NCBI GenBank assembly: GCA_963805625.1 | Contig: CAWDVE010000013.1 | Coordinates: forward strand, 610,458-674,457 | Reading direction: 5' to 3' | Length of the DNA: 64,000 nucleotides | From: an uncultured Candidatus Rokubacteria bacterium | Lineage (GTDB): Bacteria > Methylomirabilota > Methylomirabilia > Rokubacteriales > DASRDR01 | Shown here: positions 1 to 64,000 of the stretch, in pieces | Numbering within the stretch: the stretch's first letter is position 1 | How the letters are laid out: every line of letters starts with the position of its first letter | Notes under the pieces: model-generated | Seen by the model: only the letters and a program-made list of their open reading frames with translations | What the model was told of the DNA's origin: nothing | Databases searched by the model: none | Translations under genes and position numbers: made by a program

Positions 1-453
1 TGCGCGATCCGCCCCCTCACCCCGGACGAGGTGCGCGCGTACGTCCGCTTCCGCCTGCGCGTCGCGGGCGGCCGGGACCTCGACCTTTTCACGGACCAGG
101 CCGTCGCCCGGATCGCCCAGTACTCGGACGGGATCCCGCGGGTCGTCAATGCCCTCGCCGACCATGCCCTCCTGATCGGCTATGCCGAGCAGCGGCGGCG
201 CCTCAACCGCGACACGGTGGACGAGGCAATCGGGTACCTCGAGGACGGAGCGCCGCCCCCGCACCGGCGTACGCGGAGCGGAGCATCGCGTCGACGGAGG
301 GCCTCCCGGTGGGCTGTCGCCGGCGCGACGGCGGTCCTCGGCGTAGGGGCGGCCGCCGTGGCGGTGGCCGCCCTCGGCTGGAAGCACCTCGCGGTCCCGC
401 TCGCGGCCCAGTTCGAAGACCTCGTCCAGGCCGCGCGCGGGCTCTTCTGGTGA
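1..453 (+). CDS. ExeA/GspA-like AAA ATPase, C-terminal part (5' truncated by window)
   Basis: Open frame from base 1: 'PLTPDEVRAYVRFRLRVAG..LFTDQAVARIAQYSDGIPRVVNALADHALLIGY' is the typical ExeA-family C-terminal motif, followed by a hydrophobic helix. Such ATPases accompany exosortase/EPS loci. Confidence 0.85.
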   Translation, partial: CAIRPLTPDEVRAYVRFRLRVAGGRDLDLFTDQAVARIAQYSDGIPRVVNALADHALLIGYAEQRRRLNRDTVDEAIGYLEDGAPPPHRRTRSGASRRRRASRWAVAGATAVLGVGAAAVAVAALGWKHLAVPLAAQFEDLVQAARGLFW

Positions 454-460
454 GGCTGGT

Positions 461-1477
461 ATGAGCAAGTTCTTCAAGGCCCTCGAGCAGGCCGAGCGCG
501 ACCGTGCGCTCAACCAGCAGTCGGCCCCAACGGCCGCTGCGCCCGTCCCCCGCGTCCCCGCCGCGCCCCTACCCGAGCCGCCCGCCGCGGAGCCGGGTCG
601 TCGGCTCACCATGCCCTCCCCGGCTTCGGCGCCAGCAAGCCCCCCCAAAGAGTCCGCCCCGGGCCTGACCGCCGTCAGTGTGCCGCCCGGCATCGACCCC
701 CACCTGGTGAGCCTCCTGGAGCCGGGGGCCCTGGAGGCGGAGCCCTACCGAGCGCTCCGCCATCTGGTCGAGCAGCGCCGGCAGCTCACGGGCCTCTCGG
801 TCCTCGTGGTGGCGAGCCCTGGCACCGGCGACGGGAAGACCACGACGGCGATCAACCTTGCGGGAGCCCTCGCCCAGGACCCGAAGGCGCGCGTCCTCCT
901 GATAGAGGCGGACCTCCGCAGCCCCGCGCTGGCGGCCCGCCTGGGGCTCCACGGTGCGGGGAGCCGCGGTCTCGTCGAGGCCATCCTCGACCCCCGGGTC
1001 GCGCTCGACGCCGTCGTCGAGCCGTGCCCTCCCTTCAACCTGGACATCATCCCGGCCGGTCATCGCCGAGGGGTCCCCTACGAGCTTCTCGCGTCCCCGC
1101 GGTTCACCGAGCTGATCGAGGCGGCCCGCGCCCGCTACGACTACGTGCTGATCGACGCTCCGCCCCTGGTTCCCTTCCCGGACGGCCGAGTCTTCGCCAG
1201 CAGCGTGGACGGCTACCTCCTGGTCGTGTCCGCCAGCCACACGCCGCGAAAGCTCGTCGCGGACGCCCTAAGCCTCCTCGACCCGGCCAAGCTCATCGGC
1301 CTGGTCTTCAACGGGGAGGAGCGGTCGACCGGCCGGGACTACTACCCCGAGCGCCGCCCGGCGACGCCGACCTCGGGTGGGAACGGGGACTCCGGCCGGG
1401 GCTGGCTCGCCGCCGTGTTGCCGCAGCGGCGGCGGAGGAGACGCGCCGCCAGGGCGGGCCGAGGGCCCTGGTCGTGA
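461..1477 (+). CDS. CpsD/CapB-family tyrosine-protein kinase (BY-kinase)
   Basis: MSKFFKALEQAE N-terminus, Pro-rich linker, 'EPYRALR', Walker A PGTGDGKTT, 'LLIEADLRSP', Walker B 'YVLIDAPP', 'GLVFN'. Confidence 0.9.
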   Translation: MSKFFKALEQAERDRALNQQSAPTAAAPVPRVPAAPLPEPPAAEPGRRLTMPSPASAPASPPKESAPGLTAVSVPPGIDPHLVSLLEPGALEAEPYRALRHLVEQRRQLTGLSVLVVASPGTGDGKTTTAINLAGALAQDPKARVLLIEADLRSPALAARLGLHGAGSRGLVEAILDPRVALDAVVEPCPPFNLDIIPAGHRRGVPYELLASPRFTELIEAARARYDYVLIDAPPLVPFPDGRVFASSVDGYLLVVSASHTPRKLVADALSLLDPAKLIGLVFNGEERSTGRDYYPERRPATPTSGGNGDSGRGWLAAVLPQRRRRRRAARAGRGPWS

Positions 1478-2661
1478 GCGTGGACAGCGTCCCGTTCGTC
1501 GACCTGGTCGCCCCCCACCGGGAGCTGCGCGAGGAGCTGCAGGCCATCTTCGAGGAGGTCCTCGACACGGCTCACTTCACGGGGGGCCCGCTGATCGAGG
1601 CCTTCGAGCAGGACTTCGCCGACTTCTCGGGATCGCGGTTCTGCGTCGCGGTTGGAAACGGCACGGACGCCCTCCGCTTCGCGCTGATCGCCGCGGGCGT
1701 GCAGCCCGGGGACACCGTGGTGACCGTGCCGCTGACCTTCATCGCCACCACGGAGGCCATCTCACAGGCCGGCGGACGGTTCGACCTGGTCGACATAGAC
1801 GAGCCCACGTACACCATGGACCCGGCGAAGCTGCGGACGTATTTCGAGCGACAGTGCCGGCGCGACCGGCGGACGGGCCGGCTCGTGAGCCGGCGCACCG
1901 GTAGCCCGGTGACCGCGATCGTCCCCGTCCATCTGTACGGGCAGATGGCCGACATGGACCCGATCATCGAGCTGGCAGCGGAGCACGAGGTCGTGGTTGT
2001 CGAGGACGCCTGCCAGGCCCACGGCGCCGAGTACTTCTCGAAGCGGGAGGGTGTGTGGCGCAAGGCCGGCTCGATCGGCCGCGCCGCCGCGTTTAGCTTC
2101 TATCCCGCCAAGAACCTCGGCGCCTGCGGCGAGGCGGGCGCCATCACCACCGGTGACGCCGAGGTTGCCCGGATCTGTCGGATGCTCCGCGACCACGGCC
2201 AGTCGGCGAAGTACGCCCATGACTTCGAGGGCTACAACGGCCGGCTCGACGCGATTCAGGCGGGCATCCTCCAGTTGAAGCTCCGCCATCTCGCGCGCTG
2301 GAACGAGCTGCGGCGCGAGTGCGCGCGCCGCTATGCCGAGCTGCTGGGCGATGCCGCCGGGATCCTCGCCCTGCCGTTCGAGCCGACGTGGTCGCGTCCG
2401 GTCTACCACCTCTACGTGATACGGGTCCCGGACCGCGACCGCGTTCAGCAGCATCTGGCCGCTGCGGGCATCGGGACCGGCATCCACTACCCGACCCCGC
2501 TGCACCTCCTGAAGGCGTACGAGCGCCTCGGCTTCCGGCGTGGCGATTTTCCGGTCGCCGAGCGCGCGGCCGCGGAGATCCTGTCCCTGCCGATGTTCCC
2601 CGAGCTGATGCCCGAGCAGCAGAACAGGGTAGTGAGCCAGATCCGCTCGGGAGCACGATGA
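1474..2661 (+). CDS. DegT/DnrJ/EryC1/StrS-family PLP aminotransferase
   Basis: GTG start overlaps the upstream TGA. Motifs 'VPFVDL', 'NGTDAL', 'VHLYGQ', 'EDACQAHGA', 'FSFYPAKNLGACGEAG'. Confidence 0.93.
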   Translation: MSVDSVPFVDLVAPHRELREELQAIFEEVLDTAHFTGGPLIEAFEQDFADFSGSRFCVAVGNGTDALRFALIAAGVQPGDTVVTVPLTFIATTEAISQAGGRFDLVDIDEPTYTMDPAKLRTYFERQCRRDRRTGRLVSRRTGSPVTAIVPVHLYGQMADMDPIIELAAEHEVVVVEDACQAHGAEYFSKREGVWRKAGSIGRAAAFSFYPAKNLGACGEAGAITTGDAEVARICRMLRDHGQSAKYAHDFEGYNGRLDAIQAGILQLKLRHLARWNELRRECARRYAELLGDAAGILALPFEPTWSRPVYHLYVIRVPDRDRVQQHLAAAGIGTGIHYPTPLHLLKAYERLGFRRGDFPVAERAAAEILSLPMFPELMPEQQNRVVSQIRSGAR

Positions 2662-4322
2662 TCGGCGTCGTGGCCAGGGCTGAGGAGAGTGAGGTGGCGC
2701 GCGAGTTCTTCGAGCTGTTCAAGACGCCATGGGAGTTCTGGCGCCCCGACGGCCGCTACGACGTGCTCGTCGACACGCACGACGGCACCTCCGCGCATCG
2801 GCCTGCGCGGATTGTCTTCCTCTATGGCAGCACGGCCGGCGCGTTCGACGATCAGCGAGTACGTCACCCCGCCCCACCGCGCGAGGGTGCGACCCTCTGC
2901 TGGCGCGGTGACTGTTTTCCTGTCTACGGACGGTGCGCCCCCCTTTGGCCCGACGGTACCTCGCCCGATCTCGTCTTCCGGGACACGCGGGAGCCGGCCA
3001 CCGCCGTGACGCACGCGGACGAACGCATCGTCGTGCGGATCGGCTACGATCTATTCCACGAGGTCCGCTTCCTGCTCGTCAATGGCCAACCGCGCGCGCA
3101 GGCCGGGGTCCCGACGGTCGACCGACACATCTCCCTGCTGCGAGAGTGGATCGTCCGCTCCGGCGTCCCGCTGGTCGAGATCCCGCCCGCCCCCCCGGGT
3201 CACCGCTTCATGGTCTGCCTGACCCACGACATGGACCACCCGGCGATCCGGTTCCACCGGTTCGACCACACCATGATGGGATTTCTGCACCGGGCCGTGG
3301 TCGGGTCGCTGGTCGGCGCGTGCCGGGGCCGGACGCCGCTGGCGGATCTCCGGCGCAACATCGGGGCAGCCCTGACGCTGCCCTTCGTCCATCTCGGCTG
3401 GGCCAAGGACATCTGGTCGGGGTTCGACCGCTACCTCGACATCGAGCGCGGGCTCGGCTCCACCTTCTTCGTGATCCCGTTCAAGCGGGACCCGGGCCGG
3501 ACGGTCGACGGCCGGGCTCCGCGTCTGCGCGCCGCGGCCTACGGGGTGGCCGACATCGCTGACCAGGTGCGGGGCCTCGACGCGGCGGGCGCCGAGGTCG
3601 GGCTCCACGCCATTGACGCCTGGGTCGATGGCCCGCGGGCCATCGAGGAGCGTGCGGCGATCTCGCGGGTCACGGGCACGCCCACGGCCGGAGTCCGGAT
3701 GCACTGGCTCTACTTCGACGAGGGCACCCCCGGACGGCTCGAGGAGGCAGGGTTCGCGTACGACTCCACGTTCGGCTACAACGAAACGGTCGGGTTTCGC
3801 GCCGGGACTCTGCAGGCGTTCAAGCCGATGACCGTGCGACACCTCCTCGAGCTCCCGCTCCACGTCATGGACACGGCGCTCTTCTATCCCTCGCGCCTCG
3901 GCCTCACGCCGGCCGCCGCCCACGACATGGTGTTCCCGCTGGTGGATGAGGCGGAGCGCCATGGCGGGGCGCTGACCATCAACTGGCACGACCGGAGCCT
4001 TGCGCCCGAGCGTCTCTGGGGCCGGTTCTACCTCGAGCTCGTCGACGAGCTGAAGCGCCGCTCGGCGTGGTTCCCGACGGCCGCCCGGGCGGTGGCATGG
4101 TTCCGGCAGCGCCGAGCGGCTGTGCTGACCTCGCTCCGCGGCGACGGCGGCGCACTCCGGATCGCAGCATCCGTCGCCGGGGCCGCCGAAGTACCCGGGC
4201 TGACCGTACGGGTGCACACATCGGCTCCCCTCGATGGCGCCCCAACGCCGTTGCCGCGGCGGCGGACGACCTTCACCGACCTACCGCTCCGGGACACCCT
4301 GGACGTGCACGTGGCCGTGTAG
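2658..4322 (+). CDS. Polysaccharide deacetylase-like (NodB/CE4 fold) protein
   Basis: ATGA overlap start. Motifs 'CLTHDMD', 'EVGLHA', 'GVRMHWL', 'FAYDST.GY..TVGFRAG', 'ELPLHVMD', 'INWH'. Confidence 0.8.
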   Translation: MIGVVARAEESEVAREFFELFKTPWEFWRPDGRYDVLVDTHDGTSAHRPARIVFLYGSTAGAFDDQRVRHPAPPREGATLCWRGDCFPVYGRCAPLWPDGTSPDLVFRDTREPATAVTHADERIVVRIGYDLFHEVRFLLVNGQPRAQAGVPTVDRHISLLREWIVRSGVPLVEIPPAPPGHRFMVCLTHDMDHPAIRFHRFDHTMMGFLHRAVVGSLVGACRGRTPLADLRRNIGAALTLPFVHLGWAKDIWSGFDRYLDIERGLGSTFFVIPFKRDPGRTVDGRAPRLRAAAYGVADIADQVRGLDAAGAEVGLHAIDAWVDGPRAIEERAAISRVTGTPTAGVRMHWLYFDEGTPGRLEEAGFAYDSTFGYNETVGFRAGTLQAFKPMTVRHLLELPLHVMDTALFYPSRLGLTPAAAHDMVFPLVDEAERHGGALTINWHDRSLAPERLWGRFYLELVDELKRRSAWFPTAARAVAWFRQRRAAVLTSLRGDGGALRIAASVAGAAEVPGLTVRVHTSAPLDGAPTPLPRRRTTFTDLPLRDTLDVHVAV

Positions 4323-5387
4323 ATGCTAAGCGGGGATCCTCTCGTCGTCGCGCAGATCGGGTGCGGGTACTGGGGGCCGAACCTCCTCCGGAACTTCTCC
4401 ACCCTGCCGGGCTGCGAGGTGCGCTATGTCGCGGACCCGAGTCCCGCGCGCTCCGCGTTCGTGCGCGACAACTTCCCCCGGACCCGCGCCGTGGAGTCGC
4501 CCGATCTCATTTTCGAGGATCCCGATGTCGCCGGCGTGATCCTGGCGACCCCGGCCGCCACGCACTTCTCACTTGCCCGGCGTGCGCTCGAGGCCGGCAA
4601 ACACGTCCTCGTCGAGAAACCGCTCGCGACGCGCGTTGCCGAGGTCGACGAGCTGGCCCGCCAGGCCGGGCTACGTGGCCTCGTCCTGATGGCCGGCCAC
4701 ACGTTCGTCTACAATCCGGCGGTCCGCTATGTGAAGCGGCTCATCGACGCGGGGGAGCTCGGCGAGGTCCGCTACGTGTACAGCCAGCGCCTGAACCTCG
4801 GCCGCATCCGTTCCGACATCGACGCCCTGTGGAACTTCGCCCCGCACGACATCAGCATCATCCAGTACTGGCTGAGCGACGAGGAGCCGTCGTTCGTCTC
4901 GCGCCAGGGGATCGACTGCATCCAACCCGGCATCGACGACGTCGTCTTCCTCAACCTCGTGTACCCGAACAAGATCATGGCCAATATCCACGTGAGCTGG
5001 CTCGATCCACAGAAGGTCCGAAAGATGACCGTGGTCGGCTCCCGGAAGATGGTGGTCTACGACGACGTGGCCGACGACAAGATCGCCATCTACGACAAGG
5101 GCATCGACAGGAAGGCGGTTCTCGGCGAGCACATGGATTTCGATCACCCGATGCGCGCGGACTTCAGCTACCGGAGCGGCGACATCCTGCTTCCGCAGGT
5201 CCACTTCGTCGAGCCGCTGCGGCTGGAAGCCGAGCACTTCCTCGATTGCATCAGGACCGGCAAGGAACCGGCAACCGGTGTCACCCATGCTCGAACGGTG
5301 GTATCGGTGCTCGAGCGCGCGGATGCGGCTCGGATGGGAGTCGACCCTCGGTACGCTCGCGGGGGCAGGGGACCAAGCGAGCGGTGA
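4323..5387 (+). CDS. Gfo/Idh/MocA-family oxidoreductase (WbpB/WlbA-like)
   Basis: 'IGCGYWGPNLLRNF', 'HVLVEKPL', 'LWNFAPHDISI'. Confidence 0.9.
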   Translation: MLSGDPLVVAQIGCGYWGPNLLRNFSTLPGCEVRYVADPSPARSAFVRDNFPRTRAVESPDLIFEDPDVAGVILATPAATHFSLARRALEAGKHVLVEKPLATRVAEVDELARQAGLRGLVLMAGHTFVYNPAVRYVKRLIDAGELGEVRYVYSQRLNLGRIRSDIDALWNFAPHDISIIQYWLSDEEPSFVSRQGIDCIQPGIDDVVFLNLVYPNKIMANIHVSWLDPQKVRKMTVVGSRKMVVYDDVADDKIAIYDKGIDRKAVLGEHMDFDHPMRADFSYRSGDILLPQVHFVEPLRLEAEHFLDCIRTGKEPATGVTHARTVVSVLERADAARMGVDPRYARGGRGPSER

Positions 5388-6085
5388 AGCAGAACGTCAT
5401 CCTGCTCGGTAAAGGCACGTTGGCGGTCAGGATCGCCGACTGGTTCCTGGCGCAGCCCGACTACGACCTGCGTCTCCTGGTGCCGGTGGTCCCCGAGCCA
5501 AGCTGGACCGACTCGCTATCGACCTGGGCGGACTCCCACCGGGTTCCGGTCGTGCGGTCCGGACACTACAAGGACATCCCGGGTGTCCTCGGCGACACCT
5601 GGCAGATGGACATCGCCCTCTCCGTCTTCTACGACAAGATCATCAAGGAATGGTTCATCCGGAAGTGTGCGAGGATTCTCAACTTGCACAACGGTCCGCT
5701 GCCGAGATACCGCGGCGTGTCCCCCATCAACTGGGCGCTCAAGAATGGCGAGCCATTGCATGGCGTGACCATCCACGAGATTACCCCCGGAATCGATGAC
5801 GGCCCGATCTGCTCGCAGCTCCTCTACTCGATCTACCCCGAGTTCGACGAAGTGCGGGACGTGTACGCCAGGGCTCTCGAGTACGGGTGGACGCTCTTCA
5901 CCCAGACGATGCCGCTGCTGCAGAAGATCACGCCGACCGCGCAGGACCATGCGCAGGCGACGTACTACACCGTGCAGCAGAATGCCCACCTCGGCGACCG
6001 GAGGGGCTTCACGCGGGCCGAGAGCGGCGCCTCCGTCAGACACGCCGGTCACCACGACCGGGCGCCGGCGAACCCGGTGGCTTGA
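5384..6085 (+). CDS. Sugar N-formyltransferase (formyl_trans_N fold)
   Basis: GTGA overlap start. 'LNLHNGPLPRYRGVSPINWAL' and 'GVTIHEITPGIDDGPI' are formyltransferase signatures. Confidence 0.85.
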   Translation: MKQNVILLGKGTLAVRIADWFLAQPDYDLRLLVPVVPEPSWTDSLSTWADSHRVPVVRSGHYKDIPGVLGDTWQMDIALSVFYDKIIKEWFIRKCARILNLHNGPLPRYRGVSPINWALKNGEPLHGVTIHEITPGIDDGPICSQLLYSIYPEFDEVRDVYARALEYGWTLFTQTMPLLQKITPTAQDHAQATYYTVQQNAHLGDRRGFTRAESGASVRHAGHHDRAPANPVA

Positions 6086-6112
6086 CGTCGGACGAGTGAC
6101 CGCGAGGCCCCG

Positions 6113-7168
6113 GTGAAGACCTGCTCCGTCGTCGGAACGAGACCGAATTTCGTGAAGGAGTACCTCGTCAACCGGGAGCTGAGGCGCCGGGGGATCAAGG
6201 AGATCCTGATCCACACGGGGCAGCACTACGACTACGAGATGTCGCAGGCCTTCTTCGACTGCTTCGAGCTGCCGGCGCCGGATCATCATCTGAACATCGC
6301 CAACCGCGACAACGTGAGTTTCTCGGCCAGCGCCATCGTGGAGCTAGCGGCGGTGTTCGACACCGAGCGGCCCGACTGCATCCTGGCGTATGGCGACGTG
6401 AACTCGACGATGGCCGCTGCCATCGCCGCCAGCAAGCTGCGCATCCCGTTTGCCCACGTCGAGGGCGGGATCCGCACCGTCGACCGCCACAATCCCGAAG
6501 AGATCAACCGCCGGGTTTCGGATGTCCTCGCCGACGTCATCTTCTGCTGCACGACGACCGACGTGGACAATCTGAAGCGCGAGGGGTACGAATCCCATCG
6601 CATCGAGCTTTCGGGCGACCTGATGAAGGACGCGATGATCCTCACGCTCGCGAAGCACGGGATCGAGCCGGTCCGGGGGGACTATCATGTCCTCACGCTG
6701 CATCGCCAGGAGAACCTCACGGACCGTAAGCGGCTCCACGCGATCATCGAGGGCCTCGTCAAGGCCGAGCGACGGATCGTCTTCCCTGCCCATCCGAGAA
6801 CCGTGCAGGCGCTCCAGAGCTTCGGTCTCATCGACCTGGTCCGAGGCTCGCAGATCGAGCTGTGCAAGCCAATGGGGTACGTGGATTTCGTCCGACTCGC
6901 AGCCGGAGCGGACAAGATCCTGACCGATTCCGGTGGTGTCCGCCGCGAGGCGTACCTGCTCCGCAAGCCCTGCATCGTGCTCATCGAGCTCTCCTGGTTC
7001 CCCGAGATCGCGCGAGCTGGATGGAAGGTGTTGACCCCCCCGGATCCCGGCCGCATCGCCGACCTGATCAGGACGTTCGAGCCGAGCGGACCGCACCGGG
7101 AGCTGTTCGGAGACGGGACCGCCCACCGACAGATCGTGGACGGGTTGGTACGACGCTATGGCGGTTGA
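6113..7168 (+). CDS. wecB: UDP-N-acetylglucosamine 2-epimerase (non-hydrolysing), WecB/WbpI-like
   Basis: 'VGTRPNFVK', 'HTGQHYD', 'HVEGGIR', 'PEEINR', 'TLHRQEN', 'TDSGG'. Confidence 0.92.
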   Translation: MKTCSVVGTRPNFVKEYLVNRELRRRGIKEILIHTGQHYDYEMSQAFFDCFELPAPDHHLNIANRDNVSFSASAIVELAAVFDTERPDCILAYGDVNSTMAAAIAASKLRIPFAHVEGGIRTVDRHNPEEINRRVSDVLADVIFCCTTTDVDNLKREGYESHRIELSGDLMKDAMILTLAKHGIEPVRGDYHVLTLHRQENLTDRKRLHAIIEGLVKAERRIVFPAHPRTVQALQSFGLIDLVRGSQIELCKPMGYVDFVRLAAGADKILTDSGGVRREAYLLRKPCIVLIELSWFPEIARAGWKVLTPPDPGRIADLIRTFEPSGPHRELFGDGTAHRQIVDGLVRRYGG

Positions 7169-8399
7169 GGGCGCAGGCGCGGCGAGAGTGGCCATGCTGG
7201 CCCACACGTACTACCTGGGTGACCCGCGGGTCCGCCGGGAAGCCGAGGCGTTGGCTGCCAGTGGCGTCGAGGTTCATGTCATCGGTCTCAGAGAGGAACG
7301 TGCGCGAGACGGTGTCCGTGAACCACGCCACGCTGTTATCAGCGGCGTTCACGTCCATCGGCTTCCGATCCGCCGCCGGCGCGGGGGGCCTCTTCGATAT
7401 CTCTACGAGTACGTGGCGTGCGCGGTGCTGGGCGGCCTGACCCTGGCCCGACTCCACCTTCGCGGCAAGCTCAGGGTGGTCCACGTCCACAACATGCCTG
7501 ATTTCCTGGTGTTTGCCGCCCTCGTTCCCCGGCTGGGTGGAAGCACGGTGATCCTGGACGTGCACGACCCGATGCCCGAGCTCTACATGAGCTGGAACCA
7601 TCGGCCCGGGGGCCCTGTGGTCAGGGTTCTCCGACTCCAGGAGAGGCTCAGCCACGCCTTCGCGCATCGCATCATCTCCGTCAACGAGAGCATGAGAGCG
7701 AACCTCGAGGTCAAAGGAGTCGCGGGAGAGAAGATTCTCATCGTCAACAACTTCCCGGACGAACAGCTGTTTCCGGTCCGTGACGTTCCGAGATCCTGGC
7801 CGCGAACCCGAGAGCGCCTGGTGGTGCTGTACTGCGGGACGGTGACCGAGCACTACGATCTCGGGCTCGCCGTCAAGGCCATGGCTCGACTTGCCGGTGA
7901 GGTCCCGCTCACGCTCAAAATCCTGGGCGAAGGAAACAGACTGAAGGAGGTTCTCGATCTGGCGTCCGACCTTGGCGTCAGCAAGTCGGTCGAGCACCTC
8001 GGGCGGGTTCCGATCGACCGCGTGCGCGACGAGATGGCCAAGGCGGACGTAGGCATCTCGTGCCATCGCGCCGGCGTCTTTGGCGACCTGTATTTCTCGA
8101 CGAAGATCGTCGAATACCTCACTCAAGGGCTGCCGGTCCTGTCGCCTCGGACCCACACGATCAGCAACTATTTGCCCGACGAGGCCATGTTCTACTTCGA
8201 GCCGGGCAACGAGGCCGCGCTGGCAGACAGCCTTCGCTTCATGTGGCAGAATCCCGACGAGGTCTTGTGGCGCCTGTCCCAGGCGAGAAAGCTCTTACCG
8301 AGCCTGTCCTGGCAGGCCGAAAGAGAGAAGCTGCTCTCCTTCTACGCCGAGCTCCTCGATGGGCGGACCCGCACGGCATATGCCGGATCAGCGGGATGA
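7158..8399 (+). CDS. Glycosyltransferase family 4
   Basis: 'DPRVRREAEAL', 'HVHNMPDFL', 'DVHDPMPE', 'STKIVEYLTQGLPV' (GT-B fold). Confidence 0.9.
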   Translation: MAVEGAGAARVAMLAHTYYLGDPRVRREAEALAASGVEVHVIGLREERARDGVREPRHAVISGVHVHRLPIRRRRGGPLRYLYEYVACAVLGGLTLARLHLRGKLRVVHVHNMPDFLVFAALVPRLGGSTVILDVHDPMPELYMSWNHRPGGPVVRVLRLQERLSHAFAHRIISVNESMRANLEVKGVAGEKILIVNNFPDEQLFPVRDVPRSWPRTRERLVVLYCGTVTEHYDLGLAVKAMARLAGEVPLTLKILGEGNRLKEVLDLASDLGVSKSVEHLGRVPIDRVRDEMAKADVGISCHRAGVFGDLYFSTKIVEYLTQGLPVLSPRTHTISNYLPDEAMFYFEPGNEAALADSLRFMWQNPDEVLWRLSQARKLLPSLSWQAEREKLLSFYAELLDGRTRTAYAGSAG

Positions 8400-8495
8400 A
8401 GCGCCGGAGCGCAGGCCCGTCCCCTCGGCCGTCGTGGCCGGCGAGCGGCATGGCCCTCCGGGCGAGCCTCGGCACGCGTCCCGCCCTCCCCCATC

Positions 8496-8990
8496 ATGGC
8501 TGAGCCGCACGTCCTGTCCGTGGACATCGTCGACGTGCGCTTCGGCGAAAATGTCCGCGTCGTACGGCCGGTCAACCTGTACGGATGCTCGATCGGCGAC
8601 GACACCTTCGTCGGACCGTTCGTCGAGATCCAGCGCAACGTGGTCATCGGAAGGCGATGCAAGATTCAGTCGCACTCCTTCGTGTGCGAGCTCGTGACGA
8701 TCGGCGACGACTGCTTTATTTCGCACGGGGCGAAGTTCATCAACGATCCGTTCAGGAACGACGGCCCGGCGCGTGGAGATCGACGCCTCTGGCGCGCCAC
8801 GCGGGTGGGCCACCACGTCAGCGTCGGCACCAATGCGACGATTCTCCCGGTCGCGATCTGCGACCACGTCGTGGTCGGAGCCGGAGCCGTCGTCACGAGG
8901 GATCTGACGGAGCCCGGCATCTATGCCGGCAACCCGGCGCGCCTCCTGCGCCGCCTGCACGCCGAGACGGGAGGTCGGGCCATCTCATGA
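8496..8990 (+). CDS. Hexapeptide-repeat acyltransferase (WbpD/WxcM-like)
   Basis: 'NLYGCSIGDDTFVGPFVEIQ', 'KIQSHSFVCE', 'VGAGAVVTRD', 'AGNPAR'. Confidence 0.9.
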   Translation: MAEPHVLSVDIVDVRFGENVRVVRPVNLYGCSIGDDTFVGPFVEIQRNVVIGRRCKIQSHSFVCELVTIGDDCFISHGAKFINDPFRNDGPARGDRRLWRATRVGHHVSVGTNATILPVAICDHVVVGAGAVVTRDLTEPGIYAGNPARLLRRLHAETGGRAIS

Positions 8991-10087
8991 GAGTCCCATT
9001 CGTCGACCTTCACGCCCAGTACCTGTCCATCCAGGACGAGATCGACGCCGCGATCCGCGCGGTGATCGCCGATTCGGCGTTCATCCGTGGCCCGCACGTG
9101 GAAGGGTTCGAGCGCGCTTGGGCGGAGACCCTCGGGGTCAAGCATTGCGTTTCCTGCGCCAACGGCACCGACGCGCTCCTGATCGCGATGCGCGCCCTCG
9201 GCGTGAAGCCGGAAGACGAGGTCATCACCACCGCCCACACCTGGATCTCCACGTCGGCGATGATCACCCAGGCGGGCGGGCGGGTCGTGTTCTGCGATGT
9301 CGACCCGGTGACCTTCACCATCGATCCGGCGGAGATCGAAGCGCGGCTCACGCCTCGCACCGTCGGCATCATCCCCGTACATCTCTACGGGCAGCCAGCC
9401 GATATGGACCCGATCATGGTCGTCGCACGACGGCACGGGCTCTGGGTCATCGAAGATTGCTCCCAGGCTCACCTCGCCCGGTACAAGGGCCAGCTCGTGG
9501 GGACGTTCGGGAACATGGCGACGTTCTCGTTCTATCCGAGCAAGAATCTTGGCGCCTATGGCGACGCCGGATGCATCACCACCAATGACGATCGCCTGGC
9601 CGACTGGATGGCCGCCTTCGCGCGCCACGGTGGCAAGAACGAGCACTTGATGGAGGCCATCAACAGCCGGATGGATGGGCTGCAGGCGGCGATCCTCAAC
9701 GCGAAGATTCCCCACTTGCCGGCGTGGATCGAGGCACGGCGCGGGGTGGCGTCGGCGTACGACCGCCTCCTGGCCGGCCTCGGTGACGTCGAGACGCCGA
9801 AGGTCGGCCCTGACCGCGACCATGTCTACCACCTCTACGTGATTCGCACTGACCGCCGCGACGCGCTGAAGGCGCATCTCGCCGCCGCCGAGGTGGCGAC
9901 GGTGCTGAACTATCCCAAGGCGCTGCCGTTCTATCCGGCCTACGCCTATCTCGGGCACACGCCGGACGACTTCCCGGTGGCCTATCGCAATCAATCGCGC
10001 ATCCTCTCGCTTCCGATCTACCCGGAGATGCCGCTCGAGATGATCGGGTACGTGGCCGATCAGATCCGCGGCTTCTTCGCACGGTAG
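8987..10087 (+). CDS. DegT/DnrJ/EryC1/StrS-family PLP aminotransferase (second copy)
   Basis: ATGA overlap. 'MRVPFVDL', 'NGTDAL', 'EDCSQAH', 'FSFYPSKNLGAYGDAG'. Confidence 0.93.
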   Translation: MRVPFVDLHAQYLSIQDEIDAAIRAVIADSAFIRGPHVEGFERAWAETLGVKHCVSCANGTDALLIAMRALGVKPEDEVITTAHTWISTSAMITQAGGRVVFCDVDPVTFTIDPAEIEARLTPRTVGIIPVHLYGQPADMDPIMVVARRHGLWVIEDCSQAHLARYKGQLVGTFGNMATFSFYPSKNLGAYGDAGCITTNDDRLADWMAAFARHGGKNEHLMEAINSRMDGLQAAILNAKIPHLPAWIEARRGVASAYDRLLAGLGDVETPKVGPDRDHVYHLYVIRTDRRDALKAHLAAAEVATVLNYPKALPFYPAYAYLGHTPDDFPVAYRNQSRILSLPIYPEMPLEMIGYVADQIRGFFAR

Positions 10088-10113
10088 CCGGCGAGCCGAC
10101 GCGTGGGGCCGTC

Positions 10114-11091
10114 ATGACGTCCAGATGGTGCCTGGTGACCGGAGGCGCCGGCTTCGTCGGCTCCCGTGTGATTCGCGCGCTCAACGAGCGCGGTAGCGAC
10201 CGCATCGTCGTGGTCGACTCCTTCTCGCGCCGACCCGAGAAGCTGGCCGGCATGTCCGGGCTGCGCTTCGCCGACTTCCTCGACTACTTCTCGGCCGATC
10301 CCTTGGCTGTCGAGGACCTCGACCGGCGCCTTCCGCCGCTGGAGGTGATCTTCCACGTGGGCGCCTGGACCGACGTGCTCGAGACCGACGTCACGAAGAT
10401 GCTGCGCTACAACTTCGAGCACTCGCGGAAGTGGCTCGAGCTGGGCCAGCTCCGCGGCGTCCCGGTCATCTACGCGTCGACCGCCGCCCTGTACGGGAAG
10501 AGTCGCGTGTGCCGAGTCGACGACCCGGGCTGCGAGCGTCCCTTCAATGCCTACGGGTACTCGAAGCTCGTGCTCGACCGCTGGGTGCGTGCGAACCTCG
10601 AGAGTTTCAAGTCATCGGTCGCCGGCTTCCGGTTCTTCAACGTGTTCGGCCCCGGTGAGGAGCACAAGGGGCACAACGCGAGCATCCCGACCCGCTTCTT
10701 CCAGTTCGTGCGAGATCGCGGGCTCATCGAGCTCTTCGACGGCGACATCCGGCGCGATTACATCCATGTCGACGATGTGGCGCGGGTCCTCATCCGGGCG
10801 TGGGAGTCAGGACACCCCTCCGGTGTCTACAACCTGGGGAGCGGCCTGGCGATTTCTCACCGGGAGATCGCCGACGGCGTCGTGGGCGTGAGCCGAGGTG
10901 CCGGCGTGCACCTCGACTCCGATCCGATCCGGACCGTGCCGATGCCGGGCACGCTCCGGGAGCGGTTCCAGTTCCACACGCGCGCCGAAGGCGTGCTGCC
11001 GTGGGTCGCCGAGTTGACGGCGCTCCCCCTCGAGAAGATGGTCGCCTACTGGACGGATCGCTTGAGGGCGCACTCGGGATCCGAAAGATGA
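10114..11091 (+). CDS. HldD/RfaD-like NDP-heptose 6-epimerase (extended SDR)
   Basis: 'TGGAGFVGS', 'YASTAALYG', YxxxK 'YGYSK', 'RFFNVFGPGEEHKG' (HldD-type motif), 'RDYIHVDDV'. Confidence 0.75.
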   Translation: MTSRWCLVTGGAGFVGSRVIRALNERGSDRIVVVDSFSRRPEKLAGMSGLRFADFLDYFSADPLAVEDLDRRLPPLEVIFHVGAWTDVLETDVTKMLRYNFEHSRKWLELGQLRGVPVIYASTAALYGKSRVCRVDDPGCERPFNAYGYSKLVLDRWVRANLESFKSSVAGFRFFNVFGPGEEHKGHNASIPTRFFQFVRDRGLIELFDGDIRRDYIHVDDVARVLIRAWESGHPSGVYNLGSGLAISHREIADGVVGVSRGAGVHLDSDPIRTVPMPGTLRERFQFHTRAEGVLPWVAELTALPLEKMVAYWTDRLRAHSGSER

Positions 11092-12050
11092 CGGACCGTC
11101 ATCCGCTGTTATGCATCCTCGTCACGCCGGCCCGGAACGAAGCGGCCTTCATCGAGAAGACCATCCAGTCGATGGTGAGCCAGACGGTCCACCCGACCCG
11201 ATGGGTCATCGTCAACGACGGGTCCACGGACGACACCGGAAAGATCGCTCGTCGCTATGCGACGGCTCACGACTGGATCGACGTGATCGACATGCCCGAG
11301 CACAGGGACCGCAGCTTTGCGGCCAAGGCCCAGTGCTTTGCCGCAGGCTACACTCGGGTCAAGACGATCGACCACGACATCGTGGGCAACGTCGACGCCG
11401 ACATCTCGTTCGAGAAGGACCATTTGGCCTTCTTGCTGCAGCGGTTCGCTGAGGACCCCGGGCTCGGTGTCGCCGGCACGATCTTCAAAGAGGCCAACGG
11501 ATACAGCTCCGAGACCGACAGCTACGAAGGCCACACTCACGTGTCCGGACAGTTCCAGCTCTTCCGGCGCCAGTGCTTCGAGGACGTGCGCGGCTACGTC
11601 CCGAACAAGGCCGGTGGTATCGACTGGATGGCCGTGATCACGGCTCGCATGAAGGGGTGGAAGACTCGCTCATTCCGGGAGAAGTGCTTCTTCCACCACC
11701 GTAGCCTCGGGACGGCGGACCGAAACGGGCTCAGTGCGAGGTTTACCTACGGCGAGCGCGACTATTACATCGGTGGGCATCCGGTCTGGGAGCTGTTCCG
11801 TGTCGCGTACCAGATGACGAAGCGGCCCTACGTCGTGGGCGGCCTCAGCATCGGGCTCGGCTACGCGTGGGGCGCGCTGAGACGCACGAAGCGGCCAGTC
11901 TCGGATGACTTCGTGCGCTTCCACCGCGGCGAGCAGATGCAGAAGCTTGCAGTCATCCTGAAATCACTGCTCAGGCTCAAGCGGATCGACAAGTTCCAGG
12001 TCATCCCAGTTGGTGCGGACACTCAGGTGGAGCGGCGGCGCCGGACATGA
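11088..12050 (+). CDS. Glycosyltransferase family 2
   Basis: ATGA overlap. 'VTPARNEAAFI', 'VNDGSTDDT', 'DAD'. Confidence 0.9.
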   Translation: MTDRHPLLCILVTPARNEAAFIEKTIQSMVSQTVHPTRWVIVNDGSTDDTGKIARRYATAHDWIDVIDMPEHRDRSFAAKAQCFAAGYTRVKTIDHDIVGNVDADISFEKDHLAFLLQRFAEDPGLGVAGTIFKEANGYSSETDSYEGHTHVSGQFQLFRRQCFEDVRGYVPNKAGGIDWMAVITARMKGWKTRSFREKCFFHHRSLGTADRNGLSARFTYGERDYYIGGHPVWELFRVAYQMTKRPYVVGGLSIGLGYAWGALRRTKRPVSDDFVRFHRGEQMQKLAVILKSLLRLKRIDKFQVIPVGADTQVERRRRT

Positions 12051-13261
12051 TGGAGGTGCTGCCCCTCGACAGGATCCGGACCGCGGTCGACCGATTCGTT
12101 GCCTGGCTCGATCGGTACGGCGAGACGTCCCACGACTGGCAGGACTTCTTCGCCGGGCCCGTCGGCCGACGCGCCAAGGCGCTCTACTACCGGCAACCCG
12201 CTCTCGGGACGGTCGCGGTCGCCCCGATGATCCTCTGTGAAGCGTTCGTTCCGGCGGCTCGCCGCCTCTTCTGGAAACGGCAGCGCTTCCCGATCGCAGA
12301 CGCGCATTACGCGATCGGCTTCCTGTATCTCCTCCAGACGTCGGGGGACGAAGCGCACTACCGTCGCGCCGTGCACTTCCTCGAGGTCCTCGAATCCACC
12401 CGCTGTCCCGGATACGCGCGGCACGCGTGGGGTTACCCGTTCGATTGGGTGACGCGCACGGGCACGATCCCGGCGGGTACCCCGCTCGTCACGACTGTCG
12501 GCTACCCCTATGAGGCGTTCCGGCAGGTGTACCGTATCGACAAGGACGACCGCTGGCGGCACGTCATGCGCTCGATCGCGCAGCACGCGCTGTTGGACTA
12601 CCGGGACCGGGAGACGTCGCCCGGCGCCGCGACGTGCGCCTACACACCACGTCCAGACGATCGGGGCGGCATCGTCAACGCGAGCGCGTATCGGGCGGCT
12701 CTCCTCACCAAGGCCGCCCACGACTTCTCCGAGCCGGAGTACAGCCGAGCTGCCGAGCAGAACCTCCGCTTCATCCTCGAGGCCCAGAACCGTGACGGCT
12801 CCTGGTACTACGCCGTGGATGGCACGCGAGACTTCGTCGATCACTTCCACACGTGCTTCGTCCTCAAGGCCTTGGCGGCAATCGAGACCGTCACCGGAGA
12901 TCCTCGGTGCACCGAGGCGATCGAGCGCGGCGTCGGGTACTATGTCCAGAACCTCTTCGACTCGGACGGCCTGCCGAGGCCGTTCTCCAGGGCGCCCCGA
13001 CTGACCGTGTACCGCCGGGAGCTGTACGACTACGCCGAGTGCGTCAACCTCGCGACGCTGCTCCGAGGTCGCTTCCAGGAGCTGGACGGTAGGCTGCTGA
13101 CCGTTGTCAATGACCTGCTCGACCGCTGGCAGACGTCCTGGGGGGCGTTCCGATCTCGTCAGCTCCTCGTCGGCTGGGACAACGTTCCGATGCACCGCTG
13201 GGCGCAAGCCCAGCTCTTCGGAAGCCTCTGCTTCGTGCTCCATCGCGGCACGGAGGCCTGA
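12047..13261 (+). CDS. Conserved (alpha/alpha)-barrel-like protein of EPS loci, function unknown
   Basis: Coupled ORF with helical repeats and 'WGYPFDW', 'AQNRDGSWYY', 'DHFHTCFVL', 'MHRWAQAQ'. Confidence 0.6.
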   Translation: MMEVLPLDRIRTAVDRFVAWLDRYGETSHDWQDFFAGPVGRRAKALYYRQPALGTVAVAPMILCEAFVPAARRLFWKRQRFPIADAHYAIGFLYLLQTSGDEAHYRRAVHFLEVLESTRCPGYARHAWGYPFDWVTRTGTIPAGTPLVTTVGYPYEAFRQVYRIDKDDRWRHVMRSIAQHALLDYRDRETSPGAATCAYTPRPDDRGGIVNASAYRAALLTKAAHDFSEPEYSRAAEQNLRFILEAQNRDGSWYYAVDGTRDFVDHFHTCFVLKALAAIETVTGDPRCTEAIERGVGYYVQNLFDSDGLPRPFSRAPRLTVYRRELYDYAECVNLATLLRGRFQELDGRLLTVVNDLLDRWQTSWGAFRSRQLLVGWDNVPMHRWAQAQLFGSLCFVLHRGTEA

Positions 13262-13264
13262 GCC

Positions 13265-15152
13265 ATGTGCGGGATCTGCGGACAGTTCAACTTCGGGGAT
13301 CGGGCGCCCGTGGTGCGCCAGGACATCAAGGCAATGGCCGACACCATCGTTCATCGAGGCCCCGACGACGAGGGCTACCTGGTCTCCGGGCCCATCGGCC
13401 TGGGCTTCCGCCGACTGTCGATCATCGATCTCGCCGGTGGGCACCAGCCGATGGCTGACGCCGAGGAGACCGTCTGGGTCATCTTCAACGGTGAGATCTA
13501 CAACTTCCGCGAGCTACGCCGGGAGCTCGAGAGCCGGGGCCACCGCTTCCGGACGAGCTCGCGACACCGAAGCGATCGTCCACGGCTACAAGGCAGTGGG
13601 GCACCGGCGTCTTCGACCAGCTCAACGGCATGTTCGGCGTCGCGATCTGGGACGTGCGGAGGCAGCGCCTGGTCCTGGCCCGGGATGCCATGGGGATCAA
13701 GCTCGTCTACTACGCCGTACGGAACGGCATCGGTCTGGTTCGGCTCCGAAATGCGGCCGGTGCTCGCCGCGCTCGGTCTGCGCCCGGAGGTGGATCCCGT
13801 CGCCCTGAATCTCTTCCTCCGCTATCGCTACACGCCGTCGCCACTGACGATCTTCCAGGGGATCGAGAAGCTGGCGCCCGGGACGATGCTGGTGGTCGAG
13901 AATGGCCAGGCGAGGCGGGAGCGCTGGTACCGCTACACGCCGGTCCCGTTCCCGACGCCCAAGGGCGAGGACGAGGCGTGCGAGGAGCTGGTCGGGCTCT
14001 ACCGCGACGCCATGCGGCGGCACCTCATCAGCGACGTGCCGGTGGGTCTGCTCCTGAGCGGCGGCATCGACTCGGGCCTGCTCCTCGCGCTGATGAACGA
14101 GCAGGGCGGCCCGTGGCCGGCCTACACCGTCGGCTACGGGGAGAGCTTCGAGGACGACGAGCTGGCCGATGCGGCGGAGACAGCGCTGGTCCTCGGCGCC
14201 CGTCACGTCCAGGTCAAACTGGACCGTGAAGAGTTCGAGCGGTCGCTGCCCCGGATCGTCGAATGCCTCGAGGAGCCCATCGCGACGTCCTCGATCGTCC
14301 CGATGTACTTCGTCAGCCAGCGGGCCCGCCAGGACGTCAAGGTGGCCCTCATCGGCCAGGGGCCTGACGAGCTGTTCGGCGGCTACAAGCGGCATCTCGG
14401 TGTGCGGTACGGCGACTACTGGCGCCTGTTACCGCGTCCCGTACGCTCCGTGCGTCGGCTCCGCGATCACGCACTTGCCCCGGAACGAGATGCTGAAGCG
14501 GGGCGTGCTCTCGCTCGGGTTCTCCGATCGGCTCGAGCGCTACCAGCACGTGTTCTCCCTGGGGCCGGCCGAGACCGTCGATGGGCTCTTCCGGGACGGA
14601 CTCCTGCCGCCGAACCCGGGGGACCGGATCCTCGATTGCTGGAGCGATCTGCTCCCGCAGATGGAGCACACGGACGAGCTCGGCGGCCTCCAGCTCCTTG
14701 AGCTGCGATCCTCGCTGCCCGACGAGCTCCTGATGTACGCCGACAAGCTCTCGATGGCGCACAGCCTGGAGGTCCGCGTCCCGTACCTCGACCGGGTCGT
14801 CGTGGAGTACGTGCAGCGCCTGGGCGCGGGACTCAAGGTGCGCAATGGCAGCCGCAAGTGGCTCCATCGGCGGGTCTGTCGCGCCTTCCTGCCGACGCGC
14901 ATTCTCAAGCGCAAGAAGCGCGGCTTCGCCGCGAACGTCGTCGACGGCTGGTTCCGGTCGTCAGTCTCCGGAAGGCTGGAGGAGCTCTTGCTGGATCCCG
15001 CGTCCGCGATGTACAGCCTGCTACAGCCGGAGGCTGTACGGCAGCTCTTCGAGACGCATCGCTCGAGGAGCCAAGATAACCACAAGCTGCTCTTCAGCCT
15101 CGCGCTCTTCGAGCAGTGGTTGCGGTCGGCGAACCGAAGTGTCTCAGTATGA
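13265..15152 (+). CDS. asnB: Asparagine synthase-like amidotransferase (glutamine-hydrolysing), apparent frameshifts
   Basis: MCGICG nucleophile start, 'HRGPD', 'FNGEIYNF', 'LSGGIDS', 'GQGPDELFGGY', 'LEVRVPYLD', 'KKRGF'. Frame shifts near 13560-13600, ~13730 and ~14450. Confidence 0.88.
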
Positions 15153-16076
15153 ACACGGTCTTTACCAAAGACGCGCTCGTCAACGGCCGCCAAACGCGGA
15201 TCCGCTGTCTCGAGATTGATGGCCAGACGTACTCGTTGTCGGGGAAACTGATCAAGGTCGTCCGCCTCGAAGACGAATGGTATCAGGACGTGCATGATCC
15301 TGAGTCCGTCATCTCGACTCTCAGGACGGCCCGCGTGGATGCCGACCTCTTCACATTCTGGCAGCGACTGCCTGACACTGAACCGCGATTCCAGTTTCAC
15401 CAGGAGTGGGAGAGCATTGCGGCTCTACCCGTGGGGGACTTCGACAGCTGGTGGAACGGACAGATCACGTCACGCACTAGAAACCTGATACGCAAGGCGG
15501 CGAAGGCCGGCCTCGAGGTTCGCGAGGCCTGCTACGACGACGATTTCGTCCGTGGGATGACCGAGATCTTCAACGAGACACCGATTCGACAAGGCCGACG
15601 CTTCTGGCACTACGGCAAGGATTTCGCCACGGTGAAACGACAGTTTTCTCGCTACCTGTTCCGAGAGACTCTAATCGGAGCGTATTACCTCGGTGAGTTG
15701 ATCGGTTTCGTCATGCTGGGAGATGCAGGGCGGTACGGCGTCACCGGCCAGATCATCTCCAAGATCCAGCATCGAGACAAGGCGACGAACAATGCTCTCA
15801 TTGCCAAGGCCGTAGAGATCTGCTCACAAAAGGGCCTCCCGTACCTGGTCTACTTCAATTGGGGCAGCGGCTCGTTGATGGAATTTAAGCGGAGGTGTGG
15901 ATTCAAGGAGACCAGGATCCCGCGCTACTACGTGGCACTGACGGAGACAGGTCGAGTCGCCATGCATCTTGAGTTGCACCGCGGATGGCAAAGCACTGCT
16001 TCCGCTGCCCGTGAGGAACCGGCTGAAGAGTCTCCGAGGCTGGTGGCTGAGCCCGAGTGGCGGTCGCGAAAAATAG
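15149..16076 (+). CDS. GNAT/FemAB-like fold protein (one apparent +1 insertion at ~15989)
   Basis: ATGA overlap. 'RNLIRKAAKAGLEVRE', 'LMEFKRRCGF'. Removing C15989 gives ...HRGWKALLPLPVRNRLKSLRGWWLSPSGGREK* ending at TAG 16074-16076. Confidence 0.7.
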
Positions 16077-16078
16077 AG

Positions 16079-17914
16079 ATGCCTGGCATCGCGGGCCTGA
16101 TCAGTCTGAAGCCGGGCAATCAATGCCAGCGTCTCGTGGAGCACATGGTCGCTACCATGCGGCACGAAAGCTTCTACACGTCGGGGAGCTACGAGGCTCC
16201 CGACCTCGGAGTGTTTGCCGGCTGGGTGGCGCTCAAGGGATCATTCACCGACTGTCAGCCAATTGTCAGCGAACGTGGCGACATCGCGCTGCTGTTCGCA
16301 GGTGAGTGCGTTTCTGACTCGGTTGGCCGTGCGAGCGTCCAAGAGCGAAGTAATCGGGTCGCAGGCGATGATGCCTCATGGCTGGTTCGCCTCTACGAAG
16401 AGCGCGAGGAGTCTTTCTTCGAACAGCTCAACGGACTTTTCAGCGGCCTCTTGATCGATCGCCGACAGGGAAAGGCGATCCTCTTCAATGATCGCTTTGG
16501 GATGGAGCGAGTGTACTACCACGAGGGACGAGATGCTTTCTTCTTTGCCAGTGAGGCCAAGGCTCTCCTTCGTGTGCTTCCCGAGTTGCGCGCGTTTGAC
16601 CAGGACGGCATGTATCAGTTTCTGCGCTACGCCTGCACGCTGGGCGAGAAGACCCTCTTCCGAGATGTGAAGTTGCTCCCCGCGGCTTCCATTTGGGCGT
16701 TCCGAGGCGGGGCGCTGGAGCGGCGTCAGTATTTTGCTCCGAGGACGTGGGAATCCTTGTCGCCCTTGTCTACAGGTTCGTTCGATACCGCGTTCGAGGA
16801 GACGTTTACTCGGATCCTTCCCCGTTATATCGACCCGATGAGCGAGATAGGCATCTCCCTCACTGGCGGTCTCGATACCCGCATGATCATGGCCCGGTGC
16901 CCGCCGGGGGAATCGGGGCTCACGTCCTACACCTTCGCGGGCGTCGATGGTGAAACACTCGACGCTCGGATCGCGGCGCGGGTAGCGTCGGAATGCGGCG
17001 TTCCTCATCACATCCTCCGGCTCGGGCAGGACTTCTTCGACGAGTTCGCGGCGCTCGCCGATAGAACGGTGTATGTCACCGACGGTTGCTTCGGCGTGTG
17101 TGGCGCGCACGAGATGTACTTGAATAGCCTCGCGCGGCGCTTGGCGCCCATTCGACTGACCGGGAACTTCGGCGGTGAGATCCTGCGCGGCGTGACGACC
17201 TTCAAGCCGATCGGCCTGTCGGCCGATCTCGTCAGTCGCGAGCTTCGCGTCCAGATCTCCGAGGATCAGGTCTGCCTCAACAACGACGAGACCCATCCGG
17301 TCACGTTTGCCGCCTTCAAAGAGATTCCCTGGCATCTCATCGGCGTCACACGGGCTGCGCAGTCCCAGATCATCACCCGTACGCCGTACCTGGACAACGA
17401 TCTCGTGGCTTTGGCCTTCCGTGCTCCTCGATGGACGAAGGGGTCGTCTTCGCCGGCGCTGCGGCTCATTAGGAATGCCCACGCTGCGCTCGGTCGGATC
17501 CCGACCGATCAAGGCCTCGTGCCGGCGTCGCGGCTGTCGTCTCTGCTCAAACCGATGTGGTATCGCGCATGCTTCAAACTCGACTACCTGCGTAGCGACG
17601 GAATGCCTCATTGGCTATCGTCGCTGGACGCGCGGCTGGAGCGGGTGGGTCTTCACGTGTGGGAGCCTCATCCTCATCGCTATCTCCACTACGGCAGATG
17701 GTTCAGGGGCGGGCTCGCCGGATACGTGCGCGAGCATCTGTCGGCCATCAAGGCGTCCCACAGCCGTCTGTGGAACCCATCCTTTCTTGAGCGGCTTGCG
17801 GGGAACCACATCGAGGGAAGTAAGAATTTCGTTCAAGAAATCAATGCCGTTCTGACCCTTCACGCAGTCGAACGACTTCTTTTCAATCAACCTCTCGCGA
17901 GAGACTCCCAGTGA
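16079..17914 (+). CDS. Asparagine synthase-like protein lacking the N-terminal Cys
   Basis: Starts MPGIAG. 'NDRFGMERVYY', 'FASEAKALL', PP-loop 'SLTGGLDTR', 'LTGNFGGEILRG', 'RTPYLDNDLV'. Confidence 0.82.
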   Translation: MPGIAGLISLKPGNQCQRLVEHMVATMRHESFYTSGSYEAPDLGVFAGWVALKGSFTDCQPIVSERGDIALLFAGECVSDSVGRASVQERSNRVAGDDASWLVRLYEEREESFFEQLNGLFSGLLIDRRQGKAILFNDRFGMERVYYHEGRDAFFFASEAKALLRVLPELRAFDQDGMYQFLRYACTLGEKTLFRDVKLLPAASIWAFRGGALERRQYFAPRTWESLSPLSTGSFDTAFEETFTRILPRYIDPMSEIGISLTGGLDTRMIMARCPPGESGLTSYTFAGVDGETLDARIAARVASECGVPHHILRLGQDFFDEFAALADRTVYVTDGCFGVCGAHEMYLNSLARRLAPIRLTGNFGGEILRGVTTFKPIGLSADLVSRELRVQISEDQVCLNNDETHPVTFAAFKEIPWHLIGVTRAAQSQIITRTPYLDNDLVALAFRAPRWTKGSSSPALRLIRNAHAALGRIPTDQGLVPASRLSSLLKPMWYRACFKLDYLRSDGMPHWLSSLDARLERVGLHVWEPHPHRYLHYGRWFRGGLAGYVREHLSAIKASHSRLWNPSFLERLAGNHIEGSKNFVQEINAVLTLHAVERLLFNQPLARDSQ

Positions 17915-18739
17915 GAGCCGTCAAGACGCACGTCCAAGGCCTCCTCGGGAAACTCGGCCTGTATGATCGACTCAAGGCGTCTTACCTCTACGATCTCTAC
18001 TGGCTGATGGCCGACAGGTCGATCATTGACGCGAGGCGTTCGGAACTCGCTTTCTACCAGAGGACTACTGCGAGGCATTCGGCCTGGCGATCTGATCTTT
18101 GATATCGGCGCCAACGAGGGCTACAAGACGGATGTATTCCTCAGAATTGGCGCCCGCGTGGTTGCAGTGGAACCGGACCAGCACTGCCAGGAGGTGTTGA
18201 AGAGGCGATTCCTGGAGCACCGTGTCCGTGCACGCTCCGTTGCAATTGTGGGCGCTGCCGTAAGCGATCACGATGGTGTCGACACGATATGGACCGACGC
18301 GCCCGGGTCAGCCAAAAACACACTGAGCAAGAAGTGGGTTGAGCTGCTGAGGAAGGACGAGGGCCGTTTTGGCACGCGCCTTGCCTTTGGCAGCCGGCAA
18401 AATGTTGAAACGCTGCGCCTCGAGACGCTCATCACTAGGTACGGCGAACCGTTCTTCATCAAGATCGATGTTGAAGGTTACGAGCCTCAGGTTCTCCGCG
18501 GTTTGGGCCGCCCGATTTCATATGTGTCGTTCGAGGTCAATCTGCCTGAGTTCAGACCTGAGGGTCAGCAGTGCATAGAACTGCTCGCAGCGCAAAGCGC
18601 CGACGGCAGGTTCAACTACGCGGTCGATTGTCATCGCGGCCTCGTGCTTCAGAAGTGGGCCGACAAACGGGAGTTCCTGTCGGTATTCGGCGAATGCAAT
18701 GAAAGCTCGATCGAGGTCTTCTGGACTATGAAGGGCTAG
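17911..18739 (+). CDS. FkbM-family methyltransferase (frameshift near 18060)
   Basis: GTGA overlap. 'IFDIGANEG', 'VAVEP', 'IKIDVEGYEPQVLRG'. Confidence 0.85.
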
Positions 18740-18744
18740 GTCTC

Positions 18745-20137
18745 ATGCCTCCCCTCTTCGCGCTCCTCCTCACCATTGCGTTCGTGACGTTTCTGTTTGC
18801 GCGAGATGTCAAGGAGGCTCGCGTGACGGGATCCCTGTGGATCCCTGTCTGCTGGATGCTGCTCACTTGTTCTCGGCCACTCTCGGCGTGGCTGGGTTTT
18901 GGAGGTGCGTCGTACGCCCGTCCCTCGGATCTGGCTGAGGGAGGCCCTTTGGATCGGCTGGCATATCTCTCGCTGGAGCTAGCGGCCTTGTTCGTTCTTG
19001 TCCGACGACGGGTACCCCTTGGGACCGTGCTGTCTCGCAACCTATGGTTGACCATCTTTCTGGCTTACTGCGGCCTTTCCATTGTGTGGTCGGACTTCCC
19101 CTTCGCCTCGTTCAAGCGATGGGTGAAGGTCTTGGGTCTGCCGATGATGGTGCTCCTCATCGCGACGGAGCCTGACCCTCGAGAGGCCTTCGCGCGAGTC
19201 ATGAAGCGAGCAGCATATGTTCTGATTCCGTTCTCGATCCTGCTGGTGAAGTACTATCCCGGGCTCGGTCGAGGCTATTCGCCATGGGGGGGGGAGGCTT
19301 TCAACACTGGCGTCACGACCAACAAAAACGAGCTGGGCTACGTCTGTCTGATACTGGCCTTCTTCTTCTCCTGGCATCTCCTGACGACCTTACGGGACGA
19401 GCGGACGCGGAGACGGCATCGGGAGATCGTTCTCGCGGGCGTTTTCCTGGTCATGACTGGATGGCTTCTCTTCGCGGCCAAGTAGCGCGACGTCTGTGAT
19501 GTCCCTGGTGGTCGGGCTATCGGTTGTGCTGTTTCTCGGGCGCCGTTGGGTGAACGTCAGACACGCCGGCAGTTATCTCTTGGTGGGACTACTGATCTTA
19601 TTAGTCTTTACCTTCGTCGTCCCCATGACCGATATTCTGATCAGCGCGCTCGGTCGCGACAGCACCCTGACCGGGCGTACCGAGGTGTGGGAAGCTCTGC
19701 TCGCCGTTCCCGTGAACCCAATCGTAGGTGTTGGCTTCGAGAGTTTTTGGCTCGGCGAGCCAGCCGAACGGCTCTGGGCCACGTATTGGTGGCGTCCGAA
19801 TGAGGCCCACAACGGATATCTCGAGACCTATCTCAATCTCGGCTGGGTCGGCGTCATTTTACTGGCCGGCTGGATACTCTCAGCCTTCCGGAGCGCAAGC
19901 CGCACCCTGTCCTATGACTTCGACTTCGGCCGGTTCCGAACTGGGGTTCTCGCGATCGCGCTCGTGTATAATTGGACGGAAGCGGCCTTCAGAGGCACTC
20001 ACCCGCTCTGGCTCTTGTTTTTTGTGGCCGCGATGGATTGCCGGGGCGTCAAGGCTCGGTACGGCGAACAAGTTCCGAGGGCGAGTTCACAAATACCGAT
20101 CGCGCCTGGACGCGTGCCCCACTCCGTGCCAGAATGA
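18745..20137 (+). CDS. O-antigen ligase/polymerase (Wzy/WaaL)-family membrane protein (frameshift near 19483)
   Basis: Many TM helices. 'GVTTNKNELG', 'GRDSTLTGRTEVW', 'GVGFESFW', 'NEAHNGYLETYLNLGWVG' (Wzy_C motif). Confidence 0.85.
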
Positions 20138-20262
20138 CACAGGTGGACTGACAAGAAACGCCTGTGCTGCACGACATCGTATATGAAGTGCGATCAGGCC
20201 GCGACGTACAAGTGCTCGATTCTGCAGTCGGTACGAGTTGCGGCCCGTAGACTATCAGGATC

Positions 20263-20278
20263 TGGCATCATCTGTGCT
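20263..20278 (+). promoter_or_regulatory. Candidate sigma54 promoter (-24/-12)
   Basis: TGGCATCATCTGTGCT = GG-N10-GC, in the intergenic region ~105 bp upstream of the ATG at 20385. Confidence 0.45.
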
Positions 20279-20384
20279 TTCGTGAAGCGACAGGCGAATC
20301 ACTGCCGCGTCGCCATCGAAATCTGACGATCCCGGATAGGAGCTGCGAGAGCTGCCTCGCATCGCGAGTGCAGGGAGGTCTAGA

Positions 20385-21762
20385 ATGCCGCATCGAACGA
20401 CGGAAAAGGTGAGCCTCTCAAGAGGCTTTGGGATCCTTGTCTGCGCTGCCATAGCGGTACTATCGCAGTCGAGCACAGTGTTCGCCAAGAACATCACGGC
20501 CGCCAGCTGTGGTCAGTCCGCCGTGCAGACTGCCATCAACTCGGCGCTCGATGGTGACACGATCGTCATTCCGGCAGGTTCCTGCACGTGGACTAAGACG
20601 GTCGTGGTCGGGAACGTAGATACCCACGCTGGCGTGATTCTCACCCTGCAGGGCGCGGGCATTGACCAGACCATCATCACCCACAAGGTCGATCCCAATG
20701 CTGCAACCACGTACCCGTTCCTCTCCAATGCCTTATCCTTCAATTCAAAGGACGGCGGCATCTCCCGTATTACAGGTATTACGTGGCGCGGCGGCGGCGT
20801 GAGCGACCCCTACAACAAGGGGATGATCAATGTCTTGGGCCCGTCCAGCCAGTTCCGCGTGGATCACTGCAAGTTCGTTCCGAATGGGACCTACGCTCTC
20901 GGCTTCGACGGCTATGTCCGCGGCGTAGTCGACCATAACATATTCGATGTGTCTGCTGCGCGTGGCTACGGAATTTATAGTCCATCATAGTGGTTGGGGC
21001 GGGAAAGGGGGCTACGGCGACGCATCCTGGGCAAGTGCCGATTCATTCGGAACCGCTGAAGCGATGTTCGTCGAGGACAACACGTTTACGAACAATCAAT
21101 CCGTCGCTGGCTGGTATTTCGCCAACGACGGCTGGAGCGGCGACCGGGTCGTCTATCGCTACAACGCCTATACGAACACGGTCTGGACCAACCACGGTAG
21201 CGAAACAGGAGGACGTTGGCGAAGTGAGCGGCAATACGAGGTATATAACAACAGGTTTTCGCTGACTAATGGCGCTGGTGTATCTACACTCGTGGGAAGT
21301 CGGGGTGGCACGGGTGTGGTGTACAACAACACCGCCTCGCTCACGAATGGCGCATACATCAACCACTTTAGCGACTTGTCAGACTATCGCGCCACCGACT
21401 GGACGCGGGCCTATTCGCCGTGGGGCTGGTGCAACGGGGCGAACGTCTGGGATGGCAATTCAGACAAATCTGGGTACCCGTGCCTGGACCAACCAGGCCG
21501 GGGCCGCGGGAACCTGCTGTCGGGTATCGACCCGACCCCGCAAGCGTGGCCGCAACAGGTGAGCTCACCGGTATACGCGTGGAATAACACCGTTAACGGC
21601 GCGCTAGCGAAGCTCGTCTCGAATGCGCCGGCGGTGGTCGCCGAGAATCGCGACTTCTTTAACAGCGCCAAGCCCGGCTACACGGCCTACCAGTACCCAC
21701 ATCCCCTTGTCACGTCGTCAGCGACGCTTCCAGCACCGACGGACCTCCAAGTCACGCCGTGA
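20385..21762 (+). CDS. Secreted right-handed beta-helix (pectin-lyase-like) protein (frameshift near 20980)
   Basis: GGAGG RBS, signal peptide ending VFA, 'VQTAINSALDGDTIVIPAGSCTW', 'LQGAGIDQT', Asn-ladder repeats (VDHN, EDNTF, YNN). C-terminus 'PGYTAYQYPHPL...LPAPTDLQVTP'. Confidence 0.72.
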
Positions 21763-21950
21763 TGGGATCCCTCGGCCGGTGATGGGAGGTTGACGCCCAA
21801 CGTGACACGAGGCCAGCGCGTAGCACTGTAGGCGGGCAGTCCCAGTGTCGCCACGTGTTCGGGAGTTAGGCCCACAGGCTAGCTGACTCCGCTCGATTCG
21901 CCCGCCTGGTAGGCGCAGTTACAGCGATAGCACTGTGTACACGCCTCCTC

Positions 21951-23121
21951 GTGCTCGTCGCTTTCTGGCCGACCTGGCTCTGGCAGTCCGGTCACATCCA
22001 GGACGACTGGAACAAGCTGGCGATCGATTGGATCGACTTCGGAACGTTCGGTTTCACCCCCGGGGTACCCAGCATACAGCGCGGACCTATGTTTCCGGTC
22101 TTGCTGACCCCGCTTTACCTCCTATTCGGTGAGCACTATGCGGCGATGGAGTATCGCCTTGCTTCTCTTCGATACTGGCACGGTCCTCCTTCTCATGTTG
22201 CTCGGACGTAGACTGTGGGGACAGAGGGCCGCGCTCCTCGCGGGTTTCTTTCATGCGATCTACCTTGCCGATCGTTTATTACACAGCGAACATCGAGCAG
22301 TTCACCACCGTTCTTCCCGTTCGTATTTCTGTGGTTCTACCTTGTCTCGGTCGGGCGACCAAAAGGAGGTGGACACGCGCCACTACGTCATGTTGGGGCT
22401 GGTGGCCGGCATTCTCATGCTGAGCAAATCGGTCTACCTACCCGTGGTCATCGGTTCGGCCGCTGGTCTCCTGTGGTTTGATCGGAAGCGACATTTAAGA
22501 GTCGCTCTCGGACACGTGACGGTTCTACTCGTCGTGGCAGGTCTGCTGCTCGCACCCTGGAGCTATCGTAACTATCTCGTCAGTGAAGGCCGATTCATTC
22601 TGGTTCAGTCATATTTCTGGGAACCTTTCTGGCAGAAGTTCGTGATCTCGGACCTTGACGCGCGTGAAGGCATGCTGCGGCCAGCGGGAAGAACGCTCCA
22701 GTATCTACTCGCTCGACAGAAGGAGCTCATCGAAGGATTGGGAGATGGCAATGTCGAGCGACTCTCCGGGCCCGCCAAAGAGCTCTATCGCGAGAACGCC
22801 TTCAAGGGACAAGTCCTCGATTGGATCAGAAGGAATCCGGCTTCATACGTACGGAACGTGCGAAGCAATGTGTGGTACTTCTGGGTCGGCGCGGAGAATC
22901 TTCAGAAGACGCTGCTCATGGCTGGCATGCAGCTGCCTCTGCTTGGCGCTGCGACTATGGGTCTGTGGTTGCGTTCCGATACCGTCGGATTCGTACGTGT
23001 GCGATTCGGCGTGGCACTCGTAGTGATTCTGTGGGCCGAGCACACGATTATCTTTGCTTGGGGACGTTTCTCTCTCGACACCGTTCCGGTGCTGGCCGTT
23101 CGTCTTCGGAGTAGGTCTTGA
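21951..23121 (+). CDS. ArnT/PMT-like (GT-C) membrane glycosyltransferase, several frameshifts, ends approximate
   Basis: 'RGPMFP', 'LGRRLWGQRAALLAGFFHAIY', 'LLAPWSYRNY', 'WIRRNPASY', 'RFSLDTVP', multiple TM segments spread over several frames. Confidence 0.65.
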
Positions 23122-23185
23122 TGCCTGGTTCAGCCGCTGGGAGCAGCAGCGCGCGGCGGGAGGGGCCGCGGCGTCGAACTGTCGA

Positions 23186-24729
23186 CTATCCAGCGCCGAC
23201 TCGATGTGTCTCCGACTTGAGCGTCTGTTCGAGGGTCGTCGTCGGCGTCGTGAGCGGCCGCGCCTCGACAATGATCTGATACGCGAACAGCCGTGGCCGT
23301 AGCTTGATGAGGAGCATGTTGATCTTTTCGAGCCATCGCGCCGTACGCGGCGAGAAGCCGAGGCTCCGGAACGGGAATGGGATGAAAATCTGACGCTGCA
23401 CGAGGAAGCCGGTCTGCTCAAGCAGGTTCAGGAACGTGTGGACGGAGAAGAGCCGCTTGTGCGACACGTCCAGGATGCCCCGCTGGCCATAGTTGAAGTG
23501 GCCCACGAGCAGCATCAGACGCACGATGAAGAATGCCACGTTCGCGGTGCTGCAGATGAACCGTGGGGGGTGCTTGTATGGGAGGCCTGAGAGCTGGAGC
23601 AGAAGTCGCTCGGGCACCGTCAAGTGCTGGAGTACGTCCAGCATCAGGAGCACATCGAAGTCCCCTTCACTGACGAGGGCAACGAGGCGACTCTTCCTCG
23701 GCATCGGGGTCGATTTGTTCGTAGCGGAAAAGACTCGGTGCGACTGTGGACGGCGGAAGCATGTCCACTCCAGTCACGCGACAGCCGCGCCGCGCGAGCT
23801 GCTCCCCGGCGTACCCGGTGGAGCACCCGATGTCGAGCACCCGCGAGTGGTCCGGAATGAGGTCAGGCCTACTGCATACGGCCGAATGTGGCGTGGGTAG
23901 CTCTGACTTGGAATCATAAAGCGGGTGGATCGACTTGGTGGTGCGCTTGTTGAAGACGACGTCGGGATGGTATCTCACGTCGTAGAACAGGTGGTACTTC
24001 TGAAGCATGAATCGAATGCTGGCCTTGATAACGTTCTTTGCGTACCGGAATCCGTCGACGTGACAGATCTCGTCCCCGTATCTGGTAGGGATGTTAACTT
24101 CGACGAACTTGGCGCCGTCGTTGATGAGCTGGAGGAGTATCTCAGTGTCGAAGTGGAAATCGTTGGTATTGAGGGCGAACCCAATCCGTGAGAGTGCCCG
24201 CGTGGAATAGGCCCGATACCCCGTGTGCCATTCGCTGAAATGCACGCTGGCCAATCGATTCTGAATGGTGGTCAGGATTCGGTTCCCGACGTACTTGTAC
24301 GCGGGCATCCCGCCCCGAAGGGGCGAGTAGCGCGTGCCAAACCGCACACCCAGAACGCACCCTACGTCCGGGTCCCTCTCGAACGGGTGGAGTAATTCTG
24401 GCAATGCCCGTGGCGTGTACTGGTTGTCACCGTGCAACATCACCACCACGTCGAACTGTTCACGGATCGCGTAGGCGTAGCCGACCTTCTGATTACCACC
24501 GTAGCCTTGATTGATCGCGTTCCTGACCACACGCACGTTCGTCAGGTTGTGTCGAGCAACGTAGGCGCGCGCGACCTCGACCGTCCGGTCCTGGGAAGCG
24601 TCATCGATTAAGAGGATCTGGGTGTCGTGGCTGTTCCTGTACGAGAGAGGAATGTCGTCAAACACACTCTCGATGTGGCGCTCCGCGTTATAGGAGACGA
24701 TGAAGATTAGAAGTTTAATGGCGAACCAT
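23186..24729 (-). CDS. Bifunctional GT2 (DPM-synthase-like) / class I SAM methyltransferase, frameshifts; start approximate
   Basis: 'IFIVSYNAE', 'IDDASQD', 'NQGYGGNQK', 'HGDNQY', 'WHTGYRAY', then 'VLDIGCSTG', 'LDVLQHL', 'GILDVSH'. Confidence 0.8.
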
Positions 24730-24772
24730 CCTTATGATTCCGTTTCGCTCGCGATATGGGTGTGAAAGATCA

Positions 24773-24892
24773 AGCAAGGAAATTGCCAGAGGCGGATTGC
24801 ATTCAACTACCCGATTTAATGGATGTTTCTGAAAGGATGGATCCATACTGAGGTAACCATCCGGCTGCCCGGAACATGAAAGGTCTTGCACA
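24773..24892 (-). promoter_or_regulatory. Sigma54 promoter with IHF-like site and upstream enhancer-like motif
   Basis: TGGCAATTTCCTTGCT (24788-24773). AATCGGGTAGTTG (24816-24804) lies 15 nt upstream. TGTGCAAGACCTTTCATG at 24892-24875. Confidence 0.7.
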
Positions 24893-24941
24893 CCCTGGGC
24901 AGCTATCCTCCATTATCCTAGGTGGCGTGCCCGGCCCTTAG

Positions 24942-26405
24942 CAGCCCGTGGTGGAAGTGCCGAGACTCAGCGAGCGGGCGCGACGATCCATGGCGTGGGC
25001 AGGACGGGGCGGATCGGTTCCCAGATCGTCCAGAGACGCGTCACGGGCGCCCAGAGGTGATCGGCAAGTGCTCCGAGGGCGATGTCGAGCGCACCCGGGG
25101 CGAAACGGCGTCCCTGCAGCCCTCGCGGCGTGCCGCGCCCGAACGCGTGCCGCATGACGAGGCCGAGATTGAAGGCGCTCGCGTGCACGAGCAGTCGCTT
25201 GAGGATGTTCGGGTGCCCGCGCAAGTGCGTGCGCCGGAGACCGCCGGTGTCATAGACGTGGGCGAACGAGCGTTCGACGTACTCGCCGCGGCAGCGCAGC
25301 AGCCGCTTGCCGCGCGCGCCGCGCACCCGCCGGCGATTGCCGTAGACCGGACCCTGCGCCTCCGGCGTCTTCGTCCAGTCCCGGCGGCCACGCTCGGGCT
25401 CGGCGATGTAGGATCGGACCTCGACCGCCTGGAGGTCGACCATCGTTTGGTTGCTGTGATACCCCTTGTCGGCGACGATCTCGGTCAGCTCCGCCGGCGC
25501 GTCGCGCTCCGCGTGCGCCGCCTCGATCTGTTCCGCGGCGGCGATGGCGGTCTCCACGAGGCTCGTCGTATCCCCGACATCCGCGCCCTGCAGCGTGACC
25601 GCCACGAGCGCGCCGCTGTCCAGATCCACGGCGTGCTCGGCCTTGTGCGCCAGGTGCGTGCGCCCGTCTTTCATCTTGGTGATCTTCGCGTCCGGATCGA
25701 ACGGGTTCTGCCAGTCCCTGTTCGACGTCCGCTTCTTCCGCCGGCGATCGAGGCGCGCCAAGGCCTCACGGGTCGGCGTCTTGATGCCCGACTCGACCGC
25801 GAGCCGGGTCAGGAACTCCTGGTAGCGCTCGCCGGTGTCGCGCCGCACGATGCTGCGCATGGCGGCGTTCGCCTCCAGCGTCGTCGCGTCGATCGCGACG
25901 GTGCGCCCCGTGAGCAGCCCGGCCGCGACCAGGCGCTCCTGCACCCACGTGAAGATGGCCCGATGGATCTCGACGGGGATCAAGCGTCGCGTGCGCGAGA
26001 TCGTCGAATGATCCGGGGCCGCGGTGTCGAGGCCCAGCCCGACGAAGCTGCGCACGGCGAGCGAATCGGCCGCGCGCCAGGCGATGCCCCGCTCCGAGTC
26101 GAGCCCCTCGAAGTAGCCGAGCAGCAGCAACCGGAAGTACCGTCCCGGCAGCAGGCTCGGTCGCCCCATCACCGGCGCGTAGCATGGCCGACACTGCGCC
26201 TCCGCGAACCGGTCGAAGCCGGCCTCGTCGAGGATGGCGTTCAGCCGCGCGTAAAAGGGATGGCCCGGCGACACCGGGAGGTCGCGTGGTCGGAATCCAC
26301 ATCAGCGCTTGCTCGCTCGTGCGTTTGCCCATCGCCATGCGTCGCAGTGTACGCGGCCCACACGCGGCCATGGAAGACCTATTCGCCGACTTTCACCACG
26401 GGCTG
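24942..26405 (-). mobile_element. Complete insertion sequence, IS1182-type (IS5/IS4-like DDE)
   Basis: 17-bp terminal inverted repeats CAGCCCGTGGTGGAAGT (24942-24958) and ACTTTCACCACGGGCTG (26389-26405), 1 mismatch. 4-bp TTAG direct repeats at 24938-24941 and 26406-26409. Confidence 0.9.
24967..26338 (-). CDS. DDE transposase (one frameshift near 26285)
   Basis: 'GRPSLLP..YFRLLLLGYFEGLDSERGI', 'PDHSTISR', 'IDAT', 'DPDA', 'ADKGY', 'VERSFAH'. N-terminus MAMGKR..MWIPT is in a shifted frame. Confidence 0.9.
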
Positions 26406-27274
26406 TTAGGGCGGTGTGTTCACGTTGCGGCTCTACCCGACAGCCCCCTGGGTAGAGTTCCATGTGCCCGCCTCCTCGTACACCGCCAGCGGTCGGCGCC
26501 GACGGCGATGGTCCGCGCCCAGGGGGCCGCGTGATATGCCCGGGGACGGTGATTCTGCGCCCGGGCTGGCCGGCAGGCCCGGGTGTCGGGGAGCTCCAAC
26601 AGACCGAGGACGCCGAGCACACGTAAGTTCACGAAGCGACACCGTCACAGTCGAGCCGGTCGACCTGGCCCTCGCGGGCGTCGTCGACCGCACGGATCCC
26701 GGGCTCTCGGTGGCGCCGGAGGCCCCTCGACGGTCCGATCCCGCGGCGCGAAAAGCACCTCGCGGGGCCGCCGCCGCCGGCGCCCACCCGCCAGTGCCCG
26801 GCGGGCAAGGTACACCTCCGCGTCATGAAAAAGTTCCAGGATCTGGCCGGCGACTGGCACTTCGCGGACTACTCCGCCGATGTACCTCGACGAGGTGTCG
26901 GCACGTGAGGCCATCCGGCTCGGGGTCGGAGTCGAGGTGGCCGAGTGAGACACGAGGACTGCGGGCAACAAGCCGGGGCATGGGCCGTGTCCCGAGTCGA
27001 GCCGCGTGGGGGGCCCGCGCCAGGTCGTCCAGTCTCCAGCTCCACGCGGTGCCGCTCCGTGAACGCCACCCCCGAGAGGCCAACCCCCGGCCGCGGGGGG
27101 CGGCCGTCGCCAAACCTGTCCGCGCGCCCCGCGCGTTTGGCACCTCGTGATCAGGATGTCGGGCGTCTCCAGCGCGCGCGGGACCGCCATCTCTGAGTGC
27201 TCCAAAAGAGACACGCGCTCTGCGCTGTCGCGATGATCGCTGAGTCGAACATGGACGCTGCTCTTTCGAGACCC

Positions 27275-27853
27275 TCAGCGATCGGTATGAGGCGATGAAT
27301 GCGACCGTGCTGCTCTTTGGCGGTGAAGAATCGCGAGTGCTCCGAGCGACGTTCCGAGCAACAGGAAGGTCGAGGGCTCGGGCACGGTGAACCTATATAC
27401 CCAAATTGGCGTGCCGATGTTGCATGCGGGCAGGCCGAAGCCTGGCCCGCAACCAGGCTCGACCACGCCCTGGCCGACAAAGTCGAAGCCGTCGCCGACG
27501 TTCAGATGCCCGGTGGCCGTGAATGGGGCGGGCAGGCTCGCGAACGGCTCCGTCGTCAGTGTGAACACGCCGCAGGTGGGCAGCGGAGGCGCGCCGCACA
27601 CGGTCCCGTCGACCTCGACGTTCGCATTGCCTCCAAAGGAGCTGCCGAGCGGGATTGTGATTGAGCTGCCGGGCCCGCCGGAAAAGGAAAATGGCAGTGT
27701 CACGGACACGGAAAAGCCGTCTCCGTCAAAGCTGGCGGAGATGTCTGCCGGATAGAGATTGACGAATCCATCAGTGGCGATGGGCGTCGCGTGTGCTGCG
27801 CTGGCTAGCCCCGTCACCGCGGCGAGCGCGATCGCTACAAGGAGCGTTCCCAT
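27275..27853 (-). CDS. PEP-CTERM sorting-domain protein (~192 aa)
   Basis: GGAGG RBS, signal peptide ending AHA-TPI, Gly/Ser/Thr-rich body, C-terminal 'VPEPSTFLLLGTSLGALAILHRQR'. Confidence 0.92.
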   Translation of the reverse strand: MGTLLVAIALAAVTGLASAAHATPIATDGFVNLYPADISASFDGDGFSVSVTLPFSFSGGPGSSITIPLGSSFGGNANVEVDGTVCGAPPLPTCGVFTLTTEPFASLPAPFTATGHLNVGDGFDFVGQGVVEPGCGPGFGLPACNIGTPIWVYRFTVPEPSTFLLLGTSLGALAILHRQRAARSHSSPHTDR

Positions 27854-27884
27854 GGGCGCCTCCCTGAAAGAGGAATTGGCGAGG

Positions 27885-27926
27885 ACTGTGCACCGCTCCC
27901 TATCGTATGTCAATAGACCACTGGTC
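27885..27926 (-). promoter_or_regulatory. Candidate sigma70 promoter and adjacent palindrome for the PEP-CTERM gene
   Basis: TTGACA (27913-27908)-N17-CACAGT (27890-27885). GACCA-N-TGGTC palindrome at 27916-27926. Confidence 0.4.
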
Positions 27927-28272
27927 CGTATCTCGGAATCAGAGTCCCCAGCCCGCTGGCTCCCCGATGCTCTGCGCGATCCTCCGCGCCCCGGCCCGCC
28001 TCGGTGATCCGGCTGATGTCTGAGGCGGAACGGATGGGCAGCGCGCTCAGGTAGTCGACGGCTCACCTCCAAGAAGGCATCGCCCCGCGCCACGGCGCGA
28101 CTTCGACGGCCTCGGAGTCCGGCTGGCGCCCGAGGCTGGGTCCGCGGTAGGGTCGGAGCGGCGGCTTCTGGCTTCGGAGACGACGGGGAGATCCCATGAG
28201 GCTCCCTGATTGGCGGGGCATCTCCGCGGCCCGGTTGCGGCGGCGACTTGTTTAGAGTAAAAATCACGGAGG

Positions 28273-29274
28273 GTGCTCCCGAACCTGCTGCGGTGTGTCT
28301 CGTTCGCAATACTGTCCGCGGTCGCTGGCTGTGACCTGGCAGTGAACGAGCCGCCGAGGAGCTCTCTGCCGCCAACGATACTCGTGCCGTTGCCCGAACA
28401 CCGCGGGCTGGCCGCGCGCTACCCGAGGGACACACGGCTGGCGACCGATCCGGCCGTGGTCTTTGCCGACGATGTCGAATCGTCCACCACCGGGGTGCTG
28501 CCGGACGGGTTGGCCGCCGAGCAACGGACTGCCTGGAACAACCCGTGGGATCGCGCGTGGGGCGGTTCGCGGATCACCGATGATCCTGAACACGTGCATG
28601 CCGGGCACCGGGCGCTCGAGTTCCGCATGAACGGGCCGGGGGCCATCGGAGTGGGGAAATACATTCGCCGCGGGTTCGACCGACTCTTCTTTCGTTACTA
28701 CATCAAGTACGACGACGCATTCCCCGGCGCACACCATGTGGGCGCTGGGATCGCGGCCCGCGCGCCGGGCGTGCCAGATGCGAATCCTGGCGTCAAGCCA
28801 GACGGCACCAATCAGTTCGATGTGTTGCTTGACCACTGGAGCTTTGACGCGGGGGGGCCGCCGCCCGGACACCTGGTGGCGTACGTGTACCACATGGACC
28901 AACAGCACCAGTGGGGAGAACAGTTCTATCCCTCAGGCAGGACACTACCGGGAGTAAACGGTGCGCGGGGGATCTTCGGCCCCTCGTTCGTCCCGCGGAA
29001 GGACTTCGTACCCGTGCGCGGCCGCTGGTATTGCTACGAGTTCATGGCGCAGGCCAACACGCCGGGACAGCGCGACGGGCGCGTGGCGTTCTGGGTCGAC
29101 GGACGTATCGCCGCGGACTTCCCGAATCTGCGATTCAGAAGTGTGGACGCACTCAAAATCAACCGTGTGGACGTCGGCATGTATGAAAGCCGGCACAACG
29201 GACTCCACCGCGTATGGATTGACGATGTCGTCGTGGCCACAGCCTATATCGGGCCGATGACCGCAGATCGGTAG
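28273..29274 (+). CDS. Lipoprotein with concanavalin/polysaccharide-lyase-like beta-sandwich
   Basis: Lipobox 'VAGC'. 'GLAARYPRD...DPAVVFADD', 'LFFRYYIKYD', 'GRWYCYEFM..NTPGQRDG..FWVDG', 'WIDDVVVAT.YIGP'. Confidence 0.65.
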   Translation: MLPNLLRCVSFAILSAVAGCDLAVNEPPRSSLPPTILVPLPEHRGLAARYPRDTRLATDPAVVFADDVESSTTGVLPDGLAAEQRTAWNNPWDRAWGGSRITDDPEHVHAGHRALEFRMNGPGAIGVGKYIRRGFDRLFFRYYIKYDDAFPGAHHVGAGIAARAPGVPDANPGVKPDGTNQFDVLLDHWSFDAGGPPPGHLVAYVYHMDQQHQWGEQFYPSGRTLPGVNGARGIFGPSFVPRKDFVPVRGRWYCYEFMAQANTPGQRDGRVAFWVDGRIAADFPNLRFRSVDALKINRVDVGMYESRHNGLHRVWIDDVVVATAYIGPMTADR

Positions 29275-29434
29275 CAACCGACGACGTGGTGCAGCGGCGT
29301 GGGACGTGGAATACGCCTTCACCACTGTAGAGGGCAGAGCGCAGGGCGTTGACGTCGTCGCCTGCCACCGCAATTTGCGAGGGGGTCCGCTATCTCGACG
29401 TTGGCGCGGGGTACGGCGGGTTCCCAATTGGCTT

Positions 29435-29950
29435 TCAGTCGAGCGGGGGGCCGCCGATCCCGATTTGCTGGCTGTCTCGGGCGCGCTGCTGCGCGACGCC
29501 CCGTGCACCGCCAAGATGATCCCGAGGGACGCGATGGACGCCGCCTTCAGGGCGTCGCTCGGCAGCTTCGACGTAATTACCTGCAACGACGTTATCATCG
29601 CCCGGAAAGCGGGCCTGGGCGACATGCACGAGGCATTCGCGGGGGTATGCGTCCAAGATCGTCCACACTCGAATCGCGTGCCCCGTGGCCAACGTGTCAA
29701 GCAGGAAATCCATCGTCCAACGCTCGTCGGGCCGCGTGGCCGGGTTGCCGACCCCGACGCGAGCTCACGCTCCGATGCCGCTTCGGCCGACACCGCTTCG
29801 ACGTCAGGCCCTCGTCGGTGTACAGCCGGCAGATCCGCTTGTGATTCACCCGCCAGCCCTCACGCCGGAGCAACACATGGAGCCGCCGATACTCGTACCG
29901 GACGCGCACCGCCGACAACTCCCGCAGCCGGCTTCGGAGGGACGCCTGGG
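29435..29950 (-). pseudogene. IS3-family transposase (OrfB) remnant
   Basis: 'YRRLHVLLRREGWRVNHKRICRLYTDEGL' and 'MDFLLDTLATGHAIRVWTILDAYPRECL' lie in broken frames. Confidence 0.85.
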
Positions 29951-30027
29951 GCGGTCGCCCGATTGGTCTGGATGCCCGACGCGCGACGCTCAGGGCGCGG
30001 TAGGCACGGCGCAGGTGGAGCAGGAGC

Positions 30028-30526
<499 letters not shown>

Positions 30527-30527
<1 letters not shown>

Positions 30528-32020
30528 CAGGCCCGCGCGCCGGCTCGCCACCGACCGCGTGCCAGGCACCACTCAAGGGCGGCCAGCACCTCACGCTTCA
30601 ACGGATGTCCGGTACCCATGATCGCGATCAGCCAGGCGGACGTGGAGACCATCGCCACTAGGGAAAGGGTCAGCGGCAGAAAGGTCAAGCGATGGGAACC
30701 CGCCTGCATCGCGACCACGGCGGGGATCAGGGTGCACGCGGTGACCATCGCGCTGGGCCGCATGGCCCGCACGATATCCAGGAGCGAGATCCTCAGCAGC
30801 GGGCAGAGGTAACCCAGGTAGATTGCGCCACCCAAGACCATCGTGGCCACCTGGGCTCCGGCGACTGCCATGAGCCCCCACTGCACCGCTACCAGCACGA
30901 GGAGAATCCTGACCGGCTGCATGAGCAGCTCGCCGGTCAGGATCTTTCTCACGTGTCCCAGTCCCATGATGACCTGAGTCGATGTCAACCAGATCGCGTA
31001 GACGGCGCCAGACACGCATAACGCGGCCGCGATCGGAGCGGCCTCGATCCAGGCGGGCCCGAACAGCACGCGGATGAGGGGTTCTGCGGTCAGCGCCAGG
31101 ACCCCGTAGAACGGCCATGCCACACCGGTCATGTACGTGACCGATTTCAGATAGGCTCCCTTCAGGTCGCCTCCTGCTCGGTGGGCGGATGCGAAACCGG
31201 GGAGGAGTACGCGGTACACGGTGGTGCCGATATCGCGGTTGAAGAGGGCGACCGTGCCCTGGGCGCGCACGTAGAGGCCGACGGCCGTGAAAGTGAGGTA
31301 GCGGGGCACGATCAAGTTTGCCGCTTGCATGCCGAGCGCGCTCGAGAGAGACGCGAGGGTCGACTGAAAGCCGAAAGGGAGTACGCGCCGCCACTCGGTG
31401 AGACGCAGTCGAATCCGCGCGTCCGCCCATCGAAACCGGAAGACAAGCGCCAGTATCACAACATTGCTGGCGAGAGATCCCCAGGCGAGGCTCAGGTAGC
31501 TCGCTCCCAGAGCGGCCAGCGAGACCGCAACGACGGCGTAGACCAACGCGGCGGCGATACCGATCCGACACAGGAAAGCGAATTCCATGTGGCGCTGCAG
31601 CCTGGCCATCGCCGGCGCGGTCAAGGGTGCGACGACAAGACCGACCGCGAGAAGCTGAAGGACGGGAATCAAGCCGGGCTCCCGGTAGAAAGCGGCGATC
31701 GAACCCGAGCCTAGCCAGACGACGGCGGCGAAACCCACGCTGAGCAGGACAGTCAGCGACATCGCGGTGCCGTAGCGCTCCTCGGTTAGGTCCGGCTCCT
31801 GGATGATGTACTGCGTCATGCCAAGGTCGCGCATGCTCTGAAGGATCAGGAGGATTGATGTCCCAACGGAGAAGACCCCAACTTCGGCGGGCGTCAGGAG
31901 CCGTGCGATCACGACCGATGACGCGAACTGGATTCCTGTCGAGACGTACCGTTCGAGCAGCGCGAGCAGTAAGGATCGGCGAATGCTCGTCGGCACGGAT
32001 TGCGTTGAAACGGGTATCAT
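30527..32020 (-). CDS. wzx: Wzx-type oligosaccharide flippase
   Basis: 'ARLLTPAEVGVF', 'DLGMTQYIIQ', 'VGLYVRA', 'LFGPAW', many TM helices. Confidence 0.88.
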
Positions 32021-33342
32021 CCAGCACTTCCCGTCGCCCTGTGGCTCGCTGTGGCGACCGTGCCGATCCTCGTCAACAAATCACGGGCGAGCTCACTGCG
32101 GGTATGTCTGACCAGCCAAGCCTGGAGATCGGCGCTCGTCAGGTCCTCGGGTTCATTCTGGACCATGTTGTCCAATACGGCCCCGAGTGCGTCCAGATCT
32201 CCAATGGGAACCACGGTCCCTGCCCTCAAGTGCCGAACTAACGTCTCGACCTCGCCCCCTCGGCCAACGACGAGGATCGGACGCCTTGCCGCGAGATACT
32301 CGTAGATCTTCCCCGGCAGGTAGCGCGCAAGCCGCTGATTGTTGAGAATCAATAGCATGCGGGCGCTTCGCATGATCCGAATCGCCTCATCGCGGGGGAC
32401 CTGGTCGATGGCTGACACCACTTCGCGGTGCGGGAACGCCTCGAGCCGTTTCCTTGTCGAAAGGGATTTGTGCCCGACGAAGCTCACCCGCAGTTCAGTC
32501 TTCAAACTCGGGGACCGATCGATGACGTCAGCCAGCATCGCAAGAAACGCGTCCGGGGGCGTGTGATCGCCGAGATTGCCCACAAAGGCGAGCAGCGGTG
32601 AGCGCACTAAGGGAACAGCCAGCAAGGCCTCCGGGGAGTGGTCCACAGGTTCCCAGCCGTTCGGCACCACGGCACACCTGACGCTGTCGAGATCCGGGAA
32701 GGTCGCCAGGTGCTTGGCTCGCTGCGACTCTGTGGTGAAAATGACGAGATTGGCCCCTGCCAGCGTGCGCCGTTCCCACCATCGGTCAGCCCTTCCCGTC
32801 CTGACGAACTCGAAGGGGCAGTTGGTCCACTCATCCCGGTAATCGAGCACGAGCGGAGCCCGGTAGTGTCGCGCGAGGTAATACCCCGCGACATGAAGTG
32901 AAAAGGGCGGCCCGGACGCGAGAACGACGCTGGGTCGAACGGGGCCGAGCAGACGTCTCGCGGCCGCGACGACGTCGAGCGCGGTCAGGAAGCCCCCGTC
33001 GACATCGAAGACGTACCGCCCCGCCTCCGGGATCCTGGCAACCCGGGTGTCCCGCGGCAGCGCTTCCAGAAGCCGTTGGCCCGCCGCTTCCGCAGGCATC
33101 CCAGGGTCCCTCCCGACCACTACGAAGCGCCAGCCGAGAGCCACTCCGTGCCGGACGAGCGAAAGCGGCCGATACGTGCCGCCCGACACCACCGGGGGGA
33201 TATACCACGCAAGCAAGAGCATCGTCGCGCTGTCGGCGGCCGAATATCGGGCTCCGCGTCCGATCGACGCCGACAGCTCAGTGGCGACCCATCGTCCCGT
33301 GCCGCAGGAGACGCGCCAGGCCTTGCGCACGAGGTTCGCCAT
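32017..33342 (-). CDS. Glycosyltransferase family 4
   Basis: 'SGPPFSLH', 'LDYRDEW', 'VPNGWE', 'PGKIYEYLAARRPIL'. Confidence 0.88.
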   Translation of the reverse strand: MANLVRKAWRVSCGTGRWVATELSASIGRGARYSAADSATMLLLAWYIPPVVSGGTYRPLSLVRHGVALGWRFVVVGRDPGMPAEAAGQRLLEALPRDTRVARIPEAGRYVFDVDGGFLTALDVVAAARRLLGPVRPSVVLASGPPFSLHVAGYYLARHYRAPLVLDYRDEWTNCPFEFVRTGRADRWWERRTLAGANLVIFTTESQRAKHLATFPDLDSVRCAVVPNGWEPVDHSPEALLAVPLVRSPLLAFVGNLGDHTPPDAFLAMLADVIDRSPSLKTELRVSFVGHKSLSTRKRLEAFPHREVVSAIDQVPRDEAIRIMRSARMLLILNNQRLARYLPGKIYEYLAARRPILVVGRGGEVETLVRHLRAGTVVPIGDLDALGAVLDNMVQNEPEDLTSADLQAWLVRHTRSELARDLLTRIGTVATASHRATGSAG

Positions 33343-33501
33343 GATTGGTGTGTCAGCGGATCTCAAGACCCGCACTGAATGCGAGGGTCGAGCGCCAGGG
33401 GCGGACGCCGTCGGAACAGGAAAAAGGATGCACTATCACGGGCATAGAAGCTTTCGTCAATATAGTCACAAGTGCCAGTTCCATCGATGCCAACAGCTAC
33501 A

Positions 33502-33627
33502 TGCAACAATGTTGCCAGGAGGAGTATGAGGCGTAATTGCCTGATCACGGAGGCCGTCCGACCAAGGCCCGTGTTTTTCCGATCGTTCAATGAAGCGACC
33601 TTCCCGACCTAGGCACATCTCTTCACA
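33502..33627 (-). promoter_or_regulatory. Sigma54 promoter with IHF-like site and upstream enhancer-like motif
   Basis: TGGCAACATTGTTGCA (33517-33502). GATCAGGCAATTA (33546-33534) lies 16 nt upstream. TGTGAAGAGATGTGCCTA at 33627-33610. Confidence 0.72.
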
Positions 33628-33851
33628 ATGTCATGGCCGCGAAGCATGCCGAGTCTCTGGTCCTTGGACCGTCGGATGCCTTCGGGCAAGAGTTACTGCG
33701 GCATTAGCCGGGACGGCATTGCCGGACCTGGGGGTCCAAGCTCAGAACATTCACACACCCTGTCGTGCACCGCGGGCATGCGCTCGTTGCAGCGACACCG
33801 CGGGCGCTAATCTCTTAGAGCACACCCCAAGCGTGATAGGCTAACCGCGAA

Positions 33852-35012
33852 ATGCCGATTGACCGCGCCTCGTCGGCCAAGGAACCTGTCGTTGACCTCG
33901 TGGCTGGCGCCCGGCCCAACTTCATGAAGCTCGCGCCGGTGGTGTGGGCGCTTGCGGCGGAGGCCCATCTGCGCGTCCGCATCGTCCACACCGGGCAACA
34001 CTATGACGACGCGATGTCAGCGGTCTTCTTCGAGGACCTCGGCATCCCAGCCCCGGACGTTAACCTCGAAGTCGGCTCTGGCACCCACGGCGCCCAAACC
34101 GCACGCATCCTAGAGCGCTACGAAGCGCACCTCCTCACGCGGCGTCCGGCGGCCACCGTGGTATTCGGCGACGTCAACAGCACACTCGCGTGCGCTCTGG
34201 CGGCCGTCAAGCTCGGCGTGGCGGTCGTGCACGTGGAAGCAGGGCTCCGCAGCTTCGATCGCACTATGCCGGAAGAGATCAACCGCCACCTCACCGACCA
34301 ACTCGCGGATCTCCTGTTGGTCTCCGAGCCGAGCGGAGTCGCGAACTTGCGGCGAGAGGGCGTCCCTGATGCCAAGGTGCGCCTAGTCGGGAACGTGATG
34401 ATCGACACGCTGCGTCGCGAGTTGCCGCGGGCCCGCGCGCGCGGTACCGCTGCGCGCCTGGGGCTGGGAGAGTGCGCATACGGCCTCATCACGATGCACC
34501 GTCCATCGAATGTGGATGACCCGGTGACGCTTCGTGGGCTGATCGAGCTGTTTCACGAGCTGGCGGCCGCGCTGCCGATGGTGTTCCCAGTTCATCCGAG
34601 GGCGCGCGAGGCCGCGCGCCAAGCCGGCTGCGGCGAGCGGCTAGCGTGTGGGCCTAGCCGCCTTATCTGCTTGCCGCCCCAGCCTTATCTCGACATGCTG
34701 GCGCTGGTTGCTGGCGCGCGGGTCGTCCTCACCGACTCCGGCGGCCTACAAGAAGAAACCTCCGTGCTCGGGATCCCATGCCTCACACTGCGGGAAAACA
34801 CAGAGCGACCGGTGACAGTTGAGCTCGGGACGAGTCGATTGGTCGGCAAGAATGCGGCCAGGATCCGGGCGGCGTTCGAGGACGCCCTACGTGGCGATTG
34901 GCCTCCTGGCGGCGACATCCCCTACTGGGACGGGAGGGCCGGCCCTCGGGTCGCCGCCGCCCTAACGGAATGGCTCGGAGTCGCGGTCGGACCCCGACAC
35001 GTTAGCAGCTGA
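33852..35012 (+). CDS. wecB: UDP-N-acetylglucosamine 2-epimerase (second copy)
   Basis: 'GARPNFMK', 'HTGQHYD', 'HVEAGLRSFDRTMPEEINR', 'TDSGGLQEE', 'RENTERP'. Confidence 0.93.
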   Translation: MPIDRASSAKEPVVDLVAGARPNFMKLAPVVWALAAEAHLRVRIVHTGQHYDDAMSAVFFEDLGIPAPDVNLEVGSGTHGAQTARILERYEAHLLTRRPAATVVFGDVNSTLACALAAVKLGVAVVHVEAGLRSFDRTMPEEINRHLTDQLADLLLVSEPSGVANLRREGVPDAKVRLVGNVMIDTLRRELPRARARGTAARLGLGECAYGLITMHRPSNVDDPVTLRGLIELFHELAAALPMVFPVHPRAREAARQAGCGERLACGPSRLICLPPQPYLDMLALVAGARVVLTDSGGLQEETSVLGIPCLTLRENTERPVTVELGTSRLVGKNAARIRAAFEDALRGDWPPGGDIPYWDGRAGPRVAAALTEWLGVAVGPRHVSS

Positions 35013-35124
35013 AACGTCTCCGCATGGAGCGGTAGGAGGCCGGCGCCATTAGCCTGACTTGGCAAAGTGTTCCAGCCGAGGGTTGACGAGACCCGGAGCT
35101 TGGGTCGCCTGAGCCTTTCCTGCT

Positions 35125-35799
35125 TCAACGCGCAAGCAGACGCGCCCAAAAGCCTTTCTCTCCCGGACCGATGGTCCGCGAATTCCGGACGACGTAAGGC
35201 TGCTTCCCCCACCAGCGTTTGAGGACCTCGGAGCTCTCGGCGAGCATGCGATAGATCGCGAACCGCTCGGTTCGTGCGATGCGCTCCCAAACCGGCTCTT
35301 CGTCCAGGAAATCCGCGATGATCTTGCCGGTCCAGAGCTGGATGTCATCGATGATGATGACGCCGCGGAGCTTGAGCAAGCGGGTCATGTAGTACCAATC
35401 GATGCAGGGCGCGGGAAACGCGTGGTTGCCGTCGACCAGTGCGAGATCGAGCTCCGGTACCGGGGCGAGCGCCGGCAGCACGACTTCGGAGCTTCCGACG
35501 ATCGGCGAATAGCCGACGACGTCGATCCCATGTTCCTTGCAGTAGGCGCGGATCCGATCCGGCTCGCCGGGATCCGGGCTGATCGAGCGGTGTTGCGCGC
35601 CGAGCGCCAGAAAAATCACCGTGCTAATGCCCGACCCCGTTTCGAGAGTCTGAGAGCCAGGACGCACGCGCTCTTTCAAATAGGGAACCAAGTGCGGGTG
35701 AACGCCGTAGCTCGTGACTCCGCCCCTGCCGTCGGCGTGAAATTGAGGCTGGGCCTTCAAGAGCTCTTCGATTTGCTCGAACGCGGACATGGCCCTCAT
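35125..35799 (-). CDS. Class I SAM-dependent methyltransferase (Methyltransf_24-like)
   Basis: 'LETGSGIST', 'DLALVDGNHAFP', 'GVIIIDD'. Confidence 0.82.
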   Translation of the reverse strand: MRAMSAFEQIEELLKAQPQFHADGRGGVTSYGVHPHLVPYLKERVRPGSQTLETGSGISTVIFLALGAQHRSISPDPGEPDRIRAYCKEHGIDVVGYSPIVGSSEVVLPALAPVPELDLALVDGNHAFPAPCIDWYYMTRLLKLRGVIIIDDIQLWTGKIIADFLDEEPVWERIARTERFAIYRMLAESSEVLKRWWGKQPYVVRNSRTIGPGEKGFWARLLAR

Positions 35800-36299
35800 G
35801 CTGCCACCCTTCCCGCCGAACGACGCCAGCGCGAGCGCCTCGGCCCAGTGGACGCGTCAGTCGCGAACGGAGCTCTCATGAACAGCGGACACAAACTCGC
35901 GGCCGAGCACGGTCGCGATTTCCGCCGTCGCTCTCGTGCTCGGAGCGCGCGCCGACACGCACTCGCTCGCCGGGCCTGCCGCCCCGGCCGGCCGGTGCCC
36001 ACCATAGCGCGACGGGAGGGGGAACCAGGCACTGGGACGACGCGGAAAGGGGCTCCGCACATGAAGAGGCCAATGCTGTACTGACGTTGCATCTGACGGA
36101 CCCGCCTTTCACGCTGACCGAAGGTCATCGGCGACGCCTGATCGCCGATGGGATCGCTCGGAACGTATCTGGGTCACCAGGAACGCGGTGAGCGATACCC
36201 TCCTGGTGACCCGAGAGCGAGCGAAGACACGTGGGCCTTCCGGAATACCGTGACCTCGACTCGTTCAGCACGTGGTTCCATATGGCGTGAATGCCGACG

Positions 36300-37613
36300 T
36301 CAACCTCGATGCTGATTCGTCTGGACCGTCACGCACTTGCCGACCTCGTGATCGAAGTGAGTGGCGATAGCGGTCGGCGCGAATTCGCTCCTGGCTCGTG
36401 CAAATCCCGTCGCCGCCATCGCCTGTCTCGTCTCGGGATTCGTGTACAAGAACATCAGTGCGCTCGCCAGTTGCTCGGGCGAATCTTCGGGCACGAGGAG
36501 TCCTGTCTTCCCGTGCATGACTGCTTCGGGGATGCCGCCGCCTGTGGATCCCACACCGGGGACGCCAAACGCCGCCGCTTCGATGAAGCCGATCCCGAAC
36601 CCCTCGTGCTGCACCCTGGAGTCGACGCGGGACGGCATGACGAACACGTCGGCGCGCTGGAGAAGCGGCCATTTCGCCTCGTCGCAGACCGACCCCATGA
36701 AACGCACGCTGTGCTCGATGCCGAGCGCGTGCGCCATCCTCTCGAGGGACTGTCGTTCGCCGCCGTCTCCGACGACGACGTATTCAAAGGGGACCCCTGC
36801 CGCATCCAGGATCTTGAGAGCCCGCAAGACGATGTCGATGCCCTTGCTTCTGACCAGACGGCAGATGGTGATCAGGTTGTATCGCCCGCCCGCATTGGTC
36901 TTGTGCAAATGGCCTCCCCGGATCGCCTCTTCCGCGACCGGAGGATGGACGACGATGAGTTTGTGCGAGGGCAGACGCCAGGGGTTCAACAGGGACCGCG
37001 TGTGCTGTGAATTCGCGACTATCCATGCGGCTCGCCTGAGCATCATGCCGCGCCTGACGGTGTCGTTGAGCCTGCCCGAGTAGCGGCGAACCTCGAAGTC
37101 GTGGGCGATGATGCCGTAGGGAATTCGCCTCTCGGCTAGGAACAGCGCGAACGGGTACAGGTTGAGGTCCAGATGTCCGAACACGACCATCTGTGACTGC
37201 TCGGGGTTCAGCATCTGCTGGAGCTGATTGATCGACCTGACCGAGGCGTCGAACACTCGCGTTCGTTCGACGAGCCGACGCAGGGTCGGCGATTGGAGGC
37301 AACGCATCATTTCCAGGACGCTGACGACCCCGGAAGCGATGCGGTTCTGTGGCCTCCGGTCGTAGGACACGCGAAACGGCGTGACCCAGGGTTCGTATCC
37401 CGTGAGGAACCTCAAGCGGTCGCGGTCGTCCGGGGGTATGACGGCGAGCACGTGCACGTCGGCTCCGAGCCGAATGAGCCCCCGAGCCAGGGTGTCAAGA
37501 TACGCGGCGATACCGCCGGGCTTGGGCTTGTAGTCCGTGGCGATGAACGTATACCGTCGGGCCCTGGAGCCTGGTCTTGATTCGCCGCTCAATGCCATCA
37601 GGGGCCCGGGCAT
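36300..37613 (-). CDS. Glycosyltransferase family 4
   Basis: 'PKPGGIAAY', 'RLVRSKG', 'EGFGIGFIEAAAFGVP', 'GGIPEAV'. Confidence 0.9.
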   Translation of the reverse strand: MPGPLMALSGESRPGSRARRYTFIATDYKPKPGGIAAYLDTLARGLIRLGADVHVLAVIPPDDRDRLRFLTGYEPWVTPFRVSYDRRPQNRIASGVVSVLEMMRCLQSPTLRRLVERTRVFDASVRSINQLQQMLNPEQSQMVVFGHLDLNLYPFALFLAERRIPYGIIAHDFEVRRYSGRLNDTVRRGMMLRRAAWIVANSQHTRSLLNPWRLPSHKLIVVHPPVAEEAIRGGHLHKTNAGGRYNLITICRLVRSKGIDIVLRALKILDAAGVPFEYVVVGDGGERQSLERMAHALGIEHSVRFMGSVCDEAKWPLLQRADVFVMPSRVDSRVQHEGFGIGFIEAAAFGVPGVGSTGGGIPEAVMHGKTGLLVPEDSPEQLASALMFLYTNPETRQAMAATGFARARSEFAPTAIATHFDHEVGKCVTVQTNQHRG

Positions 37614-37674
37614 CGCGTCACGCTCCGCTCCAAATGACGTGCAGTGATGCGCCGCCGCCGCCCTCGAGCCGAGC

Positions 37675-38625
37675 TCAGTGTGGTGTGGCAACGGCTCTCC
37701 GTGCTTCGAGGAGCGATCGGAAGATCTCCAGGCCGTAACCAGCGAAGTACGCGGCCGCGCCCGCATCTTTCATGAGTTCGGGGGTGCGCGCCTTGCCGCG
37801 GACAAGGGAGACAAGAGCGCGCCGAGCATAGAGGGCCGTGCGCTTCATCGCGCCCAGTGCCGGCCGCACCCGTGCCTCTCGTCCTTCCTGGAGATCTTCG
37901 AAGATCGCCTTGCTCCTGCCATCAGCCAGGCTGCGACGGAGGAGCCAGCGGCGGGTCACGCGCTCCACCTCGACCCGGTGGTACACGAGAGCACCCGGTT
38001 GGTAAACCACCTTGATCCCCTGCTGATTCAAGCGATAGAAGAGCTCCGTCTCGTCGAGGGAGATCAGGTTTCTACCCGTCCGTCCGAGTCGTGTGGAGAA
38101 GCCGCCGCACGCCACCAGCAGCGCGCGCTTGATGGACATGTTGAGCCCATAAGGATACACCGGATACGTGATGTGCTGCCTCAGGTCACCGAGATCCAAG
38201 GCGCCGTAATAGCCTTCCAATGACTGCGGAAGCCACTCGGGGCGTCGGGTTGGCCACCGCAACTTCACCCGACCGCCGACAGCCCCCACATCGGCATCGG
38301 AGTCGTACGCGGCCCACAGCTCCGCCGCCCAGCATGCGGACGCGCTCGCGTCGTCGTCCATGAACGCAATGACATCGCCGCGCGCCTCGCGGACACCGCG
38401 GTTTCGCGCGTGGGACAGCCCCAAGCAAGGTTCATGGACGTACCGCAAATTGGCGCAGCACGCGGCTCGGTTCTCCACCACGCGCCTCGTCTCGTCAGTC
38501 GAACCATTGTCAATGACGAGGACCTCATAGGGCACAGGGGCAGCTTTCTGAGACATGAGACTGTCGATCGCCTCGCTCAGGAGGCTGCAGCGGTTCAGCG
38601 TACAGACCACAACTGAGAGGCTCAT
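37675..38625 (-). CDS. Glycosyltransferase family 2
   Basis: 'SVVVCTLNR', 'IDNGSTD', 'GLSHARNRG', 'FMDDD'. Confidence 0.92.
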   Translation of the reverse strand: MSLSVVVCTLNRCSLLSEAIDSLMSQKAAPVPYEVLVIDNGSTDETRRVVENRAACCANLRYVHEPCLGLSHARNRGVREARGDVIAFMDDDASASACWAAELWAAYDSDADVGAVGGRVKLRWPTRRPEWLPQSLEGYYGALDLGDLRQHITYPVYPYGLNMSIKRALLVACGGFSTRLGRTGRNLISLDETELFYRLNQQGIKVVYQPGALVYHRVEVERVTRRWLLRRSLADGRSKAIFEDLQEGREARVRPALGAMKRTALYARRALVSLVRGKARTPELMKDAGAAAYFAGYGLEIFRSLLEARRAVATPH

Positions 38626-38930
38626 TGGCGCCTCCGACCCTCGCTTTGCCAGGCGCGGACCGGAGCCAGCTGGCGGTCTTCGAACGCATCAAGAGGCTGG
38701 TGCGGTCCCCGCGGGCACTCGTCGGCGCTCGGCTGGAGTTTCGTGGTCGGTGGGCGGATGGCAACGTCCTGCACCCTGTCGCGACGAGCCCGGACGCACC
38801 GGGTCATGCGCGACCCCGTTATCCACGGCGAATCGTCTTTGAGGTGTGGGTAGGCTCGTACGCGGCTCCCAGGCCGTCGAGCATGATTGCTACCTCGCTC
38901 GATTGACCGTGCCTTGACGATGGGGATCAC
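38622..38930 (-). CDS. Hypothetical small ORF
   Basis: 102-codon ORF overlapping both neighbours by 4 nt. No recognisable motif. Confidence 0.25.
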   Translation of the reverse strand: MIPIVKARSIERGSNHARRPGSRVRAYPHLKDDSPWITGSRMTRCVRARRDRVQDVAIRPPTTKLQPSADECPRGPHQPLDAFEDRQLAPVRAWQSEGRRRQ

Positions 38931-40125
38931 TTGAGCCTTCCGACCGCACGCATCCGTCGTGGTATCCGGCCGAGCGCGGACAGGCGTCTGTGACCACGCC
39001 TCAAGAGGGTGAGGAGCAGGTCTCGGGCTGGGACATCGTCGAGAGCTGTGCGGCGTCCATCCAGGTTGCCATCTCGCAGCAGCGCGGCGAGGGACTTGAG
39101 CGCAAGGCCAGGCGAGCCCGCCCGGCGTTCTTCGTCGAGCAGGAAAGAGAGCAGCGCCTCGCTGACTCGGTTGGTCAGCCGGTCATCCGTGCCCGCGGGG
39201 ATCGCCGACCCGAACTGGAGGCCGAAGCCGAGCGACCGCACGGCCGATGCCGTCAAATCAAGCGGTCGTTCCTCCCGGCACGTGTCGATCAGTGTCCGGG
39301 CTTCCTCGAGTGCCCCCTGCGCCAGGGCGAGCCCGGCGCACCTGAACGCCCATTCCGCGACGGCGCCGTCGCCGGAGCAGGTACACCCCTCGGTGAACTC
39401 CGGGTGAGGCCGGGGCACGCGCGGGTCAGCGGCATGGGCCCGACGGATGACCTGGAGCCCGGCGTGGAAGAAGCTTCGCGTGCTCCTACTGAGGCTGCCG
39501 GGCACGAGCCGATAGACAGCGAGAGTCCGGGCGATGCGACCGAACCTGACTCCGGCCCGCGCAATCCGTACCCACAAGTCCCAGTCGTGGCAGTGGCGCA
39601 TCGAGGCATCGAACCCGCCGACCCCCTCGACGACAGAACGGCGGGCCAGAACGCCATGGCAAGGAAAGAGATTGCCGTGCGCGAGCCGCTCGAACAGGAG
39701 TCCCCCTCCTGCTCCGTCGAGCCAGTCCAGGTAGATACGTTGCCGTGCACATCGCTGTACGACCATCCGCAATGGACCGCGCCTAGCGAGCCGTCCCGGT
39801 CGAGCTGGCGGCTCATGACAGAGTAGGCGTCAGGCAGCATCCAATCATCCGCATCCAGGAAGTGAACGAACTCGCCCGAGGCCATGCCGAGGCCCGCGTT
39901 GCGGGCGGCCCCCAGCCCCGCGTTCGCTTGGTGAACAGCCACGATCCGGGCGTCCCGGCACGAATAGTCACGGATGACATCCGCCGAGTCGTCAGTGGAA
40001 CCGTCGTTCACGACGACGGCCTCCCACGCGGTGAAGGTCTGCTCGCGGAGACTGTCGAGCGTCCTCGACAGGGTGAGACCGCCGTTGAAGCACGGAACGA
40101 CGACAGTCAGGCGTGGGCCGGGCAT
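38927..40125 (-). CDS. Glycosyltransferase family 2 (frameshift near 39730)
   Basis: 'VVVPCFN', 'VNDGSTD', 'NAGLGAARN', 'FLDADD', then 'DWDLWVRIA' in a second frame. Confidence 0.85.
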
Positions 40126-41384
40126 CAGGTGCTGCGTGCCGGCCACCACCCTTGCGTAATCTGGCGGCGAAAGACGAAAGGCCACCAGATCGGTGATCGG
40201 TCGGGTCCAAGAACGCTGGCCGAGATCGCCAGAGCGAGGGGACGGAACCACTGCGAGAACATGTCTCCGCCCGCGCGGTGGAACGGTAGCGTCTGGCAAC
40301 CCGCGTATCCCAGCTGTTCTCCCCGGCAGTCTGACCGCAGAGCGCGTTTCAGGGCGCCCAGCCGGGCCCGGAACCCGAGCGTGGCCGGCCCGACGGCGGC
40401 ATGGAGCCAGGCCGCTCGGCCACGGTCGACGGCCGGATCATGGCGGTTCCGGAAGGCGCCGTCGGGACGCTGGTTGCGAAGGAGCGCGGCGAGCGCGCGG
40501 GCCAGCGCCGCCTCGATGTCCCGACGCCGATAGTCCGCGAGACGGTGCATGTTCGCCAGAATGTCGAGGGCGTCCAGGTCCTCGCACGGCCCTCCCCCTG
40601 TCATTCCCGGGAGGAACAGGCCATCCGGCTGCTGCAGATCCAGCGTGAGGTCGACGATGGCATCGATGGATGGCACAGGAGAGCCGGTCGCGTAGTAGAA
40701 GACATAGTGGTGATAAGCCGCCGCCACCAGATGAAGCCTGCGCTGCGGCTCCGGGAGCGCCGGCGCGCCCCACATCCCGGTGCTGGGGTCCTGATGGTCC
40801 TTCAGCCACGTGACGAGGCCGCCAAAGCCGTCGGGCCAGCTCGCCGGTGACAGCGGTACGTCGGCGGCGGTGACGCCAGCGGCGGCCAGCAACCAGTACC
40901 CGATCCACTCGACCCAGTTGCTTTCCCGCCAGGGATTCGTCCAATCGAGCTTGTCGATCCACGTGTAGACAGCGTCGTCATCGCGCCATCGTTCGAGGAA
41001 CTCGAGCGGAGCAGTCGGACGCTCGCCGAGGGCATCGAGGGCCATGACCGCGAGGAAGGTGGTGTGTCCCCGCAGGTAGTCGGCATCGAGGTCGGTCCCG
41101 GGGGGCGGCGTCAGCCGTGGGTCCTCGAACCAGCCGTCGGGCCGCTGATGATCCCGGATCGCACGCACTACCACCATCCGGCGTGCCGGCGCCCAGGTGT
41201 CGAGCCTTCCAAGCACCTCGGCAGCCAAGGTCGCGCAGGCCGAGCCGATCAGGGAAGGGGCGGCTTCCGGCGAAAGACGGAAGGCGCCCCCGCCGCCGTC
41301 CTGGCTGTCGATCCACCGCGCTGCCCGATCGACGAGGTCGCGCCCCATCGGGGTGGTCTGCCCAGCCGGCGTCATGGGGGTCAT
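40125..41384 (-). CDS. Prenyltransferase/squalene-cyclase-repeat (alpha/alpha)-barrel protein, function unknown
   Basis: Repeated QW-like motifs 'HQRPDGWF', 'HQDPSTGMWG', 'LQQPDGLF', 'NQRPDGAF'; also 'GGPCEDLDA'. Confidence 0.65.
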   Translation of the reverse strand: MTPMTPAGQTTPMGRDLVDRAARWIDSQDGGGGAFRLSPEAAPSLIGSACATLAAEVLGRLDTWAPARRMVVVRAIRDHQRPDGWFEDPRLTPPPGTDLDADYLRGHTTFLAVMALDALGERPTAPLEFLERWRDDDAVYTWIDKLDWTNPWRESNWVEWIGYWLLAAAGVTAADVPLSPASWPDGFGGLVTWLKDHQDPSTGMWGAPALPEPQRRLHLVAAAYHHYVFYYATGSPVPSIDAIVDLTLDLQQPDGLFLPGMTGGGPCEDLDALDILANMHRLADYRRRDIEAALARALAALLRNQRPDGAFRNRHDPAVDRGRAAWLHAAVGPATLGFRARLGALKRALRSDCRGEQLGYAGCQTLPFHRAGGDMFSQWFRPLALAISASVLGPDRSPIWWPFVFRRQITQGWWPARST

Positions 41385-42011
41385 GCGCTGTTCCGCTGTC
41401 GGCCCACGTAGTCGCCGATCTCCACGACCACGCCACCAGCCGGTCGCAGCACGAAGGCCGTCTCATGGAAGTGGGACGCGAACAGCGCCCGCAGTTCGTC
41501 TGGCTCGTACTCGTGGACGTGGTAGGGATTCGGCGCGCGGCGCATGTCCGGCACCGGAGAGGTCACGATCACAACGCCGTCGGCAGCCAGCATGCGAGCC
41601 GCTTCATCGACGAACGCTTTGCCGACGGCGACGGGAACGTGCTCAATACCCTCCAAGCAGACGACGACGTCCACGGCTCCTCCGCGCAGGGGTAGCGCGG
41701 TCATGTCGCTGCGACAGAATCGAGCCGACTATCCAAACCGCCGCTGCGCGAAGACTACCGCGTCCTCGCTCATGTCAATACCGAGAGTCCAACGAGCGGA
41801 AGTCAGTAGCGAGGTACCCCAGCCGGTGCCGCACGGGATGTCGACGACACGCCGGCCCGTCACGTACGGCTCGCAAAAGGCGTACCGCTCGCGCAGAGCC
41901 TGCTTCCACGGGCTCCGCTCGCGCCGCCAACCACGGCACGAGGCCTCTGCGCCAGGAGAGCACCCAGCGGTCCCGGAGTCCCGGATCGTCTGGATGTGCT
42001 CGCTCGCTCAT
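41381..42011 (-). CDS. Class I SAM-dependent methyltransferase (frameshifted)
   Basis: Across frames: 'RYAFCEPYVTGRRVVDIPCGTGWG', 'LPLRGGAVDVVVCLEGIEH', 'NPYHVHEY'. Confidence 0.8.
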
Positions 42012-42140
42012 TGTACTGGCAGCTCCGCCGGCATGCGCCCTTATCACCCGCTCGCCCGGCTACCCGAGCGGTCCCCAAACGGGGGATCGATTCTTGTCTG
42101 CGCAAGGCGCTCTTTCGCTCATCTGTCACTCAGCTTGAGG

Positions 42141-43292
42141 TCAGTCTGGCTTGAGAATGCGTTTGACTCTCCGAACGCCCCGCTCGCCGAGGGTACGACG
42201 GGCAGCACTCTTGACGTGCTGCACGCCCCTATCACCGAGCAGGCGCCGAGTCACCCTCGCCCCCAGTCGCATGAGCTCGCCTCGACCGCGCGTCGCGCCA
42301 GCTCCTGTGCCCTTCCGATTTGCCAGGAGCTCCTCGAGAGACGGCGACAGGTACCCCTCAGGTCCTGCTCGTTGCGCCAGCGCCCGGTAGTGCGCCGCAT
42401 ACTCTCTTCCGTCGAAACCGTCACCGTCTCCGAGCTCGCTGATCTCTACGACTCGGTTCTCGTCTCGAGAGCGCTTCGCCGCAATCAGGAGCTTGATCCC
42501 TTCCAAGTGCCACTCCGGTGGGATCTGTGTTCTGCCCGTTGAGGCGAGCTCCACAAAGGCATTGGCGAGACCCTGATAGTGGGACCCCCGACCAAGACCG
42601 ATGTCCAGATGAACGGTGAGGGCGCCAGCCGAGGTCAGAGCGGTGACCACCCAGGGACCCCGTTCCAGCCCGATGTGCACGGCAAGCTCCTGGCCATCCT
42701 CGAGCTCCGCCCAGGCACACTCGGTCGGTCCGAATGCGCCCCAGCGGACACGTCGAGGACGCGCACTGAGGAGGTTCAGCCCGATGTCGGTTCCGTGCAG
42801 GCCGTACTCGAACAGGCTCCGCCAGCCGAACACGACGAGCCCGGCCGGCGTCCCGGTCGAGACGTGGCGCCAAATTGCCTCAAGCTCGGAGCACCAGACG
42901 AGGCTCGAGCCGCACAGGATCCGGGCGCCGCCTCGCACGTATCGCTCGAGAACCCGGACGTCCGCGAGCGTGCCGACGGCGGGCTTGTCCAGATAGACTG
43001 TCTTGCCGGCCTCGAGCCACGGGATCGTCTGCTCGAGCCGTCGATCATACCGGGTACCACACAGGAGCACGGCATCGACCTCGTCGAAGAACTCCTTCGC
43101 GTCGTCGAACACGCGCGCGCTGCCGAGGCGCCGCGCGAACTCCTCGACATGGCTGCGAGGCCAGGTGGCCCCCTGATCGGTGATCGCAACGACCCGCGCC
43201 CGCCCCGTGGCGTTGACGTAGTTCGCGATCGCCCACGGGTGGGTTGTGTCGATGTCGATCAGTCCTACTCGGAGGGTCGGTGGGACGGTCAT
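42141..43292 (-). CDS. Divergent Gfo/Idh/MocA-family oxidoreductase with basic C-terminal tail
   Basis: 'VGLIDIDTTH', 'VYLDKP', 'YGLHG'. ATGA overlap with the upstream gene. Confidence 0.7.
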   Translation of the reverse strand: MTVPPTLRVGLIDIDTTHPWAIANYVNATGRARVVAITDQGATWPRSHVEEFARRLGSARVFDDAKEFFDEVDAVLLCGTRYDRRLEQTIPWLEAGKTVYLDKPAVGTLADVRVLERYVRGGARILCGSSLVWCSELEAIWRHVSTGTPAGLVVFGWRSLFEYGLHGTDIGLNLLSARPRRVRWGAFGPTECAWAELEDGQELAVHIGLERGPWVVTALTSAGALTVHLDIGLGRGSHYQGLANAFVELASTGRTQIPPEWHLEGIKLLIAAKRSRDENRVVEISELGDGDGFDGREYAAHYRALAQRAGPEGYLSPSLEELLANRKGTGAGATRGRGELMRLGARVTRRLLGDRGVQHVKSAARRTLGERGVRRVKRILKPD

Positions 43293-44293
43293 GGCTCGAT
43301 CTCCGGGCGGCCGGTGCGCCACGTGATGTGCTGAGGGAGATGGGTTCGCACGGATCTGAAACACGCCTCGAGCAGAAGGTTGGCCAGGAAGCCGTCCTGG
43401 AGACCGCACGCTGATGGGGCGCCGTCGCACACCTGGGCAACGAAGGCCCGGGCCTGGTGGTGGATCGCCTCGTCCCCTGCACGGGTCATGTCCTCCGTGC
43501 GAGTCCCGATCCGGTAGGTCCCGCTCTGGAGCCGGTCGTACAGCTCGATTGCGAGGCCGCCGGTCCCGAACAAGGAGAACTGATACTTGCCCGCGCGCCT
43601 CGGGACGGCGGTCTGGCTCTGGATGCACACGCCCGTTGCGCCGTTCTCGAACGTGACGATGGCGTGCATCTGGTCCAGGCAGGGGTGGCCGAGGTGGGCG
43701 CGTGTCCCCCCCTCGGCGTAGACGCGCACCGGCCTGGACTGGGCCAGGTAGCACAGCATGTCGAGGGTGTGGCATCCGTCGCCCAGAACGCTGCCACCTC
43801 CTATCTCCGGAAGGTGCTGCCACGATATGGGATCCCACCGGTCGTCGATGAACTGGCCCACCACGAGCTCGGGCTGCGGGAGGATGTCGCGCGCACGTTG
43901 GACCGTGGGGAAGTACCGAAACTTGTACCCCACACTGATGAGGTGTTCACGTCCCTCGACGCCTGAGACCAACTCCTCGCATTCCTTCAAAGACATGCCC
44001 AGGGGCTTCTCGACCAGCACGTGCTTCCCGGCGAGCACCGCGCGTCGGCAGAGGTCGGCGTGTGAGTCGTGGTGGGTAGCGATCACGACTGCATCGATGG
44101 CGACCGACTGAAACAGTTCGTCTGGCTCCGTCGTGACGATGCTGCCGCCGAAACGCGCGGCCAGCGCTTCGGCCTTCCCGCGTGTCCGGTTACAGAAGCC
44201 GACCAGCCGGACCCGCCGGAGGCGCGAGAAGGCCTCGGCATGGTACGCCCCGAAGTGGCCACAGCCGACGATCGCGATCCGGGCGACCGCCAT
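43289..44293 (-). CDS. Gfo/Idh/MocA-family oxidoreductase
   Basis: 'VGCGHFG', 'HVLVEKP', 'GGGSVLGDGCHTLD'. Confidence 0.88.
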   Translation of the reverse strand: MAVARIAIVGCGHFGAYHAEAFSRLRRVRLVGFCNRTRGKAEALAARFGGSIVTTEPDELFQSVAIDAVVIATHHDSHADLCRRAVLAGKHVLVEKPLGMSLKECEELVSGVEGREHLISVGYKFRYFPTVQRARDILPQPELVVGQFIDDRWDPISWQHLPEIGGGSVLGDGCHTLDMLCYLAQSRPVRVYAEGGTRAHLGHPCLDQMHAIVTFENGATGVCIQSQTAVPRRAGKYQFSLFGTGGLAIELYDRLQSGTYRIGTRTEDMTRAGDEAIHHQARAFVAQVCDGAPSACGLQDGFLANLLLEACFRSVRTHLPQHITWRTGRPEIEP

Positions 44294-45306
44294 CAGGACA
44301 CCTGCGCGTGCACCGGCGGAGAAGGCCGCTCGATGTCGCCGTCCTTCAGCTTGAACAGGGTGTCGCGGATCACGTCCAGCACCTCCATCGTCGGGATGAT
44401 CTGGGCCGCGTCGATACGGGTCGGAACCCGTTGGCGGATGGCCCGGAGGAAGTCATGGAGTTGCTCGCCGAACCCCTGGTTGTCCGCAAGAAGAGTGCGC
44501 GCGCCGTTCATGGCGTAGCCGCGGTGCAGGTCGCCGAGAAAGATCGAGCCGCTCTCGCCGACGATCACGGTCTCGATCGAGGTGACATGAGAATTGAGGC
44601 TGTGGACGAAGGAGCCGACGGCGCCGTTGTCGAAAGTGACAGCCATACTCAATTCGTCGATGTCCTGCCAGCCCGGGTTGGTCCGCGTGGCGAAAGCAGC
44701 GATCTCCGCGATCCTGAGACCCGTCATGTACAGGATCGCATCCACCTCGTGGACCGAATTGCCGTGAAGGAGCCATCCGCCCGCCTGAGCCGGGTCGTGT
44801 GCCCACGGCCGCCCGGCGTCGCGCTGGTAGACGAGACGTCGCCGGCTGACGTGCCGCACAGGGCCGATGGCACCGGCCGCAATCGCCTGGTGAGCGCGGT
44901 GCACATTCGGCCAGAAGCGCATGATATGGCCCACGAGCAGGCGACGCTCGCAAGCGACCGCCCGCTCGCAGAGCGTGCGGCTCTCCACTGCCGACAGGGC
45001 CAGGGGCTTTTCGACGAGAACGTCCTTGCCAGCCTCGAATGCCTGGAGCACTTGCGGGAAGTGACGGTCGTGCGGTGTGGCGATTACAATCCCCTCGATC
45101 GCCGAATCCGCCAGGAGGTCCTCATAGGAAGGTGCCACCCGCGCGCCACGCACGGTAGCGGCAAGGTTTGCCGCTCGTGTGGCGTCGCTGTCGTGAACCG
45201 CGACCAGTCGCGAGCGTCTCTGCTCCACGATCGCGGCCGCATGGATCCTGCCCATCTGGCCGCATCCTACCAGCCCGAGCCCAACCGGCCGTTCTCGCCA
45301 GATCAT
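44293..45306 (-). CDS. Gfo/Idh/MocA-family oxidoreductase
   Basis: 'VGCGQMG', 'DVLVEKPLA', 'GGWLLHGNSVHEVD'. Confidence 0.88.
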   Translation of the reverse strand: MIWRERPVGLGLVGCGQMGRIHAAAIVEQRRSRLVAVHDSDATRAANLAATVRGARVAPSYEDLLADSAIEGIVIATPHDRHFPQVLQAFEAGKDVLVEKPLALSAVESRTLCERAVACERRLLVGHIMRFWPNVHRAHQAIAAGAIGPVRHVSRRRLVYQRDAGRPWAHDPAQAGGWLLHGNSVHEVDAILYMTGLRIAEIAAFATRTNPGWQDIDELSMAVTFDNGAVGSFVHSLNSHVTSIETVIVGESGSIFLGDLHRGYAMNGARTLLADNQGFGEQLHDFLRAIRQRVPTRIDAAQIIPTMEVLDVIRDTLFKLKDGDIERPSPPVHAQVS

Positions 45307-45316
45307 GTCGCGTCCC

Positions 45317-46558
45317 TCAGGCTCCGCTGTCCGGGCGGATCACGCGCATCTCATAGGGCATGTGGACCATGCCTCGAATGTAGCGGTCGCTCTCCACCTC
45401 GATCTCCCAATTGTTTCTTCTCCAGTCGTAGATGTCGAGCATGTCGGAGCCACAGACGAGTGCAGTGATGCGATACACACCAGGGGCCAGTGAGACGGAG
45501 GGGAAGCGCACCTCGACGATCGTCGGCTTCTCGATCCGTCCGAGCTGGTACCCCGCGTACCCACCCTCCCCGCTAGGCGTGCCCGTCCTGGCAGAGGCGG
45601 CGACCACACCGTGCGCCGAGTTGAACCCCAACTCCACCACGGGACTGTCGACGGCCTCGCGTGGCACGAGATGGATGCGGACCCTGAGCTCGTCGCCCAA
45701 GCGGAAGCGTGCCGTGGAACGGCCTTCGCCGTCCAGAAACTCCACATCGGTGATCGTCACGCGGCCATTCCCCGCGCGCAGCACTTCACGGATCCAGCCC
45801 GAAGGCCGCCGACGGTACTCGGCAAAGCAGTCGTGGATGCCGCCCGACAGGACCAGAGTGCCTCGCTCGAGCAGCAGGCCTCGCGTGCACACCCGGCGGA
45901 CGAGCTCCTCGTTGTGACTGACGAGGATGACGGTGCAGCCGGACTCGCACAGACGGCTCACGTGCTGGAGGCACTTCGCCTGGAACGCCATGTCGCCGAC
46001 CGCCAACACCTCGTCGACCAGGAGGATGTCAGGTCGGAGGTGGGCCGCCACGGCAAAGCCGAGGCGGACGTACATCCCGGAGCTGTAGAACTTGACCGGC
46101 GTGTCGATGAACTCGGCCAGCTCGGCGAACGCCACGATATCGTCGAACTGACGCCTGATCTCGGCCGTCGTCAGACCAAGGATGGCGCCGTTGATATAGA
46201 CATTCTCGCGTCCTGTGAGCATCGGGTGAAACCCCGCACCGATCTCGATGAGCGCCACCACGCGGCCGCGCATGTGGATCGTGCCCAGGTCGGGCCGGAT
46301 GATGCCGTTGAGCAGCTTGAGGAGGGTGCTCTTCCCGGCACCATTGGCGCCGACCAGTCCCAGACATTCCCCGCGCCGCAGCTCGAAGTTCACGTTATCC
46401 AGGGCCCAGAACTCGTCGACGCGGAGTGTTCCGTTGGCCGACCGAAGCCCGACTACATCCCGCAGGATGTCCCGTACCCCGTACCACATCGAACGGCGCA
46501 GGTTCCGGCAGAAGCGCTTGGAGACGCCATCCACCCGAACGACGAAGTCCTCGGTCAC
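45317..46558 (-). CDS. wzt: Polysaccharide ABC exporter ATP-binding protein with C-terminal carbohydrate-binding domain
   Basis: Walker A GANGAGKST, 'YSSGMYVRLGF', 'DEVLAVGD', ~170-aa Wzt_C-like beta-sandwich. Confidence 0.93.
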   Translation of the reverse strand: MTEDFVVRVDGVSKRFCRNLRRSMWYGVRDILRDVVGLRSANGTLRVDEFWALDNVNFELRRGECLGLVGANGAGKSTLLKLLNGIIRPDLGTIHMRGRVVALIEIGAGFHPMLTGRENVYINGAILGLTTAEIRRQFDDIVAFAELAEFIDTPVKFYSSGMYVRLGFAVAAHLRPDILLVDEVLAVGDMAFQAKCLQHVSRLCESGCTVILVSHNEELVRRVCTRGLLLERGTLVLSGGIHDCFAEYRRRPSGWIREVLRAGNGRVTITDVEFLDGEGRSTARFRLGDELRVRIHLVPREAVDSPVVELGFNSAHGVVAASARTGTPSGEGGYAGYQLGRIEKPTIVEVRFPSVSLAPGVYRITALVCGSDMLDIYDWRRNNWEIEVESDRYIRGMVHMPYEMRVIRPDSGA

Positions 46559-46561
46559 CGG

Positions 46562-47407
46562 CTACACCCTCTCGATGATGCGCGGCATCGCGACGTGAAA
46601 CGCGCGCCAGGCTAGCAGGAAGATGATGACGCCCATGCAGCTCGCAAGGACGAGTGTGACCGGGTGGCTCAGGGTCCCGCGGAACACCAGATCACGAGTG
46701 GCAATAATGAACGGGCTCGCGGGGTTGAGATAATTGACCAACGTAGCAGGCCAGCGAGTCGGCGGTGGGTACACGACGGGGGCCAGGAACATGCCGAAGG
46801 TCGTCACCAACACCACCGCGTTGGCGGTGTCCCGGAACACGCCGTTGAGCGGCGCGAGCAGAAAGCCGAAGCCGAGGGTCATGAGCGCGAGCGGGACAAG
46901 CGCCATGGGCACCAGGACGGCAGCCCAGGACGGGGCAATTCCGAACCACGCCAACGCGGCGCCGGCAAGCAGCGCGCGCAGCATGAAGTCCAAAACGGCT
47001 TGACCGAACGCCGCAACGACCAACGTCTCCCTCGCAAAGTCGATCTTGGTGACGAAGTTCCCGGCCGCGGTGAGGCTCTGGGCCGTGACCAGGAGGCCGC
47101 CCGCGAAGAGCTGCCATACCGCCAAGCCCAGCAGGACGTAGACCCCGTACGGGACATCGGTCTCCGGGATCGGCACGACCTGGGCACGGCGGAGGTAGAC
47201 GAACGAGCCCACGATGAGGATGGTCGGCAGGAGGGCCCAGACGTATCCGAGCACAGACTGCCGGTACTTGGCGGAGAAGTCGCGGACGAACAAGCGCCAG
47301 ACCAACTGGCGGCCTGCGACGAGAGACCGCGCCATGTCGAGCCAGATCCTGGGTCCCCAGCCGAGACCCCGATCGGGCGTGTAGATCACGTGTGGGAGGC
47401 GGCTCAC
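46562..47407 (-). CDS. wzm: Polysaccharide ABC exporter permease
   Basis: 'RDFSAKYRQSVLGYVW', 'PVVYP', 'LNP', 6 TM helices, adjacent to wzt. Confidence 0.92.
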   Translation of the reverse strand: MSRLPHVIYTPDRGLGWGPRIWLDMARSLVAGRQLVWRLFVRDFSAKYRQSVLGYVWALLPTILIVGSFVYLRRAQVVPIPETDVPYGVYVLLGLAVWQLFAGGLLVTAQSLTAAGNFVTKIDFARETLVVAAFGQAVLDFMLRALLAGAALAWFGIAPSWAAVLVPMALVPLALMTLGFGFLLAPLNGVFRDTANAVVLVTTFGMFLAPVVYPPPTRWPATLVNYLNPASPFIIATRDLVFRGTLSHPVTLVLASCMGVIIFLLAWRAFHVAMPRIIERV

Positions 47408-47633
47408 GGCGCGGCCTCCTTCGGGGCCAAGGCATCCGTAAGCGGGAGCATGGATCGGTTGTAGGTCTTCACGCTGGGACGAACTTTAGCTAGAGACCAA
47501 GAGTCCAAGAACGGCCGCCCGAGGATCACCCTGTTGTCTCTTGCCGCTAACCTCCGCACCGTGGAGGGCGCAACCGTGGACCTAGCATGTGCAGTCCATC
47601 GGCCGCGAAGGATTACCGGTCCAACATCAGCGG

Positions 47634-48851
47634 TCAATTGGCGCATGTCCCACTTTCTTGATGGAGCGCCTCGCGAGCAACTGCAACGAGACGCTGCCGA
47701 ACGGCCTCAACCGAGTATCGTGTTCTGTAAAGCTCGCTCCCGGCTGCCGTAAGTCGCTCCGCCAAGCCAGGTTCCTTGAAGATCCTGATGCAGGCGCGGG
47801 CGAACTCCCCCGCATCGTCCACGAGGAGAAGCTCGCGACCATCCTTCACGTCATAACCAAATGCGCCTAGTCGCGTTGATACGATCGGGATCCTACGAAC
47901 AAATGCTTCGCTGATTTTGATTCTCGTCCCCCCCCCGAAACGGACAGGGATGATCATTGCCGTCCAGGTTGCCATCTCTTCGGTCGGGTCGGCCACGTAA
48001 CCAAGTGCGACACCGGGTAAGCCGCGGGTCCGCAAGAGCTCGCTGCTCTCGTCGCCAATGAGGCGCAGCTCAGCATGTGGCAAGACGCGCTCGATCTCTG
48101 GCCACACGAAGCGGCCGAACCATTCCACGGCATCGCGATTCGGTTGGTATCCGAGGTGCCCGATGAAACCGAATCGGGGGGGCACTGTCGGATTGCGGCG
48201 AACAATGACGTGTGAATCGTCGAACGTGTTGGGGATGACGTGGACGCGAGACTGAGCACGTAGATAACGGCGATCATCCTCGCTGCAGACGATGAGATGG
48301 CGGAAGCGCTCATCGAGCAACGTCTCTCGCCGGCGCCACTGCCACGCGCGCCAGAGGGCACGAAAGCGCTCGCCTCGCCTCGACACGACGGCCTTCGCCG
48401 ACTCGAAGCGACTGAGCAGATCATCAACATCAAGCACACCTCGGGGCCAGCACCACCGGCCGAGCATGTTGGCGCATCGGAGATGATGGATCCACACTAA
48501 GTCGGCGTGGGCGAGTTCCTGCTCAACAACGTGTCGGTCAACGTCGCGGATGCAGAATCCATCAGTGTCCATACATCGCGGGCTGAGGTTGCGCCGAAGG
48601 CGCGTCAGAACCTGCGCTGGGCCTCCGGCGTCGTAGCGCACGGTAGGCGCCAACTCCAAGATGCGAGCCGTGTGTGCCACCGCCTCCGCGCTCCAAGGGC
48701 GACGCGTGATGGGCAGGAATCTCACGCGGCCCACGGTCCGTAGCGCATCGAGAGTGACACGCGTCCGCAGTCCTCCGCCGCACACAGCACCATACGGCTG
48801 GTTCTCTCCTATGAACACGATACGCGGATCGGACGGCACTCTAACGGCCAT
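47634..48851 (-). CDS. Glycosyltransferase family 4
   Basis: 'YQPNRDAVEWF', 'PVRFGGGTRIKISEAF', 'VSTRLGA'. Confidence 0.88.
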   Translation of the reverse strand: MAVRVPSDPRIVFIGENQPYGAVCGGGLRTRVTLDALRTVGRVRFLPITRRPWSAEAVAHTARILELAPTVRYDAGGPAQVLTRLRRNLSPRCMDTDGFCIRDVDRHVVEQELAHADLVWIHHLRCANMLGRWCWPRGVLDVDDLLSRFESAKAVVSRRGERFRALWRAWQWRRRETLLDERFRHLIVCSEDDRRYLRAQSRVHVIPNTFDDSHVIVRRNPTVPPRFGFIGHLGYQPNRDAVEWFGRFVWPEIERVLPHAELRLIGDESSELLRTRGLPGVALGYVADPTEEMATWTAMIIPVRFGGGTRIKISEAFVRRIPIVSTRLGAFGYDVKDGRELLLVDDAGEFARACIRIFKEPGLAERLTAAGSELYRTRYSVEAVRQRLVAVAREALHQESGTCAN

Positions 48852-49983
48852 CAGGGGTGGACCGGAACGGGGTGCGCGAGGGCCTTGCATTGGGTGGGGA
48901 GGAAGCCGGCGAGAGCGAGGTCGCTCGCGCATCACGCCAACGGTCAGTAGCCAAGCGGAAGGCTCCTTGGTCACCGACCGTCGGCCGCTCGAGCCAAGAT
49001 AGCAGCCTGTCCCAGAACCTGGCCAGCGTCCATCTTGCCCGTGGCACGTAGATCTGAGCTCGCTTGGCCAGGCTCCAGCCGAAGAGCCGTCGGATCCAGT
49101 CGTACTTCCACGACAACCGGGGCGTCTCCAGCCTCCCGCCGAGTTCCGTCGCCAGCTGCTCCACCTCCTTCACGATGTCGAGCCGATCGGGGTAGAAGTG
49201 AAGAAGCCAGTTCTGGAGGTACGTCACGCACGCGGCTCGGACCCGCTCGCTGTCCTCGAGCGACCGCAGGTACGCGATGTGCAGCCGCATGGAGACGAAC
49301 TGGGCCTCCATCTTCCGGCTGGATCGGCCAATGTAGCTGAGCCGACCGGAGCCCGACATGCGGTAGAACACTCGCCCCTCGGGCACGAAGCGGATGCCGT
49401 CGCTGGCCAGCAGGACCCGACAGAAGTACTCACCGTCGTCGTCGCCCAGGAGGCGCGTGTCCCACGGCCCGGCGGTGTCGGTCAGCTTCCGGCTCACGAG
49501 CCAGGTGGCCGTTTGCATGTGGAGGTTCTGCCCGAGCTTCCGGATCAGCCATTCGACCGGGGGCAGGTCGCACCAGAGCGCCGTGGGCGTGAAGGTGGCG
49601 CGGTGGGGTCGGTACATGAAGTAGCCCCAGCCCGAGGAGAGCAGCATCCGGTCACTACACCCTCCCTCGAGCGCCTCCATCTGCCGGGATACCTTGTCGG
49701 GGGACAGGAGGTCGTCGGCGTCCAGCCACTGGACGTAGTCACCCTGACACAGGGAGAAGGCCCGGTTCCGGGCCGCCGCCGCCCCCTGGTTCTCCTGGGT
49801 CACCACGAGCACATCCGTGGCGGCGAATCGTCGGGCCACCGCCAGCGTCCCGTCGGTGGACCCGTCATCCACGACGACGATCTCCTTCCGGGGCCACGAC
49901 TGGTCGAGCACCGACCTGAGCGTGTCGGAAATCCACGCCTCGGCGTTGTACGCGGGGATCAGGATGGACACGAGCGGAGTCAT
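48841..49983 (-). CDS. Glycosyltransferase family 2
   Basis: 'VSILIPAYNAE', 'VDDGSTD', 'NQGAAAARN', 'LDADD'. Confidence 0.92.
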   Translation of the reverse strand: MTPLVSILIPAYNAEAWISDTLRSVLDQSWPRKEIVVVDDGSTDGTLAVARRFAATDVLVVTQENQGAAAARNRAFSLCQGDYVQWLDADDLLSPDKVSRQMEALEGGCSDRMLLSSGWGYFMYRPHRATFTPTALWCDLPPVEWLIRKLGQNLHMQTATWLVSRKLTDTAGPWDTRLLGDDDGEYFCRVLLASDGIRFVPEGRVFYRMSGSGRLSYIGRSSRKMEAQFVSMRLHIAYLRSLEDSERVRAACVTYLQNWLLHFYPDRLDIVKEVEQLATELGGRLETPRLSWKYDWIRRLFGWSLAKRAQIYVPRARWTLARFWDRLLSWLERPTVGDQGAFRLATDRWRDARATSLSPASSPPNARPSRTPFRSTPDGR

Positions 49984-50141
49984 CGAAGGGCCTCGCGGAC
50001 CGAACCGCCCCGGACCTCTTCGCATCCGGCCAGCTCGTCGTCGCCGACGACGGCGAGCCGCACCCCCCGCGCCGCCAGTTCGGGGACGAGCCCGCGTGGG
50101 TAGGAGTGGTCCTTCCCACCGGTCAGGAGCGCGACCTTCAT
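49980..50141 (-). pseudogene. Truncated GT4 N-terminal fragment (53 aa)
   Basis: MKVALLTGGKDHSYPRGLVPELAARGV aligns with the N-terminus of 53052-54263 (MRVSLLTGGDDPNYAVPLAAALADRGI). Coupled to both neighbours. Confidence 0.7.
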
Positions 50142-51352
50142 GGCACCAGCGCCAGCATCGCCGGCTCCGCGCAGGCGTGCTGCACGCATTCGAGCAGGCT
50201 GCCCCCCTCGAAGTGGACGCCGCGAATACCGGCCGCCGCGGCCGCTTCAAGATCGTGGGCGGCATCGCCGACCAGGACCGAGCGCGCGGGGTCGAACCCC
50301 CACTCGGCGAGGGCGCGCTCGATGAGGGCCGGCGCCGGCTTCCGGCAGCGGCACGGACGGCGGTATGCGCCATGGCCCTCGGTCGGATGATGCGGGCAGT
50401 GGTACGTCGCGTCGACATGGGCGCCGGCCGCGGCGAGCTCCCCGTCGATCCAGGCGGTGAAGGCATGGAAGTCCGCCTCGGTGTAGAAGCCACGAGCGAT
50501 GCCGGCCTGGTTCGTGATGACGAGCACGAGGAACCCCCGGTCGTTCGCCCACCGGATCGCCTCCCGGGCGCCCTCGATCCAGGCGAACTCCTCGGGCCGG
50601 TGGACCCAGCCGCGGTCGACGTTAAGGGTCCCGTCCCGATCGAGGAGGAGCGCGGGCTTCCCGCGCCACGCGGCGACCGACGCCCGCGCGGCGCCGAGCG
50701 CCTCGGGGACGCCGATGTCGACGAAGAACCCGTCGTAGCTGGCGCCCGCGAGCCGTCCGTCGGCAGCCAGGTCGGACAGGAGGTCCTGCTCGAGCGAGGA
50801 TAGTCCCGCCGGGAGCCGCTCGACCGCCTCGCGTCGCATGACGTAAACGCCGCCGTTGATCGCTCCGGGACCGGTGCCCCCCTTTTCGGCGAACGCCTCG
50901 ACGCGACCGCCGCGGACCCGCGCTGCCCCGTAGCGCGCGACGTCGTCGACCCGCCGCAGGGCGACCACCGCGAGCGCCCCGTCGCCGAGCCGCGCCGCGA
51001 GGTCGAGGTAGTTCAGGTCGAAGAGGGTGTCGCCATTGAGCAGGAGGAAGCGCTCGTCGAGGCGGTCCGCGGCGAAAGCCAGGGCCCCGCCCGTCCCGCG
51101 CGGCTCCGGCTCGACGGCATACTCGATATGAACGCCGTGGGCCCGGCCGTCGCCGTAATGGGCCTCGAACGCCGGGGCGAGGTGGCCGGTCAGGAGCAGG
51201 ACCCGCCGGATCCCATGGCGCGCGGTGTTCCAGATCACGTGGTCGAGGAACGGCAGGCCGGCGACCTCGAGGAGGGGCTTCGGGGTGTGGCGCGTTGCGG
51301 CGCCGAGCCGGGTCCCGAGCCCCCCGGCCAGGATGACCGCCTGCTTCACCAT
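50138..51352 (-). CDS. Fused HddC-like heptose-1-phosphate nucleotidyltransferase / GmhB heptose-1,7-bisphosphate phosphatase
   Basis: 'ILAGGLGTRL..PKPLL', 'GTGGAL', 'FVDIGVPE', then HAD motifs 'DRDGTLN', 'TNQAGIARG', 'CPHHP..CRCRKPAP'. Confidence 0.9.
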   Translation of the reverse strand: MVKQAVILAGGLGTRLGAATRHTPKPLLEVAGLPFLDHVIWNTARHGIRRVLLLTGHLAPAFEAHYGDGRAHGVHIEYAVEPEPRGTGGALAFAADRLDERFLLLNGDTLFDLNYLDLAARLGDGALAVVALRRVDDVARYGAARVRGGRVEAFAEKGGTGPGAINGGVYVMRREAVERLPAGLSSLEQDLLSDLAADGRLAGASYDGFFVDIGVPEALGAARASVAAWRGKPALLLDRDGTLNVDRGWVHRPEEFAWIEGAREAIRWANDRGFLVLVITNQAGIARGFYTEADFHAFTAWIDGELAAAGAHVDATYHCPHHPTEGHGAYRRPCRCRKPAPALIERALAEWGFDPARSVLVGDAAHDLEAAAAAGIRGVHFEGGSLLECVQHACAEPAMLALVP

Positions 51353-51363
51353 GGATTGGCCGG

Positions 51364-51933
51364 TCAGCACAGGACCCGCTCGAGGAGTTCGCAGATCGTG
51401 TGGCCGATGAGGATGTGGCACTCCTGGATCCGCGGCGTCGAGGCCGATGGGACGCAAAGGCAGACGTCGCAGAGGTCACGCATCTTGCCGCCGCTCTCGC
51501 CGGTCAACCCGATCACCGTCATCCGCGTCTCCCGTGCGGCCTCGATCGCGCGCAGCACGTTCTCGCTGTTCCCGCTGGTCGAGAGCGCGAGGAGGACGTC
51601 CCCCGGCCGTCCGTGAGCGGCCACCTCCCGGGCGAACACGTGGTCGTAGCCGTAGTCGTTGCCGATCGCGGTGAGCGACGACGTGTTCCCGTGGAGGGCC
51701 ATGGCCGGGAGCGGTCGCCGATCGCGGAAGAACCGCCCGGTGAGCTCGGCCGCGATGTGCTGGGCGTCGGCGGCCGAGCCGCCGTTCCCGCACGCGAGGA
51801 GCCGGCCGCCGGCGGCCATCGACCGGGCGATGGTCGCCACGACGCGGTCCACGTCCCCGGCCAAGGGACGGAGGGCCATCGCCACCCGCAGGTGCTCGTC
51901 CCAGATCGTCTCGATCGCACGGCGATGGCTCAC
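51364..51933 (-). CDS. gmhA: Phosphoheptose (sedoheptulose-7-phosphate) isomerase
   Basis: 'CGNGGSAADAQHIAAE', 'NDYGY', 'STSGNS', 'RIQECHILIGH'. Confidence 0.95.
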   Translation of the reverse strand: MSHRRAIETIWDEHLRVAMALRPLAGDVDRVVATIARSMAAGGRLLACGNGGSAADAQHIAAELTGRFFRDRRPLPAMALHGNTSSLTAIGNDYGYDHVFAREVAAHGRPGDVLLALSTSGNSENVLRAIEAARETRMTVIGLTGESGGKMRDLCDVCLCVPSASTPRIQECHILIGHTICELLERVLC

Positions 51934-52948
51934 CTGAGCGTCCATGTCCGGACCCCCGGCTCGACGAAGGTGAGGTTGACGAGCTGGCTGCCGGCCTTCA
52001 AGAGCGCCTCCTGCACGGCATAGCGCCGCATCGGGTCGCAGAGAAAGAACATGAAGCCGCCCCCGCCCGCGCCGCTCATCTTGCCGCCGAGGGCCCCCGC
52101 CTGGATCGCGCGCTCGTACAGCTCGTCGATCCGGGCGCTGGTGATGCCCTTCGCCATCTGGCGCTTGCTCTCCCAGGCGAGGTGGAGGAGCTCCCCCAGC
52201 TCCCGCAGGTCGCCGACCAGGAGCGCCCGCTTCATGTCGTGCGTGAGGACCTTCAGCCGGTCCATCGCGTGGACGCTCTCGACGCGTCGCGTCTCGTAGT
52301 TCTTCATCTGGTTCCGGATGATGTCGTCCGAGAAGTGCCCCTCGCCGACGTACGCGAAGACCAGGCTGTGCTCCAGCTCCCAGATCGTCTCCGGGCGGAG
52401 GCGGAGGGGGACGACTAGCACCGTCCCGCCCGGGTGGAACTCGATCAGGTTGAAGCCGCCGAACGTCGTCGCGTACTGGTCCTGCTTCCCCCCTTGATCC
52501 CGACCTCGAGGCGCTCGATCCGGTAGGCGAGGTCCGCGATCTGGTAGGCGTCGACCGGGAGGCGCAGCCACTCGGCAATCGCCGACACGAGCGCGACCGT
52601 CACCGCCGACGACGAACCCAGGCCCGAGCCGGGCGGGGCGTCGTTGTGGAGGACCACCTCGAGCCCACCATTGAGCGCCTTCTCGCGGCGGAAGTGATCG
52701 ATGATCCCCTTCGCCAGGTCGAGCTGACCGTCGTAGACGAACGGGTCGTCGATGCTGTAGCTGACGCTCTGGTCGTAATCGATGCTCCGGACGGTCACCT
52801 GCTCCCCATTCGGGACGACCGTGGCCGTGGCATAGCGGTTGATCGTCGCGCTGAGGACCACGCCGCCACGCTCGTCGCAGTACGGCGGCACGTCCGTCCC
52901 CCCGCCGCAGAAGCTGAGACGCAAGGGAGCCCGCGCCCGAATCAACAT
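51930..52948 (-). CDS. hddA: D-glycero-alpha-D-manno-heptose-7-phosphate kinase (GHMP); frameshift in G-run near 52490
   Basis: 'RAPLRLSFCGGGTDV', 'PPGSGLGSSS', 'GGKQDQYA..FGG', 'GGKMSGAGGGGF'. Confidence 0.9.
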
Positions 52949-53051
52949 CTCATGCCTCCCTCTCCGTCCGACCCGACCAGCGACCCAGCGCTGGAGCATG
53001 GTACAGTAGCCCCTGGCCCGCGGTCGCACGTCGGCCGGAATTCGCGCGCCC

Positions 53052-54263
53052 TCATCCTGCCTCGAGGGCGTTCTCTCCGGCGCTCACGGCACCTCCTTGA
53101 ACCCGCACGTAAGTCCCGGCAATCGTCTTGCCGATCTGGTCCCAGGAATACCTCTCGAGCCCGATCTGTCTGATCCGACGCCCGGTCTCATCCAAGTGAC
53201 GGTATAGATCGCTTTCGAAGTACTGTTGGATCGCCCGGGCGACATCCTGAGGGTTCTCGGGCTCGGCAAGAACGCCCGTGACTCCCTCGACGACCTCGGT
53301 CTCAAACGAGCCCACTCTCGTCGCGATCACCGGCAGGCCGAACCGGTAGGCGAGGGACAACGGGCCGCTCTGATAGATGGCCCTGTAGGGAAGCACGAGC
53401 GCATCAGCCGCTCTGAACAGAACCGGTACTTCGGCATCCGGGATGAAGCCGTCCCGCATCAGTACCCGCGAGCGCTCGGCGTGCTCACGCAGACCTGACT
53501 CGAGATTCTTCCGGTACTTCATAGACCCGAGTTTCGCGCGACCGGCGACGACGAGGCGATACTTCTCGCCTTGCCGGGAAAGAATCTTCAGGGCTTCGAG
53601 CAGGATGTCCAGTCCCTTGTACGGAGCAATCTGACCGAAGAAGAGAAGAACCCTCTCGTGTTCGTTCAGCCCATAGGACGCTCTGGCTTCTTGCCTCGAC
53701 AGTGGCGTGTCAGGAACATATGTGTTCAACCCGAACGGGATCACCGAGATCTTTCGTGGAGAGACGCCGAACTCGGTGACCAGCTCCTGTTTGGACTGCT
53801 CGGTGTGGACGAGAAGGTGGTCCATGAGGGAATACATGGCCCGTAGAGTGATCCTGTTCAGCCAGCCGTCATGGCCGTCTCTTTTCCGCGCATTCACGTT
53901 GTGCACGGTGAGGATCAGTCGTTTTCCTTTGATCCTGTAGAGGACGTTCATGAGGGTTCGATCCAGGAGCTCCCACTTGTTGAGCCACAGTATGTGGAAG
54001 AGCGTTGATCGAGTCCGGTGCGCATGCTGAATCAGTTTTTGGTAGTAGCGTATGACTCGAACGACCTTGGTATGGAGTTGAGCGGTAGGATCTTGGTTGC
54101 CGCGCAAGTTGAGATACTCGATCCTGTCGTGTCGGAGACCGCTTGCGCCCTCCATCTGGTCATTCCCAACGAACTCAACGGCGATTCCTCGGTCCGCAAG
54201 CGCAGCGGCCAGCGGAACGGCATAGTTCGGATCGTCACCGCCGGTGAGCAAGGAGACGCGCAT
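53052..54263 (-). CDS. Glycosyltransferase family 4
   Basis: 'FFGQIAPYKG', 'LPYRAIYQSG', 'PVIATRVG'. Confidence 0.9.
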   Translation of the reverse strand: MRVSLLTGGDDPNYAVPLAAALADRGIAVEFVGNDQMEGASGLRHDRIEYLNLRGNQDPTAQLHTKVVRVIRYYQKLIQHAHRTRSTLFHILWLNKWELLDRTLMNVLYRIKGKRLILTVHNVNARKRDGHDGWLNRITLRAMYSLMDHLLVHTEQSKQELVTEFGVSPRKISVIPFGLNTYVPDTPLSRQEARASYGLNEHERVLLFFGQIAPYKGLDILLEALKILSRQGEKYRLVVAGRAKLGSMKYRKNLESGLREHAERSRVLMRDGFIPDAEVPVLFRAADALVLPYRAIYQSGPLSLAYRFGLPVIATRVGSFETEVVEGVTGVLAEPENPQDVARAIQQYFESDLYRHLDETGRRIRQIGLERYSWDQIGKTIAGTYVRVQGGAVSAGENALEAG

Positions 54264-54280
54264 CGCGGCGGCTCAAGAGC

Positions 54281-54943
54281 TCAGGCTCTGAATGGGAGGA
54301 CGTAGAAGCGGTAGTACTGGAGCTTCATGAGGCCCTCGGAGACTTCCTGGACGCCGTGCCACGTCTCGCTCCAGCTCTCGGGCGTCTTCAGGCCGAAGAC
54401 GGGGACGCAGTGGACCTGGATCCCAGCGGGCCCGAACACCGCCCGGTACGTGAGGGCCGAGCGCCGGCTTCGGAACCCGGGTGTCACAAGTATCACTGAT
54501 CCAACGCGCTCCCCGATGAGATGGTCCCGGAGCTGGGCCGCGGCGTTGAGGGTGATCGGCTCGACTTCCCGGATCGGCAGGGCCTCCCAGGCGCCGAGCC
54601 GCGCGTAGCGGGCCATCACCTCCGCGATGCCCTTCGACACGAGATTGGGGCCTCCGGTGTCTCCCAATGCCTGAATCGGGACCAGGGCCTTCGGGGCAAG
54701 CCCAGCGGCCTGGAGCGCCGCCGCGCGCTCGAACACAAGGTAGTCCGGATCGAAGTTCTCCATCAGGATCAGCTCGCTCGGCGCGACCTCCTCCGGGCAG
54801 ACCAGGCTCCGGCCGAGCTGGGCCGTCCAGACTCCGCGCGTGGCCGCTGCCGCGAGGACCACGAGGGCGAGCACCGCCAGGCGGAGCTTCCACGTCGTCC
54901 GGGTCGAGGTCCGCGTGTGAAAGAAGTGTCGCCGCCACGTCAT
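54281..54943 (-). CDS. YdcF/DUF218-like membrane-anchored protein
   Basis: N-terminal TM helix. 'TLNAA', 'LVTPGFRSRRS', 'E..KL.YY'. Confidence 0.6.
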   Translation of the reverse strand: MTWRRHFFHTRTSTRTTWKLRLAVLALVVLAAAATRGVWTAQLGRSLVCPEEVAPSELILMENFDPDYLVFERAAALQAAGLAPKALVPIQALGDTGGPNLVSKGIAEVMARYARLGAWEALPIREVEPITLNAAAQLRDHLIGERVGSVILVTPGFRSRRSALTYRAVFGPAGIQVHCVPVFGLKTPESWSETWHGVQEVSEGLMKLQYYRFYVLPFRA

Positions 54944-54952
54944 CCCCCAGCG

Positions 54953-56350
54953 TCACGCGGCGCGGGTGTCGGCCCGGTCCGGCGCGGCCGGCTCGACCCG
55001 GTGGACCAGCCCATCGTCGTCGCCGAGCTCCACGTAGGCGACCCGGGCCCGCGCGCTCTCCTCGCCCTCGACGCGCCAGCCGTTGCCGTCCCGGACGAGG
55101 GTCATCCGGCTCCGCGCCCGCCACCAGCGCTCCACCTCGCCGGGCAGGCCGATCCAGCACCGCCCCGCCTCCCGGAGGCGGGCCAGGTGCTCGAGCCAGG
55201 CGCGGTATGCGTGCCGGGCCCCGGCGGGCTCGAGGTAGTCGGGATGGACGAGGAAGCTCGCCAGGCCGTGACGCGCCATGACCGCTTTCAGCTGCTGGCG
55301 CCAGACCTCGTTGGAGAAGTCGTGGAGCACGTGGAAGAGCGAATAGTCCTGGGTCGTCGTCAACGGCAGCTCGACAATTCGGCCAATGAAGTACGGCATC
55401 ACCGTGCAGCAGCCGCCGCGCTGGACCTCGAGGTGCCCCACGTTCGGCACCGACATGTCGTAGGCGATCTCGAGCGCGTCGTACCATTCGGGCCGCCGGT
55501 AAAGGACCCCGGACCGGAACCCCCGGGCACCAAACTCCCGAGCGTACGCGTTGATCCGGAGCGCCCGGCGCCGGAACTCGTCGCGGTCGGTGAAGAGGCG
55601 CCCGTCGTGGTTCAGGTCGTGGATGTTCACCTCGAACCCGCGACGGCGGATCGCGTCGAGAACCCCCGGCGGGATCTCGTAGCGGCCCTCGGGCACGAGC
55701 TGGAACGATGCCCGCATCCCGTGGGCCTCGTCCGTATCCATCAGCCAGCCGCAGGCCGCGAGCCCCGCCGCGGTCTCGACGTCGTGGGTGAGGATGACGG
55801 CGCTCGGCGCGCCGTCTGGCCAGAACCACACGAACGGCAGCCGGGAGATCCCCTGGCTGCGCAAAGCCAGGAGCACGAGCCGCTCGAGGATCCGCTCGAC
55901 GGTGTCGTCGACGGGCCAGCGCGGGAACGGCCGGGCCTTCCAGTCGCGGAAGTACGTCCGCTGGAGCGACCGGCGCAGCCCGGATGGCATCAACCCGCGC
56001 AGCCCGTAATACACGGCGGCTTGCCAGGACTTCGGGCGGAAGCCATCCGGTCCCGCCAAATCGCTCGCGTAACGCTCGAGCCGCAGGTTGTCGATGACCT
56101 CCGACGGGTCGAAGGGCACGCGCACGACGCCGCCGTCCGTCGTGACCGCCGACAGGGTGTCGTAGAGCCCGTTGACCGGCACCCGGGCGCGAGACCCACT
56201 GGAGGTCTGGCCGTAGCAGACCGTCTCCGGGCCGAACCGGAAGTAGCCGGCGTCCGGGGACAGGTCGCTGGCCAGCCCGAGGCGCACGAATTCCTCGGGG
56301 CAGCGGTAGTAGTCGATCAGAGCGCGCTCGAGCACCGGTTCGATCCTCAC
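54953..56350 (-). CDS. Polysaccharide deacetylase-like protein
   Basis: GTGA overlap start. 'ILTHDVE', 'EVNIHDLNHDG', 'GFRSG', 'YDMS', 'ELPLT', 'VHPDY'. Confidence 0.78.
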   Translation of the reverse strand: MRIEPVLERALIDYYRCPEEFVRLGLASDLSPDAGYFRFGPETVCYGQTSSGSRARVPVNGLYDTLSAVTTDGGVVRVPFDPSEVIDNLRLERYASDLAGPDGFRPKSWQAAVYYGLRGLMPSGLRRSLQRTYFRDWKARPFPRWPVDDTVERILERLVLLALRSQGISRLPFVWFWPDGAPSAVILTHDVETAAGLAACGWLMDTDEAHGMRASFQLVPEGRYEIPPGVLDAIRRRGFEVNIHDLNHDGRLFTDRDEFRRRALRINAYAREFGARGFRSGVLYRRPEWYDALEIAYDMSVPNVGHLEVQRGGCCTVMPYFIGRIVELPLTTTQDYSLFHVLHDFSNEVWRQQLKAVMARHGLASFLVHPDYLEPAGARHAYRAWLEHLARLREAGRCWIGLPGEVERWWRARSRMTLVRDGNGWRVEGEESARARVAYVELGDDDGLVHRVEPAAPDRADTRAA

Positions 56351-57408
56351 CCCACGTGGCGGTACAGGCGGTCGCCGGTCGCGCGGAGAAGCGCGTCGGG
56401 CAGATGCGTCAAGAGCCGGCCGGCGAGCCGTCGGCCAAGGCCCGGGAGCCGTCGCCGCTCCGGCGGACCGGCCGACCATCGGAAGTAGGCCAGCGAGGAT
56501 CGCACGGCCCCCCAATGCTCCTTGAAGGTGATCAGGCCGGTGTCGTCGCAGTCGGTGCGACCGAGGTCCAGCTCGAGTGCGCCGTCGGCCTTGGCGTCCT
56601 GGATCGTCCGCCAAAGAAGGAGCGGCATGCCACCGAGGTGGTGGAAGCGAGCGTCGGAGCCGCCGTACTTGTAGACCACCGCCCGCCCGAAGCGGAGGGT
56701 CAGCATCCCCGCGACGGGTCGATCGCCCTGGGACACCACCCGGATGCTGAGGGCGTCGCCGAGAGCGGCGGCCAGGTTCTGGAACCAGTCGAGCGGCTGG
56801 GGCGGCAGCCGATGGCGGCGGCGGGTGAGCACGAGAAGATCGTAGAGCTTCCGTACGAGGGCCTCGGTGCGCCCGACGTCGTGGGTTAGCCCCGCCCGCT
56901 CCGCCCGCCGGATCCGCCGCTGCACCGAGTCCCGGTGGAAGCTCCGGAACAGGTCGCCCAGGCACGGGCGAATGTCCAGCGTGTGCGCATAGAAGGCCTG
57001 GGATCGCGTCAGGCCCGCCAGGTCCCGGATACCCGCATCCCCCGCCGCCTTCGGGCGGATCTCGACGTACTTCCAGCCCTGGGAACGCGCCTGGCCTTGC
57101 AGGAACTGGCCCAGCGTGGCCAGCTGGGCCGGCCCATCGACCAAGGGCGCACAGTGGTCGGAGAAGGGGAGCGACACCAGGCGACGCCCGGTGAGCCAGC
57201 TCTCGACCCGGCAGAAGACCATCCCGTCGCATAGGGGACCCCCAGGAGGGGACGTGGTGTACGCCACCGGCTGGTAACCGTAGGAGCGCCGGAGCGCGGC
57301 CAACCAGCCCCGCGTGTGGAACACCGAGGCGGCAGCGTGGCTTCTGGTCAGGTCGTCCCAGCGGGGGTCCTGAAGGGGGTCGAGAGCGTGGACCGCAACG
57401 GGTGTCAT
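56347..57408 (-). CDS. FemAB-like GNAT protein (PEP-CTERM-system type)
   Basis: 'SVFHTRGWL', 'LVSLPFSDHC', 'RRIRRAER', 'LDLGRT', 'GLITFKEHWG'. Confidence 0.85.
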   Translation of the reverse strand: MTPVAVHALDPLQDPRWDDLTRSHAAASVFHTRGWLAALRRSYGYQPVAYTTSPPGGPLCDGMVFCRVESWLTGRRLVSLPFSDHCAPLVDGPAQLATLGQFLQGQARSQGWKYVEIRPKAAGDAGIRDLAGLTRSQAFYAHTLDIRPCLGDLFRSFHRDSVQRRIRRAERAGLTHDVGRTEALVRKLYDLLVLTRRRHRLPPQPLDWFQNLAAALGDALSIRVVSQGDRPVAGMLTLRFGRAVVYKYGGSDARFHHLGGMPLLLWRTIQDAKADGALELDLGRTDCDDTGLITFKEHWGAVRSSLAYFRWSAGPPERRRLPGLGRRLAGRLLTHLPDALLRATGDRLYRHVG

Positions 57409-57431
57409 AGCTCAGCCGTGAACGATGATCT

Positions 57432-57569
57432 AGCAACGAGGCTGCCATGGTCTCTCATGAAGTCAACTAATTGATTTATTGTAGTTTTAGAGATTTTGTA
57501 AACATCCCGAGGAAGGACCGTCATGAGAACTGGCCAGTCGACTCCCTGGATTGGGAAAGTCTCTTCACA
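57432..57569 (-). promoter_or_regulatory. Sigma54 promoter with consensus IHF site and upstream enhancer-like motif
   Basis: TGGCAGCCTCGTTGCT (57447-57432). AATCAATTAGTTG (57476-57464) is a perfect WATCAA-N4-TTR, 16 nt upstream within an AT-rich island. TGTGAAGAGACTTTCCCA at 57569-57552. Confidence 0.82.
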
Positions 57570-57625
57570 TAGGGCACACGCACACACCCGGGCTCGCCGG
57601 GAGGTGCTCCCCCGGCCATGGGCGC

Positions 57626-58630
57626 TCACCCCCGGACCCGTCCCACCTTCACCTGCCCCCGGGCCCGGCCAGCCCTCCCCGCCTCGGCCCGCTGGAGGAG
57701 CCACACGACGCCGCCCACCACGAGCAGGGTGACGAAGAACAGCGGGATCCCGCCCCGGCTGTGGACGACGCTGCCCGTGATGAAGCTCTTGTCGACGTGG
57801 ATGGCGAGGAGGGATAGCACGACGATCCGGACGGCGTTCTTGACGATGGCGATGGGCAGAATCGCCAGGGCCAGCGTGCCCCGCGCCCACCCGGTGCGCA
57901 GGAGGAGGTGGCCCGCCAGTACGCCGGTGATCGTGAGCGCCAGGAACGACCGGATGCCGCTGCACTCCTCCGCCACCTCGATGGCGAGCCCCGGGAGCCA
58001 GAAGAAGAACCCCTCCCGGTACACCGGGACGCCGACAACGTTGAAGAGCACGTACGTCACCTCGGCCGAGGCCTTCTGGAGCGAGACGATGGTGCTGTGC
58101 AGGAGGAAGGGGGGGAGCGGCACCATGAAGAGGAGAAAGGCGACCGGAAAGGCAGCCGCCTTGAGGGCATCCACCCCGTAGCAGAGCAGGAACGTCCCCG
58201 AGCACAACAGGACGAGCGCCAGCATCGCCAGCGATACGAAGATCTGCTCCGGGTCGGTGACCGGACCCGACCGCGCGATCCAGGACAGCGCGACCCCGGC
58301 CAGCATCAGCACCCCGCCCCCGCCGGGCGCGTAGGCCACACGGGCGAAGATCGCGCCACGGTCGAGATAGACTAGAACGGCGCTAACCAGGGGGATGAGG
58401 ACGACGTGGGAGTAGTGCTCGTACTGGCCGGAGCGAAGGGATACCGCGATCACGGTGCTGAGCGGCTGCCAGAGCCAGGCGACTGACAGGCCCACGAGGA
58501 CCAGGAACGCCGCGTCTCTCACCCCGAGGATCGGCCCCACTCCGGCCGGCATCGCCACCGGCACCGGGGGGGACGGCCCCCTGGCCGCCACCGCCGCGCG
58601 GCCGGCTCCCTCATCGCTCGGGGGCGTCAT
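57626..58630 (-). CDS. Exosortase (EpsH/Xrt family)
   Basis: Multi-TM. 'YSHVVLIP', 'FMVPLP', Cys-Arg-His triad in 'VAEECSGIRS', 'KNAVRI', 'VHSRGG'. No EpsI extension. Confidence 0.92.
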   Translation of the reverse strand: MTPPSDEGAGRAAVAARGPSPPVPVAMPAGVGPILGVRDAAFLVLVGLSVAWLWQPLSTVIAVSLRSGQYEHYSHVVLIPLVSAVLVYLDRGAIFARVAYAPGGGGVLMLAGVALSWIARSGPVTDPEQIFVSLAMLALVLLCSGTFLLCYGVDALKAAAFPVAFLLFMVPLPPFLLHSTIVSLQKASAEVTYVLFNVVGVPVYREGFFFWLPGLAIEVAEECSGIRSFLALTITGVLAGHLLLRTGWARGTLALAILPIAIVKNAVRIVVLSLLAIHVDKSFITGSVVHSRGGIPLFFVTLLVVGGVVWLLQRAEAGRAGRARGQVKVGRVRG

Positions 58631-58649
58631 CTCGGTGCCGCCGTCTCGT

Positions 58650-59864
58650 TCAGTGGGCGCCCGTGCCGGAGATCACCGCCCGCGGCGTCGCCAGAAGAAT
58701 CCCGAGATCGGTCGAGAGCGACTGCGTCCGCGCGTAGCGGAGGTCGAGGCGCACGATCTCGTCGAACGTCGTCCGGCTCCGCCCCCGGACCTGCCAGAGC
58801 CCCGTGAGGCCGGGCCGCGCCTCGAAGATCCGCCGGCGATGCCAGGGGGCATACTCCTGGAGCTCGTACGGAAGCGGCGGGCGTGGACCGACTAGCGACA
58901 TCTCACCCCGGAGGACGTTCCAGAGCTGGGGTAGCTCATCGAGGCTGCTCTTCCGGAGGAGGCGTCCGATGGGCGTGACGCGCGGGTCCCCCACCAGCTT
59001 GAACAGGCCCGCACCGTTGGGCGGTGTGGCATGCCGGCCGTCCGTGATGAACCGGCTCACGAACTCGCGGTGCACGGTCTCGTCGGCGTTCACGAACATC
59101 GTCCGGAACTTCAGGAAGGTGAAGGGGCGGCTCCGGTATCCGACCCGCACCTGCCGGAACAGGACGGGCCCAGGAGACGTCAGCCGGACCAACCCTGCGA
59201 TCAGGAGCCCGAGCGGCGCCAGCGCCACCAGGAGGGCCGCGCTCCCGACGAGGTCCAGGCCCCGCTTCAGCATCTCGGCCCGGCGGCGGGCCCCCCGCGG
59301 CTCCCCGAGCTCCGGGTAGAGGAGCGGCTCCACGAGGCTGCCGGGGTTGCCAGCGGGCGACCCGCTCGCCCCCGGGGCCACCGCCGCGGCCTCGGCAGGC
59401 GCAGACTCGGGGAACAGACGGCCCTCGAGCGTGACGGTTTCCCCGGCCGGCCCGGCCGGAAGGTGTCGGCCGAGCGCCCGCTCAACCCGGGCCCGGACGC
59501 GCTCGACGGCGGCCCATGGTCCGCGCTGAGGCAGGTCGGGGAGCAGAACGCCGAGGACCGAGGGCGGCCTGATCCAGCCCGCTACGTCGATCTCGCGCGT
59601 GGCCGCATCCACGGTGTCGCGGACGATCCGGCCGAGCGGCGAGACCGACGGATCCAGGGATCCTGGAGCGCGCAGGACGAGGATCCCGAACGACCGGCCC
59701 GAGCGCTCGGCCCGCCGGCGCTCGAGGAGGACGAGGCGGCTGAATGCATCGGCGGCGAAGAGGGGGCGTGCCGCGGGCATCCTCCCGCCGGCACCGCGGC
59801 GCCTGGCCACATCGTGAGGCAGCGCCTCCTCTCGGTGGCCCCGGTCGTCGTCCGAGCGGCTCAC
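58650..59864 (-). CDS. Priming phosphoglycosyl (sugar) transferase with N-terminal degenerate GGDEF-like domain
   Basis: C-terminal 'KRGLDL', 'KFRTM', 'DPRVT', 'SLDELPQLWNVLRGEMSLVGPRP', 'PGLTGLWQV'. N-terminal 'ERRRAERSGRSFGILVL..REIDVAGW..GVLLP'. Confidence 0.88.
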   Translation of the reverse strand: MSRSDDDRGHREEALPHDVARRRGAGGRMPAARPLFAADAFSRLVLLERRRAERSGRSFGILVLRAPGSLDPSVSPLGRIVRDTVDAATREIDVAGWIRPPSVLGVLLPDLPQRGPWAAVERVRARVERALGRHLPAGPAGETVTLEGRLFPESAPAEAAAVAPGASGSPAGNPGSLVEPLLYPELGEPRGARRRAEMLKRGLDLVGSAALLVALAPLGLLIAGLVRLTSPGPVLFRQVRVGYRSRPFTFLKFRTMFVNADETVHREFVSRFITDGRHATPPNGAGLFKLVGDPRVTPIGRLLRKSSLDELPQLWNVLRGEMSLVGPRPPLPYELQEYAPWHRRRIFEARPGLTGLWQVRGRSRTTFDEIVRLDLRYARTQSLSTDLGILLATPRAVISGTGAH

Positions 59865-60967
59865 GGCGCTGACGGCAGCACTGCCGCCGTGGGGGAGTGC
59901 CGCTGGGCGCGACGGCGGCCCTTGACGGCGACGATGCGGCGCCGCGCGGTGGCGAGGCCACTGGACCCGAGCCCCATCGGGGCCCCACGGCGCTCGACCG
60001 ATCGCTGAGCGGCCTCGAGCATCCGGACGACCCGCAGCCCGCTCCGGCCGTCACTCAGGGGCCGGCGTCCGTTCGCGATGCAGTCGAGGAAATGGCGCGT
60101 CTCCCGGTGGAGCGCCTCGCCCTCCTCGATCCGGGGCGCCCACATGTCCCCGCTCCGGTAGCTCACCAGGAGGTCGTAGATCCCCTGCTGGCTCGTGATC
60201 TCGACCCCCTTGTCGTAGACCTTCAGCTTCTCGGCGGGCTCGAGGTCGTTCCACACCAGCATCTTCCGGTCCCCTCCGAGGAAGGTCGTGCGCACCTTCA
60301 TGGGGGAGAGCCAGTTGACGTTCACGTGGGCGATGACGTCGTTGGGGAAGTAGAGCGTGATATAAGCCAGGTCCTCGTGGCCGTTCAGGTGAGCCTGGCC
60401 AGTCGCCACCACCTGCTCCGGCTGGAGGCCGAGCACGTGATCGATGATGGCGAAATCGTGGGGCGCGAGATCCCAGATCACGTTGACGTCGTGCTGAAAG
60501 AGACCGAGGTTGACCCGGGTCGAGTCGTAGTAGTAGAGGCGCCCCAGGGCGCCCTCGTCCACCAGCTGCTTGATCTTCCGCACCGTCCCCGTGAAGAGGA
60601 ATGTGTGGTCCACCATGATCACCCGCCGGCCCCGGTCGGCTCGCGCGATCAGGTCCTCGGCCTCGGCCGCCGTCGCCGTGAAGGGCTTCTCCACGAAGAC
60701 GTGCTTGCCGTGGTCGAGCGCCTGACGCGCGAGCGCGTAGTGGCTCGAGACTGGCGTCGCGATCGCCACCGCGTCGATACCGGGGGCCGTCAGCACCTCC
60801 GCCGCGTCGGCCGTGGTGGCGATGCCAGGGTAGTGAGCCTGGGCCCGCGCGAACGCCCCCGGGTTCTGATCGCAGATGGCAATGACCTGGCAATCCGGTT
60901 GAGCGTGGAAGTTCCGGACCAGGTTTGGGCCCCAGTAGCCGTAGCCGATGACGCCGAGTCGAAGCAT
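59861..60967 (-). CDS. Gfo/Idh/MocA-family oxidoreductase (paralog of 4323-5387)
   Basis: 'IGYGYWGPNLVRNF', 'HVFVEKP', 'IWDLAPHD'. Confidence 0.9.
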   Translation of the reverse strand: MLRLGVIGYGYWGPNLVRNFHAQPDCQVIAICDQNPGAFARAQAHYPGIATTADAAEVLTAPGIDAVAIATPVSSHYALARQALDHGKHVFVEKPFTATAAEAEDLIARADRGRRVIMVDHTFLFTGTVRKIKQLVDEGALGRLYYYDSTRVNLGLFQHDVNVIWDLAPHDFAIIDHVLGLQPEQVVATGQAHLNGHEDLAYITLYFPNDVIAHVNVNWLSPMKVRTTFLGGDRKMLVWNDLEPAEKLKVYDKGVEITSQQGIYDLLVSYRSGDMWAPRIEEGEALHRETRHFLDCIANGRRPLSDGRSGLRVVRMLEAAQRSVERRGAPMGLGSSGLATARRRIVAVKGRRRAQRHSPTAAVLPSAP

Positions 60968-60978
60968 GCGAATGATCC

Positions 60979-61575
60979 TCAGATCGGGGCGCGCCGCGAG
61001 ACCGCGGCCGCCTCGGCTGTCCGTGGCCCGAGGGAGGTGTTCGTAGGCATCCCGCCCGCGGCTGCGCCGGCGCGCTCCGCTGCCGCCCCGGCTGGACGGG
61101 GACTCTTGACCGCCGACCTCGTCGTCTCGGTAGCTCCGGGGGCCGCGAACAGGGGGTGGAAGCGGGCCCGAGCCCCCGATGCGCCGAGGCAGTAGACCCT
61201 CACCCGCAGACTGGGAGCGAGCTCGGCGGGCAGCGCAGCGCCAAGGGCCCGGAGCACCTTGGTCCCGACCAGACGGGCGGTCTCGGGATCGACGGCCGTC
61301 TCGGCCAGAAGGGCGGCTGCCCTCCGGTTCGCCCGGTGCCATCCCACGAGATCGCTCTCCCGGAGGCAACGCGCCAGCGCCGGGGCGAGCCCCGTCGCCT
61401 CGACGCCCGGGCGCCGGGTCCGGCCGGTCGATGCTCCCACGCCACCACCTCCGACATCCACGACGACGACAAACAGAGTGCCCACCACCCGCCGAGCCCG
61501 CCCCGCCTCGACAGCAAGGAGGTACCGAAAGACCGGCTCATCCCAGCATGCCGTCCCATCGCCGTCGCGTACCAT
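60979..61575 (-). CDS. Stand-alone degenerate GGDEF-like protein
   Basis: 'FRYLLAVEAGRARR..LFVVVVDV..LARCLRESDLVGW..AALLAET' follows GGDEF-domain topology, with RxxD but no GGDEF. Confidence 0.6.
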   Translation of the reverse strand: MVRDGDGTACWDEPVFRYLLAVEAGRARRVVGTLFVVVVDVGGGGVGASTGRTRRPGVEATGLAPALARCLRESDLVGWHRANRRAAALLAETAVDPETARLVGTKVLRALGAALPAELAPSLRVRVYCLGASGARARFHPLFAAPGATETTRSAVKSPRPAGAAAERAGAAAGGMPTNTSLGPRTAEAAAVSRRAPI

Positions 61576-61948
61576 GCACGCATTTTCCCACTCGGGCACT
61601 GCGGTCCGACGAGCACCACACGCCCGGTGGCGAGGAAGGACAGAGCAAGGCCCGTGCTAGGTCTCCCTGGTGAGTGGCTAGCCTCCTCGCGGATGGCCAC
61701 GGCCTAGTCCTATGACCGCGCTGCTGTAGGAGAAATCTCACCGATACGGGGAGCGACGGGGACCGCTCTGCCGCAGGCAGACCCTCGGTGAGTGATCGCT
61801 CGTCCGTGAGACCGTGCACTGGAGTCGTGCGAGAAGGGCTCCACGTTCATAGAAGCGGAATCGCCCTGCATACGGAGCGAAGGGAGCCTCAGCTTGCTCG
61901 AGGAGGCCGAGTGTGCAATGTCTTGCACACTCGGCTGGCGGATCTGAT

Positions 61949-62887
61949 TCAGAGTCGGCGGGAGGGGAATGCTCTGGGGGTCTTCATCAAGACGATCTGT
62001 CCCGGACCTTCACTTCTTCCCCTGCCCTTCGAGAAGGTGGCCGAGATGGAAGTAGCCGCGGTTATCTGCAGCGCACAGGTCCCCGTGCCGCTGCACGCTC
62101 CGCCCCACCCGACGAACCTGGCGCCGTTGACGGGCGTCGCCGTCAGGGTCACGGCCGTACCGCTCGCGTAGCTTTCCGAGCAGTCGGAGCCGCAGTCGAT
62201 CCCCGCAGGGCCGCTGGTCACTGTGCCGGGGCCGGACTTGGCCGCGGAGAGCGTGTAGGAGGCGGAGGGTGCCGCAACGGGTGCCGCAACGAAGGTCGCG
62301 CTGACGCTGACCGGCGCGTTGCCGGTGAGCGTGCAGGGGTCGGTGCCGGCGCAGCCGCCCCCCCCCCAGCCGCCGAACGTCGAGTCGCTCGCGGCGCTGG
62401 CGGACAGCGTCACCACGGCGCCGCTCGGGTAGGTCTCGACGCAGTCCGTGCCGCAGCTGATCCCGCTCGGGCTGCTATTCACCATGCCTTTTCCCGTGCC
62501 GGCCAGGCTCACCGTGACGACGAGACCCGTGGCGAGGGTCCCGCAGGCCTCATTCGAGTACGCCGAGACGCTCGTGTCGTTGTAGGCCTGGACCCGGTAA
62601 CAGTAGGTGGTGCCCTCGAGGGCGCTGGCGTCGACGTACGAGGTGATTCCAGCTCTGGAGGTCGAGCTCGCATAGGCGCCGGCCGTGCCCGTCTTGCGCT
62701 CGATTCGGAACGCGGCCTCACCTCCGGAATTGTCGGCCCACGAGAGCTGGAACTGGCCAGCGCCGGCTACCCCGGGCGCCAGGACAGCGGCCAGCGCGAG
62801 CAAAATCGCCGGCCCACGGGATCGGAAGCGCGAACTCCAGCGCTGGAACGATGATAGGAGCAGGCTGGACGACCCTAGGACAGGCAT
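61949..62887 (-). CDS. Secreted FN3 plus two InlB-B-repeat-like domain surface protein
   Basis: GGAGG RBS, signal peptide, 'LSWADNS..FRIERK..YCYRVQAYN..SAYSNE', two 'G.V.S.P.GI.CG.DC.E.Y.SG..VTL.A...F.GWGG.C.GT..C' repeats. Confidence 0.85.
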   Translation of the reverse strand: MPVLGSSSLLLSSFQRWSSRFRSRGPAILLALAAVLAPGVAGAGQFQLSWADNSGGEAAFRIERKTGTAGAYASSTSRAGITSYVDASALEGTTYCYRVQAYNDTSVSAYSNEACGTLATGLVVTVSLAGTGKGMVNSSPSGISCGTDCVETYPSGAVVTLSASAASDSTFGGWGGGGCAGTDPCTLTGNAPVSVSATFVAAPVAAPSASYTLSAAKSGPGTVTSGPAGIDCGSDCSESYASGTAVTLTATPVNGARFVGWGGACSGTGTCALQITAATSISATFSKGRGRSEGPGQIVLMKTPRAFPSRRL

Positions 62888-62930
62888 GGCATCTCCCTCC
62901 AAAGCGGGAGGCCATTCCCCTTAAGTACCT

Positions 62931-63022
62931 CTTCCCTTCGGCAGCCCGGCTCCCAGGCCGTCTGGCCTGGCCCGTGGCTTTGCGTCCCCGCCTCGCGACG
63001 GGTTTGCCCTTGTCGGGGGAAG
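62931..63022 (-). ncRNA. c-di-GMP-I (GEMM) riboswitch
   Basis: Minus strand CUUCCCCCGACAAGGGCAAACCCGUC-GCGA-GGCGGGGACGCAAAGCCACGGGCC...GGGAGCCGGGCUGCCGAAGGGAAG. Contains the GGCAAAC, GNRA loop, GACGCAAAGCC and GGGYUGCC signatures, in the 5' leader of the gene at 62887. Confidence 0.9.
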
Positions 63023-63287
63023 GTCCCGCTACTACCGGTTACTTGTTATTTCCAGACACTCTTTGTAGCTTGCAAGAGAGATGCATACCTCTCACGGACA
63101 CCGCAGGTCGGCAGAATTTGTTAAGTTCGACAGGCCCTTAGCCAATGGAGCGTGGCTCCGTAGGTGCCGGGCGCCGCGACCCGGCACTTACAGGCTTGGG
63201 TCGGAGGCCGCGTCAGGTTGACCAGAGGCTACAGATTTGGCACTGGGGACAGGCACCGCCATCCGAGCCGGCGCGGGTCGGGCACCG

Positions 63288-63542
63288 CTAACCGGCGCTT
63301 CCGGTTACCGGAGCGGTCTCCATCCCGCTGCGGGTGGGCGCCGCACGGGGACAGCCTCTCGGAGACGCGCAAGAGCCGGACGGTGGAGTCGAGCACCGGA
63401 CACGCCCTCGTCCAGGAACTCCGCGACGATCTCGTCGCCCCGTTTTGCGGCCCAGGCGCGTAGCTCCGTCACCTGTGACCTGAGAACCGTACCGCTCGAC
63501 CTGTTCTTCGGTGCTGACCCGCGCGTACAGGCAGACTCTCAC
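63288..63542 (-). pseudogene. Serine recombinase N-terminal remnant
   Basis: 'CLYARVSTEEQ', then after a frameshift 'VTELRAWAAKRGDEIVAEFLDEGVSGARLHRPALARL', then truncated. Confidence 0.8.
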
Positions 63543-64000
63543 GCTGCCTCCGGCCCGCTGCTCACCTGGGCCTTCGCCATCAAGAACTCGAACAGTCCTG
63601 CGAGGCGGGCCCCATCCGGATCCGCTACCGGGATGAGGATCACCGTGCGCGCTCGATCATCGGGGGAGACGGCGCCGTCGTCAAGCGGGCCCCGCTCCTC
63701 GCCACGCCGTCTGTTCATCGGAAATCCATCCTCGCGCAGCCCGTCCGACGTCGCTGGCTGGTACGACTCGGGTCTTGCCGGGCGTCGGGGCTATGCGCGC
63801 TGGCGTCACGCCAGACTTCTGCGATAGCAGGCGGGGGCGGGTGGAGGGGAGCATCGCCATCCCGAGGAGTCGGCCCGACGCGACCACCATCCGGAGCTGC
63901 ATCGCGGTCGTCGACGGGGTTCGCCCGGCAGTCGGCGCACGGCCGCCAATACCTGCCCGAGACGGCGACTCGCCCACGGCGGGGAGACGCGGTCATACAC

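Follow-up and report, generated by a model that had tools for sequence, protein, structure and literature searches.

A secreted right-handed beta-helix protein encoded in the window (the whole stretch of 64,000 nucleotides that was analyzed) terminates in a lone first strand (strand A) of an FN3 (fibronectin type III) domain, and a second secreted protein of the same window carries an FN3 domain that lacks strand A. On the sequence level, both halves, denoted here as plug (or tail) and socket, are found to exist, to be conserved, and to co-occur across genomes and operons. It is rather probable that the tail completes the strand-less FN3 in trans and docks the enzyme on a matrix scaffold, the binding being putative. 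That the window tail and the socket protein starting at 62887 form an exact cognate pair is a tentative proposal with slightly less than an even chance, lowered because three paralogues of the socket compete. The features concerned are:

20385..21762, forward strand: secreted right-handed beta-helix protein, putative enzyme (458 aa in read-through; homologues; model of P0005)
20385..20486, forward strand: signal-peptide-like N-terminus (cleavage placed by eye after VFA; best 11-residue hydropathy 2.95)
21709..21726, forward strand: Ser/Thr linker behind YPHPL, with which the catalytic domain ends in conserved fashion (homologue comparison)
21727..21762, forward strand: orphan FN3 strand A (LPAPTDLQVTP) plus stop, the putative plug (motif, homologues)
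61949..62887, reverse strand: signal peptide, strand-A-less FN3 and two divergent InlB B-repeats (sequence, homologues)
62528..62755, reverse strand: putative socket, an FN3 domain of strands B-C-C'-E-F-G without A; its F and G strands share an invariant Cys pair
62936..63017, reverse strand: c-di-GMP-I-GGC riboswitch ahead of the socket gene (67.1 bits; gathering threshold 59)

The open reading frames (ORFs) 20385-20990 and 20947-21762 represent a single gene, split by one surplus base near 20980. A related contig of 229 bases from another sample, which differs in six other letters, lacks the base at 20980, and read-through across it yields 458 residues with a signal-like start. Positions 21709-21759 encode VTSSATLPAPTDLQVTP, followed by a TGA stop at 21760-21762. 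The first-pass annotation had described the protein as ending in LPAPTDLQVTP with no further domain, in agreement with sequence and homologues, and had read this end as PxxPTxLxV; the assignment to the strand-A type holds, the first residue of the pattern does not, since the window copy has Leu (LPAPTDLQV). Among 87 homologue tails, this position is Pro in 70 and Leu in five. The related contigs leave 21037-21761 uncovered, and the stop was judged from homologues; by this measure the stop at 21760 is real, because homologues including P0005 (82% identical and intact, ending in LPAPTGLQVTP) terminate at the same place. No FN3 match was found 3' of the stop in any frame, and a promoter/terminator scan of 20100-22200 gave no signal exceeding shuffles. 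None of the 20 sequencing runs listed shared half the words with the window, and no RNA runs were among those listed.

An AlphaFold2 model of P0005 (84 sequences) displays a beta-helix with a mean pLDDT of 91.4, in which the last 16 residues are devoid of secondary structure (block pLDDT 48-55). Folding of the tail onto its own protein, named earlier as an outcome that would speak against docking, is thus not seen in this model. Best Foldseek matches were alginate lyases, PL6 lyases, chondroitinase B, and GH87 glucanases (10-14% identical, with E between 1e-5 and 1e-3); the model shows the right-handed parallel beta-helix known from PL6 and GH87, and the fold resembles PL6/PL31-type lyases and GH87. 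Invariant Arg, Glu, His, and Asp residues are present in the family. Fold and locus make a polysaccharide-active enzyme likely, its activity being predicted.

The gene resides in a polysaccharide cluster, with glycosyltransferases, Wzy, a flippase, Wzt, an exosortase, and a PEP-CTERM protein among the 37 window ORFs scanned against Pfam. Between 13265 and 24665, single frame changes or stops disrupt many genes, e.g. an asparagine-synthase-like gene (13265-15152), wzy (18745-20137), and a glycosyltransferase gene (21951-23121), which fits an assembly prone to errors; the base at 22146, too, is absent from a related contig. Transposase-like ORFs (24967-26274 and 29306-30490) interrupt the cluster on either side of the PEP-CTERM and PL14-like genes.

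A search with the beta-helix protein found 404 homologues, and tails were counted on the 120 listed. The motif xxxPxx[LVIF]x[VILA] lies at most seven residues from the stop in 87 of these 120, compared with 48 of 1798 windows taken from inside these proteins, and exactly one residue follows it in 52 of the 87. The linker before the tail comprises 2-24 residues across homologues (mode 10). From 80 metagenome loci (the best 80 of 527) and 79 genome loci (from the best 80 of 138), 155 beta-helix ORFs were obtained whose domain end could be read; 63 score as tailed, 89 score below the tail threshold (several of them borderline), and three were assigned to neither group, which makes the tag optional. 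In six loci (L105, L112, L113, L116, L150, and L162), the position of the tail behind YPHPL runs into a whole FN3 domain, which identifies the tail as an FN3 strand A. At L162, two whole FN3 domains and a PL14-like domain are present, yet the tail is still terminal, and it is likewise kept as the last element in P0078, P0089, L131, and L379. The last motif position (position 9) is V/I in 81 of 90 tails; in intact FN3 domains at those loci, the A strand has V/I there in 34 of 140 and Ala in 83 of 140, a comparison of related sequences whose P value is overstated. Sequence relationships thus support a tail that is homologous to FN3 strand A and under its own selection; the tail of the window protein matches the consensus and is retained in the nearest homologues.

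The same tail terminates proteins that are unrelated to the beta-helix family. It was found in six of 5301 unrelated ORFs of at least 100 residues, one of them probably spurious, and at four of 1753 true ends versus none of 7012 pseudo-ends. Carriers comprise PL14-like, choice-of-anchor Q beta-helix, alginate-lyase-like, metallophosphatase, phytase, Kelch, and GH56-like proteins, the last five of which were retrieved with a DNA pattern that itself requires V/I/M; by record titles, they are distributed over many phyla with different envelopes. The slot of the tail is occupied by a dockerin in P0076 and by a T9SS type A tail in L143; P0023 has a weak MYXO-CTERM match there, below cut-off. The tail region contains no transmembrane helix (best 19-residue hydropathy 0.29 within the last 45 residues), and the tail has no NCBIfam match. 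In the window itself, a PL14-like secreted protein (28273-29274, forward strand) stops five residues after YIGPM without a tail; homologues of it (L160, L164, and L162) terminate in the tail. IS-like sequence lies 3' of this gene, where a tag may have been lost.

The first-pass annotation had ascribed the complementary defect to the riboswitch-controlled protein starting at 62887, and this is borne out by the model of a homologue (P0125, 97% identical) and by FN3 alignments, in which strand A is absent. In the window protein, a hydrophobic signal-like stretch is followed immediately by GQFQLSW, and the Pfam fn3 match, below cut-off, covers model positions 15-80 of 84. Residues 42-121 of the P0125 model align with fibronectin FN3 modules over 77-78 residues (Z 10.5-10.7, rmsd 2.1); fibcon is matched from its residue 14 onward, and FN3tt from its residue 18. 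The domain has an FN3 fold with six strands in the model instead of seven strands including A within one chain, i.e. the Ig-like sandwich short of one strand that characterizes acceptors of donor strands. Compared with P0125, the window protein shows a 24-residue extension (61949-62030) and an unlike stretch around 62660 in strand C', both probably due to small indels.

Among 37 homologues of the socket domain, inspected by eye, 31 begin at strand B directly after the signal-like stretch, one is a strand-less C-terminal domain, four possess strand A, and one is a fragment; strand A is thus absent in 32 of 37. The Leu/Val at position W-2 is retained in 28 of 28 strand-less domains, and the Cys pair on strands F and G is found in 30 of 30 evaluated signal-peptide forms as opposed to one of four forms with strand A. 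The pair is a likely disulfide and may stabilize the six-strand domain while it is unfilled. The surface location originally assigned to the scaffold is not backed by the protein itself, on which no transmembrane, PEP-CTERM, or lipoprotein anchor is seen; a hydrophobic C-terminal anchor is missing from both the window protein and P0125. Three or four Lys/Arg occur among the last eight residues in 15 of 17 homologues of the same architecture, and one may speculate that this basic C-terminus binds an anionic polymer.

The source genome (7.27 Mb, 28 contigs) harbors four strand-less FN3 genes, two of them behind a riboswitch of the c-di-GMP-I-GGC class. The three paralogues are located at C16:299471-307118 (two) and C21:330762-332537 (one) of G000. 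The C16 pair lies on either side of a tRNA and an integrase-like gene, and one has the same riboswitch class; the one on C21 lies after a subtilase-like gene, and both products end in FG-GAP-like repeats. In the relatives, a c-di-GMP riboswitch precedes socket genes in three of 14 loci scanned.

A family of 105-116 residues (P0162-P0177; also L333 and L542) combines both halves, i.e. a signal peptide, strands B-G, and then the tail. FN3 strands A and G run in the same direction. Between the Ser that opens strand G and PxxP, these proteins have 12-13 residues, compared with 14-17 in intact tandem repeats (L162, L164); given this topology and a spacing that offers no additional linker, the tail should be unable to return to the domain it belongs to in the native direction. 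The two-half proteins therefore look like frame-shifted FN3 repeats that would need completion in trans, and those at L205:478-882, L333:1132-1533, and L542 are candidate self-polymerizing subunits. Language-model look-alikes of a two-half protein include candidate phage clusters of 116-119 residues; P0177 had no match in 50,697 phage records.

A scoring matrix run over the 90,981 stop-to-stop segments of at least 40 residues detected one tail in the source genome, facing four sockets; shorter segments contained none that was convincing, and none of the four socket proteins bears a tail itself. The top matrix match on C19 was rejected as an off-frame ORF overlying another gene. Such a genome-wide scan with co-occurrence had been put forward as a check of docking; its outcome is divided, since sockets are present and a co-occurrence trend across genomes is seen, but the ratio of four sockets to one tail here runs the other way.

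For the comparison across genomes, 22 genomes with a tagged locus and 22 with an untagged beta-helix were hand-picked from the 79 genome loci, leaving aside borderline tails, duplicates, and the remaining loci. Both sets were searched with a mixed FN3 profile, evaluated among the matches listed (seven and 114 more lay beyond), and matches starting late in the model were inspected in the sequence of 60 regions. The four unresolved positive genomes and 20 negative ones were additionally searched with a strand-less profile (30 loci per search, of up to 76 matches). A strand-less FN3 was regarded as confirmed when located after a signal peptide or C-terminally after a plain linker. By this definition, it occurs in 19 of 22 tagged-locus genomes versus four of 22 untagged ones in these hand-picked sets, which are confounded by taxon (seven Nitrospira-type genomes among the positives) and share genomes with profile rows, so that the co-occurrence is a trend and not a test. 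Among the matches of both profiles, no strand-less FN3 was found in the tagged-locus genomes G064, G073, and G075. The untagged genomes with a strand-less FN3 are G086, G087, G095, and G099; in G087, three signal-peptide sockets are accompanied by four tagged proteins that belong to other families, and no tail was found in the other three genomes. The taxon of the G087 loci is uncertain, since an identical contig of 29,941 bases (L110, L111) is recorded for two genomes whose phylum names differ. In the Chloroflexota genomes G095 and G099, a divergent strand-less FN3 is preceded by a hydrophobic segment at the N-terminus, and the C-terminus carries a hydrophobic anchor (L509:140-640, L518:1399-1878); secreted proteins of both genomes often terminate in a YLP..K motif and not in the tail, which might be a different plug.

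Both halves are also neighbors at the gene level. Socket genes lie directly upstream of the tagged gene in G039 and G062, adjoin it directly in G079, are 2.5 kb away in G063, and share one locus with it in G004 and G014. Signal-peptide sockets were confirmed in eight of 60 relatives. Tagged secreted proteins were found in three socket-bearing relatives (two in G004, one each in G014 and G039), each on the contig of the socket gene, and the tagged protein of G030 is a small two-half protein. In relatives without sockets, the patterns used, which are of low sensitivity, confirmed no tagged protein. Scans covering 732 kb and patterns of limited sensitivity revealed no tails in G008 (seven sockets), G019 (five), G050 (two), G007, and G006. 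Beyond these, the tail pattern gave candidate in-frame matches in relatives, one in G008 (C36) and three others without loci; other matches were discarded as out of frame or as lying in non-secreted or spurious ORFs.

It is supposed that the beta-helix protein and the socket protein are exported before strand insertion. The tail would then insert into the groove of a strand-A-less FN3 on another secreted protein, its Leu and Val packing against strand B, and the seven-strand sandwich would be completed in trans. Relatives contain enzyme-FN3 fusions, of which the product would be a non-covalent counterpart. As partner, the protein under c-di-GMP control, encoded at a distance of 41 kb within the same exopolysaccharide/exosortase cluster, is the likeliest, with the three paralogues as alternatives. 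The enzyme would thereby be coupled to a c-di-GMP-induced scaffold, in a complex that would lie within the extracellular matrix and not be tied to the membrane because the anchor is not seen.

The excess of sockets over tails, in the source genome (4:1) as well as in its kin, argues against docking. Together with the Cys pair, it would suit tails that act as C-terminal sorting or export signals and strand-less FN3 domains that are stable with six strands, independently of any tail, and happen to be frequent in the lineages concerned. The tail is indeed always terminal and sits in the slot of known signals (T9SS tail, MYXO-CTERM), and the window locus encodes an exosortase and a PEP-CTERM protein. 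Such a signal is nevertheless unlikely, as a single machine would hardly serve carriers from many phyla with different envelopes and the tail has neither a hydrophobic helix nor an NCBIfam match. It would also leave unexplained why the signal is exactly the strand absent from the neighboring domains, why socket and plug genes are adjacent, and why small proteins contain both halves.

Decidedly improbable is that docking operates as proposed while the window pair is non-cognate or decaying, the enzyme having arrived with the polysaccharide cluster and the sockets being filled by other donors or by none. The beta-helix gene, queried with its C-terminal half, is found in only one of 60 relatives, with a more distant tagged one in G014; the PL14-like neighbor is without a tail though its homologues have one; and the window is rich in frame breaks and IS remnants. 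The fit of the window tail to the consensus, its preservation in the closest homologues, and the recurrence of tagged and socket genes in a common locus in G004, G014, and G039 speak against decay. A non-functional remnant of a lost FN3, for which the whole-FN3 fusions at the tail position could be cited, is very improbable: stops cluster one to seven residues after the motif in 87 homologues and also in unrelated families, tails persist behind whole FN3 domains, and their residue preference is unlike that of intact A strands. This reading is largely refuted by the conservation of the position across unrelated families. Least credible of all is a stop at 21760 that is an assembly error, or a tail folding onto the beta-helix, since P0005 and most homologues stop alike, no FN3 follows, and the modeled tail is unstructured, even though the assembly is error-prone, the gene has a surplus base, and the stop lies outside the related contigs.

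Docking of the tail in a strand-less FN3 could be one instance of a widespread split-FN3 connector, a generalization for which the chances are evenly balanced. Tails of about ten residues would plug unrelated enzymes into sockets on scaffolds, lipoproteins, and sorted surface proteins, and two-half proteins would serve as self-polymerizing spacers, in a chaperone-free, cellulosome-like, and c-di-GMP-controlled system of many uncultured phyla. Annotation would have overlooked the pair, since a tag of this length falls short of what a domain model needs and the socket passes for an ordinary FN3. If the binding holds true, it represents a general enzyme-docking code, distinct from cohesin-dockerin pairs and from enzymatic sorting, and would explain how secreted polysaccharide enzymes are organized in the matrix of many soil and sediment bacteria. 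Scaffold-enzyme pairs would then be predictable from sequence, and a natural peptide-tag/catcher pair would be at hand.

In cellulosomes, a C-terminal tag on diverse secreted enzymes, the dockerin, binds a scaffold module, the cohesin. The tail resembles dockerins in being a C-terminal tag of diverse secreted enzymes, and a dockerin replaces it in P0076; here, the tag measures about ten residues and would bind by completing a fold, and P0001, P0005, P0003, and P0125 gave no dockerin or cohesin match in Pfam or NCBIfam. With PEP-CTERM, MYXO-CTERM, and T9SS type A tails, it shares the place as last and interchangeable element of diverse secreted proteins; unlike these sorting signals, it has no transmembrane helix, basic cluster, or folded CTD. 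C-terminal donor strands are found in type V pili. Searches of the PDB by sequence and fold returned ordinary FN3, titin, and pilin entries, with no title pointing to a split FN3, and no description of split-FN3 enzyme docking was found in the literature covered, mostly open-access papers.

Donor-strand systems are described as strand-deficient Ig-like sandwiches completed by another chain, with chaperone-usher pili, TasA, TLP-1 fibrils, and CPR Pam pili as examples (PMC11494351, PMC13278184). In TLP-1, a like subunit donates its N-terminal strand, and a filament results (PMC11494351, PMC13278184). The likeness lies in the acceptor sandwich short of one strand and in its proposed filling from another chain, whereas in the present case unrelated enzymes would supply the donor with their C-terminus, and it is an FN3 fold that is short of a strand, namely A. 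Subunits of donor-strand pili carry donor and acceptor and polymerize, which does not apply to the window pair, and no chaperone or usher genes were among the 37 window ORFs scanned against Pfam, a subset of all window ORFs. Anastellin is an incomplete FN3 that engages other FN3 modules via beta-strand exchange (PMC13233970). It is a fragment of an animal matrix protein, whereas the plug and the socket are gene-encoded complementary halves on different proteins.

Follow-up and report, generated by a model that had tools for sequence, protein, structure and literature searches.

A degenerate GGDEF domain fused to a priming phosphoglycosyl transferase and its free-standing twin as a candidate c-di-GMP receptor pair

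A glycan gene block from an uncultured Rokubacteria bacterium encodes a monotopic phosphoglycosyl transferase with a degenerate GGDEF domain at its N-terminus and, upstream, a free-standing protein of the same fold. Judging from their sequences, the fused domain and its free twin probably form a c-di-GMP receptor pair that gates the transferase, likely through cross-linking by the ligand. Coordinates refer to the window, the whole 64,000-nucleotide stretch of DNA that we analyzed (Table 1).

Table 1. Features of the glycan block and the region upstream of it, in window coordinates.
Feature	Position	Strand	Evidence
Exosortase, next gene of the glycan block	57626-58630	minus	PF09721, 154 bits; TIGR02602 above cut-off
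Monotopic phosphoglycosyl transferase with N-terminal degenerate GGDEF domain, 376 aa	58650-59780	minus	PF02397, 203.5 bits; frame open from 59864
Asp-Glu catalytic dyad	58935-58940	minus	D281-E282 invariant in 120 sequences
DX12P motif of re-entrant membrane helix	59214-59255	minus	Read from sequence; D176 invariant, P189 in at least 90%
Fused degenerate GGDEF domain	59406-59765	minus	Profile, model and fold searches
REID, RxxD primary I-site of fused domain	59586-59597	minus	Complete RxxD in 105/117 close homologs
ERRRAER, helix alpha0 of fused domain	59703-59723	minus	Arginines in 116/117 and 117/117 close homologs
Gfo/Idh/MocA oxidoreductase, nucleotide-sugar 3-dehydrogenase-like	59861-60967	minus	PF01408
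Free-standing degenerate, truncated GGDEF-fold protein	60979-61575	minus	Domain at about residues 9-133, low-complexity tail; model and fold searches
RESD, RxxD primary I-site of free protein	61351-61362	minus	RxxD in 151/151 homologs
ExxRxxR, helix alpha0 of free protein (secondary I-site)	61489-61509	minus	First Arg in 151/151, second in 114/151 homologs
Sigma-54 (-24/-12)-like site ahead of free GGDEF-like gene	61645-61659	minus	One mismatch to consensus
Perfect inverted repeat, 13-bp stem, 4-base loop	61906-61935		14 bases past secreted-type gene stop; -25.2 kcal/mol
Secreted-type protein, divergent InlB B-repeats and weak fibronectin-III-like domain	61949-62887	minus	PF18998, 51.2 bits, over cut-off
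c-di-GMP-I-GGC riboswitch aptamer	62936-63017	minus	Rfam RF03167, 67.1 bits vs gathering score 59, full-length

Standard annotation misses the GGDEF-transferase fusion. Pfam GGDEF (PF00990) matched neither protein at E-values up to 10, NCBIfam GGDEF matched neither domain, single-sequence PDB searches missed both, and an 11-sequence profile retrieved DosC alone from the PDB (E 0.055). With a 17-sequence profile, 13 GGDEF chains headed the 18 PDB matches. We modeled both proteins with AlphaFold2 (mean pLDDT 85.5 for the transferase and 83.6 for the free ORF). In Foldseek, the transferase model returned four PglC/WbaP rows and then only GGDEF proteins among the matches listed (best E 1.2e-5), and the best match of the free ORF was WspR (E 2.6e-5, TM 0.64). 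Against 48,161 chains in VIA-align, GGDEF rows reached Z 12.8 for the fused transferase (rmsd 3.2, 120 aligned) and Z 11.9 for the free ORF (rmsd 3.9, 136 aligned); unrelated folds reached at most Z 7.3. In hhalign, the two domains scored 94% and 88% against the seven intact cyclases of the source genome and 98% against each other. These four lines of evidence bear out the GGDEF fold that an earlier, sequence-only reading of this DNA had given to both domains.

At a threshold of E 0.001, the family of the free protein numbers 1,225 clusters. In the protein atlas we found unnamed clusters plus one with GGDEF in 11% of its members, which we treat as a lead. Among proteins of 458-2000 aa we found none in which the free domain is part of a longer fusion, an absence that carries little weight. 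A second degenerate GGDEF family of the same phylum (L065, L066) passed the profile threshold but still matches Pfam GGDEF; the pairing and tree counts exclude it.

Neither domain is predicted from its sequence to be an active diguanylate cyclase. Both GG[DE]EF and the FK..ND motif of the substrate-binding helix are missing from 268 of 268 domains (151 free and 117 fused homologs), in agreement with the earlier description of the two as catalytically dead. That description also had an 'xxGW' standing in place of GGDEF. A GW stretch does follow RxxD, but it aligns with the 'xxxR/Y' between RxxD and GGDEF, and the GGDEF position itself is taken by the residues after GW (IRPPS, HRANR). Between the first two strands both models show one helix rather than two, and the same helix loss has been reported for PelD and BcsE (PMC7439463).

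The rest of the fusion is a monotopic phosphoglycosyl transferase, as indicated by its PF02397 match, its DX12P motif and its Asp-Glu dyad (the latter two as defined in PMC12802240), and its model matches WbaP at Z 19.3 and PglC at Z 17.7. It shares the catalytic domain, the DX12P helix and the dyad with these two enzymes; unlike them, it has a soluble GGDEF-fold domain as its N-terminal part. Nor does it resemble the large transferases of the WbaP/WcaJ/EpsZ type, which have an N-terminal helix bundle plus a DUF: the 10 NCBIfam transferase matches all fell below cut-off and covered the C-terminal half alone, and the model has no N-terminal membrane bundle. The transferase likely starts surface-polysaccharide assembly in the source bacterium. 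Between the genes of the free and fused domains sits the oxidoreductase gene, for which the best NCBIfam match, below cut-off, is UDP-GlcNAc 3-dehydrogenase. The fusion is also present in records titled Acidobacteriota, Nitrospira, Geobacteraceae, Smithellaceae, Methylococcales, Casimicrobiaceae and Dormiibacterota.

An intercalated c-di-GMP dimer links two GGDEF domains in PleD, WspR and DgcR, joining the RxxD of one to a helix alpha0 arginine of the other. The alpha0 arginines complete the c-di-GMP binding site from a second domain. We confirmed that REID and RESD, which the sequence-only reading had placed at the I-site position, align with the RxxD of cyclases. A survey of homologs showed that RxxD is conserved family-wide, including every free-domain homolog (median pairwise identity 42%) and all but 12 of the 117 fused close homologs. 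Both window proteins also carry alpha0 arginines equivalent to PleD R313 and WspR R198; the register was counted by hand from WspR, for which R242, D245 and GGEEF 251-255 come out right. Among the fused domains taken from loci, 95 of 95 retain both alpha0 arginines. Only 6 of the 24 columns invariant in the 11-sequence seed are still invariant in 149 sequences, and 3 of these 6 are known c-di-GMP ligand positions, in homolog sets gathered with profiles that already contained the RxxD and alpha0 residues. Conservation does not extend to the PleD R390 position, which is Arg in 18 of 120, but an Arg or Lys one turn later is conserved (116 of 120). DgcR dispenses with the R390-equivalent arginine, and either alpha0 arginine position serves (bioRxiv 2020.08.28.271692). 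In WspR, R242 and R198 suffice to retain c-di-GMP (PMC2270323). Canonical cyclases of the same phylum (22 parsed from 30 loci, a sample biased toward the best-scoring domains) have the RxxD Arg in 22 of 22 and the Asp in 19 of 22, and most have ExxRxxR. Because these residues are ancestral in ordinary cyclases, they may also serve the fold or a protein contact.

The stand-alone and fused genes, which the sequence-only reading had treated as possible partners, form a conserved pair. The free twin precedes the fused transferase at 65 of 76 metagenome loci. Among the other 11, four leave the contig inside the same oxidoreductase, six have 104 bases or fewer left, and one lacks the twin. Since the pattern used to scan for these loci demanded an RxxD in the stand-alone protein, we give that motif no weight there. 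Of 60 fused domains accompanied by a twin, 9 have lost the RxxD arginine, vs 0 of 35 single fused domains (Fisher P = 0.024, for sequences that are not phylogenetically independent). These losses are scattered at several places on a tree with weak support. One protein, P0152, has two degenerate GGDEF domains in tandem ahead of the transferase; we considered it as a twin-transferase fusion and rejected it, since by eye it holds two copies of the fused-type domain.

Soluble domains of monotopic transferases lie on the cytoplasmic side of the membrane. Because the signal-binding residues are kept in both domains, c-di-GMP likely switches the first glycan step directly. The ligand would cross-link two such domains, either those of two transferases or that of a transferase and the free twin. 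Cross-linking would then set the oligomeric state of the transferase and thereby its activity, placing the first lipid-linked step of glycan synthesis under c-di-GMP. WbaP is a dimer. For lineages with the twin, we tentatively suggest a division of labor in which the twin gives the RxxD and the fused domain gives the alpha0 arginines. By analogy with PelD and BcsE, activation appears likelier than inhibition. It is possible, if somewhat doubtful, that we are looking at a widespread, unannotated two-gene module, in which an intercalated c-di-GMP dimer staples the RxxD of the free dead-GGDEF protein to the alpha0 arginines of the transferase's dead-GGDEF domain. The feedback clamp of cyclases would thereby have become a hetero-specific on-switch for the first committed step of lipid-carrier (Wzx/Wzy-type) glycan synthesis.

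The domains could instead be protein-contact modules that no longer sense a nucleotide and that bring about dimerization of the transferase or its docking to the constant neighbors (the oxidoreductase, a Wzc-type kinase), with the arginines kept for fold or contact. The ancestry of the conserved residues in ordinary cyclases would fit this, as would the mediation of the WbaP dimer by accessory domains (PMC10942596) and the other roles of some degenerate GGDEF domains (PMC7288161). The oxidoreductase gene occurs at 38 of 41 fusion-bearing genome loci vs 5 of 49 control loci that lack the fusion (hand count), but this linkage may reflect shared operon ancestry. The ligand positions, moreover, come from two separate parts of the chain and stay invariant, whereas the rest of the domain shows 7-22% identity with cyclases. 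We consider a pure contact role unlikely. Less probable still, in our estimate, is that the domains form a local sink or scaffold, binding c-di-GMP or docking a cyclase on behalf of other pathway enzymes and leaving the transferase rate unchanged, or that they bind another nucleotide. BcsE does bind c-di-GMP via RxxD and act on a partner complex, the cellulose synthase (PMC7439463), and a fused domain with a twin tolerates losing its own RxxD arginine. However, 35 of 35 single fused domains retain the full site on the enzyme itself. Since the domain is fused to the first enzyme of the pathway, control of that enzyme is the simplest explanation, and we favor the receptor pair.

A riboswitch claimed by the sequence-only reading at 62931-63022 was recovered as the sole Rfam match across the window and is an ordinary one. 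We see nothing unusual in it relative to the RF03167 family; the c-di-GMP-I-GGC class has a match in 14 of 14 genomes of the genus and three copies in the source genome. It carries a G (GGGCAAACC) at the position separating c-di-GMP from cGAMP sensors, and a G rather than an A there presumably marks a c-di-GMP sensor. In the leader fold, a ribosome-binding-site-like GGAGGGAG is paired in a hairpin, with a weak overall z of -0.86 and a stability no better than that of shuffles. The free GGDEF-like ORF is about 1.36 kb away from the riboswitch, and the start of the secreted-type gene is 47-50 bases away. The product of this gene has a signal peptide called by eye, and its fn3 match falls below cut-off (E 0.2). 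A second copy in the genome precedes a secreted-type paralog (E 3e-65) far from the glycan block, and other copies in the family are mostly ahead of secreted-looking proteins. The proposal that the riboswitch controls a matrix protein is thus supported in that it appears to act on the secreted-type gene. We conclude that it is likely a separate unit controlling that gene only, and that it adds only that the organism uses c-di-GMP.

The sequence-only reading had proposed three-level control at the head of the block. As a circuit, this would mean a single transcript that starts at the riboswitch and runs on through the glycan genes, with the RNA and both protein domains controlling the same pathway. 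Every gene downstream of the riboswitch is on the same strand, and the same signal could co-induce the secreted repeat protein and the glycan. However, the riboswitch was not found in 32 related loci by Rfam search or, by pattern, in any locus outside the source genome among 233 loci searched. Likewise, 0 of 25 other riboswitch loci in the family have a degenerate GGDEF domain or transferase within about 1.5 kb. A 374-base gap separates the secreted-type gene from the free GGDEF-like gene and contains both a hairpin and a sigma-54-like site. The hairpin, the window's sole perfect inverted repeat with a stem of at least 11 and a loop of at most 8, is either a terminator-like hairpin without a U-tract or an activator site. 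Sigma-54-like sites with such a match to the consensus number 2 in the window with both strands counted; looser matches lie upstream of 14 of 59 homologous genes vs 4 of 59 on the opposite strand. These features suggest a transcription boundary at 61645-61935. Scanning for sigma-70 sites gave no promoter; two terminator-like matches from the same scan fall within a gene. In RNA runs, 8% and 5% of words were present, the contigs obtained were all short and scattered, and most of the depth over the riboswitch stemmed from contigs whose flanks were dissimilar. The missing riboswitch in related loci, the distant paralog copy and the suggested boundary speak against the riboswitch as a control level over the glycan block, and we judge the single circuit very improbable.

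Several known systems resemble parts of this arrangement. PelD (Pseudomonas Pel) and BcsE (enterobacterial cellulose) likewise have a GGDEF fold without the catalytic motif or alpha1 helix, an RxxD and an exopolysaccharide locus (PMC7439463). The fused and free domains match PelD at Z 9.8 and 7.3 and BcsE at Z 7.5 and 6.3, and are nearer in structure to active cyclases (Z 11-13). PelD and BcsE have demonstrated c-di-GMP binding and are separate subunits of synthase-dependent systems, whereas the domains here are known from sequence and models, and one forms part of the priming transferase in a lipid-carrier pathway and is accompanied by a free twin. WspR, PleD and DgcR share the RxxD and the alpha0 arginines (R313 and R198 positions), but their I-site serves feedback inhibition of an active cyclase; here the cyclase motif is gone and Arg is not conserved at the position of PleD R390. 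In Myxococcus xanthus, the small soluble partner EpsW exerts post-translational control over EpsZ, the monotopic transferase that initiates a Wzx/Wzy pathway and which EpsW activates, as proposed, by stabilizing the EpsZ dimer (PMC12802240). There the signal is receiver-domain phosphorylation, and EpsZ belongs to the large transferases, having a helix bundle and a DUF (PMC12802240). Titles and abstract openings of the literature searched hold no description of a degenerate GGDEF domain fused to a priming transferase; a 2021 survey of monotopic-transferase fusions (PMC7848588), two PelD structure papers or supplements may mention one.

Priming transferases draw on a limited undecaprenyl-phosphate pool. 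In a 2025 paper, c-di-GMP control is named for synthase-dependent pathways only, GGDEF is unmentioned, and the post-translational control of Wzx/Wzy pathways is called incompletely understood (PMC12802240). Both domains are small and predicted to be soluble, which makes the c-di-GMP receptor idea easy to test. If it is true, a c-di-GMP receptor built into the priming enzyme would fill a gap in the post-translational control of Wzx/Wzy pathways.

Neither GGDEF-like domain was recognised by Pfam or NCBIfam. AlphaFold2 gave confident models of the transferase (pLDDT 85.5, 120 aligned sequences) and of the free ORF (83.6, 149 aligned), and in structure comparisons with GGDEF chains these reached Z 12.8 (rmsd 3.2, 120 aligned) and Z 11.9 (rmsd 3.9, 136 aligned), respectively, with unrelated folds at Z 7.3 or less in both. 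Foldseek concurs on the GGDEF fold for both proteins. Profile evidence, which is independent of the models, gave 94% and 88% against the genome's seven cyclases and 98% for the two domains against each other, and a 17-sequence profile returned 18 PDB matches with 13 GGDEF chains at the top. What the sequence-only reading had observed, a riboswitch and two GGDEF-like domains, is confirmed. In the models, the domain spans ~120 residues and both copies have a single helix between the first strands, whereas cyclases have two; PMC7439463 describes the same single helix in PelD and BcsE. GG[DE]EF or FK..ND occurs in 0 of 268 family members. The GW motif said to replace GGDEF is present, but alignments place it before the GGDEF position, not in its place. 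The transferase half has kept its PF02397 domain, the DX12P motif and an invariant Asp-Glu dyad and is thus intact (motifs as defined in PMC12802240).

RxxD is conserved across homologs, as the sequence-only reading had proposed to survey. When the window's own fused sequence was aligned with 119 homologs (n = 120), the R and D columns were kept in 109/120 and 118/120 and the G and W columns in 120/120; the whole motif was present in 105/117 after three gappy rows were left out. The free-protein family comprises 1,225 clusters at 50% identity, and all 151 proteins examined (158 minus two with a transferase and five gappy rows) carry RxxD at a median identity of 42%, although the search profile for homologs was biased toward these residues. 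In the wider set, 18 of the 24 seed-invariant columns drift and F, R, R, D, G and W remain. The first invariant R falls at the PleD R313 position and the R three residues on at that of WspR R198, a register reached by hand counting via one cyclase of the genome as bridge. At the secondary I-site, c-di-GMP links RxxD of one domain with this arginine of another (PMC7288161 and bioRxiv 2020.08.28.271692), and WspR lost bound c-di-GMP when R242 or R198 was mutated (PMC2270323). The PleD R390 column showed no conservation among the 120 fused sequences.

Ordinary cyclases of the same phylum (30 top-scoring loci, 22 parsed) keep the RxxD arginine in 22/22 and the aspartate in 19/22. RxxD and the arginines are therefore the ancestral state, and their mere presence proves little. 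The case for receptor function is instead the selective keeping of these residues after active-site loss. A genome survey states that the allosteric site is retained by most GGDEF-only proteins whose active site is degenerate, and that these could act as effectors (PMC2952852). Taken together, we consider the degenerate domains reasonably likely candidates for c-di-GMP receptors. A second small degenerate GGDEF family, found in ~20 genomes of the same order, keeps RxxD and ExxRxxR, has lost GGDEF and is still matched by Pfam GGDEF; it is another candidate c-di-GMP receptor.

All genes of the block lie on the minus strand behind the riboswitch, in a genome of 7.27 Mb and 28 contigs. Past the exosortase are a FemAB-like acyltransferase, glycosyltransferases, a Wzm/Wzt transporter and a Wzx-type flippase; since flippase and transporter share one block, gene content does not fix the pathway that the transferase primes. 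The window also holds a transposase, a GHMP-kinase (heptose-kinase-like) gene whose N- and C-terminal halves are separate ORFs in two frames, through either a frameshift or an assembly error, and a 441-aa frame that resembles a polysaccharide deacetylase by eye, with 0 Pfam and NCBIfam matches.

Features of the window and positions of related loci
Feature	Position	Strand	Remark
Short ORF	63288-63542	-	just upstream of riboswitch
c-di-GMP-I-GGC riboswitch	62936-63017	-	head of layout
Secreted-type repeat protein	61949-62887	-	first gene after riboswitch
Gap			374 bases, secreted-type gene to free ORF
Free ORF (GGDEF-like)	60979-61575	-
Gfo/Idh/MocA oxidoreductase	59861-60967	-	between free ORF and transferase
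Transferase with fused domain	58650-59780	-
Exosortase	57626-58630	-	next after transferase
441-aa frame	54953-56278	-
Split GHMP-kinase gene	51930-53029	-
Wzm/Wzt transporter	45317-47407		inside block
Wzx-type flippase	30530-32020		inside block
Transposase	24970-26274
Sigma-54 consensus match	18370-18384	+	window's other glycan cluster
187-aa lipoprotein-like gene	G000:C10:769845		relatives L069, L270, L274-L276, L281, L282, L284, L285
Frameshift-broken GGDEF-like domain	L063 7932-8472; L081 9519-10819		two loci
Second degenerate GGDEF family	L065 6048-6614; L066 6853-7422

The riboswitch is real and ordinary, with a match in 17 of 21 genomes of the family. The genome's second copy lies ahead of a paralog of the window's secreted-type gene, and its third ahead of a small lipoprotein-like gene. 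Most downstream frames at 26 riboswitch loci (25 parsed) open, by eye, with a signal-peptide-like stretch, and only the window's own locus among the 26 has a GGDEF-like domain within ~1.5 kb. Rfam searches of three sets of related loci (9, 15 and 8 loci, with flanks of varying length up to 10 kb) found no riboswitch. Across 233 loci, a core pattern matched only the three copies of the window's own genome. In the only genome of the same genus that has the gene pair, the sole riboswitch match is sub-threshold and lies on a different contig. The three-level control that the sequence-only reading proposed is not supported at the level of the riboswitch, which these searches did not find in related loci and whose other copies in the genome precede a secreted-type and a lipoprotein-like gene. 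The 374-base gap contains a long perfect hairpin, unique in the window, and a near-consensus sigma-54 site, of which the window has two. The glycan block most likely has its own promoter, and a three-level circuit is unlikely.

Elsewhere in the window, one site matches the sigma-54 consensus perfectly. A 187-aa lipoprotein-like gene of unknown family is conserved after c-di-GMP-I-GGC riboswitches in many genomes of the genus. The short ORF upstream of the window's riboswitch has 0 Pfam matches and opens with a YARVST-like motif known from serine recombinases, and the second riboswitch-paralog copy adjoins frames that look replicative-helicase-like and excisionase-like by eye. Given these neighbours, the riboswitch cassette may travel on mobile elements.

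The free-protein alignment found 80 metagenome loci, four of them themselves fusions. In 65 of the 76 others, the free gene is followed by a fused transferase in the same orientation, usually at a distance below 200 bases, or with a 1.1-1.2 kb gap between them that contains the oxidoreductase, as in the window; of the other 11, four leave the contig within the oxidoreductase, six are cut and one has no partner. A search of 201 genomes from the phylum gave matches in 12 (E 1e-28 or better), and five of these have both genes. Fusions without a twin occur in many Acidobacteriota and others. Neighbours in 14 scanned loci (Wzc-type chain-length proteins and kinases, AAA_22 ATPases, exosortase, nucleotide-sugar dehydrogenases, aminotransferases, acetyltransferases) indicate loci of the lipid-carrier glycan type.

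The oxidoreductase accompanies the fused transferase in 38/41 loci, often near an acetyltransferase, an aminotransferase and a UDP-sugar dehydrogenase, which we take to be a diacetamido-uronic acid synthesis set and a lead on the transferase substrate. One transferase protein, P0152, carries two GGDEF-like domains in tandem, and two loci have a frameshift-broken domain.

In the open literature searched, mostly titles and the starts of abstracts and outside the main survey of transferase fusions, we found no description of this fusion. As a precedent for such regulation, the control of EpsZ by EpsW comes nearest (PMC12802240), and WbaP dimerises via its accessory domain (PMC10942596).

After seven identical rows were dropped, the RxxD arginine was absent in 9/60 fused domains with a twin and 0/35 without, a comparison that is not phylogenetically independent, and both alpha0 arginines were kept in 95/95. 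In a tree that combined every fused row with 26 free rows and seven cyclases, and whose deep support is weak, the free proteins cluster together (support 0.85) and the arginine losses are scattered. Loss of the arginine only beside a twin, with the alpha0 arginines always kept, is a pattern that a twin-to-enzyme cross-link would permit. We regard such a hetero-cross-link as plausible, if tentative: c-di-GMP would join the free twin to the fused domain of the priming transferase, in a manner that may resemble PelD and BcsE and the I-site clamp of WspR.
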